Assembly (NCBI GenBank): GCA_038883655.1
Contig: JAVZLQ010000005.1
Span: forward strand, 10,854-74,853
Origin: Candidatus Bathyarchaeia archaeon
GTDB taxonomy: Archaea > Thermoproteota > Bathyarchaeia > Bathyarchaeales > Bathycorpusculaceae
DNA length: 64,000 bases
Reading direction: 5' to 3'
The translations under genes were made by a program, and so were the position numbers. Positions 1-64,000 of the stretch are shown one piece after another (position 1 is the first letter of the stretch; every line of letters starts with the position of its first letter). The notes beneath the pieces were generated by a model that ran no database searches, had not been told where the DNA came from, and worked only from the letters and a program-made list of their open reading frames with translations.

Positions 1-131
1 CTCGCTAATCACAGTTTTTCTCTGTGTTCTATCCGACGAGCCTCTAACATACGTCATGTTTCATTCTCCTTGTAATGTCTAATGAACTTAAGGAAAGTGA
101 AGCGGAAAGGCTAGAGCGGGTAAGCATAAAG

Positions 132-302
132 TCACCGCCTCGCAATTATAATTATGATTATTAACCCTGCCAACACAAGCAATAGGAAGCCTAGAACAAA
201 CATTGAAGCGAAGCTGGAGTTTAACAAGTAAAGTGCAGGAATCAAACCGCACAAACAAAGAACAAGCAAAACCAAACTTAAGATTCCCTCATCATCGAAC
301 AT
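132..302 (-). CDS. Small 2-TM membrane protein (56 aa, MFDDEGILSLVLLVL...)
   Basis: ATG at 302 after AAGAGGG, in the ORF-track frame 132..410; two hydrophobic stretches. Confidence 0.6.
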   Translation of the reverse strand: MFDDEGILSLVLLVLCLCGLIPALYLLNSSFASMFVLGFLLLVLAGLIIIIIIARR

Positions 303-462
303 AATCAACCCTCTTTTTGCGAATATGCTCCTCAAGTTCTTTTTCTCGTCTAAGCTCTTCCAAATCCGCCCTAAGCAGCTCCAAGATAAGAAGTTCACGT
401 TCTCTTTCAATTTCGCTAAGTTTAACCCTCTTTCTTTTCCTTTTTTCCTTCACTTTCTCCAT
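292..462 (-). CDS. Small basic/coiled-coil protein (56 aa, MEKVKEKRKRKRVKLSEIERERELL...)
   Basis: Hand-translated; AGGTGAGG RBS before ATG; overlaps start of next gene. Confidence 0.55.
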   Translation of the reverse strand: MEKVKEKRKRKRVKLSEIERERELLILELLRADLEELRREKELEEHIRKKRVDYVR

Positions 463-556
463 ATTTCCGCCTCACCTTAGCGATTAAATTATCGAAATAC
501 TCACGCAATAAGAAGCCTAAAAGAAAGCCCAAAAAAATTAGCACATACTCATCCAT
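422..556 (-). CDS. Small single-TM protein (44 aa, MDEYVLIFLGFLLGFLLREYFD...)
   Basis: Hand-translated; start overlaps the stop of the upstream ORF. Confidence 0.45.
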   Translation of the reverse strand: MDEYVLIFLGFLLGFLLREYFDNLIAKVRRKYGESEGKKEKKEG

Positions 557-853
557 GCTCTAAAACCTCGCTAAGTTTCTCGATAACAAAGGTTTTCCTT
601 CCTTTGCGGTTCAACTTATAAAATTCTAAAACCCGCTCTATCGGAAGGCCCGAGTAAACGTCTATTATTGCCTTCAAAAGCATGGCCCTGCCTTGATAAC
701 CTTCATTAATAGGATAAACAGAATCCTCACTTTCGAAAATAATCTTTAACAAACGTAAAATATCTTCAAAACTGAAAACTTCTCCATAGGCCCAATCTTA
801 ACAAGCTTATCGTTAACCCCCTTTTTGCCCCTCAGAATTTCAAACCTAACCAT
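549..853 (-). pseudogene. Hypothetical element gene apparently split by a 1-nt frameshift near 785-790
   Basis: ATG at 853 gives MVRFEILRGKKGVNDKLVKIGP then stops; a shifted frame continues GEVFSFEDILRLLKIIFESED... to 549. Confidence 0.4.
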
Positions 854-1739
854 TAGAACCTCTCCATTTTATTTGGGCCCTGTTGGGTTCAGAATCGAGA
901 GGTTTAGCGTTTAGTATGGCCTCTTCTTCAGGTGTCAAGGCATATTGAGGCATATCTGATATGCTTTCACTTTCACTCAACTGATTTGTGTGTGTGCTGT
1001 CTATAGCTTCTTCTTCTTTCTTTTTATCTCCCCCCATATCCCCCCTCTTATTCTCTGAGGCCTCTATGTTGGTTTGGTTTCTCTGCAGTCTCTCCGTGCG
1101 AGGAGACACCGAGGTTTCTCCTACTGATACCTCTTCCTCTAATCCAGCATGGTTTAGGCTTCTACTTAATTGTGAATGGGGTTCTATGTATAGACTGCAC
1201 ACACGCATTTCTTCTTTGGAAACTTCAGAGCTTCCTTCAAGTTCTTGTAGGCTGTTAACGACTTCTTGAGCTTCTCCTTCTTGTTCTTCTTGTAGAGTGG
1301 TTTGAACCGTGTAGTATGGCATAAGTTCATGATGAATAAGATAGCGTGTTTCCTTTCCTTCTTTGACTTTTGAAATGTAACCTAAAATTTCAAGTAGTCC
1401 AGTTTTAGCTGGTAATCTTCTTTCATTCATGTATTCGAATTGAGCCACTTTTCCGCTCATTCGGTTCATTCTTACAACTTTGCTTAGGCCCGTGTGTCTT
1501 TCCACTTTCTCAGGCCTTCCTAGGTAGCGTTCTATTGTGCGTTTGTCGTTAGAGCCGAAAAATTGGATAAACTCAAACTCGAGAGTTTCGTATCTGCATT
1601 TTTTGAGGCCTACTTCCCACAAGTGGGCCATAAACTCTATGGCCCGATTAGTGCTTATGAAAGCTCCACGTTTAAGAAAGCGTCTAAGTTTTGGTTCTGT
1701 GGTAAAGCTTTTTAACGGTTTTGTGTTTATTTCTCCCAT
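846..1739 (-). CDS. Hypothetical protein of the integrated element (basic N-domain, acidic low-complexity C-half)
   Basis: 297-aa ORF with GGAGGG RBS; no recognisable family. Confidence 0.7.
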   Translation of the reverse strand: MGEINTKPLKSFTTEPKLRRFLKRGAFISTNRAIEFMAHLWEVGLKKCRYETLEFEFIQFFGSNDKRTIERYLGRPEKVERHTGLSKVVRMNRMSGKVAQFEYMNERRLPAKTGLLEILGYISKVKEGKETRYLIHHELMPYYTVQTTLQEEQEGEAQEVVNSLQELEGSSEVSKEEMRVCSLYIEPHSQLSRSLNHAGLEEEVSVGETSVSPRTERLQRNQTNIEASENKRGDMGGDKKKEEEAIDSTHTNQLSESESISDMPQYALTPEEEAILNAKPLDSEPNRAQIKWRGSNG

Positions 1740-1779
1740 GAGGCCCTCCAGCCTTCCTTTTTCTGTTTAAGCTTCCATG

Positions 1780-1911
1780 TTAGCCTCGGTTTCTTTTGGT
1801 GTAAATTTGTGAGCCTCTTATGTGTCCACACCTAGGACATTTTAAGGGATTTTCCACTCGAGGAATCCACTCATGGCCGCACTTTTCGCATTTTATTTTG
1901 AGCAGTTGCAT
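1780..1911 (-). CDS. Small Zn-finger protein (43 aa, MQLLKIKCEKCGHEWIPRVENPLKCPRCGHIRG...)
   Basis: Hand-translated; CxxCGHxWxPR...CPxC pattern typical of archaeal viral Zn-ribbon proteins; below ORF-track cutoff. Confidence 0.65.
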   Translation of the reverse strand: MQLLKIKCEKCGHEWIPRVENPLKCPRCGHIRGSQIYTKRNRG

Positions 1912-1989
1912 GGTTTCACTCTCATTATCTTCATTATGCGGAAGTTTTATATAAGTCAAGATGTAGCATAATTAAGTGGAAGTGGTTAT

Positions 1990-2616
1990 ATGACAAAACC
2001 GAAAAACAATTATCATATGTCAAAAGAGCCAAATGATTTGCCACTATTACAAAGAACTATAATTACACATTTAGCTCAAAATGGGCCTCAAACCATTAAT
2101 GAAACTGTGCAAAACATCAAGCACCATTATAAGCCTACATGGATAGCCTTCGGAAGCCTTCAGAAAAAAAAGTTAATTCAAAAAGTTAATTCTAAAAAGT
2201 ATCGAGGAAGAGAATACTCTCAATATTGGCTTACAGAGAAAGGCGTAATCTACGCTTTAGCTAAGGAAATGAACCCTCAAAAACTGCTAGTTCACACGGA
2301 AAACGTTTACGGAAAAAACAGCCTAATGGCCCTGCTTGTCAAATTGGCTCAGGCTTTAGGCCCTAAGGCTTACCGTTTCTGCTTAAACCTAATGCTTGAT
2401 AAGGGCTTAACAGAGGAATCCGTTTCTATCGCTTTGAACACAAGCCTAATCTACGCCTCACAGCTTAGCGGTAAGAACCCTCAAACCCTAATGAAGGAAA
2501 TCTTAACGGTTCTGAAGGATTTTCCACAGTTTTATAGCCTATACAAACAAACCTTTCATGGAATCAAAAAGGGAATTCTTAGCCTTTCTGAAATTGTGGA
2601 AGGTGTTAAGGTATGA
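1990..2616 (+). CDS. Winged-helix DNA-binding protein (putative element repressor)
   Basis: wHTH pattern ending YWLTEKG; divergent from the leftward element operon with TTTATATAA between. Confidence 0.65.
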   Translation: MTKPKNNYHMSKEPNDLPLLQRTIITHLAQNGPQTINETVQNIKHHYKPTWIAFGSLQKKKLIQKVNSKKYRGREYSQYWLTEKGVIYALAKEMNPQKLLVHTENVYGKNSLMALLVKLAQALGPKAYRFCLNLMLDKGLTEESVSIALNTSLIYASQLSGKNPQTLMKEILTVLKDFPQFYSLYKQTFHGIKKGILSLSEIVEGVKV

Positions 2617-3017
2617 GGTTTGAGCACGGATTAAATCACTCGAGTAGTTTAGCCCAAATCACTCGAGTAAAACCAGCTAAAAAAGAACCTAGAAAAACAG
2701 TCGGAATCACACTTCCACCTCATTTAATAACGGAAGCAAAAAACCACAACCTAAACATAAGCAGAATCTGTGAACAAGCTCTCACATCAATTCTGGAATA
2801 TCTGCAAACTCAAAATCAAACCGAAAGCTCTAAATCTTTTAGTGAAGCTTTTCTTCAGAGAAAAGGTTCGAGGGCCCGTAGCTCAGTAAGGATAGAGCAC
2901 CGGGCTTTTAACCCGGGGGTCCCGGGTTCAAACTTGAAAAGGCACAACCTTCAAGGAACAGTTCCCGGCGGGCCCGCCAACAACAATAATTCTTTAACAC
3001 TTTTTTATAAAAAATAG
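2613..3017 (+). CDS. CcdA/RHH-like protein, probable N-fragment of a split tyrosine integrase, overlapping tRNA-Lys
   Basis: TVGITLPPHLITEAKNHNLNISRICEQAL resembles CcdA-type RHH; frame continues through the tRNA gene (RARSSVRIEHRAFNPGVPGSN). Confidence 0.55.
   Translation: MRFEHGLNHSSSLAQITRVKPAKKEPRKTVGITLPPHLITEAKNHNLNISRICEQALTSILEYLQTQNQTESSKSFSEAFLQRKGSRARSSVRIEHRAFNPGVPGSNLKRHNLQGTVPGGPANNNNSLTLFYKK
2633..2669. repeat. 14-bp direct repeat AAATCACTCGAGTA x2 with palindromic ACTCGAGT core
   Basis: Exact copies at 2633-2646 and 2656-2669. Confidence 0.85.
2872..2979 (+). tRNA. tRNA-Lys(UUU) with 30-nt T-loop intron (58/59, 2932-2961); CCA encoded
   Basis: GGGCCCG/CGGGCCC acceptor stem; CCGGG-CT-TTT-AA-CCCGG anticodon arm; BHB with central helix GTTC/GAAC and inner helix CTTGAA/TTCAAG. 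Confidence 0.9.
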
Positions 3018-3102
3018 AAAATATAACTTTTAAAAACACATCCTTTGTAGTAATATTTGTGATTGCGGAATATTTGTTAAAGTATACGCCATTAAATTAT
3101 GC

Positions 3103-4827
3103 TTGATGATTATGAATGCCACGCTGAAAAAGGTAGTGCTAATACTTGCAATTACCGTTACACTTCTAGGTTTTGCAAGAATAAATGTCATGACAGCTCG
3201 CTCGGATGCTCGACAAATAGACCTTTTCACTCAAAAAATCCCATACAGCGGGAAAGGGCCAAATGTGCCAAGCGATTCTTTTCAACCGCAGGAACTTGTT
3301 ATCCTTTACGCTAATGTGACCTACAATGATTGTCCTGTTGCAAACAAGCTTGTGGCTTTTCAAGTCAACAACCCGGCAAATAAATTTTGGAACATAACAA
3401 TTGTCGGTGTAAATGCCACGGACAGCAACGGAATAGCCCAATTTTCTTTCCGCATTCCCTGGTCTATGGAGAATTCTGAGGATATAATTTTTGGCGAATG
3501 GTTTTCGGTGGCAACGGTGGATGTGGGCGGCGAAGTTGTCATGGATACTTTAATTTTTAAGGTTGGGTGGATTGTTGAAGTAACAAAATTGGAAACTTTG
3601 GACAAATATTTGATTCCAAAGACAAAATTTTTCCGTGAAGAAGCCATAATATTCAACTTGACGGTCAAAAATATAGCCTTTACACCTAAACTTGGCACTA
3701 TAACAATTGATGCACAGGACGCAGCTAACAATCCAATAATACATGTCGAAATAGAAAACGCAGTATTCCAGCCTGGCGTAAATTGTGTAAACATAACCTC
3801 CAGCATACCTAAAAACAGTGCTGTCGGAGAAGCAACTGTTTCAGCGGTTGCTCACACAGCATTGCCGGAAAAAGGTGGAGTTCCCTATTGTCCACCATTT
3901 TATTCAACTTTCGAAATACTTGCCCCCCCAATCAAGCAATATTATTTGACCGTCAAAACGGAACCACATAACATAAGCATGCTTCACCCAATATATGGCG
4001 AAGGATGGTACAATGAGGGATCAGTCGTTAACCTTTCTGCCCCCAAGGAAATCCTATATGTAAACATAGGTGTCCGTTACTTGTTTCTTTACTGGGATGT
4101 GGATGGCCATACTCAAGGTTCAGGTGTCAACACGATTTCAGTGGTTATGGATAATAATCATACTGCCACGGCGCACTACGTTCTGCAATATTATCTGACT
4201 GTGAAGTCTCCTTATGGAACATCCGGCGGCGCTGGATGGTACAACGCTGGGTCAGTTGCTTATGCCACTCTTAATTTTGGGCTTCTAGATCATTGGAATG
4301 GAACGCGTAGAGCCTTTACTTGTTGGAGTGGCGATGCTTCTGGAATGCTCTATAATCAGAGTAACCCCATACTTATGGATGGACCGAAGACTGCGATTGC
4401 GCTTTGGAAGACGCAGTTTTACCTTTCCGTTAGGGTGGATCCAATCGGAATAACTGCGGTTTCTGGTGAGGGTTGGTATGACGCTGGGGCGAATGTTACT
4501 TTAAGTGCCCCGCATGTTTCTGATTATAATTTCAGCCATTGGGATGTCAATGGGGTTTCTCAAGGTTCAGGAGTTAGCATCATAACGATTTTTATGGACG
4601 CGCCTAAAACTGCAACTGCACATTATGTTAAAGAGGCGGCTCCATGGGCTTGGTTCCTTCCAGAATGGTTCTACTGGCTTCTTTTACTGCTTCTACTCTT
4701 ACTAGTTCTAATTTTATTGATCTTGTATTACCGCAGAAGAAAAAGGAAAGAGACTGGAGAATTTCATTCCGGATGGACTGCATGGTACTATTGTTATAAT
4801 TTGCGTGAAGCCAGAAAAATTGGTTGA
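3103..4827 (+). CDS. Membrane-anchored surface protein with Ig-like and InlB-B/Flg_new-like repeats
   Basis: Signal peptide; repeated G(E/A)GWY...MD...TA units; C-terminal Leu-rich TM followed by RRRKRK. Confidence 0.8.
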   Translation: MMIMNATLKKVVLILAITVTLLGFARINVMTARSDARQIDLFTQKIPYSGKGPNVPSDSFQPQELVILYANVTYNDCPVANKLVAFQVNNPANKFWNITIVGVNATDSNGIAQFSFRIPWSMENSEDIIFGEWFSVATVDVGGEVVMDTLIFKVGWIVEVTKLETLDKYLIPKTKFFREEAIIFNLTVKNIAFTPKLGTITIDAQDAANNPIIHVEIENAVFQPGVNCVNITSSIPKNSAVGEATVSAVAHTALPEKGGVPYCPPFYSTFEILAPPIKQYYLTVKTEPHNISMLHPIYGEGWYNEGSVVNLSAPKEILYVNIGVRYLFLYWDVDGHTQGSGVNTISVVMDNNHTATAHYVLQYYLTVKSPYGTSGGAGWYNAGSVAYATLNFGLLDHWNGTRRAFTCWSGDASGMLYNQSNPILMDGPKTAIALWKTQFYLSVRVDPIGITAVSGEGWYDAGANVTLSAPHVSDYNFSHWDVNGVSQGSGVSIITIFMDAPKTATAHYVKEAAPWAWFLPEWFYWLLLLLLLLLVLILLILYYRRRKRKETGEFHSGWTAWYYCYNLREARKIG

Positions 4828-5005
4828 AAGCCTTCTCTTCCTCCACATCAAGCTAAGCATCAGAATGTCCAAATCTACATAAATTAATTGCTATCTAGGC
4901 TGGCATATTCCACTCTCAAAAATATATTGTTTACGTGGTCATTTCAATTTTGGAAATTTCGCTTTATAAGCTGTAAGCAGATTTTTATCTTGAGGAGAAG
5001 GCGAG

Positions 5006-5125
5006 ATGCTTGAAGAAACAGCTTCTGGAGCCATTCAAATGCTGATGCTGTTCTTCTGGGTTACTTTAGCCTTCGTAATATTTTATGGCGCCCTATGGGT
5101 GCGCTCCCAAAAGAAAACCACGTGA
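5006..5125 (+). CDS. Small single-TM peptide (39 aa, MLEETASGAIQMLMLFFWVTLAFVIFYGALWVRSQKKTT)
   Basis: Hand-translated; GAGGAG RBS; TTTATAA box about 40 nt upstream. Confidence 0.5.
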   Translation: MLEETASGAIQMLMLFFWVTLAFVIFYGALWVRSQKKTT

Positions 5126-5174
5126 ATAATATACGAAACGCATAAATCTCAATTTCACGCTTAAAATTTTGATT

Positions 5175-5334
5175 CGGGCGGTAGCTCAGCCTGGTAGAGC
5201 TTCCGAGCCTGCTGACAAGGCTCAGCAGACGGAGACGCTGTAGACGCCTACCAATGGTGGGCGTTCCATTTCAGCCTGCCAGGCGCACAACAGAAACCGG
5301 AGTGTCGCAGGTTCAAATCCTGCCCGCCCGACCA
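5175..5334 (+). tRNA. tRNA-Tyr(GUA) with introns at 30/31 (5206-5236) and 37/38 (5244-5295); CCA encoded
   Basis: C1-G72 and A73 Tyr identity; splicing yields TCCGG-CT-GTA-GA-CCGGA; BHB central helices CTTC/GGAG and CTGT/ACAG. Confidence 0.88.
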
Positions 5335-5396
5335 AAGCAATCATAAATATTTAACTTGAACATTATTCTATATGCACTAATGGTAGGTAGAGGGTT

Positions 5397-6329
5397 ATGA
5401 GTAAAAGTTTCACATTTCTTATAATAGAGCCCATTCACCCTTGCGGAATAGAGGTTTTGGAAAAATATGGAAAAGTGATTCAGCTTAGCTCCAATGCTAC
5501 TTGGAAGGATATTTTAAAGTTTTGTAAGGAGGCCGACGTTTTCATCACTAGAGGTTTTATAAAAATTCCGAGGGAAGTTTTGGACGCTTCTGAGAATCTT
5601 AAAGTGATTGGGGTTCATGGTGTAGGGGTTGATCATATCGATGTGGATTTTGCAGAGAGAAAGGGTATTCGTATAGTTCGAACTCCAGAAGCATTAACTG
5701 ATAGCGTGGCTGAATTCACTGTTGGACTTATCTTGACTCTCTTACGAAAGATACCCTTAGCTGATGATGCTGTTAAGAAAGGAGAGTGGAACAAGAAATA
5801 CAGTAGTCTAGTTGGCGTTGAGCTTATGGGTAAGACCGTAGGGATTTTGGGATTTGGGCGGATTGGAAGCGCTGTTGCTAAGAGGCTTTGCGGTTTTAAC
5901 GTTAACTTGGTCTATTATAAACGGAACAGAAGCGTGGAGCTTGAAAGGCAACTTGGAGTAAAATACGTTTCTTTTAACGAACTTTTGAAGATTTCAGATG
6001 TAATATCAATTCATGTTCCGTTAACCTCCGAAACTTATCATATGATTTCCTTTAAGGAGTTTGCTTTAATGAAGCGTGGCGTTTACATTGTTAACACAGC
6101 TAGGGGCGCAGTCATAGACGAAAAGGCATTGTATGAGGCTTTGGTTTCTGGGAAAGTGGCTGGAGCAGCCTTGGATGTTTTCGAATCTGAACCTTTAAGT
6201 TTAGATAATCCTTTAACAAAGTTTGATAATGTTATTCTTACACCACATTTGGCAGCAAGTTGTGAGGAAACCCTTAAGAGGCTTGCTGTGGCGGTAGCCG
6301 AGAAAGTTATTCAAGCCTTAAAAGAGTAA
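5397..6329 (+). CDS. D-isomer-specific 2-hydroxyacid dehydrogenase (SerA-like, no ACT domain)
   Basis: GVGVDHID, GFGRIG, VNTARG, LTPHLA motifs. Confidence 0.9.
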   Translation: MSKSFTFLIIEPIHPCGIEVLEKYGKVIQLSSNATWKDILKFCKEADVFITRGFIKIPREVLDASENLKVIGVHGVGVDHIDVDFAERKGIRIVRTPEALTDSVAEFTVGLILTLLRKIPLADDAVKKGEWNKKYSSLVGVELMGKTVGILGFGRIGSAVAKRLCGFNVNLVYYKRNRSVELERQLGVKYVSFNELLKISDVISIHVPLTSETYHMISFKEFALMKRGVYIVNTARGAVIDEKALYEALVSGKVAGAALDVFESEPLSLDNPLTKFDNVILTPHLAASCEETLKRLAVAVAEKVIQALKE

Positions 6330-7830
6330 ACATAGCTTGCTTAGTCTTTTCTATGTCTTCACTTAGCACTCTGTCTTCTCTTAGCATTGGTACTACTTTT
6401 CTGATGGCTAAATAGGCTTTTTTGGTTCTTTTTCCGAGTTTTTCTGATCCGCGTAGGTCTATGGCTTGGGCTGCGCAGAGCAGTTCTATTGCTATTATGT
6501 ATTGTGTGTTTTGCAGAATTTTTGCGGCTTTTTGGGCGGCTGTTGCTCCCATACTTACGAAGTCTTCGAAGTTTGCTGATGTTGGTACTGAGTCTACGCA
6601 TGCTGGATGCGCAAGAACCTTGTTTTCTGAGGCTAGGGCTGCTGCTGTGTACTGTGTTGTCATTAGGCCGCTGTTTAACCCAACCTTTGCTTGTGGCGGG
6701 ATTAGGAATGCTGGGAGTCCATTATTTAGTTTTTCATCTAGCAGCCTAGCTATTCTTCTTTCTGAAATGTTTCCAACAATTGTTAATGCCATTCCTAGAA
6801 GGTCCATTGCTATTGACAGTGGTTGTCCGTGAAAGTTTCCGCCTGAGAGGCATACGCCTTCTTCTGGAAAAACAAGCGGGTTGTCCGTGGCTGAGTTTAT
6901 TTCTGTTTCCACAACTTTTCTCGCGTAAGCTATTGCGTCTCTTGCTGCGCCTAAAACTTGCGGTGTGCACCTTAAGCTGTATGGGTCGTGTGGCCGCCCT
7001 GTGTTCTTCATTGCCTCCTTTCCTGTTTGTACGAGTTTGCTTCCAGCTATCATTTCCCTGATGTTTTTTGCTGTTGTGACTTGCCCCGGATGCGGTCTTA
7101 CTTTGTGGATTTTTTCGTCGTAGGCGTCTGCAACGCCTAAAAGTGCTTCAAGCGAAAGCGCGGCTGCGGCTTCTGCCGCTTTTATTAGGTTTTCGGCGTC
7201 GTGAACTGTTAGGGCTGCTATTGCCGTTATTAGTTGGGTGCCGTTGTTTAGGGCTACGCCTTCTTTGAATTCGAGTTGGACTGGTTTTATTCCAGCCTTT
7301 TCAATGGCTTCCTTTCCATTCATGACTTTGCCTTTGTATTCGGCTTTTCCTTCGCCTATGAGAACGAGAACCATGTGTGATAGCGGCGCTAGGTCTCCGC
7401 TAGCACCCACAGAACCCTTAGAAGGGATTATTGGATGCACTCCCTTGTTCAGCATTTCTATAAGTGTTTCCAATGTTTCTAGGCGTATGCCCGAATAGCC
7501 TTTAGCCAAAGTGTTTGCACGTAAAAGCATCAATGCTCGGACAACGTCTTTGCTTAACGGTTCTCCAACGCTTGTTGCGTGACTTCTTATCAGGTTTAGT
7601 TGGAGCGCTTTCGTTTCTTCTTGTGGGATTTTTATGTTACTTAGCGCTCCGAAGGCAGTGTTTACTCCGTAGATGACCTCTTTTTTGTTAACTAGTTCTT
7701 CGAGGAGGTTGCGGCATTTTTTTACGCGGTTTTTAACTTTTTCTGGTATTGTGACTTTTGCGTTTTCTCGTGCAACTTTAACAACGTCTTCTATTGTTAG
7801 GTTTTCTCCGTCAATTTGGACTTCATGCAT
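6307..7830 (-). CDS. hutH: Histidine ammonia-lyase
   Basis: GSVGASGDLAPL MIO motif, YSLRCTPQV, GGNFHGQP, EDFVSMG. Confidence 0.92.
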   Translation of the reverse strand: MHEVQIDGENLTIEDVVKVARENAKVTIPEKVKNRVKKCRNLLEELVNKKEVIYGVNTAFGALSNIKIPQEETKALQLNLIRSHATSVGEPLSKDVVRALMLLRANTLAKGYSGIRLETLETLIEMLNKGVHPIIPSKGSVGASGDLAPLSHMVLVLIGEGKAEYKGKVMNGKEAIEKAGIKPVQLEFKEGVALNNGTQLITAIAALTVHDAENLIKAAEAAAALSLEALLGVADAYDEKIHKVRPHPGQVTTAKNIREMIAGSKLVQTGKEAMKNTGRPHDPYSLRCTPQVLGAARDAIAYARKVVETEINSATDNPLVFPEEGVCLSGGNFHGQPLSIAMDLLGMALTIVGNISERRIARLLDEKLNNGLPAFLIPPQAKVGLNSGLMTTQYTAAALASENKVLAHPACVDSVPTSANFEDFVSMGATAAQKAAKILQNTQYIIAIELLCAAQAIDLRGSEKLGKRTKKAYLAIRKVVPMLREDRVLSEDIEKTKQAMFTLLRLE

Positions 7831-8013
7831 GAAACGTCTTCTCCTCTATGCATTACGCTTTTAAAGTTTTTAATTTTAATGTTTACATTTATTTCTGTCA
7901 GTTATTCGGGAAAATTTTGTTATAAAGACTTATTTTTGGAAATATTTTTCATAAAACTTTTATATCTGATGGGTTGTGGATAACAGTAATTGAATGTGAA
8001 CTTTGGTGTTCGC

Positions 8014-8256
8014 ATGGAGCCAAGCAAGAAACCATTAAACGTTCTTGTCAAACAGCTAAATGCAAACATTTCCGTTGTCCTAAAGAATGGATGCGAATAT
8101 AAGGGTAAGATGATTAAGTGTGATGGGCACATGAATATTCTCCTCGAAGGCGCAACAGAATGCAGAGACGAGCAGCTAATCACAAACTATGGAAATGTTC
8201 TGCTGCGTGGAAACAACATACTCTACATAGTTCTAGATTCATTAAAGAGCGGTTAA
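8014..8256 (+). CDS. Sm-like archaeal protein (LSm)
   Basis: Sm1 (D.HMNILL) and Sm2 (GNVLLRGNNI) motifs. Confidence 0.9.
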   Translation: MEPSKKPLNVLVKQLNANISVVLKNGCEYKGKMIKCDGHMNILLEGATECRDEQLITNYGNVLLRGNNILYIVLDSLKSG

Positions 8257-9147
8257 CTTTCCAGTTCCACAAACATAATCAAAGGCATCCTTTAGCTTAA
8301 CGCTTAAGCCGTGCCTCCTCTTGAAGTAATCCAGAATGTTTTTGATGTCTCTTGTTAAGAGTTGCTGGGCGTTGGGATGGCTAGATGTAACGTATTGGGG
8401 CCAATCGATTATGAGGATGCGCATGTCTGGTTTTAGGATGACATTGTATTCGCTTAAGTCCGCGTGGATTACGCCCGCCTTCAAATAGGCTCTTCTGATG
8501 TTGAGCAGTATCTCCTTCAAAACTCCTTTGGGATTTGGAATTTCCCGCCACTCCGCGAGTTCTGCACCTTCTATAATTCCCATGACTAGTGCGTGGCGGT
8601 TTTGGCTTATGGGTTCCGGAACGGCAACCTTTTTTGGGAAAACAAGCCTTAACGCTTGAAATTCTTTTTCCGCTGCAAGCCTTGACTGAAGAAGCCAGCT
8701 GGCGTGTTCAGCCTTTGCCGCGTAATCCCTTTTCCTTCGCGTCTGTCTAAAACTGATTCTCCCAAGCCTGTGAAATTTTACGGCAACGCGTTCGCCTTTT
8801 GGATTTAGCGCATCATAAACGTCCGCTTCTTTCCCAACGCCAAGAGGCTTTCCAAAAGATTCCAAAACTCCAGCTTTTACGAAGGCATTTATTGCCAGAC
8901 AGTCGTATCCCGCATAATTCAGCGTGTAGCCAACATATGGCCCACGCATTTGACGTATCAGGCGCATTTTGTGTAGGCGGCTTAGCCTAAAACTTGTTTC
9001 TTCAGGCGTGAACTTTGTGTATTTTGCGATTAGCTCTTTTGGCGCGTATTCGTGTTTCGTCATTGCCACTTCTATGACGTGTAGTACTCTCAAGTCCTTG
9101 TTTTCAAGGGTCCGAAACACTTGAACTGCAATTTCGGCTGAGGACAT
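8242..9147 (-). CDS. rio2: RIO2-type serine/threonine kinase
   Basis: N-terminal wHTH (GYDCLA), GVGKEADVY, HADLSEYNV, IIDWPQ. Confidence 0.9.
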   Translation of the reverse strand: MSSAEIAVQVFRTLENKDLRVLHVIEVAMTKHEYAPKELIAKYTKFTPEETSFRLSRLHKMRLIRQMRGPYVGYTLNYAGYDCLAINAFVKAGVLESFGKPLGVGKEADVYDALNPKGERVAVKFHRLGRISFRQTRRKRDYAAKAEHASWLLQSRLAAEKEFQALRLVFPKKVAVPEPISQNRHALVMGIIEGAELAEWREIPNPKGVLKEILLNIRRAYLKAGVIHADLSEYNVILKPDMRILIIDWPQYVTSSHPNAQQLLTRDIKNILDYFKRRHGLSVKLKDAFDYVCGTGKLTAL

Positions 9148-9177
9148 AACCTAAGCACTTTTAGGCTTTCCGCCTAA

Positions 9178-10329
9178 TTAAACTTCCACGGTTTCCGTTT
9201 TTTCTATGCTTTCTTTAATGGCTTCTTCAAGATGCAGTTTGGATTCTATTGCCTCCACAACTTCTTGTTTAGCCTTTGTCACTGGATGTTTGGCGATGAA
9301 AAGCGAGCAGCAGTCCTTGTAGGGTTTGACTGAAACTTCAAATGTTCCAATCTGTTTGGCTAAGTTGACTGTTTCATTTTTCTCGTAAGTCAACAGTGGT
9401 CTGAGGATAGGCATTGCAGTAGCGCTGTTTATTACGGCTATATTCTCCAATGTTTGCGATGAAACTTGCGCCAGGTTTTCGCCGCTTCCTAAGGCGCTTA
9501 TGCCGTGCGCCTTGGCAATTTTTTCCGCAACCCTAACCATGAACCTTCTAAAGAGTATTAGACGGTATCGCATTGGCGCTTCAACGGCTTCGGCTTCGAA
9601 CGGGTAGAACGGCACAAAAAACACTTTCGCCCTAAAACAGTATTTTTTTAGGATTTTTGCCAAATCAAGGATTTTTTCGTTTCGTTTTTCATCAAACTTC
9701 TCGAAAGCGTGAAAATGCAGGAAGTCAACTTCGCATCCGCGCTTCATTAGAAGCCAAGCTGCAACTGGTGAGTCTATGCCCCCCGATAGAAGATGCAAAA
9801 CCTTTCCGGAAACGCCGACTGGTAAGCCGTATAACCCTTTGATTTTCCTGGTTGAGATGTAGGCTTTTCCATTAACAAGTTCGACGAGAATTTCTTTTTG
9901 CGGCTGTTTCATGGAAATTTTGGCATTAAAGTTCTTGACGAGATATTCGCCGAGTTCGCGGTTTAGATCCATTGATGTGAAGGGTAATGTTTTATCTGCT
10001 CTTGTTGTTGAAACTTTTATTTTTTCGCCACCCGCAAGTGTGACCTTTTCTTTTATGCACTCTTTGATGCTTTCTTTTTTAGCTTCTGTTGTATAATAAA
10101 ATGCGAACCATGCTATGCCAAATACTCTCTTCAGGGATTCTTCGATTTCGTTAAGGTTTGATTTCTCGTTTAGTTCTATTAGGATTCTTCCTTGTAGCTT
10201 CCTTATCTTGCCATACTCTTGCTCAGCAAGCGCCTTATCAATATTTTCGATTAGCTTTCTTTCAAAGTATGGTCTATTCAACCCTTTCAGCGCAAGTTCG
10301 CCGTAGTGAACCAAAATGCAGTCGAACAC
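9178..10329 (-). CDS. thiI: tRNA 4-thiouridine synthase
   Basis: YGELALKG, THUMP domain, LLSGGIDSPVA, QVSSQT, DCC. Confidence 0.92.
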   Translation of the reverse strand: MFDCILVHYGELALKGLNRPYFERKLIENIDKALAEQEYGKIRKLQGRILIELNEKSNLNEIEESLKRVFGIAWFAFYYTTEAKKESIKECIKEKVTLAGGEKIKVSTTRADKTLPFTSMDLNRELGEYLVKNFNAKISMKQPQKEILVELVNGKAYISTRKIKGLYGLPVGVSGKVLHLLSGGIDSPVAAWLLMKRGCEVDFLHFHAFEKFDEKRNEKILDLAKILKKYCFRAKVFFVPFYPFEAEAVEAPMRYRLILFRRFMVRVAEKIAKAHGISALGSGENLAQVSSQTLENIAVINSATAMPILRPLLTYEKNETVNLAKQIGTFEVSVKPYKDCCSLFIAKHPVTKAKQEVVEAIESKLHLEEAIKESIEKTETVEV

Positions 10330-10378
10330 ATTTGGAAAGTGTTAAAATTTGGTTTTAAAGGTTTTTATTTCTACACTT

Positions 10379-11356
10379 TTAGGTTTCGTAACCTCCGAAG
10401 CTTACTACGAGGAACACGAAATACATGAATAGTAGAACGGCACTTTCTCGCCAGCTTACTTTTTCGCTCGAAAGGAAATACCATAGGAAGAGGTTGACTA
10501 TGAGGGAGAACATTGCCAGTTTCGAGAAAGCCACCATGTTAACTATGAAGCTTGATGTTATTAGGCTCGTGCCTAAGATGCATGTTATGTTTATGAAGCA
10601 GCTGCCTACAATGTTGCCTAAGGCTAGGTCTAAGTGTCCCTTTTTTGTCGCCTCCACAGCTGTTGCAAGTTCTGGCAGGCTTGTGCCCAAAGCTACTATT
10701 GTTGAGCCTATAACCACTGGAGGTATGCCTATGCTGTCAGCGATGAATCTTGCCGATGAAACTATGAAGTTTGAGCTTACTATTACGCCGGCCACCCCCA
10801 AAAGAGTCAAAACCACGTATAAGCGTAGCTTTTGCCTTTCCTCTCCTAACGCGCCTTCTTCCTTCACTTTCCTTATTTTTGAGAGTTGATAAACGTAGAA
10901 GATGAAGATTGCGAGAAGGACGACGCCTATGAACCTGCTTGCGTATCCGAGGTAAAGCAGAATCAGCGGAACAACCGAGGCTACGAAAATGCCGAAGTAT
11001 AGGCTTCCAATTTCCTCTTTTGCCATGTTTGGATAGAAGCTTGTGTAGTTTGGACATTTTATCACTGCCAGTAAGAAGCAGACACCGAGGATTAGGCATA
11101 TGTTAACTATGTTTGAGCCTAAAACGTTGCCTATCGCCACGCCTATGGATTCTTGTCCAATCGCCGCAAAAACTGAAACGAAAAGTTCTGGAAGTGATGT
11201 TGAAAAGGCGACAAGTATGAAGCCAACCGTTGTTTTGCCCATGCCAGTTATGTCAGCAACCCTAACAGAATTTTTAATCGTCAAATCGCTCGACTCATTC
11301 AGAATCACCAATGAGATAATGAGAATTAAGATGTTGACCAGCAAACCTTCGAACAA
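10379..11356 (-). CDS. Na+/Ca2+ antiporter (CaCA family)
   Basis: Two alpha repeats STSLPE/GTSLPE with GNxxGS; TTG start after AAGGAG. Confidence 0.88.
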   Translation of the reverse strand: MFEGLLVNILILIISLVILNESSDLTIKNSVRVADITGMGKTTVGFILVAFSTSLPELFVSVFAAIGQESIGVAIGNVLGSNIVNICLILGVCFLLAVIKCPNYTSFYPNMAKEEIGSLYFGIFVASVVPLILLYLGYASRFIGVVLLAIFIFYVYQLSKIRKVKEEGALGEERQKLRLYVVLTLLGVAGVIVSSNFIVSSARFIADSIGIPPVVIGSTIVALGTSLPELATAVEATKKGHLDLALGNIVGSCFINITCILGTSLITSSFIVNMVAFSKLAMFSLIVNLFLWYFLSSEKVSWRESAVLLFMYFVFLVVSFGGYET

Positions 11357-11421
11357 CTGTTTTTCTCCTTTTACGTATTCCTTTGATAGGCACATTAGCA
11401 GCAAATAAGTTTAATGGGTCC

Positions 11422-12369
11422 TCAACTCAAATACAATGTTACGTATGAGAATAAGTACAATGCAACAAACAATGCTCCAGCTTTTTTATCAACTTTTTCC
11501 CTAAACGCAAGTGTCGCCAAAACAATTACGGAGACAAGAAGCGCGTAAAGTCCTGTAGTTTCGGCTATTCTTCCAGACACGTTTACTGGCGCGAAGAAGA
11601 ATGGACCAATCCCGATGGAGAAGCCAGCGTCAACTATGCAACTTCCTATGGCGTCTCCTATCGCGATTTCATACTGCCTTTTGCGAACTGCCGTTAAGTC
11701 AACCGCCAACTCTGGAAGTGATGTCCCAATGGACACTATGAAGAAGCTGATAATGTACTCATGAATATTTAGCTCTGAAGAAATCGCTATAACAGATTCA
11801 ACAACCACATAAGAGCCCACGGCAACACCAGCATAACCCAAAGTGACAATCAGTAGGTGATAAAATAATCCTCTGTTCTTGTTGGCTATTGGCGGCGGCT
11901 CCTGTCTGATGGTCCTTCTAACGATTAGCATTAGAAGCGGCCAACTTGCCACCAAGAAGACGGCATTCATCCACGAAATATAGCCTTTTTCAACCATCGC
12001 GATTGATGCTATAAGTGCCAAGATTTCACATGCGCCTATGACGATTATTTCGTCTCTTCTAACCTTGAAGGACTCTCTTGCAAGGATTGCGTAAAGTCCA
12101 AGCATCAAGGAAATTTGGGCGAGTACAGACCCGAAGGAGTCGCCTACATTTATGTCACCGTGTCTCCTAAAAGATGAGAATATCGAGTTTGCAATTTCTG
12201 GGAGATCTGTGCCCAGAGACACTATTAGAAGACCAATCATCAGCGGCGAAACTTTCAACATTGAAGCTACGTTTATTGAGTGTTCAACCGCCTTGTCGCT
12301 TGCAAAAATCAAGAGTGCAAGCCCCGAAATCAGCGCAGCAGCGGCAAGCACGAAGTCAAGCATAGACAA
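11422..12369 (-). CDS. Na+/Ca2+ antiporter family paralog
   Basis: GTDLPE and GTSLPE repeats. Confidence 0.85.
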   Translation of the reverse strand: MSMLDFVLAAAALISGLALLIFASDKAVEHSINVASMLKVSPLMIGLLIVSLGTDLPEIANSIFSSFRRHGDINVGDSFGSVLAQISLMLGLYAILARESFKVRRDEIIVIGACEILALIASIAMVEKGYISWMNAVFLVASWPLLMLIVRRTIRQEPPPIANKNRGLFYHLLIVTLGYAGVAVGSYVVVESVIAISSELNIHEYIISFFIVSIGTSLPELAVDLTAVRKRQYEIAIGDAIGSCIVDAGFSIGIGPFFFAPVNVSGRIAETTGLYALLVSVIVLATLAFREKVDKKAGALFVALYLFSYVTLYLS

Positions 12370-12469
12370 GCCTCTAAAAAATGTTAATTTCCAATCAATA
12401 AAAGTTTTGGTAATTCAAAATACAGAGCAGACGTAAAGCAAAAATCATCTTGCGAAAATAAGATTCCTT

Positions 12470-13303
12470 ATGAGCAAAGTCGAAATCGTCCTACTTGGAA
12501 CAGGCGGGGGAAGGTTCGCAACAATCACGCAAAAGAGGCGAACCGCTGGCATCCGCATAATCAGCGAAGGCTTAAACTTGCATTTGGACCCGGGACCTGG
12601 AGCGCTCGTGCACTCCATCAATGAGGGGTTAGACCCGCAGAAGATTAACGCAATTTTTGTTTCGCATTGTCATCCAGACCATTACACTGATGCCGAAGTT
12701 TTAATTGAAGCCATGACGCATGGAATGACTAAAAAACGCGGAATAATAGCCGCTTCAAAGAGCGTTTTAAGCGGAAGCAGTGTCTGCGAACCATCAATCT
12801 CGAGGTATCACCAGCAGATGCCAAAACAGAAAATCGAAGTTACGCCAAACATGAAATTCCAAGCATATAGTCTCAATGTTTTAGTAACGGAGGCAAGGCA
12901 CACGGACCCAGACGCTGTTGGATTTAGGTTTGAAACAAAAGAGTTTGGAGACTTCGCCTACACAAGCGACACAGAATACTTTGAAGGCATAGGAAAATAC
13001 TATGCTGGCGTGAGGCTGCTTATGCTCTGCATAATGCGACCAACCGGAAAACCATGGAAGGGACACATGACAACAAATGATGCAATAAAAATACTTGAAG
13101 AGACACGCCCAGAAATGGCTGTTTTAACGCATTTTGGAATGCAAATGATATTCAAGGGACCAGCAAGCGAAGCAAAGGAAATCGAAGAGAAAACTGGAGT
13201 GCCGACAATCGCCGCCGTGGACAACCTGCGAATAGAATTCGGCGAAAAAATAAACGTGCACGCTCCAAAGAAGGTTCAGCAGGGACTGGATAAGTTCCTA
13301 TAA
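12470..13303 (+). CDS. Metallo-beta-lactamase fold hydrolase (RNase Z/PhnP-like)
   Basis: LLGTGG, HCHPDH, YTSDT, LTH motifs. Confidence 0.88.
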   Translation: MSKVEIVLLGTGGGRFATITQKRRTAGIRIISEGLNLHLDPGPGALVHSINEGLDPQKINAIFVSHCHPDHYTDAEVLIEAMTHGMTKKRGIIAASKSVLSGSSVCEPSISRYHQQMPKQKIEVTPNMKFQAYSLNVLVTEARHTDPDAVGFRFETKEFGDFAYTSDTEYFEGIGKYYAGVRLLMLCIMRPTGKPWKGHMTTNDAIKILEETRPEMAVLTHFGMQMIFKGPASEAKEIEEKTGVPTIAAVDNLRIEFGEKINVHAPKKVQQGLDKFL

Positions 13304-13353
13304 AGCTTTAAACTTAAACCCTTCTGATATATGCCCTTGAAGGAGCCAAGTCG

Positions 13354-14028
13354 ATGCGAATCGTGCTTAGAATAGGCGGTTCCGTAATAGCCTCGCCAAT
13401 CAATCCAACATTGATAAGCAAGTATGCGGAAATTCTGAAAAAATTGAAAAGTGAAGGTCATGACGTGGCGGTTGTTGTTGGCGGCGGCGCTCCAGCAAGA
13501 GAATTCATTGAGGCAGCAAAGGATTTGGGACTTGAAGAAAAAGACCAAGATGACGTGGCAATTTCCATTTCAAGAATTTTCGCTCAGCTTTTTATAAAGA
13601 AACTTGGCGAACTTTCCTGCAAAACTGTTCCCTTAACTGTTAAAGATGCTGTTAAATGCCTCGCGAATGGAAAAATTGTGGTTATGGGTGGTTTGAAGCC
13701 CGGCATGACCACGGATACTGTTGCCGCGATGGTTGCTGGAGAGGTGAACGCGGACTTGCTTGTCAAAGCGACGGACCAGGAGGGAATCTATGACAAGGAT
13801 CCCAAAAAATATGCTGATGCTGTTAAGCTTGAAAGTTTGCGTTATGAGGATTTACCACGCGTTTTTGCTGAGAACAAGCATAAGGCTGGAATACACCAAA
13901 TCCTAGACCCAGAAGCGATAAAAATTTTGAAGCACAAACGAGTTAAAGTTGTTGTTGTGAACGGGTTCAAACCAGAAAATGTTTTAGCTGCTGTAAAGGG
14001 CGAACGAGTCGGAACAACAATTTGTTAA
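13354..14028 (+). CDS. pyrH: UMP kinase
   Basis: RIGGS, VVVGGG, PGMTTD, GIYDKDP. Confidence 0.92.
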   Translation: MRIVLRIGGSVIASPINPTLISKYAEILKKLKSEGHDVAVVVGGGAPAREFIEAAKDLGLEEKDQDDVAISISRIFAQLFIKKLGELSCKTVPLTVKDAVKCLANGKIVVMGGLKPGMTTDTVAAMVAGEVNADLLVKATDQEGIYDKDPKKYADAVKLESLRYEDLPRVFAENKHKAGIHQILDPEAIKILKHKRVKVVVVNGFKPENVLAAVKGERVGTTIC

Positions 14029-14076
14029 GCGTTGAAGCTCTGTAAAATGTGGAAGCTCTAAAAAGCGTGTTGTGGT

Positions 14077-15999
14077 TTAGATTTTCAGTTTTCTCCCGAT
14101 TTTCCTATTTAAAAGTGCTACGGCTACTGTTGAAATAACCATTAGTGGTGTAATTGTGGCTGATGGGAATTCTGGTATTACATGGGTTCCTTGTATTGTG
14201 ACTGTTTTGGTGCTGTGGTTGTAGGTGAAGTAGAGATACGTGAAGTTTCCGTCTTCCAATTCAAAATAGTCTGTTATTTGTTGATCGCCAACTGTTATTG
14301 TCCACCCATCATCAACCTCAACCCACAATAAATTTTTGGGAATGGCTACCCTACAGAAGCCAGTTGTTCCATCTTTGCCAGTCACGTTAAACTGTAAAAA
14401 GGCTCCTTCTTCAGGGTCAAAGTGAAAATCCGATACCGTGGAGTTGCTGATTATGCCAACGTTATATGATACGTCGCTCCATACTCCAGCTTCAAAAACT
14501 ATAATTGGCGCAATAAGCGGGTACCTGTCAGCGTTGTTTACATCAATAATGTATGGCGTGTCACCTATGCCATCAAAATCCGCATCAGTTCCATTGTAAT
14601 CGCTCCAATAGTTTCCACCCGAAGGATAACCATCATCCCATGTAATATCATATACATTTCCAGCGACGGAGTGATTTTTATTGTATAAAAAGTTGTTATG
14701 AAAAACGCGGGAGTTTGAGCCGCTAATAATATCAAAGCCATAATAACTCTGAGAAATATTATTGCAGCAAACTATGTTATTATTGCATTCACTAATAACA
14801 AGTCCATAGTTATTATTTAAAATCTGGTTTTGAATTATTTTATTATTGTTACAATAAAGTAGTGCTATTCCAGTCCACCAGTTTGTCGCGTGATCGCCTA
14901 CAGTATTACGATATAAAGTAACATTAGTACAGTGGAGACATTCGAGTCCTATTATAAGATACGAGGACGAAGATGGATCGGTCCGAACAACCGGGCTTAT
15001 AATTGTAACATTCTGCACAAGCACATTTGTGACCTCGCAGAGAACAATGCCTGAAGTATTCGTTAGAACATGATCCTTTATAATTACGTTGGTGCAGTTA
15101 ATCATGTAGAATGCTGCCGCACTGGTTGAAGAGTCATAAACAACATTTGAAGCACCTTTTATGTAGTAAATCGGTTTTCCATCAGCTATGTTGCTTAAAT
15201 CCACAGTGTTATTAAAGTGCTGCGTATCCCAGCCTTCAACCGCAAAATTAAAAGTATTATTTATCATGACATTGCCTGAAAGAAAATTACTATAAGAGTA
15301 AGCAAGACCTATACCCCAAGGGCTTTCTGAGATTTTATTCTGTATCAGCGTATTGTTCCAAGATGTTACAATGCTTATTCCTCCGGAAACAAAACTGCGT
15401 ATTATTGTATTATTTATTATTATGTTGTCACATGAGTAATCATAAATTGCAATGCTTCCAAAGCTTCCTCTGTATCCAACAATCGTATTATTGCAAATGA
15501 ATGTGGCGCGGGAGGTCAAAACCAATATTGCGCCTCCTATTAATGTATTGTTTTCAATTAGGTTTCCATGGCTTCCTCCGGCAACATAAATGCCACAGTC
15601 AGTTAACCGATTATTCAAGATGCTACATCCGAAACTGTATTCCACAAGTAACCCTTCATAAATAGGAAGCATCCCTTTTGATATTTCCAGATTGCACACC
15701 GTCACATTATTCCTATAACTAATATCGATTCCGCCTTGCAACATGTATCCACTTCCGTCGATAACTATGTTGTCTCTTTCAACGATTATTCCATCACCAG
15801 AACTTGTAATGTTATCAGTTAAAGTGTATGTTATATTGTCATAGGTTATGATTGGTGCGTTTGGTGGGTCTATGCTTCCGTCAGCCCGAATGTAAACTGT
15901 TCCAGTCCATTCCGCCTCGGTTGGTTTAATATTAAATGCGAAAGTCAGCGTGCCAATAAAAAACATTGTGAACATAAATGCGCAAGTCATCCTCTTCAT
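14077..15999 (-). CDS. Secreted parallel beta-helix (NosD/CASH) protein with PEF-CTERM anchor
   Basis: Signal peptide, Asn/Ile-rich repeats, GGNYWSDY, IPEFP + TM + basic tail. Confidence 0.85.
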   Translation of the reverse strand: MKRMTCAFMFTMFFIGTLTFAFNIKPTEAEWTGTVYIRADGSIDPPNAPIITYDNITYTLTDNITSSGDGIIVERDNIVIDGSGYMLQGGIDISYRNNVTVCNLEISKGMLPIYEGLLVEYSFGCSILNNRLTDCGIYVAGGSHGNLIENNTLIGGAILVLTSRATFICNNTIVGYRGSFGSIAIYDYSCDNIIINNTIIRSFVSGGISIVTSWNNTLIQNKISESPWGIGLAYSYSNFLSGNVMINNTFNFAVEGWDTQHFNNTVDLSNIADGKPIYYIKGASNVVYDSSTSAAAFYMINCTNVIIKDHVLTNTSGIVLCEVTNVLVQNVTIISPVVRTDPSSSSYLIIGLECLHCTNVTLYRNTVGDHATNWWTGIALLYCNNNKIIQNQILNNNYGLVISECNNNIVCCNNISQSYYGFDIISGSNSRVFHNNFLYNKNHSVAGNVYDITWDDGYPSGGNYWSDYNGTDADFDGIGDTPYIIDVNNADRYPLIAPIIVFEAGVWSDVSYNVGIISNSTVSDFHFDPEEGAFLQFNVTGKDGTTGFCRVAIPKNLLWVEVDDGWTITVGDQQITDYFELEDGNFTYLYFTYNHSTKTVTIQGTHVIPEFPSATITPLMVISTVAVALLNRKIGRKLKI

Positions 16000-16190
16000 T
16001 TTTACGCACCTTATAATATTCAAAGAAGAATACTGATGTTAATTTAAAATTTTAGGTAAAAATCCTCTATAAGGTTTTTACATTCGGCTACTTATGTTAA
16101 GAAAATCAAAAGCATGCTCCTGTAGAAGACCTATTCCAGCTTTTCTTGCCAAAAGTAATTGCAATAGGTTTAAATAAAGGTTTGTCATTG

Positions 16191-16212
16191 TTGATATCAA
16201 ATTTGATATCAA
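16191..16212. promoter_or_regulatory. Perfect 22-bp palindrome TTGATATCAAATTTGATATCAA, likely PadR operator
   Basis: Lies between TTTAAATA box (about 16169) and the PadR start codon. Confidence 0.65.
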
Positions 16213-16224
16213 TAGTGATGTGAA

Positions 16225-16794
16225 ATGTTTGATAGAATTCCTCCAACTCCACCGTTTAGGCACTGGCTTAGGCACATGGCAGCCGTACCAAAAGGGTTTC
16301 TGCGCTATCAAGTTCTTGAGCTTCTAAACGAAAAGCCATTATCTGGCTCGGAGATAATGAGTGAAATTGAGAGGCGAACAAACGGGTGTTGGAAGCCAAG
16401 TCCAGGCTCTGTTTATCCGCTTCTGGCTTGGCTTCAGGATAACGGCTACATTAAAGAGGTGCCAGCTGAAGAAAGTGGAATAAAGCGTTACACACTTACG
16501 GATAAAGGGAAACAGCTTCTGGAGGAACAACGCAAGCTGCAAGCCCATTTCCGTGCTGGTAGGAAGCTTTTTGTGCCGCCGTTTTTCGGCTCGTTCTTGC
16601 TGCGCATCCCACCAGAAGAGGCTAACGAAATTCGAGAAGCCTTTAGGCGTTTATTCAAGGTTTTCTTCAGTCTCGGCATGAGCCTTGAAGAGAAGTTTTC
16701 GGAGCAAGCTATAAAAGAAACCTTGAAGGTTTTGAATGAAACCGCTCAGAGGCTTGAAGAAATAGAAAAGAAATTAAGAGGCAGAAAAGCGTGA
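16225..16794 (+). CDS. PadR-family transcriptional regulator
   Basis: WKPSPGSVYPLL...KRYTLTDKG. Confidence 0.9.
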   Translation: MFDRIPPTPPFRHWLRHMAAVPKGFLRYQVLELLNEKPLSGSEIMSEIERRTNGCWKPSPGSVYPLLAWLQDNGYIKEVPAEESGIKRYTLTDKGKQLLEEQRKLQAHFRAGRKLFVPPFFGSFLLRIPPEEANEIREAFRRLFKVFFSLGMSLEEKFSEQAIKETLKVLNETAQRLEEIEKKLRGRKA

Positions 16795-17795
16795 CGGAAG
16801 AAGTAATTAAAGCTGAAGGTTTGACAAAAGTTTTTAACAAGAGCCTTGTTGCCGTCGACCATGTGAACTTCAGCGTTAAGGACGGTGAAATTTTCGGTTT
16901 TCTTGGACCAAACGGCGCGGGCAAAACAACTACAATAAACATGCTCATAACGGTTTTGAAGCCAACTGAAGGCAGAGCATCCGTCTTGGGCTACGATATC
17001 GTCAAACAAGCGCGTGAAGTGCGAAACGTCATAGGCGTTGTGCCACAAGAGTACACAGCGGACGAGGACTTGACAGGATACGAAAACATAATTTTATGCG
17101 CGGATTTATATGGCATTTCACGTGAAGTTTCAAAGAAACGCGCCCTCGAACTCCTAGAACTCGTAGAACTCGTGGATTTTAAGGATAAAAAGGTTGAAAC
17201 GTATTCGGGTGGAATGCGCCGAAGGCTTGAACTGGCATGCGGCTTAATTAATAGACCAAAAGTGCTTTTTCTCGACGAGCCTACGCTGGGCTTGGATGTT
17301 CAGACAAGAGCCGCCACATGGGATTACATTAAACGTTTGAAGAAGGAGTATGGTATGACGCTTTTCATGACTACGCATTATTTGGAGGAGGCAGACGCTC
17401 TCTGCGACCGCATAGCCATAATTGACCATGGCAAAATCGTTGTAACCGGCACGCCTGAAGAGTTAAAACGCAGTTTGGGCGGCGACATAATAACCATAAG
17501 CATAAAGGAAAATGTTGACGTAAGCGACATAATCCGCAGCGTTGAAAACGTTAAAGAAGTTAGGAACGAGGATGGCGCTTATCGTATTAAGGCTGAGTAT
17601 GGCGAAGTAACAGCTCCATTCATAATCGAAGCACTACGTAGAAAGGGCTATACTGTAACAAAGCTCTCCATGACAGAGCCAACGTTAAACGAGGTTTATT
17701 TGGAGTACACTGGAAGGTCGATGCGTGACGCTGAGGAATCAGTAGAAGCCTTCAGAACGCAGAGAATAACCCTAAGGAGGGCGAGGGCGAGATGA
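16791..17795 (+). CDS. ABC exporter ATP-binding subunit (DrrA-like)
   Basis: GPNGAGKT, YSGGMRRR, LDEPT, THY. Confidence 0.92.
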   Translation: MTEEVIKAEGLTKVFNKSLVAVDHVNFSVKDGEIFGFLGPNGAGKTTTINMLITVLKPTEGRASVLGYDIVKQAREVRNVIGVVPQEYTADEDLTGYENIILCADLYGISREVSKKRALELLELVELVDFKDKKVETYSGGMRRRLELACGLINRPKVLFLDEPTLGLDVQTRAATWDYIKRLKKEYGMTLFMTTHYLEEADALCDRIAIIDHGKIVVTGTPEELKRSLGGDIITISIKENVDVSDIIRSVENVKEVRNEDGAYRIKAEYGEVTAPFIIEALRRKGYTVTKLSMTEPTLNEVYLEYTGRSMRDAEESVEAFRTQRITLRRARAR

Positions 17796-18733
17796 GCAAG
17801 ATAAATGAGTATCATGCACGTAGGCTTCAAGGATTGTGGGCTTTAACCAAACGTGAACTAAAAAAGTGGATGAAGGAGCCAATAATTCTTTTCATGGCTG
17901 TTCTTCAACCAGTGCTTTGGATGGGACTGTTCGGAAAAGCAATGAATTTAGGCGCGATGTTCTCCGCGAGCAACATAAACATGCCTTCTGTAATTTACCT
18001 TCCAGGAGAAGCTTTAATTCCTCCACAAAGCGGCGTTATGATACCTATCTCCGGGGCAGCACTTTCACAAATGTTTAGCAATTTAGGTCCAGAAATTATG
18101 GGCAACATATTTGGCGTCTCGGATTATTTTAGTTACATGTCTGTTGGCATGATTTCTTTCATAGTGATGTTTACAACGATGTTCAGTGGCATGTCAATAG
18201 TTTGGGACAGACGCTTAGGATTTTTGGACAAAGTACTTAGCACTCCAGTTTCGCGTGGTGCAATAATCTTTTCGAAGGTTTTGAACGCTGCTTTGAGGGC
18301 GATGTTCCAAGCGACAATAATTTTAATCCTCGCAACAATTTTTGGCTTGCAAGTAAGCGAAACTTTCACTCCGCTGAACATACTTGGCATTTACGCTGCG
18401 ATATTCCTCTTAAGCGTTGGACTTTCGTCAATATTCCTTGCGCTTGCTCTGCGCTCAACTAGGCAGGAGACGCAGATGGCAATAGTAAACCTAATTAACA
18501 TGCCCCTAATGTTTGCAAGCAACACGTTCTACCCGATAGGCATGATGCCAGAATGGATACAAGCCATAGCACGTGTAAACCCAATAAGCTACTTAACAGA
18601 CGCAGTCAGACAGTTAACAATACTTCCGTTAAACACCTCAGCCCTAATCGCAGACTTCACCTATTTAATCGCCTTCGCCGCGGTCTTCGCCACAATCGGT
18701 ATAGTGCTCTCTTGGCGTTACTTAACAAGATAA
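17792..18733 (+). CDS. ABC-2 type permease
   Basis: Multi-TM, DRRLGFL, NPISY motif. Confidence 0.9.
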   Translation: MSKINEYHARRLQGLWALTKRELKKWMKEPIILFMAVLQPVLWMGLFGKAMNLGAMFSASNINMPSVIYLPGEALIPPQSGVMIPISGAALSQMFSNLGPEIMGNIFGVSDYFSYMSVGMISFIVMFTTMFSGMSIVWDRRLGFLDKVLSTPVSRGAIIFSKVLNAALRAMFQATIILILATIFGLQVSETFTPLNILGIYAAIFLLSVGLSSIFLALALRSTRQETQMAIVNLINMPLMFASNTFYPIGMMPEWIQAIARVNPISYLTDAVRQLTILPLNTSALIADFTYLIAFAAVFATIGIVLSWRYLTR

Positions 18734-18739
18734 AAAGAT

Positions 18740-19438
18740 ATGAAGAGACAAGACATGACGACAATCGTAGAAACAGTTAACCTCAGAAAAATCTACATGC
18801 TTGGCAAGGTTCCAGTTGAAGCCCTACGCGGCGTAAACCTAAAAGTCGATGAGGGTGAATTCCTCGCTGTGCTGGGACCCTCTGGAAGCGGCAAGTCTAC
18901 GCTTTTGAACCTTATTGGCGCTTTAGACAAGCCGACAGACGGAAAAGTGTTTATTGAGGGAACAGACGTTTCGAAGCTCAATGATAATCAGCTTGCTGAC
19001 TTAAGGCGTAGAATAGGCTTCGTCTTCCAGTTTTTCAACTTGATTCCCAGGTTGACCGCGCGGCAAAATGTCGAGTTGTCAATGGCTATTGCTGGTTTAA
19101 GCAAAGAAGAACGCAGAAAACGTGCAGAGGAACTCCTAGGAATGGTTGGGTTAAAGGAGCGAATGAACCATAAGCCCACAGAGCTCAGCGGAGGCGAACA
19201 GCAGCGAGTAGCAATTGCAAGGGCTTTAGCCAACAACCCACGTTTTCTTCTTATGGACGAGCCGACTGGCAACATAGACTCCAAAAACGCCATGGAAATA
19301 ATCCAGCTTGTTAAGGAGTTAAACACGAGCAAAGACGTGACGGTCATTATGGTTACTCATGACCAGCGTTTGGCTAATGAAGCCAAGCGAACTGTGAAAA
19401 TGCTTGACGGCTTAATCGTCGAGGATGTGGTGAATTAG
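18740..19438 (+). CDS. ABC ATP-binding subunit (LolD/MacB type)
   Basis: GPSGSGKST, LSGGEQQR, DEPTGN. Confidence 0.92.
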   Translation: MKRQDMTTIVETVNLRKIYMLGKVPVEALRGVNLKVDEGEFLAVLGPSGSGKSTLLNLIGALDKPTDGKVFIEGTDVSKLNDNQLADLRRRIGFVFQFFNLIPRLTARQNVELSMAIAGLSKEERRKRAEELLGMVGLKERMNHKPTELSGGEQQRVAIARALANNPRFLLMDEPTGNIDSKNAMEIIQLVKELNTSKDVTVIMVTHDQRLANEAKRTVKMLDGLIVEDVVN

Positions 19439-19439
19439 A

Positions 19440-20702
19440 ATGAATGTTACTGATGTTTTATCCTACGCTTTTGGCGCCATAAAACTTCGCAAACTCCGCG
19501 CTGCACTGACAACGCTTGGAGTAATAATTGGCATAGCAGCCATAGTGGCGCTCCTATCCTTCAGCCAAGGCTTCCAAAACACTATAACAGCACAACTGCA
19601 AAAGGGCTTCGCGACAAACACCCTAATAGTTTCGCCAGGCGGCGGACTGGGCGGCGGAGCACAAACACCCCTACTAATTTCAGATGTGGAAAAAATTGAC
19701 ACAATAGAGAACGTGAACATGTCCGTGGCAATAATGCAAAAAACATGCTTCATAAACATAAGCGACAGAATCATAACAATAACCGTGATAGGCGTAGACT
19801 TTGAAAAATACAAGAGCATCTACGAAAGCACTTTCATCCCAGCAAAAGGAAACATTACAATTCCTCCACATAAAGATTCCATAGTCATTGGCACGAGGAT
19901 ACATGATCCATGGCAAAACGGCACAATACTCGTTGATGTTAGCTACGCCATCAACATCACTTGGACGAAAAGAAGTGACGGATTTTTCCAAAACAAAACC
20001 TACACTGGACAAGTAATCGCTGTTCTAAAGGAGATAGGAGGCTTCAGTATTGGCGGACCGTCAGACTTTGGCATATACATTCCAATCGCGCAAGCTCAAG
20101 AGTTCTTCGAGACAGATGAATGTAACGCCATTATCGTGCTGTTGAACAACGATGATAAAGCCACAATCAAAAGCGTTTCCGACGCGATAAAAGAGGCTTT
20201 CAGCAACCAAGTTTCAGTTACATCCGCAACAGCAGTTCTTGACATAATCTCAACAGTGTTCTCAAACGTCGAATTCTTTTTGGCTGGCATTGCTGGCATT
20301 TCACTTTTGGTTGCTGGAGTCGGCATAATGAACATCATGATCGTCTCTTTGATGGAGAGAACACGCGAAATAGGCATACTAAAGGCTTTAGGCATGAAAA
20401 ATCGCACAGTGTTAGCAATTTTCCTAAGCGAAGCAATAATAATAGGCTTGTTGGGCGCCGTCATAGGCATAGTTTCTGGTTGGGGCTTAGCAAACATCGT
20501 TGCGAGGTTGGGAATTTTCGGCGGAAGGTTCCAAGGCGCAAATCAAGTGGCAACAGCACAAATTTCAATTACGCCGGTCTTAACGGCGACTGTTCTAATT
20601 GGCGCACTTGCCTTCGGAGTAATTGTAAGCGTCGTTTTCGGTTTGTATCCTGCTTGGCGCGCTTCAAAACTTAAGCCGGTTGACGCCTTAAGGTATGAGT
20701 AG
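19440..20702 (+). CDS. MacB/FtsX-type ABC permease
   Basis: ERTREIGILKALG, YPAWRASKLKPVDALRYE. Confidence 0.92.
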   Translation: MNVTDVLSYAFGAIKLRKLRAALTTLGVIIGIAAIVALLSFSQGFQNTITAQLQKGFATNTLIVSPGGGLGGGAQTPLLISDVEKIDTIENVNMSVAIMQKTCFINISDRIITITVIGVDFEKYKSIYESTFIPAKGNITIPPHKDSIVIGTRIHDPWQNGTILVDVSYAINITWTKRSDGFFQNKTYTGQVIAVLKEIGGFSIGGPSDFGIYIPIAQAQEFFETDECNAIIVLLNNDDKATIKSVSDAIKEAFSNQVSVTSATAVLDIISTVFSNVEFFLAGIAGISLLVAGVGIMNIMIVSLMERTREIGILKALGMKNRTVLAIFLSEAIIIGLLGAVIGIVSGWGLANIVARLGIFGGRFQGANQVATAQISITPVLTATVLIGALAFGVIVSVVFGLYPAWRASKLKPVDALRYE

Positions 20703-20776
20703 CAAATTATATAACATTGCAGCAGAATTTTAGCAGAGAGGCAACGGAAAAATTGATTGGTAATTTGAAGAGAAGC

Positions 20777-22168
20777 ATGGGTTTTCCAATGGGCGACGCA
20801 ACCCGCCTAAAAACTAGACCAACAGCCACCCTGATTATAATTGCGCTTAACGTCGCAATGTATGCCATAACATCCTACACAAACTACTTTCTTGAGATAA
20901 GCGACTACTGGGTAAGCGCCGGCGGCTTCGTCCCATCCTTAATCGTTAATCCATCCCAACTGTACAGAATTTTCGCTTCAATGTTTCTCCACGCGGACGT
21001 CTTCCACATACTCTTCAACATGTACTTCCTATACTTGTTCGGAAGAGCCGTCGAAAACGCGCTTGGCAGATTAAGATATTTGACGCTATACCTTATTTCT
21101 GGAATCGCGGCATCCATATTCCACACAGCCTTCAGCTTTTTAGGAGGATTCACAGCCTATGTGATTCCAGCAATAGGCGCTTCTGGAGCCATAAGCGGGA
21201 TACTAGGCGCATACTTAATGCTTTTCCCCGGCACGTCGCTTGTTATGGGCTGGTTTTTCTTTATGTTCCCTGTATTCTTTAGGATGAAGGCAGCCTACTA
21301 CCTAATCTTCTGGTTTGCAACCCAGCTGATTTACGGTTATGCCAGACTCGCTGGAAGCACGGCGGTATTCGCTCATGCTGGCGGATTCATCGCTGGCATC
21401 GCTATGCTCGCAGTAGTCGCCAACAAGGAGCGAATGAGCCAATTTAGAATTGTGCAGCAAGTTGCGTTATATCCTTACTTAACTTTTATGCCGCCAAAGC
21501 ATAGGGGATTAAGCTACATCTCAAAGTTAATAATAACAGCGCTCTTGGCGCTATTGCTTGTCGGAGCTTCTTATGCTTCAACTGGAATGCCTAATCAAGG
21601 CAAAATAAAAGCAGCAACAATCCAATACGTTTGCGAGGGAACACCATATATGGATTATCTTGGCGTTCAATTGCCAGACATCCAATCCCAAATCAGCAGC
21701 ATATCACTAGACACGACGAGGATACTTATAAATAGGTTGTATGCTGCCAATCTGCTTTATGATGAATCTAAAGCCAATGGACAAGTGAATATAAGTGATT
21801 GGAGTGGAATATTGCGAATGATTGTTTATGGAAAACGCGTGAATGTAAATTTAACAATTTACTATTTTAGAGGGCGCTATGATAATGAAGGCTTCTTGAA
21901 CTATTGTGAAGGGGAATTAACAACACAGGTTGTCCACATCAATTCAACAATTTATGGATATGTCATAGAGGTTGACGGCTTCATAAGCTACACTTTTGGA
22001 TTTAGTTCGCAAACAGTGAACCTTACAGACGTTATGCAGTTCACGGCTTTGCCGTCGTTATTCGCAACTGCTGCGGCGCTCGTTGTAGTAGTCAAAAAGG
22101 ACAAAGATTTGGTATTAATTGCAGAAGAACGTGAAACTTTTTGGCAACGTTTTGAGCCAACAATATAA
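20777..22168 (+). CDS. Rhomboid intramembrane serine protease with large C-terminal extension
   Basis: HILFNM, GASGA (catalytic Ser), AHAGG (catalytic His). Confidence 0.88.
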   Translation: MGFPMGDATRLKTRPTATLIIIALNVAMYAITSYTNYFLEISDYWVSAGGFVPSLIVNPSQLYRIFASMFLHADVFHILFNMYFLYLFGRAVENALGRLRYLTLYLISGIAASIFHTAFSFLGGFTAYVIPAIGASGAISGILGAYLMLFPGTSLVMGWFFFMFPVFFRMKAAYYLIFWFATQLIYGYARLAGSTAVFAHAGGFIAGIAMLAVVANKERMSQFRIVQQVALYPYLTFMPPKHRGLSYISKLIITALLALLLVGASYASTGMPNQGKIKAATIQYVCEGTPYMDYLGVQLPDIQSQISSISLDTTRILINRLYAANLLYDESKANGQVNISDWSGILRMIVYGKRVNVNLTIYYFRGRYDNEGFLNYCEGELTTQVVHINSTIYGYVIEVDGFISYTFGFSSQTVNLTDVMQFTALPSLFATAAALVVVVKKDKDLVLIAEERETFWQRFEPTI

Positions 22169-22186
22169 GTAAGAAAATAAGGTTAT

Positions 22187-22663
22187 GTGATATACGCCTT
22201 AGTGGTGTTTGGTTTGGTTAAGAGGCTTTACCCGAAACAGCCAGTTGTAGGCGTCGGCGCGGTAATAATCCAAAACGGAAAGATTTTGCTTGAAAAGCGA
22301 AAAAGCGAGCCGGGACGCGGCAAATGGAGTATTCCAGGCGGTTTGGTTGAGCTTGGCGAAAGCGTCAGCCAAACTGTTGTGAGAGAAGTAGCTGAGGAAA
22401 CGGGGTTGGAGGTCTACGAGCCGGAGCTCATAGACATTGTTGACAACGTTGTTCGCGACGAGAACGGCGAGGTAAAATACCACTTTGTCATAATAGACTT
22501 TTTCGTCAAACTTAAAGGGGGAGAACTAAAAGCTCAAAGCGACGCAGAAGAACTGCGCTGGGTTCCGCTTAGCGAAGTGGAAAAATATGATTTAACAAAA
22601 ACTTTTAGGGCTTTTTTCCAGCGGAACAAGCAGAAGCTTGAAAAGTTTAATTCAAATCTTTAA
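22187..22663 (+). CDS. NUDIX hydrolase (ADP-ribose pyrophosphatase-like)
   Basis: GGLVELGESVSQTVVREVAEETGL Nudix box. Confidence 0.9.
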   Translation: MIYALVVFGLVKRLYPKQPVVGVGAVIIQNGKILLEKRKSEPGRGKWSIPGGLVELGESVSQTVVREVAEETGLEVYEPELIDIVDNVVRDENGEVKYHFVIIDFFVKLKGGELKAQSDAEELRWVPLSEVEKYDLTKTFRAFFQRNKQKLEKFNSNL

Positions 22664-24110
22664 AGAAAAGCCTAGTTTCTCCCATTGTTTTTACATCTAA
22701 GGCTCGGACTTTCACGACTATTGGGAAATCTTTAACAACTTTGCCAAGCACAAGACAATGATGTGGTGGTAAGTCGCGGGCTATGGATTTTACTGTTTCC
22801 GCGTCTACGCGTGCTGCGCGTGAAACCACTTCTAGGTCATGTTCGTTTGTGAAGTTGAATAGGAATATGTTGTCCGCTTGGCGGTAAATGTTCTCGCGTA
22901 TGGTGTCCGGCTGGTTAGTGATGAATGTGGTGAATATGCCAAAGTGGCGCATCCGCGTTACAATGTCATCCCAGTAGGTCTCGCGCAAATACAAGTGCGC
23001 TTCTTCAGCGAACAAGAAGACAGCTTTAAGCTTCCAGCTTGTTAACAGTTCGACGAGTTTTCCTAGAAGGTATTCGACGACTATTTGCCTATCAATCGGC
23101 GAGGTGTTCCGAAGGTTTATTATTATGGCGCCGCCCTGCTCCTTCGCCCTAAACAAACATTCTTCTAGAAGTGTCGCTTCCGCCACGTTATCCGTGAAGA
23201 AGCCAGAATTAACAAGCGCGTAGTACCGCGAAAAGAGCGCATCGCGAACATGCTGGTTGCAGTGCCAGTTTCGTATGGCTTCACCCAAATCATGAAGTGT
23301 CAACATGTTCCGTTCTTTAAGCGACTGCCAAATTCGCCTAAACTCGCGTGCGGAGGTCCCTGGCAAATGCAGTGCGTGTATTAGGATTTCCAATAGCACG
23401 TGTAGGTTTAGCTGTTTTAGGGCTACTTTGAAGTTTTGGGCTGGCGTCAAAATGTGGATTTTGTCGTAGAGCACGTTTTTCTTTCCGTCCGCGGTCATTC
23501 CCAGGCTTAGATATTCACCGTTCAAGTCGAAAACGACTACTGTCGCCTTATAGCCCACAAGGCTTGAAATTAGAAGTTTTGAAAGGTGCGATTTCCCAGT
23601 TTCCTTCTTCCCAGTAATAATGTTAAGCCTTCCATCCAACGAAGAAGCGTCTATCGTTAAAAGCGAGGCATCCTTTGTGCCGCCCAAAACTATTGGGAGT
23701 TCACCATTTATTCTCGCAAGCTTAAGCAATTTTGGTATTGAAAGCTTCTTTATAGTTGATTGCGAGCGGGATGGAAGCCAAGCGCTTGTTGGGCTTAAGT
23801 TTTCGCCGTTTTCTATTGTTGCGCGTATCTTGCATATCAGCAGACTTGCGTCTTGGATGTAGGTGATGTGCGGTGCGATTTCAAGCGGGTCAAAGTCTTC
23901 GCCCTGCATTATTTCGCCTCCATCTGGAAGGCTCCTAAGCAGTTCTTCCAAAACGCCTGGTATACTAGCGAATTGCACGTCTATTACTTGGGCGATTAGG
24001 GCCTTTCCTGCATCCGCATCTTCTATTAGGAGGTAGTCGCTCTTCTCTGCGGTTTCGTTTGGGAAGCTTAGGATTTGGACGATGTTTCCTTCTTTCTTGT
24101 AGAGTTTCAT
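22647..24110 (-). CDS. HerA-like ATPase
   Basis: HAS-barrel-like N-terminus, GKKETGKS, AEEAH, RMRHFG...TNQP. Confidence 0.82.
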   Translation of the reverse strand: MKLYKKEGNIVQILSFPNETAEKSDYLLIEDADAGKALIAQVIDVQFASIPGVLEELLRSLPDGGEIMQGEDFDPLEIAPHITYIQDASLLICKIRATIENGENLSPTSAWLPSRSQSTIKKLSIPKLLKLARINGELPIVLGGTKDASLLTIDASSLDGRLNIITGKKETGKSHLSKLLISSLVGYKATVVVFDLNGEYLSLGMTADGKKNVLYDKIHILTPAQNFKVALKQLNLHVLLEILIHALHLPGTSAREFRRIWQSLKERNMLTLHDLGEAIRNWHCNQHVRDALFSRYYALVNSGFFTDNVAEATLLEECLFRAKEQGGAIIINLRNTSPIDRQIVVEYLLGKLVELLTSWKLKAVFLFAEEAHLYLRETYWDDIVTRMRHFGIFTTFITNQPDTIRENIYRQADNIFLFNFTNEHDLEVVSRAARVDAETVKSIARDLPPHHCLVLGKVVKDFPIVVKVRALDVKTMGETRLFFKDLN

Positions 24111-25198
24111 GTGTTTGCCTCTCCTTTTCCGAATGGCCCGAAAAGTAGTTTGTGCATGTCTGGTCTGTTGATTATTTTTAGTCCGTAGCGCCTTGTTATG
24201 AAGTGTTGCATGGCTATTACCTCGTTTGCAGTGAACGTGCAGAGTATGTGCGCCAAGCGTAGGGTTTCTGGATAGCCTTGCACTAGCAGGTCGTTTCCAA
24301 CAAGCTTTTCAACAGCTTCCACTTTTTCTTGGCTTGGCAGTTCACGGTCAATGTCCAACCTGAAGGCGCAGTTTCCATTTGAAAGCCTAGCCACGTAGAT
24401 GTTGCCGAACGAGATTAGCGGCGGTTTTGCTCTTAACCCAGAAAGTTCAAGTAGGAACGGTGGGGCAAAGTTGGGCAGAGCTTCTGTTATTAGGTTTCCG
24501 TTAAGCCTCATCGTGGTCATTTTTGAAAATGCCAATACAGCGTTTCCAGTTTTCCTTGCGTTTTCCAAGATTTCTCGCATGACATTTGCGGGGGTGTCTG
24601 GTGTGCCAGCCGTTAGCGAACCGTCTAGTAAGATTAGGCTGTTGGTCATTGTTTTTGCTGTGGCGAGTTGCAGCCATCTTTCGAGCAGAGTTGCTAAGCG
24701 TGTTGGCATCTGCGTCATGTTTGGCGTGTACTGGTGGTTTTGTATGCTTTGTTGTCCGAGGTATGCCCTTTGCAGTGCGTTGTAAACTTCTGTTTTGTTT
24801 TCTTCTGTTATGTGGAATATGAATGGCCCTAGGCGGATGTACCTATAGCGTTTGTTTTGTTTCCAGATTGTGGCGCCTCTTATGGCGATTAGGATGCCTG
24901 TTTTTGTTTCGCCGATTTTTATGCTTGAAGTGTCTATTGCCGCAACAAGTGTTTCTTGGGTTTTTGGTTTTATTTGTATGATTGTTGGTTTCAAGTTTAG
25001 GCTTGGCACCTGTAGTTGAGCGTCTATTTTGCCGTTTTGCGCTACTGCTTGTGGGGTTAGTTGGATTTGTTGGTTTTGGATGTGCCTCAGCGAGTGTATG
25101 CTTAGTTCTAGTAGTCTTTGCGGCAGCGCTGTTTCGATGGGTTTTTGTGGAAAATTATATTTTGGTGTTGTTGTTATAGTGTATTGTTCAATCACCAA
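24107..25198 (-). CDS. NurA-like nuclease
   Basis: AAIDTS, LLDGSL, AFSK, GYPETLRLAH motifs. Confidence 0.82.
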   Translation of the reverse strand: MVIEQYTITTTPKYNFPQKPIETALPQRLLELSIHSLRHIQNQQIQLTPQAVAQNGKIDAQLQVPSLNLKPTIIQIKPKTQETLVAAIDTSSIKIGETKTGILIAIRGATIWKQNKRYRYIRLGPFIFHITEENKTEVYNALQRAYLGQQSIQNHQYTPNMTQMPTRLATLLERWLQLATAKTMTNSLILLDGSLTAGTPDTPANVMREILENARKTGNAVLAFSKMTTMRLNGNLITEALPNFAPPFLLELSGLRAKPPLISFGNIYVARLSNGNCAFRLDIDRELPSQEKVEAVEKLVGNDLLVQGYPETLRLAHILCTFTANEVIAMQHFITRRYGLKIINRPDMHKLLFGPFGKGEANT

Positions 25199-25288
25199 GA
25201 TTCACCAATAGCCAATTGTCTGCGGAAGGAATATTTAAATGTTGTGCATGAACAAGATGCACAATTCAATATTCAACAAGGTGAAAAA

Positions 25289-25687
25289 TTGACAGAACCG
25301 CATCAAAAACCACCAATCCGAGTAAAAATGCGAATAGGCGAAATAGAATTCGAAATAGAATGCCAAGAAGACCAACTGCAAACGGCAGTAGAACGCATAC
25401 TCTCAACAGTAACCCAAAAACTAAAAGAAACACCACTAATAACGGAACGCGCAACAGCGCCGCCGCGCGCAGAAACATGCAAAAGCCTAATACAAAAACT
25501 ATGGGAAGAAGGCTTGTTCGCAACGCCTAAAAGCCTAAGCGAGGTCCATAATGAAATGGCAAAACGCGGGTTCCACTATGACAGAACGGCAGTAGCCCAC
25601 GCCCTAATAGACCTAGTAAAAGAAGGAATCCTAACACGTGAAGGAAAACCAAGAAGGTATCAATATGCCCAAAAAAGACCGCCATAA
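25289..25687 (+). CDS. Hypothetical DNA-binding protein (N-terminal hairpin/helix + C-terminal wHTH)
   Basis: GGTGA RBS then TTG; C-terminal LVKEGILTREGKPRRYQY wing. Confidence 0.7.
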   Translation: MTEPHQKPPIRVKMRIGEIEFEIECQEDQLQTAVERILSTVTQKLKETPLITERATAPPRAETCKSLIQKLWEEGLFATPKSLSEVHNEMAKRGFHYDRTAVAHALIDLVKEGILTREGKPRRYQYAQKRPP

Positions 25688-26495
25688 ATCGCGTATCAAA
25701 GCTGTGACTTTTGACCTTTGGGAAACTTTACTCTTTGAAAGAGATGGCTACGATGCGAGAAGATCATCCGCTCGCTGTAGAAATCTTGTAAATGCTTTGA
25801 AAGGGCTTGGAGTTGAAGTTTCTGTTGAGAATATGGATTTTGCTTTGAAGAAAACGATTTCTTCACTTTTAAAAATTTGGGACACCAACAGAGACATCGC
25901 TCATTCGGAACAGATTCAGCTACTTATGAAACATTTGTTTAAAAATTCAGTCTCTGTAAAAGAGGAGTGGCTTGACTCGTTAAGTTCAGCTTATGTTTCT
26001 GCTCTTTTTGAGGTTCCTCCTTACCTGAACCCGGATGCACTTGAAGTTTTGCGGTGGTTAAAGAGCCAAAACAAATACGTTGGAATTATATGTAATACTG
26101 GGTTAACACCTGGGTTTGGATTAAGACGCTTTCTTGAAAAAGAAGGCGTTGCAAAGTATTTTGACGTTATGATTTTTTCTGAGGAGGTTGGCGTCCGCAA
26201 GCCTGACCCAAGAATATTTCATTTAGTTTCCGAGAAGTTAAAAGTGAAGCCATACGAGGTGGTTCATGTTGGCGATAATTTGAGGAGCGACGTTTGGGGT
26301 GCGAAAAACGCATGTTTTAAAGCAGTATACTTTCTGTGTGAAACAGGACGAGATAGAGTGGCGGAGTCTGACCCTACATCGCTTGTTTCGCTTTCGCGAA
26401 AGCTTGGTGGTTTAAGGAAAGATGAAATTGCTCCTGATGCAACTATTAGTTCGCTTACCATGCTTAAAAAAGTTGTCGAGAAATTAGCAGTGTAG
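25665..26495 (+). CDS. HAD-superfamily hydrolase
   Basis: FDLWETL, RKPDP, HVGDN...D. Confidence 0.88.
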   Translation: MPKKDRHKSRIKAVTFDLWETLLFERDGYDARRSSARCRNLVNALKGLGVEVSVENMDFALKKTISSLLKIWDTNRDIAHSEQIQLLMKHLFKNSVSVKEEWLDSLSSAYVSALFEVPPYLNPDALEVLRWLKSQNKYVGIICNTGLTPGFGLRRFLEKEGVAKYFDVMIFSEEVGVRKPDPRIFHLVSEKLKVKPYEVVHVGDNLRSDVWGAKNACFKAVYFLCETGRDRVAESDPTSLVSLSRKLGGLRKDEIAPDATISSLTMLKKVVEKLAV

Positions 26496-26522
26496 TTTGA
26501 TAAAGTTTAATGGTGTACACGT

Positions 26523-26720
26523 ATGAGTTGGAGTTCTTACATTCACGTTCGCAAAGTGCCTATAATTATATTTTCTCTTTTCCTCATATTCTTTGCAGTT
26601 TTATTAGCGGTTTTTAGAACCAACAATTGGGCATTAATTATAGCTTTTGTCATGTTCTTGTTAGGTGTCGCCGTGTTGTGGTATGACATTAAACTTTTCA
26701 TGGATAATCTAATCAATTAA
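26523..26720 (+). CDS. Small 2-TM membrane protein
   Basis: 65-aa ORF with two hydrophobic helices. Confidence 0.55.
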   Translation: MSWSSYIHVRKVPIIIFSLFLIFFAVLLAVFRTNNWALIIAFVMFLLGVAVLWYDIKLFMDNLIN

Positions 26721-26754
26721 ATTATGCGAGAAATCCTATAGGGGGCTACTCGTA

Positions 26755-27354
26755 TTGGTCGGGAACTGCGCCAAAAATACATTAAAATTTGTTATTGAGC
26801 ATTTGGAGCCGGAGATTGGCACATGGTTAAACATAGAATACATGCACGCTTCAGAAATTGTCAGCAAAAACCGTCTAATATTCACGAATGTTAAAGGCGA
26901 AGCTGACAAAAACAGGCTTTCAAGCCTTGGAACAGTGAAAGAACAAAGCTTTGCCGAGCTTTACAATCCGCTTGAAATCGTAATCCTGGATCCAAAGGCA
27001 AATTCAACGCTTACACCGGAAGACTTAGCAAACAAAAAGGCCGTGGTCATCGGCGGCATTTTGGGCGACCACCCACCACGGGGAAGAACAAAACTGCTGA
27101 TGACAAGTCGCTGTTCCGAAGCCGCGGCGCGTAACATCGGAAAGGATCAGTTTGCAATCGATGGAACAGTTTACGTAGCTAAACTTGTGAGTGAAGGGTT
27201 TAGGCTTGAGGAAATCCCGGTGAAGAAGGGATTAACCATAAAATTGAGCGGACACCATTCAATTTACTTGCCATACGCTTATCCACTAAAGGACGACAAA
27301 CCATTAATCCACAAGGCATTAATAGAATATTTACGTGCACATCCAGCAAACTAA
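26755..27354 (+). CDS. SPOUT-class methyltransferase (Sfm1/DUF431-like)
   Basis: IEHLE, ILDP, GGILGDHPPRGRT, LPYAYP. Confidence 0.82.
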   Translation: MVGNCAKNTLKFVIEHLEPEIGTWLNIEYMHASEIVSKNRLIFTNVKGEADKNRLSSLGTVKEQSFAELYNPLEIVILDPKANSTLTPEDLANKKAVVIGGILGDHPPRGRTKLLMTSRCSEAAARNIGKDQFAIDGTVYVAKLVSEGFRLEEIPVKKGLTIKLSGHHSIYLPYAYPLKDDKPLIHKALIEYLRAHPAN

Positions 27355-27370
27355 AGCTGAAATCAAGGCT

Positions 27371-27676
27371 TTATGATCTTCTTCTCCTCAAAACCCAAAC
27401 ACAAATTTCAAAGATGACAGCAGCAAACCACAAAACGAGAATGGAAGGAATGACAATAGCTGGCGCAACACAGAAAGCAAGGTACATAACTAAGCCGCTT
27501 GCTGGAATTGGCGTCGCCATAGCGAGAATGAAAAGCAGCTGGATAAGCGTCTGGTTGTGAATTATGCGTTTAGGCTTTGTTCTCACCCATGCTTCAGCTT
27601 CAGCTTTTGTTTCGTCCAAGCCTTCCACCCAGCGAAGCGCTTGATTTACATATCGCCTCTTACCGGAATCCCACAA
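27371..27676 (-). CDS. Hypothetical membrane protein
   Basis: C-terminal two TM helices; start uncertain. Confidence 0.45.
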   Translation of the reverse strand: MWDSGKRRYVNQALRWVEGLDETKAEAEAWVRTKPKRIIHNQTLIQLLFILAMATPIPASGLVMYLAFCVAPAIVIPSILVLWFAAVIFEICVWVLRRRRS

Positions 27677-27830
27677 CAGTTTAATATTAAGCTAACGGCG
27701 ACCAGTAGGAAACAAGTGCATGACAATAGCATCAAAACCAATCTGGTGTTTCTCATCAAATCTTTCGCCCAAAATCTACAGTTTGGAGCGATAAAATTAT
27801 TTAAGAATTATGAATTCAAAATATACATTC

Positions 27831-28352
27831 TCACTTCATTTTAGCAGTTAATCTAGCCCTAATTTTTGGCAAAACTTCCTTCTGCATGTGCACAACGCCA
27901 AAAGTTGTAAGCCTATACTTTTCATCAGCAGTCTTCACAACTATCTGACCCTTAACAAGCTCACCCAAACGTGTGCTCGTAATCTTCGAGCTTTTCCCAA
28001 GCCTTGCCTGCAACTCCTCCTTGGAGGCGGCATCACTGCCAACTAAACCAAGCTGAAAGCCAACATAATAGGCAAGAAGCCACAAAAGCAAAGTCTCGTT
28101 GTCCGTAAGCCTATCCTTCGAAACAAGCAGACTCGCACCTTCATTTGAAAAGGCAATTATTCCCTCACAGTCCTTTACAAGCAGCTGCAAATCGACGCTT
28201 AACGTAAGTCTTCTTGAAATTTCAAACGAAGGGATAAGCTCGCTGAAAAACCTGTTTATGCCAAGCCAAACTTCTTCCAAACTGCCAACAAACGTTTTCT
28301 CCAAATCCCCATACTTTACATGAACCGTTAACGTCTTGCTTTCTCCACTCAA
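27831..28352 (-). CDS. Hypothetical hairpin/helix + wHTH protein
   Basis: TRLGELVKGQIV...YRLTTFG wHTH wing. Confidence 0.7.
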   Translation of the reverse strand: MSGESKTLTVHVKYGDLEKTFVGSLEEVWLGINRFFSELIPSFEISRRLTLSVDLQLLVKDCEGIIAFSNEGASLLVSKDRLTDNETLLLWLLAYYVGFQLGLVGSDAASKEELQARLGKSSKITSTRLGELVKGQIVVKTADEKYRLTTFGVVHMQKEVLPKIRARLTAKMK

Positions 28353-28819
28353 CCCATCTTACCCCGAAGCCTAGCTAAAACCTCATCCTCAATCCATCTC
28401 TCACCTTGAACAGTAAGCTTAAATTCCGGCTTGTTCGGGTCTGGCTTATACACTTGACCGCGCTTAGTCATCTCGTTAAGCCTTGCTGGAACCATGCATT
28501 TGATTCCACTGGACTCCAAAAGCTTGGTTATCTGCGCTGCCGTGTTCCGCCTATCATCAGAAGCATACAGCACAAGTCCAATAGCCTCGTAATGGGTTAG
28601 GTTTTCACGAGCAACAATCACTGGACCCTCAGTTGTGTATTCGATGATGCCCTTCAACTGCGCCTTTGAAGGAACAATCTTGCTTACAACAAGCGTTGAA
28701 ATTTTATCCATAAAATTCTCTGGAATAGCCTCAAGCATCTCAATAATTTCCTGTGGAGTATCGCCTTCGATAACGATTTCGCCGAACTGCGTTTTTATAC
28801 GCGCTTCAATTCTCTTCAA
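28349..28819 (-). CDS. Hypothetical hairpin/helix + wHTH protein
   Basis: ARLNEMTKRG...FKLTVQG wHTH wing; 4-nt overlaps with both neighbours. Confidence 0.72.
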   Translation of the reverse strand: MKRIEARIKTQFGEIVIEGDTPQEIIEMLEAIPENFMDKISTLVVSKIVPSKAQLKGIIEYTTEGPVIVARENLTHYEAIGLVLYASDDRRNTAAQITKLLESSGIKCMVPARLNEMTKRGQVYKPDPNKPEFKLTVQGERWIEDEVLARLRGKMG

Positions 28820-29313
28820 TCAGCCTTCGCCTCCTCACTACGGATTAATGCCTCTTTCTCGGCGAGAATATAAACATAACCAGCATCAGTCTTCCAGCGC
28901 CTAACAACTCCCTTCCTAACAAGTCCAAAAAGTGCCCCACTTAAAACCTTTCCAGAAAAGCTTAAACCGTTAGCCTCTAAGGCACTGCGCAGTTCTTCTA
29001 TGGTGCGTGGACGCCACTTCCCCCAGTCCGACTTAAGTATTTTTAGAAGCGCTTCATCACACTTTTCTGTTCGCGCAATCGTTGGAAACTTTTGCACTGT
29101 CGGTTCTTCTTTCGCCTCCGCCTTAACCGTGAGCTTAGTCACTGTTTTGGGCTTTAATCCCTCAAAAGCCTTTTGAACGTTAACCATCAGGGTCGGCAAG
29201 TCTTCAATTGTCTTTAGAACTTCTTCGCGTGTGCCGCTGACCTCAACCTCGTATTCGCCCATTCTAAAGCGCAGAGCAAAAAAGCCTTGGCCTTCCTTTC
29301 CTTTGCAATGCAA
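28816..29313 (-). CDS. Hypothetical hairpin/helix + wHTH protein
   Basis: LRFRMGEYEVEVSG N-terminus; LVRKGVVRRWKTDAGYVY wing. Confidence 0.7.
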   Translation of the reverse strand: MHCKGKEGQGFFALRFRMGEYEVEVSGTREEVLKTIEDLPTLMVNVQKAFEGLKPKTVTKLTVKAEAKEEPTVQKFPTIARTEKCDEALLKILKSDWGKWRPRTIEELRSALEANGLSFSGKVLSGALFGLVRKGVVRRWKTDAGYVYILAEKEALIRSEEAKAD

Positions 29314-29464
29314 CTCTCATCCCCACGTCTTATAGTGATGTTTGCAACTGCTTTTAGATTTTACGTATCGGATTTTGATATATGGCGTGGAAGGAAATAT
29401 CGTATTAAATATTAAGATATGCTAATTCTATTTAGCGCACTCACCCAAAACAGAGGAATAAAGC

Positions 29465-30094
29465 TTGGTTAAAAAGGCGGTCCTTGTCTGGATTTTCAGT
29501 TCGCTAACAATCGTCGCCTCGGCACATCTGGTCGAAGCAATATCCGTCATACTTTTCAACAGCGAAATTAGGCTGTTGGGTCTCTACCCATTTATAGGCG
29601 AAAAACTGCAGTTGTTAACTCCCGCAGCATATTTCTGGGTAAGCCTCTTCTCAGCTTTTACTCTTTGGGGAATAACATGCGCGGTAGCCTTTGAGAATCC
29701 AGTCGAGGCTTTCCTAAACAAAATTCTTTCAGATGCGAAAAAGCAGAGTGCCGTGGAAACACAACTTGTTGAGGATAAGAGTGAAGTTATAGATTTGATG
29801 AACGAGACGATTGAGGCAAATAACGAGGTGCTCTTGCAGGTTAAGGATTTAATCTACAACATAAGAGCGGAAGTTAAGGAAATTCAGCCATTAAAGGAGC
29901 TTGTAGAAAAGGTTAAGGCTGAGGTTGGGACTCTGAAGCGTGAGGTCAAGAGGATAGAGGAGAAGGTTAAATTTCCAATACTTTGCCCCGCATGCGGTAA
30001 GCCTCTTCTTCCAGAGTTTAAGATGTGCCCGTACTGTGGCGAGCAGATAAAGGTGCAGTATCCAGCGGTCATCGAAGTGAAAGACGTTAAATGA
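29465..30094 (+). CDS. 2-TM, coiled-coil, C-terminal zinc-ribbon protein
   Basis: Hydrophobic N-terminus, heptads, CPACG...CPYCG. Confidence 0.75.
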   Translation: MVKKAVLVWIFSSLTIVASAHLVEAISVILFNSEIRLLGLYPFIGEKLQLLTPAAYFWVSLFSAFTLWGITCAVAFENPVEAFLNKILSDAKKQSAVETQLVEDKSEVIDLMNETIEANNEVLLQVKDLIYNIRAEVKEIQPLKELVEKVKAEVGTLKREVKRIEEKVKFPILCPACGKPLLPEFKMCPYCGEQIKVQYPAVIEVKDVK

Positions 30095-30106
30095 AAATTG
30101 AGCGGT

Positions 30107-32008
30107 TTACTCCATTTTTTCCTTGAGTTTTTCCCTCAATATTTTGCTTAGCTGTGCAGCGTCGACTTTGCCCCTCAAATTTTGCATTAGTATGCCCATT
30201 AGGGCGCCGAAGCTTTCTTGTCCTTTTTCTTTAACGAGTTTTTCGTTTTCTGTTATTGCTTTTTCAACAAGCGCGGTCAGCTCGGTTTCTGAAAGTGTTT
30301 TGAAGCCAAGCGTGTTTATGGCTTCTTCTACGGTTTTTTCTTCGTTTTTTGAAAGCCAGACGTAGATTTCGTTTATTGCTTCTTTTGTCAGTTTTCCCGC
30401 GCCAACAAGCCTAAAAATTTCTCTTATTTTGCTTTCCGGAACCTTTTCTGTTTCGACACCGTCGCGTTTTAACGCTTTTAAGGTTTCTGTGAGGAAAACC
30501 GCGACGGTTGTTGGTGAAACGTTGCTTTCCTTAACTATTGTTTCGAATAGTTCGCCGTATTCCGAATCCATTATTTGCTTTGCAAGTTTCTGGTTTAGCC
30601 TGTACTGTTTCATCAAGCGTTCAAACTTTTGTTCTGGAAGTTCCGGCAATGTGGCGCGGATTTTTTCCAGCATTTCTTTTGTTATTTGTGTGGGCGGTAT
30701 GTCTGTTTCTGGGTACATCCTTGCTGCGCCTGGTCTTGGGCGCATGTAGCGTGTTGTTCCATCTGGGTTTGCTGCTCTTGTTTCTTCTGGCACGCCTTTT
30801 ATGGCTTCTTTTGCTCTTTCAACAACTGCTTTTAGGGCGTCTTTGACGTTTTCTGGCGTGTCTGCCACAAAGACTATGGCGTCTTCTGGGTTGGCTTTTA
30901 CCGCGTTTTTTAGGTTTTCTATTTCTTCTTGTGTTATTCCGTACGCTGGCATTTCGTCTGTGTGGAATATTCCGCCCACTCTGCCCCAGAACCGTGCTCT
31001 GTCAGCCATTTCTGTTCCGAGGCGGAAGTTTGGCAGTAGTTCACGTTTCAGTAGCCCATTGAATTTTGGTAGTTTTACTGCTAGGACTTGGTGTTTTTTG
31101 TCTAGGGCTTTGCGAATGACTTTGCATTTTGTTTTTTCGAAAACTTTTGTTACGTCAAAGAATTCCTCTTTTATGGCTTCTGGTTTTGCGCCTCTTTTTT
31201 GTAGTTCTCTGCTTATTTCTATTAGGTTTAGTTGGCGTTGAACCTCATACTCCACAACAAGCGGCAGAAGCTCGAGTTCTTGTACGCCTTTTATTTCTGT
31301 TAGTGCACCTTCAGCTATGGATATGTTTAGGTCTTGTCTTATTGTGCCTAGTCCGCGTTTGACTTTGCCAGTAGCCCTTAGTATTCTTCCTATTGCCAGC
31401 GCGACTTCTCCTGCTTCTTTTGACGTGTTTATTACTGGGGCGGTTGCGATTTCTATTAGTGGTATGCCCAGTCGGTCTATGCGATAGCGTATTGTGTTTT
31501 CTTCTTCGCCCATTTTGCGGGCTGCGTCTTCTTCTAGGCTTATGTGTTCTATTGGAACTGTTTTTCCGCCGATGGCTATTTCGCCTTTTAGGGCTATTAC
31601 GCATGTGCGTTGAAAACCAGTGGTGTTTGAGCCGTCTATGACTGTTTTGCGCATTACGTGGATTTCGTCTACTGGTTTCGCCTTTAGCATCAAGGCTACT
31701 GTTAAGGCGATTTCTACGGCTTCTGTGTTTAATGGGTGTGGTGGTTCTTCGTCCATTTCGACTAGGCAAGATGTTTCGCGGTTTGCTTCGTAGAGGATTT
31801 TTACTCCTTTTTGGAATTCGAAGTAGGCTGCTGGGTCTATTTGTCCGAGTTCGCTTTGTGTTGGTCTTAAACGTCTTATGAAGGTGATTTCTGGTTCGCC
31901 TTTGAAGAGTTCTGTTTTGCATTGGCAGAAGAGCTTTGCTTTGGTGTCGAGTTGCTGGTGTATTTCCAAGCCGACTTTTAACCCAACTTTGCTATAGTCT
32001 ATTTCCAT
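30107..32008 (-). CDS. gatE: Glu-tRNA(Gln) amidotransferase subunit E
   Basis: GLEIHQQL, DGSNTTGFQRT, RPRPGAARMYPETD. Confidence 0.96.
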   Translation of the reverse strand: MEIDYSKVGLKVGLEIHQQLDTKAKLFCQCKTELFKGEPEITFIRRLRPTQSELGQIDPAAYFEFQKGVKILYEANRETSCLVEMDEEPPHPLNTEAVEIALTVALMLKAKPVDEIHVMRKTVIDGSNTTGFQRTCVIALKGEIAIGGKTVPIEHISLEEDAARKMGEEENTIRYRIDRLGIPLIEIATAPVINTSKEAGEVALAIGRILRATGKVKRGLGTIRQDLNISIAEGALTEIKGVQELELLPLVVEYEVQRQLNLIEISRELQKRGAKPEAIKEEFFDVTKVFEKTKCKVIRKALDKKHQVLAVKLPKFNGLLKRELLPNFRLGTEMADRARFWGRVGGIFHTDEMPAYGITQEEIENLKNAVKANPEDAIVFVADTPENVKDALKAVVERAKEAIKGVPEETRAANPDGTTRYMRPRPGAARMYPETDIPPTQITKEMLEKIRATLPELPEQKFERLMKQYRLNQKLAKQIMDSEYGELFETIVKESNVSPTTVAVFLTETLKALKRDGVETEKVPESKIREIFRLVGAGKLTKEAINEIYVWLSKNEEKTVEEAINTLGFKTLSETELTALVEKAITENEKLVKEKGQESFGALMGILMQNLRGKVDAAQLSKILREKLKEKME

Positions 32009-32027
32009 GTTTCGGGTGGCACCCTCC

Positions 32028-33365
32028 CTATAACGTAGTTTCTTCTGGCAGCGTCCGCGGCGAGAATTCGCCGGCTATGTTCGTTTTTAGTAGCGTTTTT
32101 GCTTCTTCTGGGTTTTGGGTTTGCCCGAAAATCCACATGAGTTTTATTAGCGCCGTTTCGGGCAGCATGTCTTCGAGTGGCATTACCCCTAGTGCTTGTA
32201 AGTCTCTGCCTGTGTCGTATACGTTCATGTTTACGCGTCCCCAGATGCATTGCGAGGTCATTGCTACGATTACGTTGTTTTCCACAGCCTTTTTTATTGC
32301 GTTGTAGCATGCGCTGCTCACGTGTCCTAGTCCTGTTCCTTCTAGGACTATGCCTAAATAACCGTTTTCCACATGCCATTCTATTATGGCGGGGTTCATG
32401 TTTGGATAGAACTTTATTAGTGCTACTTTTTCGCTGAAGTTTGACTTTAGCACTAGCCTTCTTGTTTTGTCTCTTGGCATATACGCGTCTGTCAGCATTG
32501 TTATTTGCTGGTTTTGTACGCGTGCTATAGGCGTGGCGTTTACGCTTTTGAACGTGTCTCTTCTGCTTGTGTGGCACTTGCGCACTTTTGTTCCGCGGTG
32601 AATGACAATTGCCGTATCGGAAGGCGTTTCGTGCATTGCGATGGCGACTTCTGCGAATGGAGCTTTTGCTGCGGCTATAGCTGCGCCTATTAGGTTTGTG
32701 GCTGCGTCTGAGCTTGGGCGGTCTGCTGAACGCTGCGAGCCAACAAGGATTACGGGTACGGGCAGGTTTTGTAGGGCGAAGCTTAGGGCTGCAGCCGTAT
32801 ACGCCATTGTGTCTGTTCCATGCGCGATTACTACGCCATCAACGCCTTCTGCTATTTTTTTAGCTGTTGCTTCGGCGATTTGCGTCCAGTGTTTTGCAGT
32901 TATGTTTTCGCTGAATACGCTGAAGAGGATTTGGGCGTCTATTTGGGCTATTTCGGCAAGTTCTGGAACTACGCTGTAAAGGTCGCTTGCCGACAATGCG
33001 GGACGAACAGCGCCAGTCCTATAGTCAACGCGGCTTGCAATTGTGCCGCCAGTGCTGATTATGGCGATGCGTGGAAGCGTTGGGTTTTGCTGTGGAAGGG
33101 GTTGCGGAACAAAAATTGGCTTTGCGCCTTCGCCGATGCGCTCTATATGCGTGTCTGGTGTTATGCGAACGCCGATGTTGTAGCCGCTCTTCAACTTGAT
33201 AACAATGTGCCTTTCATCGCCATACTCAGAACGGGGAATAAGGATTCCCTCATAAATCTCGCCATCCTTTGTTATACGCAATAAATCGCCAATTTCCGCT
33301 CTAGCTTTTTTTATGGCTTCTAAAGCTTCACCTCTATAACCAGAAAATTTCTCTTCTTGACTCAT
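32028..33365 (-). CDS. gatD: Glu-tRNA(Gln) amidotransferase subunit D
   Basis: KLKSGYNIG, TGGTIASRVDY, HGTDT, GSQRSADRPSSD. Confidence 0.96.
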   Translation of the reverse strand: MSQEEKFSGYRGEALEAIKKARAEIGDLLRITKDGEIYEGILIPRSEYGDERHIVIKLKSGYNIGVRITPDTHIERIGEGAKPIFVPQPLPQQNPTLPRIAIISTGGTIASRVDYRTGAVRPALSASDLYSVVPELAEIAQIDAQILFSVFSENITAKHWTQIAEATAKKIAEGVDGVVIAHGTDTMAYTAAALSFALQNLPVPVILVGSQRSADRPSSDAATNLIGAAIAAAKAPFAEVAIAMHETPSDTAIVIHRGTKVRKCHTSRRDTFKSVNATPIARVQNQQITMLTDAYMPRDKTRRLVLKSNFSEKVALIKFYPNMNPAIIEWHVENGYLGIVLEGTGLGHVSSACYNAIKKAVENNVIVAMTSQCIWGRVNMNVYDTGRDLQALGVMPLEDMLPETALIKLMWIFGQTQNPEEAKTLLKTNIAGEFSPRTLPEETTL

Positions 33366-33603
33366 TTTAAACTCTCAAACATTTGAAGCTTCAGAAAGCT
33401 AATATGCTTTTTTATTTGATTGGTATAAGTGAGGTTCGGTTAAAAATGGATGTAGGCGAGTTTGTTGGGTCTGCAATTATATAGTAGTTGGCGCAGCACC
33501 ATTCCTCGGATACGCCTTGAGTCAACATAAAAGTTAACTTATAACCAACATACCAATGGCAAAATTTACTAATAGGCATAGGTATAGTTAAATTTGATGA
33601 TAT

Positions 33604-34524
33604 ATGCCTAAATGTGAACATTGTGGAAAAGAGGTTATTCTTCCATACAAATGCGGTTTCTGTGGACACTATTTTTGTGTTGAGCATAGGCTTCCAGAAA
33701 ATCATAACTGTCCAGATCTTTCATTCAGATTCCAGCGGGAAGAAAAAGTTGAAGAACAAAAAATTGAAAAAGAGAGAATAGCCTCTGAAGGAGAATTACA
33801 CTTTGTTAAAGAATCTACTGAGAAGCATGGGGCTGAAGAGCCTAAACCAAAAGGAAAATTAAAATATATTGTCTCTATTTTCTGTATACTCTTAATCCTT
33901 GTAGGTTATGCAAGCTACAGCTTCGGTTATAACACTGGTTCTAATGCTTCATTTAATACTGGCTACGATTTAGGATACGCCCAAGGATACATCAACGGCA
34001 ATCTAACGGGCTTTGAACTAGGTTATAGAAATGGCAACTCAAGCGGTTATTTACTAGGATATCAATATGGCAACATAACAGGTTATGAACTTGGCTATTT
34101 AGATGGCAACTCTAGCGGTTACATTGAAGGCTATAATAAAGGCTATCTTGATGGAGTAAAAGATGGAGCAGGAACGGGTTATAACATCAGAGACCCAACC
34201 TACCAAGAGATGCTCAACTTCATAGCCTCAGATAAAACCGATGAAAATGAATATTCAGAAAACTATACATGCCTTCACTTTACAGCAGACGTCAAAAGCC
34301 ATGCTTTTGATGAAGGATATAAATGTGGATTCGTCTACGTGGAATTCAGAGATGGCGCCCACGCAATAGTCTGCTTTAACACCACAGACCAAGGCTTAAT
34401 TTTCATAGAACCCCAATCAGATGAAATAGTAACTTTAACAATTGGACAGCCATACTGGGATAGAACAAAATATGAACCGCCAGACTACGATGATACCGTC
34501 ATCAGCTTTACCATAATCTGGTAA
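33604..34524 (+). CDS. AN1 Zn-finger / TM / Gly-Tyr repeat / transglutaminase-like domain protein
   Basis: CEHC...CGFCGHYFCVEHRLPENHNC; GYxxG repeats; YTCLHF...HAIVCF...IEPQ. Confidence 0.75.
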   Translation: MPKCEHCGKEVILPYKCGFCGHYFCVEHRLPENHNCPDLSFRFQREEKVEEQKIEKERIASEGELHFVKESTEKHGAEEPKPKGKLKYIVSIFCILLILVGYASYSFGYNTGSNASFNTGYDLGYAQGYINGNLTGFELGYRNGNSSGYLLGYQYGNITGYELGYLDGNSSGYIEGYNKGYLDGVKDGAGTGYNIRDPTYQEMLNFIASDKTDENEYSENYTCLHFTADVKSHAFDEGYKCGFVYVEFRDGAHAIVCFNTTDQGLIFIEPQSDEIVTLTIGQPYWDRTKYEPPDYDDTVISFTIIW

Positions 34525-34526
34525 TA

Positions 34527-36134
34527 TCAACCTAACATTTTTGACATGTACGGTCCATCGTAGGCATAGCCGAACCGTTTATAATATTCCTTTGTTCCTA
34601 ATGCGCTTATGACTAAAATTTTCTTTAAGTCATACTCTTGGCGTGTTATGCGTTCTGCTTCAGCCAACAAGATTCCGCCATAACCCTTATGTTGCCACGC
34701 TTTAGCCAAATGTTTGCCTACTGGCACTAATGGTCCGTAAACATGCAGTTCCCTCACAATTGCACATGGCATTTCCCTAATTTCTGGTCTATGCGCTTTG
34801 GCTGACGGAACCCGCAAACGCAGATACCCAATCAAAACATCATTCACCCTATCCTCAACAGAAATGAAAATTTCCTCACCCTCAGACGCAGTATACTTCG
34901 TAACAAAAACTTCTATATTTTCTGGGTCTGGCTTAACTTTATCAGCCATAAGCCTATGTCCAACTTCCCTACAACGAATACACCTACAGCGGACACCGCG
35001 CTCCTTAAGCCTCTGCTGAACAAGCTGCCGCAAGTTACTACGGTTAACGCCAGCAACAATGAGCGGCGCTGGAATATCACGCTGCACACGCATGATGCGA
35101 ACCCAAGGCGGAATGATACGCTTGACTTCAACAATCAAATCCGCTGCCTCTTCAGTCGTGTAGGGCTTGTATTCGCCGCGCAAAAACCACTCATACGCCT
35201 TAGTATCTTTCAAAACCAAACAAGGATAAACCTTAACCATATCAGGCTTAAAGGCAGGATTCTCAAAAATCATCCTAAAAGCCTCCAAATCCCGCTTAAA
35301 GTCAGAGCCGGGCAGTCCGGGCATCATGTGATAAACAATTTTTAAACCAGCATCCTTCAATATCCGCGTAGCCTCAACCACATCCGCCACGCTGTGCATC
35401 CTACCAACCAAACTATAAATCTCATCACTTGGATTCTGCACACCCAACTCAACCCTTGTAACACCCAAATCCAACATGTGGTCAACATGCCTTTCCTTAG
35501 CCCAGTCTGGACGAGTCTCAACAGTAATACCCACATTACGAATCCTACTCACCTCAGCATTCTTTTTCGCTTCCTCAAGCGTCGTTGACTCCCTCTCCGT
35601 AATAGCATCTAAACAACCCTTAACAAACCAACGCTGATAATCCAAGGGCATAGCAGGAAAAGTCCCACCCATAACAATCAACTCAACCTTATCCACACTA
35701 TGCCCAATCGCACGCAACTGTTCAATACGACTCCTAACCTGCCCAAAAGGATCAAACTCATGCTGCAAACCACGCATAGCCGCGGGCTCAAAACCAGTAT
35801 AGCTTTGTGGCACACCAAAAGGCGGACCACCAGGACAGTAAGCGCAGGGACTCGGCTGAGGACATGGATAAGGCTTAGTCATAACCGCCACTATGGTAAC
35901 TCCAGAAATGGTGCGCGTTGCTTTCCTACGCAGAACTGGCAGAAGCCTACGCTTCTCATCCGCTCTAAGAGCGCGTATTATTTCAGCGTTTGACGGAATA
36001 CGCTTCAACTTGTATTTGGCTGCAACCCGCAACTTGACACGGTTAACATGCTCTTGGCTAGGCGAAGGAACATGCATCAAATTGTCGATTATTTCCCTTA
36101 TCGCTTGACTCTCACTCAAGCCAACGTCAGCCAA
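34527..36134 (-). CDS. elp3: Elp3 radical-SAM tRNA acetyltransferase
   Basis: CPQPSPCAYCPGG, ETRPDW, RELHVYG, WQHKGYG. Confidence 0.95.
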   Translation of the reverse strand: MADVGLSESQAIREIIDNLMHVPSPSQEHVNRVKLRVAAKYKLKRIPSNAEIIRALRADEKRRLLPVLRRKATRTISGVTIVAVMTKPYPCPQPSPCAYCPGGPPFGVPQSYTGFEPAAMRGLQHEFDPFGQVRSRIEQLRAIGHSVDKVELIVMGGTFPAMPLDYQRWFVKGCLDAITERESTTLEEAKKNAEVSRIRNVGITVETRPDWAKERHVDHMLDLGVTRVELGVQNPSDEIYSLVGRMHSVADVVEATRILKDAGLKIVYHMMPGLPGSDFKRDLEAFRMIFENPAFKPDMVKVYPCLVLKDTKAYEWFLRGEYKPYTTEEAADLIVEVKRIIPPWVRIMRVQRDIPAPLIVAGVNRSNLRQLVQQRLKERGVRCRCIRCREVGHRLMADKVKPDPENIEVFVTKYTASEGEEIFISVEDRVNDVLIGYLRLRVPSAKAHRPEIREMPCAIVRELHVYGPLVPVGKHLAKAWQHKGYGGILLAEAERITRQEYDLKKILVISALGTKEYYKRFGYAYDGPYMSKMLG

Positions 36135-36165
36135 AATAGCTAGAGTGTAAGGAGATAAATAAACG

Positions 36166-37749
36166 CTAGCAGTTCAAGGCGCATTTTCCCCTTTCATAAA
36201 CAACCTTGCCGCCAATAATAACCATTTCGACGCTGACATCCCTAATCTTTTCTGGTGGTATCCTATCCAAATCCTCTGACAAAACAACCAGATCGGCAAG
36301 CTTCCCCACTTCAATGCTTCCCTTCAAGTTTTCCTCAAAAGAAGCATAAGCAGCATTCAAAGTATAAGTCCTAAGCGCCTCATCCAAACTAAGCCTTTCC
36401 TCGGCAAAATTCGCCTTCGCAACAGCAGCCCAAATCCCCAAAAGCGGATTGATAGGCTCAACAGGCGAGTCAGAACCAGAAGCAACCACTATACCCTCAC
36501 GCATAAGCGTCTTAAACGGGTAAACCCAACGCCCACGTCTTTCGCCGACACGCTGGAAAACCCAAAAGTCAGAAACAACAAAATGAGGCTGAACAGAAGC
36601 TATTAACCCCAAACGATTAATACGCTTAATCAACCGCGGATTCAAAACAGAACAATGCTCAATTCTATGCCTATGATTCTCGCGTGGAAAAACTTTAAAC
36701 GCTATTTCATAAGCCTTCAAAACAGCTTCTACCGCGCGGTCACCAATAGCATGAACAGCCAACTGCAAGCCAGCCCTATGCGCCTTCAAAACAAGCCTAT
36801 TAAGGCTTCGCTGCGTATAAAGCAGCATCCCACTCGTTTTAGGGTCATCAAAATAAGGCTCTTTCAAGGCAGCAGTACGCGCGCCAAGAGAACCATCAGC
36901 AAAAACCTTAACAAAACCAAGCTTAAGCATACTGTTGCCAAAACCCGAAAGCAAACCCAAACAAACAAGCGCATCCAAAAGCCTAGCGGGAACACCAAGA
37001 TAAACCCTTAATGGAAGTTTTCCCTCAAAGTAAAGCTTCTGAACAACACGAATCTCATCAACCGAATCAACAACCCAATGAACACCAGTAAGCCCAGCCC
37101 TCACAGCTTCCCAGCAAGCGCGAAGGCAAAATTCCTCCATACTCTTCAAGTCAGGCTTAGGAACAACTCTCCAAACAAGCTCCAAAGCGTTTTCACGCAA
37201 AACCCCAGTAGGCTCACCACCAGCATCCAAATCCACTTTTCCACCATCAACAACCGTTTTCCCAGTTATACCAGCCAACTCCAACGCCCTACCGTTGACA
37301 ACGCCAATATGCCCACAAACCCGCACCAAAAAGACAGGCTTTTCTTTAACAACAGCATCCAAATCCCAACGGTTCGGAAGACGCTTTTCAATAAACCGCT
37401 CATGGTCCCATCTACCACCCAAAACCCAAGGCTTCTCGGGATTTTTCGCCACGTACTCACGGATTTTCTGCTGCACCTCCACAATTGATTTTGCATCCCT
37501 CAAATCCACAGTCTGCAGAAAACTCCCAAAACCAGCCATGTGCACATGACAATCAACAAGCCCTGGAACAACACTTTTGCCTTTTGCATCAACAACCCTT
37601 GTCCCATCTGACACGTACTTGCGAACCTCACTGTTTGAGCCGACAGCCACTAGCCTATCGCCGAAAACAGCAACAGCCTCAGCACGAGGTCTACGCTCAT
37701 CCAAAGTAATGACGTTAGCATTCAAAATAACGAGACTAGCACCAAACAT
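36166..37749 (-). CDS. Amidohydrolase (YtcJ-like)
   Basis: PGLVDCHVH, DGSLG, HAIGD, RIEH, GSDSP. Confidence 0.9.
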   Translation of the reverse strand: MFGASLVILNANVITLDERRPRAEAVAVFGDRLVAVGSNSEVRKYVSDGTRVVDAKGKSVVPGLVDCHVHMAGFGSFLQTVDLRDAKSIVEVQQKIREYVAKNPEKPWVLGGRWDHERFIEKRLPNRWDLDAVVKEKPVFLVRVCGHIGVVNGRALELAGITGKTVVDGGKVDLDAGGEPTGVLRENALELVWRVVPKPDLKSMEEFCLRACWEAVRAGLTGVHWVVDSVDEIRVVQKLYFEGKLPLRVYLGVPARLLDALVCLGLLSGFGNSMLKLGFVKVFADGSLGARTAALKEPYFDDPKTSGMLLYTQRSLNRLVLKAHRAGLQLAVHAIGDRAVEAVLKAYEIAFKVFPRENHRHRIEHCSVLNPRLIKRINRLGLIASVQPHFVVSDFWVFQRVGERRGRWVYPFKTLMREGIVVASGSDSPVEPINPLLGIWAAVAKANFAEERLSLDEALRTYTLNAAYASFEENLKGSIEVGKLADLVVLSEDLDRIPPEKIRDVSVEMVIIGGKVVYERGKCALNC

Positions 37750-37783
37750 GCATAAACGATATTAGACAAATAAGATAAAAGCT

Positions 37784-37945
37784 TTAAACCCAGTTCTGCC
37801 CAGGCTTACGCTGCAAAAGAAGACGCTTCTCATAATTACGCCTATTCCTAAACCTAGGCGCAGGACTCTTCTTACCCAAAGGCTGAACCTTAGGAGTCTG
37901 AGACCTAACCTTACCAGCCTTCGAAAGCGAACCATGCGTAGGCAT
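37784..37945 (-). CDS. rps30e: 30S ribosomal protein eS30
   Basis: [20 protein letters not shown]. Confidence 0.95.
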
Positions 37946-38016
37946 ACCAATCACCAACAACAATAAAACACAGTAACTCTTAAACCTTTTCCACACAAAC
38001 AATCACACAGCAAACA

Positions 38017-38104
38017 GCGGGGGTCGCCGAGCCTGGTCAAAGGCGCAGGCTTCAGGAGCCTGTCCCGTAGGGGTTCGTGGGTTCGAATCCCACCCCCCGC
38101 ACCA
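38017..38104 (+). tRNA. tRNA-Leu(CAG)
   Basis: Cloverleaf with long variable arm; CAGGC-TT-CAG-GA-GCCTG; CCA encoded. Confidence 0.95.
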
Positions 38105-38265
38105 AAAATAAAGCCCATACAAAGCATATTTTGACGAAATAATCCAAATTTAGAGAACATTGGCGGGACAAAGTTCAATGTAAAACTTACAGTACATTGT
38201 ACTTAAATCCCACAAAAGTTTGAAAAACCTTCATAAAATGTAGCGAACATCGTATTTACTTTAAA

Positions 38266-38340
38266 CGGGCGGGGTGGGATTTGAACCCACGACCACAAGC
38301 TTAGGAGGCTTGCGCCCTATCCATGCTAGGCTACCCGCCC
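38266..38340 (-). tRNA. tRNA-Arg(CCU)
   Basis: CAAGC-CT-CCT-AA-GCTTG anticodon arm; GTTCAAAT T-loop. Confidence 0.95.
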
Positions 38341-38435
38341 AGTAAGCATAACTTGGCGAAATTCAAATTTTAACTTAGTGCTGTTTGCGTTCGCAAAAAG
38401 CTTAAACTGTGCTGCGTTACCAGAAATAGTGCGGT

Positions 38436-38554
38436 GCGGGGGTACCCGAGCCAGGTCTAAATAGGCTGTTGGGGCGCAGACCAGCCTAAGACAGGGGGGA
38501 GGACTTAAGATCCTCTGGCGTAGGCCTCCGTGGGTTCGAATCCCACCCCCCGCA
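38436..38554 (+). tRNA. tRNA-Leu(UAA) with 34-nt D-arm intron (22/23, 38461-38494)
   Basis: GAGGA-CT-TAA-GA-TCCTC; BHB central helix GTCT/AGAC, inner helix TAGGCTG/CAGCCTA. Confidence 0.9.
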
Positions 38555-38638
38555 CTTTGCCAGAACCTTCAGGAGAAATCTCTACAGAGTGCATTAGAGG
38601 GGAGGGGCTAAGGAAAATAGAGCCTAGCCATGCGCCAT

Positions 38639-38717
38639 TTTCCAAAAACCTAGAGGGGGCATCAAATTTGGGACGCCTGCAACTGCGCAAAATTGACTTT
38701 CCAAAAATCTAGAGGGG
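38639..38717. repeat. 20-bp direct repeat TTTCCAAAAA(C/T)CTAGAGGGG
   Basis: Copies at 38639-38658 and 38698-38717 with one mismatch. Confidence 0.75.
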
Positions 38718-38771
38718 TTAGGTTCGTACTGACTTGTTCTTAAGCTAAAAATGTTGCTCTCGTTGATGTAA

Positions 38772-38846
38772 TGGACGGGGCGGGATTTGAACCCGCGGCC
38801 TCCACGATGCCAACGTGGCGATCATTCCAGGCTGATCTACCCGCCC
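38772..38846 (-). tRNA. tRNA-Ala(GGC)
   Basis: CCACG-TT-GGC-AT-CGTGG; G3:U70 pair. Confidence 0.95.
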
Positions 38847-38889
38847 TTTTTCATGGTATTTCGTTTTTTGTTAGGCTATAAGTGTTTCC

Positions 38890-40305
38890 TTAGCCATAGT
38901 GAATATATTGTTGCATTAGTTTTTCGATTTTTTCTGGTTTTTCTGCAATGTTTTTCCATAAATCCTTATCTCTGTAAGCCCTTAATTTTTCAATTGTTTT
39001 TTTGATCAGTTTTTTGGGGAATACGCCGTTTGCTTCGTAAAGTTTTCTGTCCTTCAAGAGATTTTTGGCTGATTCATAGCATGATTTTGGCAGCATCTTA
39101 AGCCTCTTGCCTTTACCTTTCCCGTTTATGTGCAGTTTTTCAGCAGTTTTTAGGGCTTCCTCGGGGTTTTCTAAGGCGTGGTTTATGGCTACGACCATCC
39201 CAGCGAACAGTAGGAAGGCGTTTGCGAACGGGTCTGGTGCCCTGTACTCGATTGTTTTTCGGGTGTTTTCTATTTCAGTTTGCGTGTTTAGGAAGCCCCA
39301 CCATAATGGTATGCGTATTAATGCCAAGCGGTTTCTTTCGCTCCAGCAAATGTACATCGGCGATTCCCTTCGCGCAATAAAGCGCAGATATGAAATTGGC
39401 GTTGGGTTTCCAAAAGCCGTTAAGCTTGGCGTGAAGCTCAATAATCCACCAATAATTTTCAAGCCTTCTTCGCTGATGGCGCCATTTGGACTGGCAATTA
39501 CGTTAGAACCATTTTTAATTGCGCAGAAGTGGATGTGCATGCCGTTTCCAGCGTGTTCAAAGGATACTTTTGGGGAGAAGGAAACTGAAACTCCGTTCCT
39601 TGCACAAACGTTTCTAATAATCCACTTAGCAACCGCAATGTTTTCCGCCATATCCGCAAGGTCTTGCGGCAAAAACTCCACTTCGTGCTGCTCCATCAAC
39701 ACTCCATCCTTACGCCTCAACCATCCAACCTCGCTGTGCGCATATTTCGTTGCAACACCAACTTCAGAGAGCGTAACCAAAATCTCATCCCTTAAACCTT
39801 CAAAGCGCGAGAAGGGCGCGGATTCATGGTAATTTCTATCCGGCACATTTTGAAACTGTGCTTCGCTTGTCTCCCTCGCGATTATGTAAAATTCAAGTTC
39901 AGTCAGCGCCTTTACGCTGACTCCTCTCGATGATAATAGTCTCTCTTCTGCCCTTTTCAGGATAGTCTTTGGAGCTATATCCAGAGGTTTACCATTTTCA
40001 TCCAAATAATCGCATAAAATGTTCAGCGTAGGAGTGCTTGAGAAAGGGTTTATGAAGGCTTTTTTGATGTTTGGTTTTATGTAGATGTCGCTTTTCTCCG
40101 ATTCGATGAATGAGAACAAGTTTGAGCCGTCAACCCTTTCGCCGAACTCAAGTATCTGGGAAACTCTACTTTTATCTGATGCGTAGAAACTCAGCGTTTT
40201 AAGTCTGCCATCTTCTGGTATGTGGCACAAATTTAGAATTTTTATGCCTTTTTCGGCGATAAATTTGGCAATTTCCTCTTTTTCGGTAAAACTGATTTTC
40301 TGCAT
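38890..40305 (-). CDS. Glutamine synthetase family protein
   Basis: DGS, ELEF, HEVE, GNGMHIH, NRLALIRIP, IEYRAPD. Confidence 0.85.
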   Translation of the reverse strand: MQKISFTEKEEIAKFIAEKGIKILNLCHIPEDGRLKTLSFYASDKSRVSQILEFGERVDGSNLFSFIESEKSDIYIKPNIKKAFINPFSSTPTLNILCDYLDENGKPLDIAPKTILKRAEERLLSSRGVSVKALTELEFYIIARETSEAQFQNVPDRNYHESAPFSRFEGLRDEILVTLSEVGVATKYAHSEVGWLRRKDGVLMEQHEVEFLPQDLADMAENIAVAKWIIRNVCARNGVSVSFSPKVSFEHAGNGMHIHFCAIKNGSNVIASPNGAISEEGLKIIGGLLSFTPSLTAFGNPTPISYLRFIARRESPMYICWSERNRLALIRIPLWWGFLNTQTEIENTRKTIEYRAPDPFANAFLLFAGMVVAINHALENPEEALKTAEKLHINGKGKGKRLKMLPKSCYESAKNLLKDRKLYEANGVFPKKLIKKTIEKLRAYRDKDLWKNIAEKPEKIEKLMQQYIHYG

Positions 40306-40485
40306 TGAATATTCATCTCTGTTTCGGGTATTCTATTCATTATTAACTGATATTTTAACTCTCCCACAAAAGTTCACATTAGTAATAAGTAGGTGTAGCC
40401 TTTCACTAGGATATGTCTTAGGGATTCGCTATGTTTATTTATAAAGAACTTCATTTATAAGGTTGAAAAGCACGAGCAAGGATGA

Positions 40486-41043
40486 ATGTTAATGTCCAAG
40501 AAAAACCCAACGAAGGATGAAGCCCTAGAAGCCCTAGACTTTATAGTCAACGTTTTGAAGGAACATGAAAAGGATTTGGACAAGCTGATAAATGAGTTGG
40601 GTAACATAACCGAAAGATTAGGCGACACGGGCGAATTAAGCAGCAAAATCGAAAAGGTTGAAGAAAGGCTTACTACATTACAAAATGAAATAACAAACCT
40701 AATCACCTACTTATCAGCTCCACGCGAAACAGCACAAGTCCCAGCACAATCAGCAGAACAAAAAACAACAGTCGTGGAAGCCAAAGAGCTGCGCGGTCCA
40801 CCAGTGATTTTGCGTTGCAAACAATGGGAAGATTTTCAAACGTTAGCCCACCAAGCGCAGACGGTTTCATTCCTCTATCGAGAGGCTGAAAAAAGCTTCC
40901 AAGTTGACGCCCTAAAAAACAACCAAATAGTAACATACAGCGGCGAGTTACCAAAACCAACAGCACTGCTAAAGTCTTGGCTAGCTAAACAACTTGACAT
41001 TGACGAAAAGAAAATTTTAGAGGGCATATTAGCCATAGGCTAA
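40486..41043 (+). CDS. Hypothetical coiled-coil protein
   Basis: N-terminal heptads, globular C-terminus; TTTATAA box upstream. Confidence 0.7.
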   Translation: MLMSKKNPTKDEALEALDFIVNVLKEHEKDLDKLINELGNITERLGDTGELSSKIEKVEERLTTLQNEITNLITYLSAPRETAQVPAQSAEQKTTVVEAKELRGPPVILRCKQWEDFQTLAHQAQTVSFLYREAEKSFQVDALKNNQIVTYSGELPKPTALLKSWLAKQLDIDEKKILEGILAIG

Positions 41044-41102
41044 AGCCTCCAGTTTGTACGTTGCTGGTATTCAGCAAAGCTTTTATAAGAGAATTGTATC
41101 TT

Positions 41103-41248
41103 AAGTCTTACGATGAGACTTGGAGGGCTAGGGTTGAAGGCGAAACCAGCAGCCAAGAACTGTTTTTCCGTTTTTCGAAGCCTTCTCCTTTCTCCTCGAT
41201 GACGGAAATGGCTGCGTGGTTAGCCAACAAACAATGAAAGCCCTCCAA
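41103..41248 (+). ncRNA. Candidate structured RNA or 5' leader of unknown class
   Basis: Nested helices TTGGAGGGCT/AGCCCTCCAA, ACCA-GCAGCCA/TGGCTGC-G-TGGT, TTTCCGT/ACGGAAA; TTTATAA box upstream. Confidence 0.55.
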
Positions 41249-41263
41249 AAACGGTGAACAACA

Positions 41264-41410
41264 ATGGACGCGGATGAAAAGCACGCAAAGAAAATCCTTG
41301 AAGAATTTAAGCATTTTAAAATGGCGATGGAAGAGCTGCACTTTCTCAAGCAGATTTCGAACGACTTAAAGAGCTTTAGGGAAATGCTTACGCTTAAAAA
41401 GTATGATTGA
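41264..41410 (+). CDS. Small helical protein (48 aa, [48 protein letters not shown])
   Basis: Hand-translated; GGTGA RBS; below ORF-track cutoff. Confidence 0.55.
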
Positions 41411-41462
41411 TGTGGATGAATCCTTAAATATTTTCCATCCATATTCTCTTAGGCGAATTAGA

Positions 41463-42899
41463 ATGGCGCCTAAAGCAGCGGAAATATGGTTGTTTAATAC
41501 TCTAACGCGTAGGAAAGAAAGGTTCGTCCCAATAGAAAAGGGAAAAGTCAAAATGTACTGCTGCGGACCAACTGTTTACTGGTACGCGCACATCGGAAAT
41601 TTTCGCACATACATTTTTGAAGACTTGCTTAGACGAGTTTTTGAGTTTAACGGCTTCAAAGTAGAGCATGTGATGAATATCACTGATGTTGGACATTTAA
41701 CGTCGGACGCTGACACTGGCGAGGACAAAATTGAGGTGGGAGCGAAAAGGGAACGCAAAACTGCCTGGGAAATCGCTGAATTTTACACAAAAGCCTTCTT
41801 TGAAGATGCTGAAAAACTTAACATATTGAAACCGACGGTCATATGCAAGGCGACAGACCACATCCAAGACATGATAGCGCTCATTAAGAGGATTGAGGAG
41901 AATGGCTACACTTACATTATCGATACTGGAGTTTACTTTGACACTTCAAAGTTGAAGGATTATGGAATACTAACTGGAATGGACTTCAAGAGGCTAAATG
42001 AGTCGCTGAAGGCTGGAGCACGTGTGGAGTTTAACCCGCAAAAACGAAACATAACAGACTTTGGGCTTTGGCTCTTCTCACCGAAAGATAAGAAGAGGCA
42101 GATGGAATGGAACTCACCTTGGGGTGTCGGCTTTCCAGGATGGCACATAGAATGCAGCGCCATGAGCATGAAATATTTAGGCGAAAACTTCGACATACAT
42201 TGCGGCGGAATAGATCACATACCAATCCACCACACAAACGAAATTGCACAAGCAGAAGCGGCAACTGGAAAGAGGCTAGCCAACTATTGGATGCACGGAG
42301 CCTTTCTTGTCTTTGGTAAATCTGTACGCATGGCTAAATCGGCTGGAGAAATAATAACCGTCAAAAACTTGATTAAGGAAGGTTATGATCCACTTGCCTT
42401 TAGGTACTTGTGCCTGACAGCCCATTACAGATCGGAGCTTGTTTTCACTTGGGAAAGCATGGACGCGGCGCAAAAGGCTTTATCCACGTTGAGGGAGCAC
42501 ATGCGTAAATTTAAGGAAAGCTCTGAAGACGAAGTAAAAGAGACAGCAAAGGCTGATGAATACAGAAACGCCTTCCTGGAAGCCATAAACGACGACTTGA
42601 ACATGCCAAAAGCCCTTACAATAGTTTGGAAACTCGTGAGAGAGGAGAAAGACCTAAGCTACTGCGAAAAATATAAGCTGCTGCGCGAATTTGACAAGGT
42701 TTTATCCCTAGATTTGGAAAAGGAGGAGGTTTTGGAGAAGTTGCCAGAGGAGGCTGAAGTTCTCATTAGAAAGCGGGAGGAAGCTAGAAAAGCCAAAGAC
42801 TGGGAAACGGCTGATAGGATTAGAGAGCAGCTTAGAGCCATGGGCATAATTGTTGAGGACACGCCTCAAGGAGTAAAATGGCGAATAGAAAAGCGTTAG
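41463..42899 (+). CDS. cysS: Cysteine--tRNA ligase
   Basis: [29 protein letters not shown] (KMSKS-like). Confidence 0.95.
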
Positions 42900-42904
42900 G
42901 GCGC

Positions 42905-43702
42905 TTACGCCTCAAACACGTTTTTTCCATGAAAATTCCACTCATCAGTCGCATATTTTTCTCTGCAAAGTTTTTCCGCTAACTCTTTTTCGTACGGCGT
43001 TAGTTCCTCTTCTATCAACTGTATTTTTAGTGTTTCTTGGAAACCGTCAATTAACGCCTTATACACCGTCTCAAGCGAGATGTTTTTTCCAAGTTCTGCC
43101 TTTATTGATGTTATCTTGTTTTTGGCTATGCCGACGATTTCCATGCACGTTTTCGCCCATGGCACTCTTAAAAAAGTGAACATCTTCTCCAAGTTTACGT
43201 CTAAAAGAATTGTACCATGCTGTAAAACTGTTCCAGTCTTATGGCATTGGGCGCTTCCAGAAATTTTTCGTCCAGCTATTGTTAGATTTGGGCATGCTCT
43301 GGCGTTTCCTTCATTAAAATCTGCTTTCAAGCCTAAAATCTGTAGGGCTTTAACTATTCCGCTGTAAATTTTTGTATAAACTTCAGATATGTCTTTAGCG
43401 CCTAGGTCTTCTTTGTTGGCGATTACGCTGTATGTGATTTCGCCTTCTGCATCGTGATAAACCGTGCCTCCGCCAGTTATTCGTCTAACAACGTCTACGC
43501 CGTGTTTGCGGCAGTTCTCCAAGTGAACTTCGTTGTTTATTTGCTGAAATTTTCCTATAGAAACTGCTGATGGATTCCATCTGTAGAAGCGCACCGTGTT
43601 AGGTACAAACCCATTTATCCTCGCGTTTAGTATAGCTTCGTCTATTGCCATGTTCGCGAAGGCGTTGTTAGTCTCGAGTTTTAATAGTCTCCATTGTCTC
43701 AT
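42905..43702 (-). CDS. Lipoate--protein ligase A family, catalytic domain
   Basis: NMAIDEA, RRITGGGTVYHD, RKISGSAQ, QHGT. Confidence 0.9.
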   Translation of the reverse strand: MRQWRLLKLETNNAFANMAIDEAILNARINGFVPNTVRFYRWNPSAVSIGKFQQINNEVHLENCRKHGVDVVRRITGGGTVYHDAEGEITYSVIANKEDLGAKDISEVYTKIYSGIVKALQILGLKADFNEGNARACPNLTIAGRKISGSAQCHKTGTVLQHGTILLDVNLEKMFTFLRVPWAKTCMEIVGIAKNKITSIKAELGKNISLETVYKALIDGFQETLKIQLIEEELTPYEKELAEKLCREKYATDEWNFHGKNVFEA

Positions 43703-43882
43703 TTCGAATAGGCTCCACGTTAAATTAGACTTGCTACTTTGGATTTTTGTTTTTTGCTGAAAGTGTATTTTTGGAGTTTTTTAAGCCAATAGGTGACTAG
43801 CCCCTCTAGGTTTTTGGTTTTGTGCCTCGTTCAGTTTAAATATTAGATGTGTGATTAGTCGTAGCGAGAGGAAAAGTGCGCT

Positions 43883-44323
43883 ATGGGTTCAAAATCCCCA
43901 AGAGGCGAGTTCGCCGCTAGAAAATTGGTCGAGAAGCGGAAGAAGTTCCGTTGGAGTAGCATGTACTATAAAAGGCGAATGCTGATGCTCGACGTGAAGG
44001 CGGACCCGCTTGAAGGCGCTCCGATGGCGAGGGGCATAGTCTTAGAAAAGGTTGGTGTTGAAAGCAAGCAGCCAAACAGCGCTATACGCAAATGCGTTAG
44101 AACCCAGCTAATAAAAAATGGCAGGGTCATAACGGCGTTTTTGCCTGGAGACGGCGCCCTAAACGTTGTTGACGAGCATGACGAGGTTGTTGTTGAAGGA
44201 ATCGGTGGCTCACGTGGGAGAAGCATGGGCGACATTCCAGGTGTGCGTTGGAAGGTCATAATGGTTAATGGCGTTTCGCTGAATGAGCTTGTTTATGGTA
44301 GAAAGCAGAAGCCTGCAAGGTGA
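43883..44323 (+). CDS. rps12: 30S ribosomal protein uS12
   Basis: [20 protein letters not shown]. Confidence 0.97.
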
Positions 44324-44913
44324 AATTTTTGAGTGAAAAGTCGGAAAAGCCTGAAATTAAACTTTTCAACAAGTGGAGTTTTAGAGACGTTCAAGTTAAG
44401 GACTTGGGATTGCAGAGGTACATATCGCTCAAGCCCATCGTTATCCCGCATAGCATGGGAAGACACGAGCACAAGCGCTTCCATAAGGCAAATGTGAACA
44501 TCGTTGAGAGACTTGTAAACAATCTCATGCGCCCCGGGAAAAATGCTGGTAAGAAGGCTAAGGCAATAAACATTGTTGAGCATGCCTTTGAAATAATTCA
44601 TTTGCGCACTGGCAGAAACCCTATAGAAGTGCTTGTTCGTGCTGTGGAGAACTCTGCGCCATGTGAAGATACGACGCGAATAAGCTATGGTGGCATAGTT
44701 TATCATTTGTCGGTTGATGTTTCGCCCCAAAGGAGAGTTGATTTGGCTTTGAGGTACATATGCGAGGGGGCAAGGCAAGCGGCTATGCATAACCCGCGCT
44801 CGATAGAAGAGTGCCTAGCGGAAGAGCTTATTTTGGCGGCGAATAACGACATGAAGAGCTATGCTGTTTCAAAACGCCACGAGCTTGAAAGAATAGCCAT
44901 GGCTTCAAGATAG
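44320..44913 (+). CDS. rps7: 30S ribosomal protein uS7
   Basis: [28 protein letters not shown]. Confidence 0.97.
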
Positions 44914-44923
44914 TTTTTTAACA

Positions 44924-46099
44924 CTACTTTGTATGGATTTCGACGATATCGCCATCTTCAAGCGTGAATGTGGCTCCAACTTTTTGTGGGCTAAATACCA
45001 AGCGTTTAGACCAGACCTTTGCAAATGAGAAGCGCTCGCTGAAGTCGCTGTGAATGTTTTTGGCTAAGTCGTAAACTGTTGCACCCTTCCGCAAAATGAA
45101 CGGTTTTTCTGAATGCGTTCTTTCATTTGGCTCTTTGGTGTAAACCCTTATGATGTCCAAAGCCTTAAACAAAGTTTCTCCAAGCTTTTCCAAGCCGTAT
45201 CGTTTTTCACATGAAACTGCAAGTATTGGCAGTTTACCGCTAACTTGGCTTTCCAGCAGCTTCAAATTGCTCTCCGCATCACTCTCATCAGCCTTATTTG
45301 CAATTATGATTGTTGGTTTATACACTGTGCTTTCAAAAACTGCATCTTCAACTTCATCCAAGGTCACTTCTCCAGAAATCTTAATAATTGCGTCTGTTAT
45401 GCGGTAGCTTTTTAGCAGTTCTTCAACATCCTTTAATGTGCAGTCAACAAGCCTTCCAACAAGGATTATACGCAAACCAACACCCATGTGCTTCTTCTCG
45501 ATTTCAACACGCCCCCTAGGCTTGAAAACAGATATTCGCGCTTTTTCCAACTCTCCCAGAATTGTCAAAAGCTGATTAACTGGGTCTTGCGACAAGTCAA
45601 TAACCAGAATTAAGCCGTCCGCATTGCGCGCTAAAGCTAGTGTTTGGAGACCCCAAGCTTTTCCGTCAGCAGAGCCCTCCATCAAAGCTGGGGCTTCTAT
45701 AATCTGGAATTGAATATCCTCATAATTCATTATTCCAGGGACAGGCTCCCTTGTGGTGTAGGGTGCAGGTGAAACTTCAACTTTCGCGTTTGTAACCGCT
45801 CTGAGTAGGCTGCTTTTGCCAGAATTTGTTAATCCCAGAAGGGCTATTTGGGCTGCACCTTCCTTTTCTATGAAAAATTTTGGTCCGCCTCGTCCAGTCT
45901 TCCTATGCTTTTTCTCTTCAATTTCCCTTCGTAGAACAGCCATTTGCTTCTTAACTTGGGCGCAAAGTTTAGCCGTGCCCTTATGCTTTGGAACCAAACT
46001 TAAAAATTCTTGCATGAGCTGGATTTTTTCTCTCGGGTTTCTTGCTGCCGAAACTTCAGCCCATTTGCGTTTGGCTTCAGCAGGCAAGTTTGTCGGCAT
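44924..46099 (-). CDS. DRG/OBG-family GTPase with TGS domain
   Basis: PKHKGT, GLTNSGKSS, YTT, NKAD, DGDIVEIH. Confidence 0.9.
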   Translation of the reverse strand: MPTNLPAEAKRKWAEVSAARNPREKIQLMQEFLSLVPKHKGTAKLCAQVKKQMAVLRREIEEKKHRKTGRGGPKFFIEKEGAAQIALLGLTNSGKSSLLRAVTNAKVEVSPAPYTTREPVPGIMNYEDIQFQIIEAPALMEGSADGKAWGLQTLALARNADGLILVIDLSQDPVNQLLTILGELEKARISVFKPRGRVEIEKKHMGVGLRIILVGRLVDCTLKDVEELLKSYRITDAIIKISGEVTLDEVEDAVFESTVYKPTIIIANKADESDAESNLKLLESQVSGKLPILAVSCEKRYGLEKLGETLFKALDIIRVYTKEPNERTHSEKPFILRKGATVYDLAKNIHSDFSERFSFAKVWSKRLVFSPQKVGATFTLEDGDIVEIHTK

Positions 46100-46203
46100 A
46101 AACTGTTCTCATCCGGAAGTGAATTTGGAAAATCAACGTTAAATCTTTTCCGTAAAATCGCAAACTTTTAAATCACACAAGTAGTGAATTTGTTTGTGGA
46201 AAA

Positions 46204-46488
46204 ATGAACGTTGTAAAGGTAGAAGGCAAAGACAATAGGCATAAGGTTTTCCTTTATGCCTTAAGCACTTGCGCCTGGTGCAAGCTCACCAAGCAGTTTC
46301 TTAAGGAAAATGGAATCGCGTATGAGTATGTGGATGTTGACCTTTGCAGCGAAGAGGACAAGGAAAAGATTAGGAATGACATCCTAGCAAGGGGCGGAAG
46401 CCTAAGCTATCCAGCAATAATCATCGACGACAAGATTTTGATTAACGGCTTTAGGAAGGACAAAATTAAAGAGGCTTTAGGAATTTGA
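46204..46488 (+). CDS. Glutaredoxin/NrdH-like redoxin
   Basis: CAWC motif, SYP, GF. Confidence 0.88.
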   Translation: MNVVKVEGKDNRHKVFLYALSTCAWCKLTKQFLKENGIAYEYVDVDLCSEEDKEKIRNDILARGGSLSYPAIIIDDKILINGFRKDKIKEALGI

Positions 46489-47024
46489 CAACACTTGAAG
46501 AAGTTAGGCGTAGAGCAGAAAGCGACGCGAAAACTCACGGTTACTACTTAAACCCGAACGAAGAATTCCTAAAAGAGCTTCTTGAAGGCTTAAAAAGAAA
46601 CGAGGAGCGCTATGGATACCCATCATGTCCATGCCGTCTCGCATCTGGAAAATTTGAGTTAGACAGAGACATAATCTGCCCATGCGACTACAGAAACGTA
46701 GACGTAGAAGAATTTGGAGCATGCTACTGCGCGCTCTACGTTAGAAAGGACGTTTTTGAGGGAAAAACTTCAATTTCGCCAGTTCCAGAACGCAGACCAA
46801 TAGAAAAGCAAGTTAAAGCGTATGGCTCGAGCACAGAAGTTGTTGCCGAAAAGCCTCACGAAGAACCAGTTGCGGAAGCGCACGGCGCCAAAATGAAGCT
46901 TTGGTACTGTAAACAGTGCGGTTACATTGTTTACCGTGAAGAGCCGCCGTACATTTGCCCAATCTGTAAGGCGAAAAGGGAGATGTTCGCCGAAATAAGG
47001 TTAAAAATTGATTTGATCGGCTGA
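46485..47024 (+). CDS. Ferredoxin:thioredoxin reductase catalytic-type subunit fused to rubredoxin-like domain
   Basis: CPC, CPC, CYC motifs; C-terminal CKQCG...CPIC. Confidence 0.88.
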   Translation: MTTLEEVRRRAESDAKTHGYYLNPNEEFLKELLEGLKRNEERYGYPSCPCRLASGKFELDRDIICPCDYRNVDVEEFGACYCALYVRKDVFEGKTSISPVPERRPIEKQVKAYGSSTEVVAEKPHEEPVAEAHGAKMKLWYCKQCGYIVYREEPPYICPICKAKREMFAEIRLKIDLIG

Positions 47025-47035
47025 CTGCACGCGTT

Positions 47036-47185
47036 TTACCTTGTCACTTTTATTTCTATTTGCTTCCAGTCCTTCTTTATTCCCCTTAACGACGTGACTG
47101 CGCCGACAATTGTCCCGCTTAAAATTTTTACTACAAACTCATTTAACGCTATTTCTTCGCCGTCAACAAGTAGCTTCGCATCCAA
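47036..47185 (-). CDS. Small protein resembling the MobB C-terminal domain (49 aa)
   Basis: Hand-translated LLVDGEEIALNEFVVKILSGTIVGAVTSLRG; GGAGGTGA RBS. Confidence 0.65.
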   Translation of the reverse strand: MDAKLLVDGEEIALNEFVVKILSGTIVGAVTSLRGIKKDWKQIEIKVTR

Positions 47186-47221
47186 CAATCTTCACCTCCA
47201 AACAAGCGTATAATCCGCCTT

Positions 47222-47821
47222 TCAATAAGTTTTCCCTTCTTGTTTCCGCATTTTGATTTGCTGAATAAAGTATGATAGGACAAGTATGAAGGCGACTATG
47301 GCGAAAACAACTGAAACCGAAATTATCAATATGTTGCTTGTTAAAGTGAATACCACTGAAATTGCCGCTAAGAATACGCCCATATAGAGGCTTGCGTTGC
47401 TGCGTAGGAAATGGCTGAACTCCGTTTGAATAACCTTCCTATACTTGTTGATTAGAAGCGCCATCGAAACTATAATTAGAAATGTGATTACAAAAGTGTA
47501 TGTGACGTCAGCCCAATAGGCATGCGCGCTAAGCGTAAGCAGAATCCCAACTTCGTCGCCTATTAGCCCGCCTCCAGCGCCGAAGAGAATAGCAGCCAAA
47601 CGGTCTACTTTTTCGCTTTGGTAGCTTATTCCAAGCCAGCCGCCCACCGCCAAAAGCGCTATACCATACCAGAAGTGGTGAATGTGGTACTCTCCACTTT
47701 CGAGTACTATGTCTGGATTAAGCGTTGTGAATGTTCGTGCTATTAGGAAAGAGACTATAAAGGAGGTTAAGGCTATTATTGAAAGGTTCGGTTTTTCCTT
47801 GATTTCTTCGCGCATAATCAT
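47222..47821 (-). CDS. Membrane protein (HIHHFWYG...DE motif)
   Basis: Multi-TM ORF. Confidence 0.7.
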   Translation of the reverse strand: MIMREEIKEKPNLSIIALTSFIVSFLIARTFTTLNPDIVLESGEYHIHHFWYGIALLAVGGWLGISYQSEKVDRLAAILFGAGGGLIGDEVGILLTLSAHAYWADVTYTFVITFLIIVSMALLINKYRKVIQTEFSHFLRSNASLYMGVFLAAISVVFTLTSNILIISVSVVFAIVAFILVLSYFIQQIKMRKQEGKTY

Positions 47822-48049
47822 GGCTTATACCAGTTCCAGAATAGCCCATGAGAACGCTCTTCATTTAAACTTTGCTAACAAAACAGATTAGGGAATAGTT
47901 TTCCATAAATTTTAAAAATACCTATGAAATTATTTCTGGAATAAGTCTTCGTTTCTGGCTTGTTAGTCCCGCGCTTTTAGGCGCATTGGGGAGGCTAATT
48001 AGTCGGATTCTGAAGGCTTAAAACACATAGATGAAGAAGGGCAAAGCAA

Positions 48050-50251
48050 ATGTTAAGAAATAGGATAATTGCCTTAACGATATTGACTGCGCTTTCCGTA
48101 AGCATGTTAGCATTTGTAAGCTACATTGAACAGGTTGAAGCAACAGATGAAATAATTTACATTAATGCCGATGGCTCGATTACGCCGCCAGAGGCAAACA
48201 TAACCACAACCGACTATGTCACGTACACGTTTAATGGCACAAACTTTTATCCAATAGTTGTGAATAAAAGCAACATAATCATAAATGGAAACGGCTTCGC
48301 AGTTCAAGGCAAAAAAGTTTCTCAATCCTTTGGCATCTCCCTTTACAGCTTGAGCAATGTCACCATTGCAAACGTGACGGTTAAAGACTTTTATTATGGC
48401 ATTAAATTGAACGAGACAACTAATGTCAAAATTTTGGGAAGCTCCTTCAATAATACTATGGATAACCTTTGGGGCTACGACACTTACAAAACTACAATCT
48501 CTGGGAACCACATGACAGGAGGACACGATGGAATTTATTTCAGGTTTTCCTTTAGCGACACTATCTCTGGAAATAACATCACTGGAAACACTTATGCTGG
48601 CATACAACTAACAAATGCGCATAACACCACAATTTCTGAAAACAACATTTCAAAAAACAAGAAAAGCGGCTCCTCTAGTTACAGTATCCTAATTTACAGT
48701 TCAACAGATAACCAAATTTACGGCAATAATGTAACAGAAGGCTATTCTGGAATAAGTCTTATCGAATGCAACCAATCGAAGGTTTACCAAAACATCGTAG
48801 AAACACACGAGTGGATGGGAATAGTCCTTGCCAGATGTATAAACACTTTAATGTATAACAATTTGCTTAGTAACAATCATTATGGGCTCCATGTTGTTGC
48901 AGAAGAATTGGACCATTATATGCATTCCATTAACGCTTCAAACCTTATAGATGGCAAACCAACCTACTACCTAATCAACCAGCATCACTTAACTATTAAC
49001 GCGACAACACACCCAGAAGTTGGTTTCCTTGCCCTAATAAACTCAACAGATATCACCGTTGAAGGATTGAATATAACAGGAAGCGCAAAAGGAATTTTGG
49101 TAGCCTATACAAACAACATAGAAATCCAAAATAACAATCTCACGAACGACTACTATGGGATGTTCCTAGACAATTCTTTAAACATCACAATAATTAGAAA
49201 CATTATCCAAAAAACCGATCGAGGCATCTACATTACAAATGCCACGGATATCACGATTAGCGGAAACACTTTGAAAGATAGTGGTGATACCGAAATAGAA
49301 ATTTACTACTCTCCGAACTGCACAATCTCCAACAACGAGATAATAAGCAACGGTTATGGAATTAGAATTCTCTCTCATTCAAGCGCGGTTATTAGCGAAA
49401 ATAACATTTCGGCAATCGACACTTGCATTTCCATCGACGTTTCTGAAAGCATCATCCACGCAAACAACATAACGAACAGCTATACAGCAATCGACATCAG
49501 CACCTCTTCAAACAACATCATACGCAAAAACAACATAACGAATAACGAGTATGGCATCACGCTTTCACGTTCAAACAACACCCTCATATGCGAAAACAAC
49601 ATGGTGAACAACACCTATAGCATAGACCTTGGCAGATCAGAAAACAACACAATATACCACAACAACTTCATAAACAACACAAACCCAGCATACACATACC
49701 AGTCACCGTGCACATGGGACAACGGATATCCTTCTGGCGGAAACTACTGGAGCGACCATACAGGAGTTGACGCGGATTACGACGGCATCAGCGACATACA
49801 ATATACAATTGACGCAGAAAACATTGACAGATATCCACTTATGGGTCCAATCAACGTTTTTGACGCTGGAAGATGGGACGGTGCAGAGCAAAAAATCGAA
49901 ATCATAAGCAATTCAACAGTTTCGCATTTCCAACTGGACGTAGACCAGAAAAAGATAAGCTTTAACGTTACTGGAACGTCTGCAAGTGGTTTCTGCAGAA
50001 TAACAATTCCAAACATCATCATACAAGAATTGTGGCAAAACAACTACACTGTCCTATTAAACGGCGAATCATTAGACTTCATAAACTGGACATACGCCGC
50101 AGACACATACATATACGTTAACTATACACACTCAACGCATGAAATAGCAATAGTGCCAGAATTTCCATCAGTAGCAATGCCGCTTATACTAGGTGCGATC
50201 GCAGCGCTCACAATAATTCTCAAAAAGAAAACTAGAGCTAAACAATCCTAA
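48050..50251 (+). CDS. Secreted parallel beta-helix (NosD/CASH) protein with PEF-CTERM anchor
   Basis: Signal peptide, beta-helix repeats, GGNYWSD, VPEFP + TM + KKK. Confidence 0.87.
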   Translation: MLRNRIIALTILTALSVSMLAFVSYIEQVEATDEIIYINADGSITPPEANITTTDYVTYTFNGTNFYPIVVNKSNIIINGNGFAVQGKKVSQSFGISLYSLSNVTIANVTVKDFYYGIKLNETTNVKILGSSFNNTMDNLWGYDTYKTTISGNHMTGGHDGIYFRFSFSDTISGNNITGNTYAGIQLTNAHNTTISENNISKNKKSGSSSYSILIYSSTDNQIYGNNVTEGYSGISLIECNQSKVYQNIVETHEWMGIVLARCINTLMYNNLLSNNHYGLHVVAEELDHYMHSINASNLIDGKPTYYLINQHHLTINATTHPEVGFLALINSTDITVEGLNITGSAKGILVAYTNNIEIQNNNLTNDYYGMFLDNSLNITIIRNIIQKTDRGIYITNATDITISGNTLKDSGDTEIEIYYSPNCTISNNEIISNGYGIRILSHSSAVISENNISAIDTCISIDVSESIIHANNITNSYTAIDISTSSNNIIRKNNITNNEYGITLSRSNNTLICENNMVNNTYSIDLGRSENNTIYHNNFINNTNPAYTYQSPCTWDNGYPSGGNYWSDHTGVDADYDGISDIQYTIDAENIDRYPLMGPINVFDAGRWDGAEQKIEIISNSTVSHFQLDVDQKKISFNVTGTSASGFCRITIPNIIIQELWQNNYTVLLNGESLDFINWTYAADTYIYVNYTHSTHEIAIVPEFPSVAMPLILGAIAALTIILKKKTRAKQS

Positions 50252-50299
50252 AACCCAACATTTTTATCCACTTTTAGCTTCGCACGTCAACTTCTTTTT

Positions 50300-51235
50300 T
50301 TATGGCGCCTTGCTCAATTCGACTTCAAACTTGTATTCGCGTCCTCTTCGGAAAACGGCGATTTCCACTTTATCTCCAACTTTTCTGCTGTGAATTTCAT
50401 GAAGCAAATCCTCAATTCTATAAATGTCCTTTTCACCTATTCTCAAAATTATGTCGCCAGCAGCTATTCCAGCATTTTCCGCTGGGCTGTCCTCTGCCAC
50501 ACGTGTTACAAGAACACCATAGTCAAGTGGCAAATCATAGTAGCGTGCAAGTTCGCCCGTAATGCTTAAGCCAACTATGCCAAGCCAAGGTCTGGCGGAA
50601 ATCCCATTCGCTATTATTTCGTTTGTGCATTTCTTGGCTAGATTAATTGGAATTGCAAAGCCTATTCCCTGCGCAAAAGGGATAATCGCCGTGTTTATGG
50701 CAACAACTTTCCCCTCAAGGTCAACAAGCGGTCCGCCACTGTTTCCAGGGTTTATTGCAGCATCTGTCTGAACGAGGTTTTCCAAAAGGCCTCTCCGTGA
50801 CTCTATTGTTCGGTTAACGGCGCTGATAACGCCAGAAGTCACTGTTGGTCCGCCAGCCAAGCCGAAGGGATTTCCAATGGCGTAGACTCGCTGTCCAACA
50901 CGCAGCTTATCGGAATCGCCAAGCTCTGCTGCTGGCAAGTCTTTTGCGTTGACTTTTACAACAGCCATATCGTGAGCGGCGCATGAGCCAACAAGTTTTC
51001 CTTCCAAGATTTCGCCGTTCCAAAGCGTCACATCAATCTTTTCCGCACCGCCAACAACATGGTTGTTTGTTAAAATGTACCCTTTCGAGTCTATTATTGT
51101 TCCAGAACCCATCCCCTCAACTGGAACTGCTTGATAAAATATGTGATGGACAATTCTTATTGTGCTTATGTTCACAACACTCCTGCTGACTTTCTCCAAA
51201 ATGTCCAGAACTTTCTTCTCGTCAAAGGAAGACAA
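50300..51235 (-). CDS. HtrA/DegP-like serine protease with PDZ domain
   Basis: TNNHV, QTDAAINPGNSGGPL, PDZ domain. Confidence 0.93.
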   Translation of the reverse strand: MSSFDEKKVLDILEKVSRSVVNISTIRIVHHIFYQAVPVEGMGSGTIIDSKGYILTNNHVVGGAEKIDVTLWNGEILEGKLVGSCAAHDMAVVKVNAKDLPAAELGDSDKLRVGQRVYAIGNPFGLAGGPTVTSGVISAVNRTIESRRGLLENLVQTDAAINPGNSGGPLVDLEGKVVAINTAIIPFAQGIGFAIPINLAKKCTNEIIANGISARPWLGIVGLSITGELARYYDLPLDYGVLVTRVAEDSPAENAGIAAGDIILRIGEKDIYRIEDLLHEIHSRKVGDKVEIAVFRRGREYKFEVELSKAP

Positions 51236-51361
51236 ACTTTCACCATACTGAAGGTGTTAGATTCTTTTTGACTTAAGCTTAACTGTTTGACGCTTTTACT
51301 AGTTGGGCGAAGGTTTTAGGTAAGCTAAAATAACAACATTAACATTCTAGTCTAGAATTGG

Positions 51362-52237
51362 GTGTTCAAAGCAATGAAAGTCAGCATAGTCTCTTTAACT
51401 TGTTGCGCGGGATGCATATCATCACTGTTGAACGCTGGCGACGCCTTTCTCGAAATCCTTTCTGAAGACTTCGAAATAGTTTACTCTCCAACATTCATAG
51501 ACCTCAAGGAAATTCCAGAAGTCGATTTGGCAATTGTTGAAGGTGGAGTGCGAACACAAGCAGACGAAAACCTAATTATGGAAGTTCGCGCCAAATCAAA
51601 AGTTCTCGTTGCCCTTGGAATATGTGCTACTCACGGCGGAATAACAACCCTAGGCAACATAACATCCATCAAAAAGCTTCTCGAAAAAGAATATACGCTG
51701 ATAGACACAAGCAAGCTTCCAGAACTAAAGGATTTAATGTATCCAATATGTAACTTCGTCGACGTCGACTATTACATTCCAGGGTGCCCGCCCATGCCTT
51801 TCCTAATAATCCATAGCCTAAAAAGCATAGTAAGCGGAAAAACGCCGATGCGCCACCACAGCGTCGTATGCACAGAATGCCACAGAAAAATTGTTCCAGC
51901 AAAGCTCGACCACCTATATGGCGTTTATGAAAAGGAAGTTGATCCCGAACTCTGCCTAGTAAGCCAAGGCTTCGTATGTTTAGGTTCGCTAACGCGCGAA
52001 GGGTGTGGAGCACCATGCCCAAGGGCGGGCTTCACATGCTTTGGCTGCAGAGGACCAGCAGACTCGCTCTTGTATAGGTCTCGGGACATTTACGCATTAC
52101 TCGTCAAGGTCATATCCAAGCGTACAGGCATACCAGAAGAGACTGTCAAGAAAGAGTTGTATCGCAATCCATTCGTTTTTCACACTTTCATATTCTCCAA
52201 GTTTGAGCGTTTCAAGGCTAGGGAGAGGATAATTTGA
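51362..52237 (+). CDS. [NiFe]-hydrogenase small subunit (group 3, MvhG-like)
   Basis: CCAGC, GICATHGG, PGCPP, CTEC, CFGCRGP. Confidence 0.88.
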   Translation: MFKAMKVSIVSLTCCAGCISSLLNAGDAFLEILSEDFEIVYSPTFIDLKEIPEVDLAIVEGGVRTQADENLIMEVRAKSKVLVALGICATHGGITTLGNITSIKKLLEKEYTLIDTSKLPELKDLMYPICNFVDVDYYIPGCPPMPFLIIHSLKSIVSGKTPMRHHSVVCTECHRKIVPAKLDHLYGVYEKEVDPELCLVSQGFVCLGSLTREGCGAPCPRAGFTCFGCRGPADSLLYRSRDIYALLVKVISKRTGIPEETVKKELYRNPFVFHTFIFSKFERFKARERII

Positions 52238-53652
52238 GTCAAAAACGGGAAGTTACAATTTCACCAACAACAAGGATTGAAGGACACGGAAAAGTAACAA
52301 TAGTGCTAGACGAGGTAGGAAACGTTGCAGACGCATACTTTTACGCAACCGAAATTCGGGGGTTCGACTACTTTTTGAGGGGAAAGGAAGCTGAAAGACT
52401 CCCATTCATAATATCACGTATATGCGGAGTATGCTCAACAGCACACGTGCTGGCTTCTGCAAAAGCCATCGAAAACGCTTATTGTGTGGAAATAACCGAA
52501 ACGGCGAAAAAGCTCAGAGAGCTCTTGCTCATGGGACAAATAATAAGCAACCAATCGCTAGTGTTCTTTTTCTTAACACTGCCAGATTTTTGGTTCTCAT
52601 CGGAAGAAGACCCTTCAAAAAGAAACATTTTTCACATCATGCGAGAAAAACCAGAAATAGGAAGAAAAGCCATCGAATTAAGAAGTTTTGCGACGCAGAT
52701 ACTGAACATAATTGGAAAACGTGAAGTCCACATAGTCTCGGTAATACCAGGCGGAATAATCAGCCCAATGAGGGAGAAGGAACGCGAAATACTGCTCAAG
52801 ACATCAGAAGAAGCGTGCAAAATAACCAAAGAAGCAATAGAACTTGGAAAAGAGCTTTTTGAGAAAAACTGGCTTGAATTCAAAAAAGCAGGAGACTACA
52901 AGACGAATTACATGGCTTTAACGGACAACGGATCAATAGGATTTTACGAAGGAAAAGTAAAAGCGATAAACTCAGAAGGCGAAACGCTGTCAGAATTTGA
53001 CACACAGCAATACGTGGAGCACGTTGAAGAGAAACGTTTTGGGTGGACATATGCAAAATTCGCTTATTTGAAAGCTTTGGGATGGCCAAACGGCATAGTC
53101 CAGGTTGGACCAACGCCGAGGATTAACGTGAACAAGAGTGCGGCAACGAAATGTGCCGATGAAGAAATGAACGAGTTTAAGAGAAAGTTTGGAGATCCAG
53201 CCCACGCAACATTATTATTTGATTATGCTAGGCTGATAGACCTAATGTACGCTTGTGAAAGAGCAAGAGAAATCTTGGAGGATGAAAGCCTAACGCGGGA
53301 AGAAGTTAGAGTCAAAGTTAAACCAAAAAGGGGCAGAGGAATAGGCGTTGTTGAAGCCCCTAGGGGAACACTTGCACATGAATATGTGCTTACAGAACGC
53401 GGGCGACTCAAAAGCATGAAGCTAATAATACCAACACAAATAAACAATGCGGCAATAAACGTAAACGTCAAAGATGTAGCGGCCGAGTTTATACATAAAG
53501 GCGAGATTAAGCCTGGACTTTTAAACAGAATTGAGATGGTTATAAGAGCCTATGACCCATGCATCAAATGCGCAGCAAGAAGCGTCGGAGAAAACTTGCA
53601 CGTGGAAATCAGAAGTGTTGATGGTGAACTGTTGAAGGTTGTTTCAAGTTAA
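52234..53652 (+). CDS. [NiFe]-hydrogenase large subunit (group 3, MvhA/HoxH-like)
   Basis: TRIEGHG, RICGVC, EAPRG, YDPCIKC. Confidence 0.9.
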   Translation: MSQKREVTISPTTRIEGHGKVTIVLDEVGNVADAYFYATEIRGFDYFLRGKEAERLPFIISRICGVCSTAHVLASAKAIENAYCVEITETAKKLRELLLMGQIISNQSLVFFFLTLPDFWFSSEEDPSKRNIFHIMREKPEIGRKAIELRSFATQILNIIGKREVHIVSVIPGGIISPMREKEREILLKTSEEACKITKEAIELGKELFEKNWLEFKKAGDYKTNYMALTDNGSIGFYEGKVKAINSEGETLSEFDTQQYVEHVEEKRFGWTYAKFAYLKALGWPNGIVQVGPTPRINVNKSAATKCADEEMNEFKRKFGDPAHATLLFDYARLIDLMYACERAREILEDESLTREEVRVKVKPKRGRGIGVVEAPRGTLAHEYVLTERGRLKSMKLIIPTQINNAAINVNVKDVAAEFIHKGEIKPGLLNRIEMVIRAYDPCIKCAARSVGENLHVEIRSVDGELLKVVSS

Positions 53653-53835
53653 GATTTTTATGGCTTGCGTTGGGCAATTAAACTGGCACGTTCTGCACAA
53701 AATACAATTTTCCTCGTTTGTCACTCTAGGCTTAGTAGATTTTTCATCTTGAAAAACTGAGGTGGGACATATTTCTACGCAAATCTTGTCAAAGTCTCCA
53801 GAACACTTGCTGTAGTCGATTACTATTTTGACCAT
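53644..53835 (-). CDS. 4Fe-4S ferredoxin
   Basis: CVEICP and CILCRTCQFNCP. Confidence 0.88.
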   Translation of the reverse strand: MVKIVIDYSKCSGDFDKICVEICPTSVFQDEKSTKPRVTNEENCILCRTCQFNCPTQAIKILT

Positions 53836-53899
53836 GCTAAGCCCATTTGGAATAATGAAGGTTAAGCGCTATTAAACCTTTCTTACCACTTTGAAGGTT

Positions 53900-54829
53900 T
53901 CATAAGCTCAAAATCAAGAGCCACAAGTTCAAGTATATGGATGCTCCCAAAGAGGAAACCAGAATCAGCGAGGTAATAGTCTCTTTATAAAAGTTGTAGC
54001 GTTCGCTTAGGACAATCATTGAAACTGCAACTGGCACGCTGTGCATCACCACCAAAGTCGCAATCGACAGTTTTGGCAAACTAAAGAAAGAGGCTATTCC
54101 AAGGGCGATTAACGGCAAAAGCACTATTCGCAGCAAACTCAGCTTTAAGGCATCAGCAATATTGGAGTATTGCCTCCCGTACAAGAATACGCCGAGCATG
54201 AAAATTGCAACTGTTGCTGTGGTGCTTCCCAGCATGTGCAATGGAATAGAAAAGTAGTCTGGAATTTTCACGTTAGCTAGCGAGAAAACGAAACCGAGCA
54301 AAATTGACAGTATAAGCGGGTTTCTCGAAAGCCTCCTCGCAACAATTTTTAATCCCTCGCTTAACGAACCCTTCTCAAGCTTATACAACTCCAGAACAAT
54401 AATCGATGTGGAAACACTAATGATGGATATTGATGACGCCGCCAACGTTGCAAACGCTTCACCTTCGCCTGGAAACGCAAACATAACAAACGGTATGCCG
54501 AAGAATGCGAGACTTCCAAAAACCGTGCTTAAAATGAGAAGGTAAAGGGTGTCCTTCGAAAATCGAACAGTGTAATATAGGATAAGGTATATGGCAACCA
54601 CCAAAAGTATCGGCGTTACGCCAGCGGCGACAAAACGAATATTTTCTTCGTTAAATGTTGTTTCAGCCAAGTCCACAAAAAACAGTGCTGGCAAAGCAAA
54701 ATAGTACACATAAGCGCTAAGTATGCGCTCATCACCAGCCTTCAAAATCCCAATTTTTCTAGAAAGGAAACCTAAGCCCATCAAAAGAAAAATCGGGATT
54801 ACCGTGCGTAAAGCGACATCAAACTCCAT
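53900..54829 (-). CDS. AEC-family (auxin efflux carrier-like) transporter
   Basis: YYFALPAL, FFGIP, NPLI, multi-TM. Confidence 0.85.
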   Translation of the reverse strand: MEFDVALRTVIPIFLLMGLGFLSRKIGILKAGDERILSAYVYYFALPALFFVDLAETTFNEENIRFVAAGVTPILLVVAIYLILYYTVRFSKDTLYLLILSTVFGSLAFFGIPFVMFAFPGEGEAFATLAASSISIISVSTSIIVLELYKLEKGSLSEGLKIVARRLSRNPLILSILLGFVFSLANVKIPDYFSIPLHMLGSTTATVAIFMLGVFLYGRQYSNIADALKLSLLRIVLLPLIALGIASFFSLPKLSIATLVVMHSVPVAVSMIVLSERYNFYKETITSLILVSSLGASIYLNLWLLILSL

Positions 54830-54904
54830 TTTATCCCACGAATGGTATCCTAGAAAATTTTTAACCTTTCCCCAACGATAGAGTATTTGAGTCCGATGTC
54901 TCAT

Positions 54905-57037
54905 TTAAATCTTGTATTTTTTCGGATTTCTTTTGAATTCTTCTTCGCAATGTTTGGAGCAGAAGTAGACAATGCGTCCCTCATGCTCAATCTTGCTGTA
55001 GGCGGTTTCTGGCTCTATCTTCATTCCACACACAGGGTCTGTTACTAAACGTTTTTTCTCCATAAACTGCACCCCCCTTGGTTCATATTTTCTTAAAGTT
55101 TGAGCGTTTAAAGCAACTATAACCGTGCTTAGGGACATCACCAACGCGCCTATCCACGGAGGCAAGACAAAACCAAAATTGTAGAGAACACCAGCCGCTA
55201 AGGGTATAGTAACAATGTTGTAGCCGGCAGCCCACCAAAGATTCTGAATCATCTTTGAATATGTCTTTCTCGAAAGTTCTATTACTTTCGGGACGTCTCT
55301 CGGATCGTTCTTAACTAAGATTATATCTGCGCTTTCTATGGCTACATCAGTCCCAGCGCCTATGGCTATGCCCACATCCGCCGTGACAAGTGCCGGAGCA
55401 TCATTTATGCCATCTCCAACCATAGCCACCTTAAAGCCCCTTTCCTTTAGAAAACTAATTTTTTCCGCTTTCTTATCTGGCAAAACATGGGCAAAGTAAT
55501 CGTCTATGCCAAGTTTCTCGGCAACCAACTTGGCAACCTCCTGCGAATCACCAGTCAACATGTAAACCCTTATGCCCTTATCCTTAAGCTTCTTCACCGC
55601 CTCGTAGGATTCCTCTCTTATCTTATCTGATAGAGCAAATGCACCAGCAACTTTGCCATCAACCACCGTGAAAACTATGGTTTTGCCTTGCGCCATAAGC
55701 TCATCTATTCGTTGGTCATTGATTTTGACATTAATATCATCGAGAAGGTTTAGGCTTCCAACATACACCTCTCTTTTCCCCACTTTGCCATATGTGCCCC
55801 TTCCCGGAATTGCCCTAAAACTTCTGGCTTGTGGAATTTTTATACCCTTCTGCTGCACGTATGCGACTATCGCCTTTGCGATTATATGTTCAGAGTTCAA
55901 TTCGACGCTTGCAGTGAGCTTCAAAAGCTCATCTTCTGGGATAAACGCGACGGTGTCACTTACGCCGAAGCTGCCAAGCGTTAATGTACCAGTCTTATCA
56001 AAAACAACAGCGTTAACATCCTTAACCATCTCAAAGGCTCTTCTATCCCTAATTAGTATACCGCTTTTCGCCGTAATCGATGTGGAAAGGGCGACAACCA
56101 AAGGAATAGCCAAACCAAGCGCATGTGGACAAGCAATAACCATAACTGTAACAGCATTTTCAAGAGCCAAGCTTGGGTTCCCAAAAACATACCACACCGC
56201 ATAAGCGATTATAGCGACGGTTAAAGCGACATAAAACAGCAAGGCTGCAGCCCTATTCGCTAAATCTTGGGTTCTAGACTTGCTTTCTTGTGCTTGTCGC
56301 ACTAACTTTATGACTTGCGCCAAATAGGTGTCTTCGCCGGTCTTCTCTACAACCACTTTTAGCACGCCCTCGCCGTTTATTGCGCCGCCTATGACTTTGG
56401 AGTTTGCTTCCTTGTGAACTGGTTTTGATTCGCCAGTCAATAGGGCTTCATTAACGAAGGACTCGCCTTCTAGCACTATGCCGTCTGAAGGAATTTTTTC
56501 GCCTGGACGAACAAGAACAATGTCTTTTGGTTTGAGTTGCGAAACTGGGACATCCACTATTTCGCCATTTTTTAGTAAATGGGCGGTTGTCGGCATTATC
56601 CTTACAAGCTCTTCGAGCGCCGTTGAAGCGCCGAGGACACTTTTGGCTTCTATCCAATGCCCAAGAAGCATAACGTCTATTAGTGTGGCAAGTTCCCAGA
56701 AAAAGTCCATTCCGAGAGGCAAAAACACTGTTGCGGCGGAATAGAAGAACGCTACTGTTATTGCCATGCCAATGAGTGTCATCATTCCTGGGAGCCTAGC
56801 CCTAACTTCGTCAACCAAGCCCTTTAGAAATGGCCATCCGCCATAAACATAAACAATCGCGGAGAAAAGCAATAGCACGTAATTCTGGAACGGTACTAGG
56901 GTAATTTTGTTTCCAAAGATTAATGTTTGAATCATCTCTGAAAGTAGCAATATTGGGATTGTTAGTATGGCTGATATAAGGAGTTTCCTTTTAAATTGTG
57001 CCATGTGATGTGCATGGTGTGCGTGATGTCCGCTCAT
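54905..57037 (-). CDS. copB: Copper-translocating P1B-ATPase (CopB-type) with C-terminal YHS/TRASH domain
   Basis: His-rich N-terminus, CPH, DKTGT, GDGINDAP, DPVCGM...FCS..C. Confidence 0.9.
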   Translation of the reverse strand: MSGHHAHHAHHMAQFKRKLLISAILTIPILLLSEMIQTLIFGNKITLVPFQNYVLLLFSAIVYVYGGWPFLKGLVDEVRARLPGMMTLIGMAITVAFFYSAATVFLPLGMDFFWELATLIDVMLLGHWIEAKSVLGASTALEELVRIMPTTAHLLKNGEIVDVPVSQLKPKDIVLVRPGEKIPSDGIVLEGESFVNEALLTGESKPVHKEANSKVIGGAINGEGVLKVVVEKTGEDTYLAQVIKLVRQAQESKSRTQDLANRAAALLFYVALTVAIIAYAVWYVFGNPSLALENAVTVMVIACPHALGLAIPLVVALSTSITAKSGILIRDRRAFEMVKDVNAVVFDKTGTLTLGSFGVSDTVAFIPEDELLKLTASVELNSEHIIAKAIVAYVQQKGIKIPQARSFRAIPGRGTYGKVGKREVYVGSLNLLDDINVKINDQRIDELMAQGKTIVFTVVDGKVAGAFALSDKIREESYEAVKKLKDKGIRVYMLTGDSQEVAKLVAEKLGIDDYFAHVLPDKKAEKISFLKERGFKVAMVGDGINDAPALVTADVGIAIGAGTDVAIESADIILVKNDPRDVPKVIELSRKTYSKMIQNLWWAAGYNIVTIPLAAGVLYNFGFVLPPWIGALVMSLSTVIVALNAQTLRKYEPRGVQFMEKKRLVTDPVCGMKIEPETAYSKIEHEGRIVYFCSKHCEEEFKRNPKKYKI

Positions 57038-57078
57038 ACAAACCTCTTCTGTTGCTGGGGCTTAGGCGAAATCTATGA

Positions 57079-57094
57079 TATTACATATGTAATA
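57079..57094. promoter_or_regulatory. Perfect palindrome TATTACATATGTAATA containing a TACA-NN-TGTA cop-box
   Basis: About 42 nt upstream of the copB start. Confidence 0.55.
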
Positions 57095-57134
57095 AAAGTC
57101 TTTCGGAAAAACTATAGCGAAATTTACGGAGCCA

Positions 57135-57614
57135 TCAGCCCCCAGGCGCACCGTGAAATGGTACATTCTTCCAGAGGAGTTCCCACCAATCATCTTCTGT
57201 TATGGTTTCGCCTTTCACGAGAATCTCCAAAACCATCTTCAAAAGTTCGTGGTGCCGTCTTTCATCTGCCAAAATTGCATCTAACAAGAGCTTAACTTTC
57301 TCGTCTTCAACTTTGGGCAAAATCGCGCTTATCTTTTTTATGAGTTCAGCCTCCATCTGAATGTGCTTTTCAACAAGACGCCTATGCTCATCTAGGTGTT
57401 CTTGCGTTAGGGCTTGGGAAACTCTTGTTAGAAGTTCAACGGCTGCAGCATACATTTCCGCGTGCTTGACGGAATCAAGTGAAATACCCTTTAGTACTCC
57501 CTTAACTGGTGGGTTCTTTATTCCGACCAAGGCGTTGTTCAGGGAATCAACAATCTCATTTTCGACTTCTATCTGCTTTCTCATAAACTTCAATAATTCA
57601 TCTTTTGATTTCAA
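57135..57614 (-). CDS. Ferritin-like/rubrerythrin-domain protein
   Basis: Paired E...DSVKH and E...DERRH helices. Confidence 0.8.
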   Translation of the reverse strand: MKSKDELLKFMRKQIEVENEIVDSLNNALVGIKNPPVKGVLKGISLDSVKHAEMYAAAVELLTRVSQALTQEHLDEHRRLVEKHIQMEAELIKKISAILPKVEDEKVKLLLDAILADERRHHELLKMVLEILVKGETITEDDWWELLWKNVPFHGAPGG

Positions 57615-57642
57615 AACTTTTCACGCCCTCTTAGATAGAATG

Positions 57643-58086
57643 TTAAGCTACATGCATAAGTCTTTCGGCAATTTTCCGCCCAAAATCCACACATTTATCA
57701 AGTCCACTTTTATCAGGAGCATACTTAATCAGAAGCGAAGACTCGACCACAACCATGCCAAACCTATTCTTAAGTATCTCCAAAACCAACCGCGGCGCTT
57801 CACCACTCCAACCATAAGAACCAAAAGCAGCACCGAGTTTCCCACGCAAATCCACATTCTTAACAGCAATTTCCTCAAAGAAGTTCTTGATACTTAATGG
57901 CATATCATGATGGTACGTGGGAACGCCAAAAACCAGAGCGGCAAATGAAGCAAGCGCTTCTGGAGTAACATAATAGTTAATTTCAACATCAATTCCCTGA
58001 ACACTTTTAATGCCTTCAGCAACAGCTTTAGCCATAGCCTCAGTATTCCCAGTCCTACTATAATACAAAATAAGCACTCTGGGCAC
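57643..58086 (-). CDS. Flavodoxin-domain protein
   Basis: YYSRTGNTEAMA, PTY, AFGSYGWSGEA. Confidence 0.88.
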   Translation of the reverse strand: MPRVLILYYSRTGNTEAMAKAVAEGIKSVQGIDVEINYYVTPEALASFAALVFGVPTYHHDMPLSIKNFFEEIAVKNVDLRGKLGAAFGSYGWSGEAPRLVLEILKNRFGMVVVESSLLIKYAPDKSGLDKCVDFGRKIAERLMHVA

Positions 58087-58163
58087 GTGCGTCACCAAGT
58101 TTTCTATAGCCCAAATAATAATATGAAACTTTTGTAAAAAGGCAGTTAGGGAGGCGTATCCAT

Positions 58164-58361
58164 ATGCCAATAGTTCATGTAAACGTTTGGGAAGGATTTG
58201 GCGCAGAAAAAACCAAAATCCTGATACAGAATATAACAAGGGTCTTTGAAGATTTAGGCATACCAAAACATGCTGTTGAAGTTGTAGTTCACGAAATTCC
58301 AAAATCACATTGGGGAATAGGCGGAGAACCAGCATCAGAAAAATTCCCAAACCTAAAATAA
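58164..58361 (+). CDS. 4-oxalocrotonate tautomerase family protein
   Basis: N-terminal Pro; WGIGG. Confidence 0.88.
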   Translation: MPIVHVNVWEGFGAEKTKILIQNITRVFEDLGIPKHAVEVVVHEIPKSHWGIGGEPASEKFPNLK

Positions 58362-58492
58362 TCAGCTAACACTTTCCTCCTTTTTATGCTGTTGGAGCGT
58401 TTGGAACGGCTTGTACCAGTAGAAATATGACTTAAATCGTAATATAGGTTAAATCTTTTAAAGGGTTTAGGCTATAATAGAATAGCGAAAGT

Positions 58493-58840
58493 TTGGTGTT
58501 TAATATGGTTAAGAGTGGAGAAGAGGAGAAGATTCGGCGCATATTGACTGATCCGAAGCTTTCTGCGATTAAGGCTATGCTGGAGAAGGATCATGCGATT
58601 GACTGCATCTTCCTGCTTTACATGGAGCGAGGCAAGTGGAAGGAAGCTAAGGAGTTTATGCGGGCGAATGGGTTGACGCTTAGTGATGGTACTTTTAGGG
58701 CTAGGATGATTGAGATTGAGGAGTTGGGACTGGCTAAGGGCGAGCGCATTGACCCTTTGAAGAAGAAGTATTTGAAGACCGAGCTTGGCGAGAAGGTGGC
58801 GAAGCTTCTGTTGGAGTTCTTTGATAAGCTTGAGCGTTAG
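58493..58840 (+). CDS. Winged-helix transcriptional regulator
   Basis: GTFRARMIEIEELGL...YLKTELG. Confidence 0.72.
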   Translation: MVFNMVKSGEEEKIRRILTDPKLSAIKAMLEKDHAIDCIFLLYMERGKWKEAKEFMRANGLTLSDGTFRARMIEIEELGLAKGERIDPLKKKYLKTELGEKVAKLLLEFFDKLER

Positions 58841-59041
58841 CGTTTTCGCTTTGGCGCTTTAAGGGTTTTGTTGTACAACATTCTTTTTCGGATGTTTTTA
58901 GGAGTTTTTCTGGTTTTTTTGTTTTTGGGTTTTTGTAGATTTGTTTTTCAAATAGCCAATATGGTGTAGTAAGTCGTAAGATTTAAATGCTCTTTCTCCC
59001 CTTACATAAACAGCAATCCAAAAAGGAGGGATAAAAAGGAA

Positions 59042-59521
59042 ATGAAGTTGCTTAGGAGTAAGAAAGCCCTCAGCCCGGTAGTCGCATCGATTATATTGAT
59101 TGCCGTTACAGTGGCAGTAAGCATTGCAGTAGCCGCATGGATGGGTGCTTTGGCGGGTTTATTCATGGGTGGTGCAGAGAATCTAAGCGTTGGAAATCCG
59201 TGGGGTTGGGATCTAACCCCGACAGCTAATGATGTTGTCTATGTTAACGTTACAAATAATGGTGGTTCATCGATTACATTAAGCAGTGTTCGTATAGGAA
59301 GTTACGTTGCAAGCTTCATAGCGGAGTACCATTACTACGCGAATGGTACCCTTTGCGCTACAAATGTGAATCCTCCAGTTACGTTGAAGCCAGGTGAAAA
59401 GGCAGGCTTAAAAATCACTTTTACTGGACATGACTTCACTCCGAGTGTGCCATACACCATAACGATAGTGACAGCGGGAAACAGGGAATTCTCAACGCAA
59501 GGTGCGCCGCCTGGTGCATAA
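59042..59521 (+). CDS. Archaeal type IV pilin
   Basis: Class III signal peptide KKA/LSPVVASIILIAVTVAV; V.N.G and Y.I.IVT..G motifs. Confidence 0.9.
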   Translation: MKLLRSKKALSPVVASIILIAVTVAVSIAVAAWMGALAGLFMGGAENLSVGNPWGWDLTPTANDVVYVNVTNNGGSSITLSSVRIGSYVASFIAEYHYYANGTLCATNVNPPVTLKPGEKAGLKITFTGHDFTPSVPYTITIVTAGNREFSTQGAPPGA

Positions 59522-59611
59522 ATTGCTTGCGATCTGTGCTGGGATTGGGGGTGGGGCTTTTAGCCTTTCCATCATTTCCTCTATTGTTTGTGTTTGGAGG
59601 TGTAAGACGCT

Positions 59612-60037
59612 ATGGTGGTTGAGATTAAGGAGTATGGTTCGGCTGAAGAGATAGCTGAAGCTCTTGAGAAGGAAATTTCGGAAACCAAGAGCACTTTAGG
59701 CGAGTATTTGCGTAGGCTTGATGATATTAGGGCTTTAGCCGAAAAGTCAAAGAAGATTCGTGAAGTAGTCTTGAAGTTGGCTGGTAAGAAGGCTGTTGGC
59801 GAGAGCCTCGGCGAAATCACTATTGGCAACTTGAGCATAGTATTAGATGCGAATCCTTTTCATGAGTTGACTGCAATTGAGGAGGTTGTGCGCAGTCATC
59901 AGGAGAGGCTCTTGGTTTTGCAGAAGGCTCGTGAAGCCTTGAAGTGGCTTGATCAGCTTGGTGACACTGAAGGCTTGAAGTATCTTGTTGTTGAGAATGA
60001 CGGTGTTCCTGAGCGGATACTCTTCAAGATATCTTAA
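59612..60037 (+). CDS. Hypothetical helix-hairpin-helix coiled-coil protein
   Basis: GGAGGTG RBS; two amphipathic helices around a beta-hairpin. Confidence 0.75.
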   Translation: MVVEIKEYGSAEEIAEALEKEISETKSTLGEYLRRLDDIRALAEKSKKIREVVLKLAGKKAVGESLGEITIGNLSIVLDANPFHELTAIEEVVRSHQERLLVLQKAREALKWLDQLGDTEGLKYLVVENDGVPERILFKIS

Positions 60038-60063
60038 AGTGCGTAATGGTTGTGTGGTAGAGT

Positions 60064-60903
60064 ATGGATAGCGATGTTTACTCCTTTGCCTTAAAGAGCG
60101 CCTTAGACGAGATTAGGAACTTGTGTCCGGACGTTACTGGTGCCTTCATCTTTAAAGAAGACGGCGAAATCGTTGCTTGTGACGGCGCCTTGTCAGATAA
60201 AGTTATAGTGCGTGTTGTGGACGCCTTTGACGGCATTTTGGATAAGGCAGGCGCCATAGGCGGGGTTAACGCTATAACTATTGATGGTTTGAATGGGCGG
60301 GTTAGTGTTTCGCGTGTTAACGATGTTTACATGGTTATTGCCACTTCAAAGAAGGCTGATGTAAATTATGTGGGCACTGTGACTCGCGTTTTGATTCCGA
60401 CGGTTTTAAGGTTGCTCGATAAAATCTGCCCTACCCCCCTCAAAAGCAAAACTTCAATAGAGGACTTTTCTTTGGAGTCTGAGGAGTCGCCGTTAACGTT
60501 GGAAAGGAAGCCTGTAAGCGAAGCGGCTGCTGTTAAGGAAGAGGAGAAGGTTGAAGAAGTGAAGGTTGGAGAGGCTGAAGTGGAGTCGAAAGCTAAAGCT
60601 TTTTCTGCTGAACCTCCTGTGAATCAGCTTATCGTTGAGAATCTTGGCGGTTTGCTTGTGCCTTCTGATACTGTGCGCATTGATCCAGCGGTTTTGGAGC
60701 AGTGGAGCGAACTCTATGAGGGCATCGAAATTAGGGAGGTTGAAGTTGAAACGTTTGGGGGCAAATCTGTGCGTTGCAAGGTTAAGCCTATTAAGGATTC
60801 AAAATACGAGGGGAGAGGTGTCGTTCAAGTGCCCGAGAAAGTTCAGTCGAGTCTTGAGGTTAAGAAGGGTGAACTTGTCAGGGTTAAGCCTGTTGTTGAG
60901 TAG
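60064..60903 (+). CDS. Roadblock/LC7 domain + acidic linker + double-psi-barrel-like domain
   Basis: LDEIRNLCPDVTGAFIFKEDGEIVA Roadblock pattern; C-terminal VRID...VQVPEK...LEVKKGELVRVKP. Confidence 0.7.
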   Translation: MDSDVYSFALKSALDEIRNLCPDVTGAFIFKEDGEIVACDGALSDKVIVRVVDAFDGILDKAGAIGGVNAITIDGLNGRVSVSRVNDVYMVIATSKKADVNYVGTVTRVLIPTVLRLLDKICPTPLKSKTSIEDFSLESEESPLTLERKPVSEAAAVKEEEKVEEVKVGEAEVESKAKAFSAEPPVNQLIVENLGGLLVPSDTVRIDPAVLEQWSELYEGIEIREVEVETFGGKSVRCKVKPIKDSKYEGRGVVQVPEKVQSSLEVKKGELVRVKPVVE

Positions 60904-60920
60904 TGGGGGGCTAATGGTTT

Positions 60921-61310
60921 ATGGTTAGGAAGAAGCGTGATGAAGGGGTTTCGGCTGTTGCTGCGCCCTTGGCTGTTGAGGAAACTGTAGGCGTTGATTT
61001 GCGCGCTGTTCTTGAGGAGGTTAAGGGTTACAATGGTGTTATTGGGTATATACTGCGGAATTCTACGTCTGCGGCCATCGACCTTAATGACCCTTCGAAG
61101 ATTATTGACTTTGCAATTCTTTCTTCGGCTGCGCTTGAGGCTGGTGATGAAGTTGCTGAAGTTTTCAGTTTGGGTCGTGTTAAAAATGTTGTTGTTGAGG
61201 GCGGCGACGTTAAGGTGCTTTCTTTAGTTGTTGGCGATAATAAGATTAGCGTTTTTATGGAAAAGGGTGCCGATTTAGACAGGGTTTTGAAGAGGTTGCT
61301 TTCGGGTTAG
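60921..61310 (+). CDS. Roadblock/LC7 domain protein
   Basis: LEEVKGYNGVIGYIL...LGRVKNVVVEG pattern. Confidence 0.72.
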   Translation: MVRKKRDEGVSAVAAPLAVEETVGVDLRAVLEEVKGYNGVIGYILRNSTSAAIDLNDPSKIIDFAILSSAALEAGDEVAEVFSLGRVKNVVVEGGDVKVLSLVVGDNKISVFMEKGADLDRVLKRLLSG

Positions 61311-61329
61311 GGGCTTATTTTCTCTCTTT

Positions 61330-61530
61330 TTATTTTACGTTTTGTCCTTGTGCTAAGAGTTTTTGGAAACTTTCTTCGAGTTTTATTTTTTGGGTTTCGG
61401 GGTTTGTTTTTGCGAGGCTGTACTCTTTTAGGAAGTTTATGATTTGCGCTGTCTGTTCTATAGTTAGTTTTGTTTTTTGTTGTATTTCTTTTGGTGTGTG
61501 CCATTTTCCGTCTGCGAGTATTTCTAGCAC
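61330..61530 (-). CDS. Small wHTH protein
   Basis: LADGKWH...IINFLKEY...KIKL; paralog of 62087-62494. Confidence 0.62.
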   Translation of the reverse strand: MLEILADGKWHTPKEIQQKTKLTIEQTAQIINFLKEYSLAKTNPETQKIKLEESFQKLLAQGQNVK

Positions 61531-61725
61531 TTTTGTTAGTGGTGTTGTCGTTGGGTATGTCCCCCGTTGATGATATCGTTTTGCTTTTTGGTTGTTTTTA
61601 TGTTTTCTGGGGTTGTTTTTCAGAAGTTTTTTCTAGAAGATTGTTTAGGGATTAGTTTTATTAGTGGTTTTGTATTATCTTATTATTTGTAGAGTTGTGT
61701 TCGGATTCTGACGAGTGATGCTGTT

Positions 61726-62007
61726 ATGGTTGAGCGGGGAGGCGGAAGACATAGGCGGAGTCGGGTTGAGGTTATAGTTGAGATTTTAAGTGAGGCTTTG
61801 GATGGCGTTAATAAGACTCGGCTTATGTATCGTTGTAACTTGAATTTTGGGAGGTTTAATCGTTATTTGAAGGAGCTTTTGGATGCGGGTTTGATTGAGT
61901 GTATTGCTTCTAATCCTGAGGGCGGCGTAGTGTTGTATAGGACTACAGAGAAGGGGCGTGAGTTGCTTAAGATTTTGCGTAGGGTCGGCGAGTTTATGTC
62001 CGTTTAG
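61726..62007 (+). CDS. Archaeal wHTH transcriptional regulator
   Basis: RRSRVEVIVEIL...KTRLMYRCNLN...YRTTEKG. Confidence 0.85.
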   Translation: MVERGGGRHRRSRVEVIVEILSEALDGVNKTRLMYRCNLNFGRFNRYLKELLDAGLIECIASNPEGGVVLYRTTEKGRELLKILRRVGEFMSV

Positions 62008-62086
62008 CGTCAATTTTAGGCTGTTCTGGACTGTTAAATTGGATACCCCCTCTAGATTTCTGCTGTGCGGTTTGAGAAATAGGCTT

Positions 62087-62494
62087 TTAGTGGATTTTGT
62101 TTATTGCTATTTCGTTTAGTTTTTTGTTTATGCGGATTTCTAGTTCTAGGCTTGTGTCTGTTAGGTTTGTTATGCGTGTGCATTGGATTATTAGCGTTTT
62201 TTGTGGTGGAATTATTATTGTGCCTACGGCTGTTGTTTCTTGTTGTGGCGTTTGGGCTTGCGTTTGCGGTTCTTGTGGGTTTTCTTTTTGGTTTATGATT
62301 AGGGTTTTCCAGTTTTGGTTTAGTTTTATCTGGTTTGTTGCTGGGTTGTGCTGTATCATGTCTGCTTGGGCTAGGAATGCGACTATTTGGTTTGCTTTTT
62401 CCCGTGGGATTTCGAGGGTTTTTGCTACGTCTGTTATGTTGTGCCATACGTTGTCGCTTAGTAGGGCTAACAGTTTTTCTAGTTTTGTTGGCAA
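62087..62494 (-). CDS. wHTH protein with C-terminal beta domain
   Basis: LSDNVWH...IVAFLAQ...QIKL. Confidence 0.65.
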   Translation of the reverse strand: MPTKLEKLLALLSDNVWHNITDVAKTLEIPREKANQIVAFLAQADMIQHNPATNQIKLNQNWKTLIINQKENPQEPQTQAQTPQQETTAVGTIIIPPQKTLIIQCTRITNLTDTSLELEIRINKKLNEIAINKIH

Positions 62495-62799
62495 ATTTTA
62501 GCCTTCTAACATAATTTATGTTGGGTTGGGTGGGTATTATACGCTTCTGTTTTTGTTGCTTATAAAGGGTTAAGAACTTTTAGGCTAGACTAATGGTCTG
62601 GTTTTGGATATGTTCTATTTTTGTTATAGTCTTTTGGTCTAGTTCTTTGTTTCATTGGTGTTTATATGCTGTTGTTGACAGACATATTGTGTGGTTAGGC
62701 AATTTAGCCGGCTAGTTGCACATTTAAGCGGTTAGGCCGGTCTAACCCGTGCCGAGTGTGGGGCACGTTAAATATACCCAAAAGAGGAGAAGGAGAGTG

Positions 62800-63429
62800 A
62801 TGAAAGAAATGGATACTAAAAAGATTATGGCAACATTTGCAATACTCATGATAGCGTTAGGCGTAGCAGGATTCGCTTACGCCCACTGGAGCGAAACACT
62901 ATATTTGAACGGTACTGTTAATACTGGTCGTGTGTGCGCGGAATGGTCTTTTAATGCGATATTGCCACAATCAAATCTTAAGGATTTGGATGGTGATGGG
63001 CAAGAGGATGACCCAGTCGCCGTGCTCACATATACAATGAGTGATACTGATCAGGATGGCTGCAATGACACGTTAACAGTGACTCTTACGAATGCCTATC
63101 CAAGTTTGACGGTTGAAGGAATGATTGACGTCACAAACTGTGGAACAATACCAATAGGCATCTACGACTACGATTGGACTATAACTGACAATTCAAATAT
63201 TGCTGGTGCTGTTGAGCTTTTGAATGTGGACTTTTACTTGAAAGACCCACAAGGTGGCATTCACCCAATAACAGTGGACATTGAGGCGTGGATTGAGGAA
63301 GTGAACCAGATTGACCCTGGCTGGTCGCTTGTCTGCGAATTCAAAATACACTTCACGCAAAGCTTACCAGAAGACGCTACAGCAACAATTAGCGCATGGA
63401 TAGAGTTCTGGAACTGGAACGAACTCTAA
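62800..63429 (+). CDS. TasA/CalY-like fibre subunit with SipW-type signal peptide
   Basis: GFAYA/HWSETLYLNGTVNTG; NAYPS...NCGTIP; DxDxDG loops. Confidence 0.72.
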   Translation: MKEMDTKKIMATFAILMIALGVAGFAYAHWSETLYLNGTVNTGRVCAEWSFNAILPQSNLKDLDGDGQEDDPVAVLTYTMSDTDQDGCNDTLTVTLTNAYPSLTVEGMIDVTNCGTIPIGIYDYDWTITDNSNIAGAVELLNVDFYLKDPQGGIHPITVDIEAWIEEVNQIDPGWSLVCEFKIHFTQSLPEDATATISAWIEFWNWNEL

Positions 63430-63447
63430 ACGGACAGGTGATAACCA

Positions 63448-64000
63448 ATGACGCTCTTAAAGAAGTCCAAAACAGCATTGCCCACAATTGCCGCCATTGC
63501 ATTAATAACATTGGCAATTGTAGGCTTCACATACGCTCACTGGAGCGAAACACTATGGCTAAACGGCACAGTAAACACTGGCGAACTAGATTGGGAATTT
63601 GCATCACCAAGGTGCATTGACGTAGGGGTAGACTATCACTGCTTAGAGGGCTTTCCTCTTGTCGGAGATGACTATTACTGGCCAGACCCTGATGGAAAAA
63701 ACATCGGCTGGCAAAACTTAACATTAGTTGACTCCGATAATGATGGAGATAAGGACACGCTATTGATTGAACTGCACAATGTTTATCCAAGCTACTTCAC
63801 GGAAGTAGGCTTCTATGTGCACAACTGTGGAACAATACCGCTAAAAGTTGACAGAGTAATATTCAAAAACTCAACACATGTAGTTGGCGAATTTAGAAAA
63901 GGAGTACCATACCTCAAAGTTGACCTAAACGGAGACGGCAAATTTGACATAGAATTCCAATGGGGCGACAATTTCGGAGTACAGATAGACCCATGCAGCC
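63448..64000 (+). CDS. Second TasA/CalY-like subunit (partial, runs off window)
   Basis: Hand-translated MTLLKKSK...GFTYA/HWSETLWLNGTVNTG...NVYPS...NCGTIP; AGGTGA RBS; absent from ORF track. Confidence 0.75.
   Translation, partial: MTLLKKSKTALPTIAAIALITLAIVGFTYAHWSETLWLNGTVNTGELDWEFASPRCIDVGVDYHCLEGFPLVGDDYYWPDPDGKNIGWQNLTLVDSDNDGDKDTLLIELHNVYPSYFTEVGFYVHNCGTIPLKVDRVIFKNSTHVVGEFRKGVPYLKVDLNGDGKFDIEFQWGDNFGVQIDPCS

Follow-up and report, generated by a model that had tools for sequence, protein, structure and literature searches.

A thermophilic Bathyarchaeia archaeon from a hot spring carries a 5.6-kb mobile element integrated in the 5′ half of a tRNA-Lys gene. The last open reading frame of this element very probably represents the N-terminal part, Int(N), of an SSV-type suicidal integrase whose gene was split at the tRNA; this assessment takes in the course of integration as deduced from the anatomy of the locus. 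Suicidal integration is a mechanism already known, and what is added here is a new lineage and new features. The stretch of DNA analysed, termed the window, comprises 64,000 nucleotides (contig C5, C5:10854–74853); positions without the C5 prefix are those of the window.

The N-terminal integrase fragment

The open reading frame at 2613–3017 (+ strand) appears in the ORF list with 134 aa. Its first 100 codons (2613–2912), up to the end of the att sequence, belong to the integrase gene, and the remaining part (2913–3017, + strand) is a read-through tail in host DNA, i.e. the rest of the tRNA up to the first chance stop, which is foreign to the native integrase. In the frame of the unsplit gene, the exit from att is into REKSVNW. 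An initial annotation of this DNA had described an ORF with a CcdA/RHH-like N-terminus that stays open through the whole tRNA gene on the same strand, and had taken it for the Int(N) of an SSV-type split integrase at attR. These points have stood up: no stop is found until 3017, residues 27–71 (nt 2691–2825) match the Pfam CcdA family PF07362, an RHH domain, with 28.3 bits against a cut-off of 22.4, and both a second att copy and an in-frame C-terminal part, Int(C), are present. CcdA is the sole Pfam match of the ORF.

AlphaFold predicts a strand-helix-helix fold for Int(N), with pLDDT values of 78–97 over residues 21–70, helices at 36–44 and 49–74, and values below 50 after residue 76. Residues ~75–100 comprise a disordered linker and the codons encoded by the tRNA. 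A homodimer is predicted with a score of 0.48, as opposed to 0.00 for the best of three controls, a pass that may reflect likeness only, because RHH dimers are solved structures. Of 30 proteins solved as one-chain pairs, 20 attain the mark of 0.48, as does one of 23 solved as single chains. At least 96% of the contacts agree in the homodimer runs, and the pLDDT of the partner is at least 71. The strands pair in antiparallel fashion in the dimer model, residue 31 with 31 and 29 with 33.

RHH proteins bind DNA as dimers. By analogy with the N-terminus of SSV integrases, we infer that the RHH domain may multimerise the integrase. Despite the match to the CcdA profile, the ORF is not filed as a CcdAB antitoxin, since the gene has no stop of its own before the tRNA and no toxin-like ORF is adjacent; the next feature downstream is the tRNA.

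The att repeats and the site of insertion

A direct repeat of 44 bp, identical at all 44 positions, is found at C5:8137–8180 and C5:13723–13766, 5,586 bp apart. The right-hand copy, the attR core, is at 2870–2913 (+ strand) and spans −2 to +42 of the tRNA-Lys in linear count; the left-hand copy is attL. The window holds the right-hand 2.87 kb of the element (1–2869, no strand assigned), and another 2,717 bp lie to the left of the window, up to attL. The 3′ end of att at linear +42 corresponds to standard position 40, with the anticodon loop included, and stops well short of an intron at 58/59. It had been anticipated in the initial annotation that leftward extension would reveal a tRNA-Lys repeat followed in frame by a tyrosine-recombinase catalytic domain, that att takes in the 5′ end of the tRNA, that recombination uses the part 5′ of the 58/59 intron, and that the element supplies the sequence upstream of the tRNA. 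The locus agrees in each respect, with the exact repeat followed by Int(C), and with the complete tRNA at attR lying behind element DNA.

The site is unoccupied in all nine related genomes examined, where a PadR gene (the left flank) leads straight into a continuing tRNA-Lys(UUU); in genome G021 the right flank also follows directly after the tRNA. Because the site is empty in the two same-genus genomes among these nine, with flanks that are 93–96% identical, the insertion is taken to be recent.

Among the sequencing runs listed as containing this DNA, none was of RNA. Four sequencing runs were compared with the locus, as contigs only. Contigs of run X1 cross attL into Int(C) without differences, and sequencing depth is 12–18 for the element contigs and 16.4 for the right flank. 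Neither a circular junction nor an excised (empty) site of the same strain was seen among the matches listed for contigs of the four runs. One loose contig end in run X1, at C5:8178, was considered as an excision product and rejected; it represents a co-occurring relative, similar to genome G003, that has an intron-bearing empty site.

The catalytic part and other genes of the element

Int(C) is located at attL, outside the window (C5:8180–9016, + strand), as an ORF of 278 codons, and the frame of Int(N) crosses att into this ORF without a stop. It matches Pfam PF16795 (Phage_integr_3) with 31.9 bits, where the cut-off is 27 (E 1.4e-7), and also a PHROG integrase family. There are 657 homologues at E ≤ 0.001; those that are named belong to Bathyarchaeia/Bathyarchaeota, one being also labelled Nitrososphaerota. 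Of 120 homologues listed, 119 carry a precomputed PF16795 assignment. Across 33 sequences no variation is seen at R150, K195/K196, R239, R261 and Y271. The catalytic pattern used for comparison is R..K..xxR..R..Y, in which the nucleophile is a tyrosine near the C-terminus; PMC5495485 gives R..K..AxxR..Y.

The AlphaFold model of Int(C) has a pLDDT of 85.5. Its best fold matches in the PDB are XerA (4a8e, E 2.4e-3) and the catalytic domain of the SSV1 integrase (3uxu/3vcf; probability 1.00, target TM 0.60–0.63, rmsd 4.7–4.9, E 0.05–0.08). Tyrosine recombinases account for 14 of the first 15 matches listed, and the SSV1 domain 4dks is matched as well; no fold match to the PDB reaches E ≤ 0.001. 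PDB sequence searches with Int(C) alone or with a 33-sequence profile found no recombinase, the solved SSV1 domain included, and thus it is the fold comparison only that ties Int(C) to XerA and the SSV1 integrase. By tblastn, Int(C) matches none of 72,556 plasmid records (E ≤ 0.01), a collection that may lack pTN3, and nothing in a phage collection. The assembly, which is 93% complete, contains no intact integrase of the Int(C) family; the sole other copy is a second split Int(C) on contig C1.

The element also encodes a second, unsplit tyrosine recombinase of 215 aa that consists of a catalytic domain only (C5:10263–10910, − strand; its first 19 codons are at 1–57). This protein matches Pfam PF00589 with 41.1 bits, a PHROG integrase family and, weakly, the NCBIfam XerA model (38 bits against a cut-off of 220). 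For a 297-aa protein (846–1739, − strand), which possibly has a role in replication or partition, neither Pfam nor PHROGs nor NCBIfam gives a family; homologues that are 60–67% identical adjoin Int(N) homologues in three metagenome loci (L064, L066 and L068). A 59-aa zinc-ribbon protein (1780–1959, − strand) shows weak zinc-ribbon matches in Pfam, all below the cut-offs. The gene for a 208-aa protein (1990–2616, + strand) has a stop codon that overlaps the Int(N) start codon (ATGA), and is probably in one operon with the integrase; a TATA-like sequence, TTTTATATAA, is present upstream of it at 1945–1954. In L028, L033, L041, L065, L066, L068 and other loci, a homologue of the 208-aa protein immediately precedes Int(N). 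The 208-aa protein and a 184-aa protein of the element find nothing in PHROGs or NCBIfam, and no viral structural genes are recognised in the 5.6-kb element with Pfam and PHROGs.

The rebuilt tRNA gene and its candidate promoter

The complete tRNA-Lys(UUU) gene, with CCA encoded, is at 2872–2979 (+ strand). ARAGORN misses it on the unaltered sequence, the Rfam tRNA model finds the 5′ part with 38.9 bits, and ARAGORN calls tRNA-Lys(UUU) after in silico removal of ~30 nt from the T-loop. Every removal of 29–31 nt that was tried is accepted, and therefore the exact boundaries of the intron are not fixed by ARAGORN. The non-canonical 58/59 intron that had been noted initially is placed at 2932–2961 (30 nt, + strand) by comparison with the orthologue in genome G015, which is intron-less and has the T-loop TTCAATT; genome G006 has a homologous T-loop insert. 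The intron forms a hairpin in the predicted fold. Restoration of the cloverleaf upon removal of the insert, together with the intron-less orthologue at the same locus, points to an archaeal tRNA with a non-canonical intron, putatively of the BHB kind. Introns at 37/38 are present in seven of the nine unoccupied orthologous tRNA-Lys genes. These interrupt the att sequence and so could act as a host barrier to the integrase family.

In the 93%-complete assembly, no complete tRNA-Lys(UUU) gene was found other than the one at 2872–2979. This gene has lost its own upstream region and depends on element DNA for transcription. The initial annotation saw no clear TATA box at the normal distance. This needs partial revision: a conserved BRE/TATA-like candidate, CCGAAAGCTCTAAATC, is present at 2821–2836 (+ strand), at −51 to −36 relative to the tRNA +1 and within the part that codes for Int(N), and it does lie slightly upstream of the modal position. 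In the genome's own tRNA genes A/T content peaks at about −36 to −27 and TATA-like hexamers are spread over −50 to −25, which puts the candidate a few bases upstream of the native mode and inside the range. A near-identical sequence, CCGAAATATCTAAAT, is found at −49 to −35 of a native tRNA-Ala(UGC) gene.

A single integrase family targets both the tRNA 5′ half (sense class, in which the tRNA is parted from its own promoter) and the 3′ half (antisense class), and this allows the motif to be compared between the two. AGCTC followed by T-W-W-A-T is found in 33 of 41 distinct sense-class upstream sequences (TAAAT 22, TATAT 6, TTTAT 4, TATTA 1), and T-W-W-A-T in none of 41 antisense sequences at the aligned place; a post hoc BRE-TATA pattern gives 31/41 and 0/41, respectively, all these patterns having been set after the data were seen and the counts not being independent because the sequences are related. 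The third codon of the motif is AAA, ATA or TTA (Lys, Ile or Leu), such that the bases are kept and the residue is not. The distance from motif to tRNA start is −45 to −47 in 36 of 40 anchored sequences, and this spacing is held despite an insertion of 2–3 nt between motif and hairpin in 10 of 42 rows. It should be pointed out that the antisense class also keeps the ESS part of the motif, and that conservation at the protein level may contribute. A score for A/T runs, tried as a measure of TATA content, separated the classes poorly because the T-rich arms of the hairpin fall inside the scoring window, and was dropped in favour of the anchored comparison. Taken together, the sequence comparisons tip slightly towards the motif at 2821–2836 being the promoter of the reconstituted tRNA.

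A conserved hairpin next to att

A hairpin, or palindrome, is found at 2844–2869 (+ strand; arms 2844–2854 and 2859–2869), directly before att, with arms of 11 bp and a loop of 4 nt. Ten of the 11 pairs form, and the one mismatch, G.G, is conserved. Its energy is −10.3 kcal/mol (z = −2.6 relative to 500 shuffles). The hairpin, whose place just before the tRNA had been recorded at the outset, is real and conserved by covariation in 42 related sense-class sequences: 82.1% of cells are paired, as compared with 68.4 ± 1.1 when shuffled, and 68 cells are changed on both sides, as compared with 25.5, neither value being reached in 500 shuffles. The covariation score is 0.342, and 0.108–0.173 for slid registers. 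These pair counts come from the sense-class alignment only; the antisense hairpin (alignment A4) was judged by folding energy because loop lengths shift. Mean MFE at the hairpin is −8.6 in the sense class and −7.8 in the antisense class, with −2.0 and −2.8 in control windows, and the palindrome adjoins att in every class. A role as a tRNA 5′-leader element was considered and offers no general explanation, as the antisense class keeps the hairpin too.

The outer stem covaries freely, as at pair 42–66 (GC 13, CG 9, AU 8, UA 4). In a group of elements in tRNA-Phe genes (L083 and L092–L095), Int(N) is 71–77% identical, yet the hairpin at the same place is wholly different, with the arms TATCGGAAAC/GTTTCTGATA.

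The integrase family across Bathyarchaeia

Homologues of Int(N) fall into 161 representative clusters, and 148 of the 150 listed are 51–186 aa long. Stand-alone homologues that end before the tRNA, an outcome that the initial annotation had named as speaking against a split integrase, are not what is found: among 38 sequences read, all 37 of the Int(N) type extend past the domain, most into recognisable tRNA-encoded peptides. Of 118 homologue loci fetched, 99 abut a tRNA gene. Where the match ends, a tRNA call is present in 36 of the 38 genome loci, 14 of them sense and 22 antisense, and in 63 of the 80 metagenome loci, of which 42 are sense and 21 antisense; of the other metagenome loci, 10 are at a contig end and in seven no tRNA is called. 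None of the 118 loci contains a stand-alone Int(N) gene ending before the tRNA, and none contains an unsplit integrase gene.

Seven other loci have a detectable repeat. The frame is continuous in four of these (L028, L047, L034 and L053), and the remaining three have a short repeat and a closed frame. In-frame junctions link one RHH Int(N) type with catalytic parts from two distinct families. P0098 is a contiguous form, a single protein in which the tail of the RHH domain, a peptide encoded by the tRNA and the integrase are all present; the first half of the RHH is missing. When longer Int(N) homologues were sought in a word-limited search, a single protein came up, which again reads through a tRNA, and a scan of viral_contigs for unsplit forms returned one weak locus only, L058.

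The split-integrase architecture is abundant in Bathyarchaeia, with 657 Int(C) homologues, 161 Int(N) clusters and 313 metagenome stretches. This has a bearing on the annotation of Bathyarchaeia MAGs, in which short ‘CcdA-like’ ORFs and ‘integrase’ fragments, present by the hundred, are the two parts of a single gene and mark the borders of integrated elements.

Proposed course of integration

The anatomy of the locus suggests that attP, inside the integrase gene, recombined with nucleotides 1–42 of the tRNA-Lys(UUU) gene on the chromosome, and that this split the integrase gene. Int(C), with the core-binding and catalytic domains, would now lie at attL behind the native promoter of the tRNA and a 42-nt tRNA stub. 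Int(N), with the RHH dimerisation/DNA-binding domain and the disordered linker, would now run into the rebuilt complete tRNA at attR. The DNA that encodes the linker may serve as a cassette of cis elements, in the order promoter (−51 to −36), hairpin (−28 to −3) and attP, and the embedded BRE/TATA-like promoter would drive the tRNA after integration. Excision would presumably need integrase supplied in trans.

A broader proposal, with a chance a little short of even, is that the linker DNA is mainly cis-acting across the family, where it would combine a portable BRE/TATA tRNA promoter, a hairpin conserved in structure, and attP. If so, elements that enter from the 5′ side bring a replacement tRNA promoter written in their own integrase codons, and sister elements that enter in antisense from the 3′ side let the promoter lapse. 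The essential host tRNA-Lys(UUU) would then be under the control of a mobile element. The family provides comparative material on tRNA expression after promoter displacement, on the role of the integrase N-terminus, and on introns as protection against integration.

Alternative explanations

Could the ORF be a stand-alone RHH regulator or antitoxin of the CcdA/CopG kind, situated at the edge of an island and reading through the tRNA by chance? CcdA is indeed its sole Pfam match and nearly all homologues are short (51–186 aa), but a toxin partner is missing where the tRNA comes next, the frame runs exactly into an integrase domain past the second att copy here and at four other loci, 99 of 118 homologous loci abut a tRNA with no homologue read having a stop before it, and P0098 is contiguous. 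This explanation is highly improbable. A split integrase may also be accepted and the element regarded as a dead, trapped remnant with both fragments decaying as pseudogenes. Suicidal integration inactivates the gene, according to PMC8371274, the assembly is without an intact family member, and no circular form was seen among the contig matches listed; on the other hand, the repeats are identical at 44 of 44 positions, both fragments are open and of full length, and the empty site in two same-genus genomes with 93–96% identical flanks argues for recent insertion. The same source reports that related integrases excise in trans and that Int(C) of SSV1/SSV2 alone is weakly active (PMC8371274). 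A dead remnant is thus the less probable state of the element.

With the split integrase taken as the preferred reading of the ORF, two alternatives concern its linker DNA. The tRNA may be read through from the operon promoter at ~1945–1954, with CCGAAAGCTCTAAAT kept for reasons of protein function or recombination. The literature on pTN3 does state that the rebuilt tRNA is transcribed from the integrase promoter, the ESS peptide is also kept in the antisense class, and native tRNA genes have their modal TATA position slightly downstream of where the motif lies. Against this, the T-W-W-A-T core divides the classes (33/41 sense, 0/41 antisense), the residues at the variable codon are chemically unlike and have only A/T bases in common, spacing to the tRNA +1 stays at −45 to −47 also where 2–3-nt insertions are present (10 of 42 rows), and CCGAAATATCTAAAT precedes a native tRNA-Ala(UGC) gene; read-through is considered doubtful. 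The hairpin at 2844–2869 may be the RHH operator, an arm-type site at which bound Int(N) regulates the tRNA or integrase promoter after integration. Arm sites are bound by the N-domain of lambda integrase. An operator would fit with a palindrome directly at att in every class, with dimeric DNA binding by RHH proteins and the Int(N) homodimer model that passes, and with the overlap it would have with the predicted transcription start. Free covariation of the outer stem is more in keeping with a nucleic acid that folds than with a sequence fixed for recognition by a protein, however, and the tRNA-Phe group has a completely different hairpin sequence with Int(N) 71–77% identical, which makes an operator unlikely.

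Comparison with known systems

The arrangement is that of an SSV-type element, in that attP is inside the integrase ORF, and Int(N) and Int(C) are at opposite ends, each beside an att copy. It is also pTN3-like, in that attB is the tRNA 5′ half and the rebuilt tRNA lies behind element DNA. pTN3 of Thermococcus is the closest known analogue and likewise uses the tRNA 5′ half. As described in PMC5495485 and PMC8371274, pTN3 of Thermococcus nautili and the related TKV4 have attP inside the integrase gene, which splits on integration; att is the tRNA 5′ half, with 41 bp shared as compared with 44 bp (−2 to +42) here and positions 2–44 of tRNA-Leu as the minimal site; and the rebuilt tRNA is cut off from its original promoter. 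PMC8371274 calls the pTN3-like integrases ‘unique in archaea’ in their use of the 5′ half. The element described here differs in its host, Bathyarchaeia and not Thermococcales, in its RHH N-terminus, and in the internal promoter that is proposed, as opposed to the integrase promoter in pTN3; the Bathyarchaeia family in addition has antisense members in the 3′ half.

SSV1 and SSV2 (Fuselloviridae, type I) share the PF16795 domain, the partition into Int(N) and Int(C), the fold of the SSV1 catalytic domain and an att of 40–50 bp within a tRNA gene. According to PMC8371274, multimerisation of the SSV1/SSV2 integrases is under the control of their N-terminal part, and this is by analogy the role expected of an RHH dimer. 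In contrast, there is no match to the solved SSV1 domain at the sequence level, and the 5.6-kb element has no recognised viral structural genes.

The suicidal architecture is also that of the pT26-2 family of Thermococcales, Archaeoglobales and Methanosarcinales, for which PMC7253208 reports separate evolutionary histories of Int(N) and Int(C); the joining of one Bathyarchaeia RHH Int(N) type to two catalytic families is reminiscent of this. The pT26-2 family, however, targets the tRNA 3′ end and belongs to other lineages, and RHH is not mentioned in the passages of PMC7253208 consulted. NitEve-E3 of Thaumarchaeota, as described in PMC6563490, is likewise cryptic and small, carries an SSV1-like split integrase and no viral genes, and resides in a TACK host outside the Crenarchaeota. 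Compared by description, only one case of it has been reported, as against hundreds of loci here. Suicidal integrases are listed in PMC8371274 for Sulfolobales, Thermococcales, Archaeoglobales and Methanosarcinales, and its main text never mentions Bathyarchaeota. No description of the Bathyarchaeia integrase family was found in the literature searched, a coverage that excludes subscription journals and supplements.

Lambda integrase, which is among the fold matches of Int(C), offers an analogy only: it too has an extra N-terminal DNA-binding domain on a tyrosine recombinase. The lambda arm-binding domain is not known to have an RHH fold. The N-terminal fold here is RHH, and arm-site binding would be by analogy only. 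Three features go beyond the known systems: the fusion of an RHH domain to the integrase, the covarying hairpin before att, and the BRE/TATA-like motif in integrase codons.

The attachment repeat and the catalytic fragment

The ORF at 2613–3017 (+ strand, 134 aa) is present, and the initial reading of it as Int(N), the N-terminal fragment of a split integrase at attR, is supported by a direct repeat, frame continuity, a catalytic fragment and unoccupied relatives. The window spans C5:10854–74853 in an assembly of 1.42 Mb and 19 contigs, and this assembly was searched with window 2800–3020. An exact 44-bp copy of 2870–2913 lies 5,586 bp upstream, beyond the window, at C5:8137–8180 of the same contig. 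The repeat consists of 2 bp before the tRNA and the first 42 tRNA nucleotides, reaching across the anticodon loop as far as standard position 40, and the att site thus takes in the tRNA 5′ end, as had been predicted. Beyond the upstream copy, the reading frame that carries Int(N) across att has no stop for 278 codons (REKSVNW... to C5:9016).

This continuation, Int(C) (C5:8180–9016, + strand), is the tyrosine recombinase ORF anticipated at the left end of the element. It matches PF16795, ‘Archaeal phage integrase’ (31.9 bits, cut-off 27), and a PHROG integrase family. Residues R150, K195/K196, R239, R261 and Y271 are invariant in an alignment of 33 homologues. The best PDB fold matches of its AlphaFold model (pLDDT 85.5) are archaeal XerA (4a8e, E 2.4e-3) and the SSV1 integrase catalytic domain (3uxu, 3vcf; probability 1.00, target TM 0.60–0.63). 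Tyrosine recombinases make up 14 of the first 15 fold matches listed, none of which reaches E<=0.001. Searches of the PDB by sequence alone gave no match, nor did tblastn with the plasmid and phage collections as target, and the Int(C) family is therefore remote from characterised enzymes.

The N-terminal fragment

Residues 27–71 of Int(N) match Pfam CcdA (PF07362; 28.3 bits, cut-off 22.4). The AlphaFold model is confident for residues 21–70, with an extended segment followed by helices 36–44 and 49–74, and is disordered after residue 76. Two copies of residues 20–78 were modelled as a dimer with strands paired antiparallel, with contact agreement between runs of at least 96% and pLDDT of at least 71. 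The dimer score was 0.48 and the best of three controls scored 0.00; 0.48 is attained by 20 of 30 proteins whose solved structure is a pair of one chain, and by 1 of 23 whose solved structure is a single chain. Since ribbon-helix-helix (RHH) dimers are among solved structures, this result indicates likeness, not binding. In the SSV1 and SSV2 integrases multimerisation is governed by the N-terminal part (PMC8371274), a role that an RHH dimer would fit.

A family of split integrases

At E<=0.001, 657 homologues of Int(C) were found; those named are from Bathyarchaeia or Bathyarchaeota, one also being labelled Nitrososphaerota. Their N-termini begin in tRNA-encoded peptides of two kinds: sense peptides of the tRNA 5′ half (SSVRIEH, SSARLER) and antisense peptides of the 3′ half (GFEP, GIEPV, DLNPR). 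One homologue, P0082 (358 aa), has an AN1-type zinc finger (PF01428) before the tRNA-encoded peptide, where the present element has the RHH domain.

Int(N) is matched by 161 representative clusters at E<=0.001, and 148 of the 150 listed are 51–186 aa in length. Stand-alone CcdA-like homologues stopping before the tRNA, which would have spoken against the initial annotation, were not found: 37 of 38 sequences examined are of the Int(N) type, and all 37 extend beyond the domain, in most cases into a peptide recognisably encoded by a tRNA. ARAGORN placed a tRNA at the end of the match in 36 of 38 GTDB-genome loci (14 sense, 22 antisense), all except two of these loci being titled Bathyarchaeia or Bathyarchaeota. 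The same was found in 63 of 80 metagenome loci (42 sense, 21 antisense); 10 others stop at a contig end and 7 have no tRNA call. No unsplit integrase gene was found in the 38 genome and 80 metagenome loci. In one protein, P0098 (344 aa), the integrase is contiguous with a tRNA-encoded peptide and, before that, with an RHH tail.

An att repeat is detectable within 10 kb in seven loci. At four of the seven, Int(N) reads on in frame through the repeat into an open reading of 285–290 residues. The continuations in L028 and L047 are of the same Int(C) family as that of this element. In L034 (5199–6068) and L053 (511–1365) the RHH Int(N) is in frame with a different tyrosine recombinase C-terminal family, and the RHH module has thus been combined with different catalytic modules. 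This points to an exchange of Int(N) and Int(C) as modules. The alternative family reads SSGLRRGEV ... KDLRDFF ... QGRSPRNVLAKHY.

Evidence for insertion

The left flank is a PadR gene beside CdvA, found in 40 of the 41 genomes searched, this one included. In nine of nine relatives' loci examined PadR leads directly into a continuing tRNA-Lys(UUU); these include the same-genus genomes G003 (flank 96% identical) and G001 (93%; its contig terminates inside the tRNA). The right-hand flanking gene likewise comes straight after the tRNA in G021. Its product (gene at 3103–4827, + strand, directly 3′ of the tRNA and in the same position in G021) is 574 aa long and has a signal-like segment at the N-terminus, beta-rich repeat modules, a C-terminal membrane anchor and then a basic tail.

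Sequencing runs that match the window are labelled hot springs metagenome, and one, X1, contains 86% of the window's words. Contigs from X1 span attL into Int(C) with zero differences, and depth is 12–18 for element contigs vs 16.4 for the right flank. At a loose end (C5:8178) the sample also contains a close relative at about three times the depth, in which the PadR flank runs into an intron-bearing, unoccupied tRNA-Lys, as in G003.

Hairpin and candidate promoter before the tRNA

The 60 nt 5′ of the tRNA were aligned for this locus and 41 distinct loci of the sense class (elements in the tRNA 5′ half, with the native promoter displaced); each upstream sequence was counted once, and loci with <60 nt before the tRNA were left out. 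Two features are conserved, a hairpin and the motif CCGAAAGCTCTAAAT. The hairpin noted initially (2844–2854/2859–2869) does form, with 10 of 11 pairs and −10.3 kcal/mol (z = −2.6, 500 shuffles). Across the alignment 82.1% of hairpin cells are paired (shuffles 68.4 ± 1.1) and 68 are changed on both sides (25.5 in shuffles), values reached in 0 of 500 shuffles. The covariation score is 0.342, and slid registers give 0.108–0.173. Mean hairpin energies are −8.6 (sense) and −7.8 kcal/mol (antisense, elements in the 3′ half, where the tRNA keeps its native promoter), vs −2.0 and −2.8 for controls 80 nt upstream. The hairpin might be thought a sequence-specific operator of the RHH domain. Elements at tRNA-Phe argue against this: their Int(N) is 71–77% identical to this one, and the hairpin stands at the same place in a wholly different sequence.

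The motif CCGAAAGCTCTAAAT is conserved in the sense class inside linker-coding DNA. With patterns chosen post hoc, AGCTC followed by TAAAT (22), TATAT (6), TTTAT (4) or TATTA (1) occurs in 33 of 41 sense-class sequences, which are related, so that motif counts are not independent. In 36 of 40 anchored sequences the anchor lies at −45 to −47. The codon that varies reads AAA, ATA or TTA (Lys, Ile or Leu), so that the A/T bases are kept and the residue is not. T-W-W-A-T at the aligned position is found in 0 of 41 antisense-class sequences, where the tRNA retains its own promoter. A native tRNA-Ala(UGC) gene in the genome carries CCGAAATATCTAAAT at −49 to −35. The A/T peak of the native tRNA genes is at −36 to −27, a few bases closer to the tRNA than the motif. 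From the sense-only A/T motif, its fixed spacing and the likeness to tRNA-Ala, we propose that CCGAAAGCTCTAAAT is a BRE/TATA promoter inside the integrase gene, which would drive the rebuilt tRNA.

The tRNA-Lys gene and its introns

The tRNA at 2872–2979 gets no ARAGORN call as it stands. The Rfam tRNA model matches its 5′ part (38.9 bits), and ARAGORN calls tRNA-Lys(UUU) once about 30 nt of the T-loop are cut out by script. The orthologue in G015 has no intron and its T-loop reads TTCAATT, which places the 30-nt insert at 58/59 (2932–2961).

Intron content of the orthologous tRNA-Lys(UUU) genes (L011–L019 vs 2872–2979) varies even inside one genus. A canonical 37/38 intron, 3 nt before att identity ends, is present in seven of the nine unoccupied orthologues: alone in six (G003, G021, G009, G036, G024, G025) and with a 58/59 intron in G006. 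It is absent from the occupied gene, which has the 58/59 intron alone, from G001, whose contig stops inside the tRNA, and from G015. There is an idea that tRNA gene introns protect against integration, and the 37/38 introns of unoccupied genes are consistent with it. Recombination by the pTN3 and pT26-2 integrases is stated in the main text of a review to require the anticodon loop and adjoining stem (PMC8371274), which a 37/38 intron would split apart.

The tRNA-Lys(CUU) gene (C2:167947–168084; locus L002, 1441–1578) is interrupted by two introns. In the T-loop intron and the 3′ half it shares 89% identity with tRNA-Lys(UUU), a likeness suggestive of shared introns or of gene conversion between the isoacceptors. 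A tRNA-Phe(GAA) at 5175–5331 (+ strand; Rfam 43.1 bits) has an intron of about 85–92 nt and is called by ARAGORN with it.

Other genes of the element and a second Int(C)

A second tyrosine recombinase of the element is unsplit and 215 aa long (C5:10263–10910, − strand; its first 19 codons are window 1–57). It consists of a catalytic domain only (PF00589, 41 bits), with weak XerA likeness and homologues in L065 and L057, and could be a multimer resolver or, with the main integrase split, an exit route for the element. A 173-aa membrane protein with an HExxH motif (C5:9033–9554, − strand) weakly matches M78/SprT-like and DUF6782 metallopeptidases and a PHROG metallo-protease; its gene call overlaps a neighbouring 184-aa DUF6471-like HTH protein. 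Elsewhere in the genome, locus L140 (C1:208592–209443, − strand; open frame 316 aa) encodes another Int(C) of this family, with 52% identity, which starts with the antisense tRNA-encoded peptide RAGFEPATT. ARAGORN found no complete tRNA at L140, and the genome has no second RHH Int(N). The locus resembles a further integrated element, or the remains of one.

Comparison with known systems

The architecture is that of a type I, or SSV-type, ‘suicidal’ integrase, and the nearest analogue is pTN3. The review's main text calls pTN3-like integrases ‘unique in archaea’ in their use of the 5′ half, the tRNA being expressed from the integrase promoter, and Bathyarchaeota, RHH, CopG and ribbon-helix-helix do not occur in that text (PMC8371274). 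In the consulted text of a survey of Bathyarchaeia viruses, the sole mention is of ‘a putative integrase’ in proviruses (PMC10848311), and one split SSV1-like integrase is reported from Thaumarchaeota (PMC6563490). In the openly accessible main texts searched, no description of this Bathyarchaeia family was found. To the known split integrases it adds an RHH domain fused to the enzyme, a large family with two orientations, a conserved hairpin and a candidate tRNA promoter embedded in the gene.
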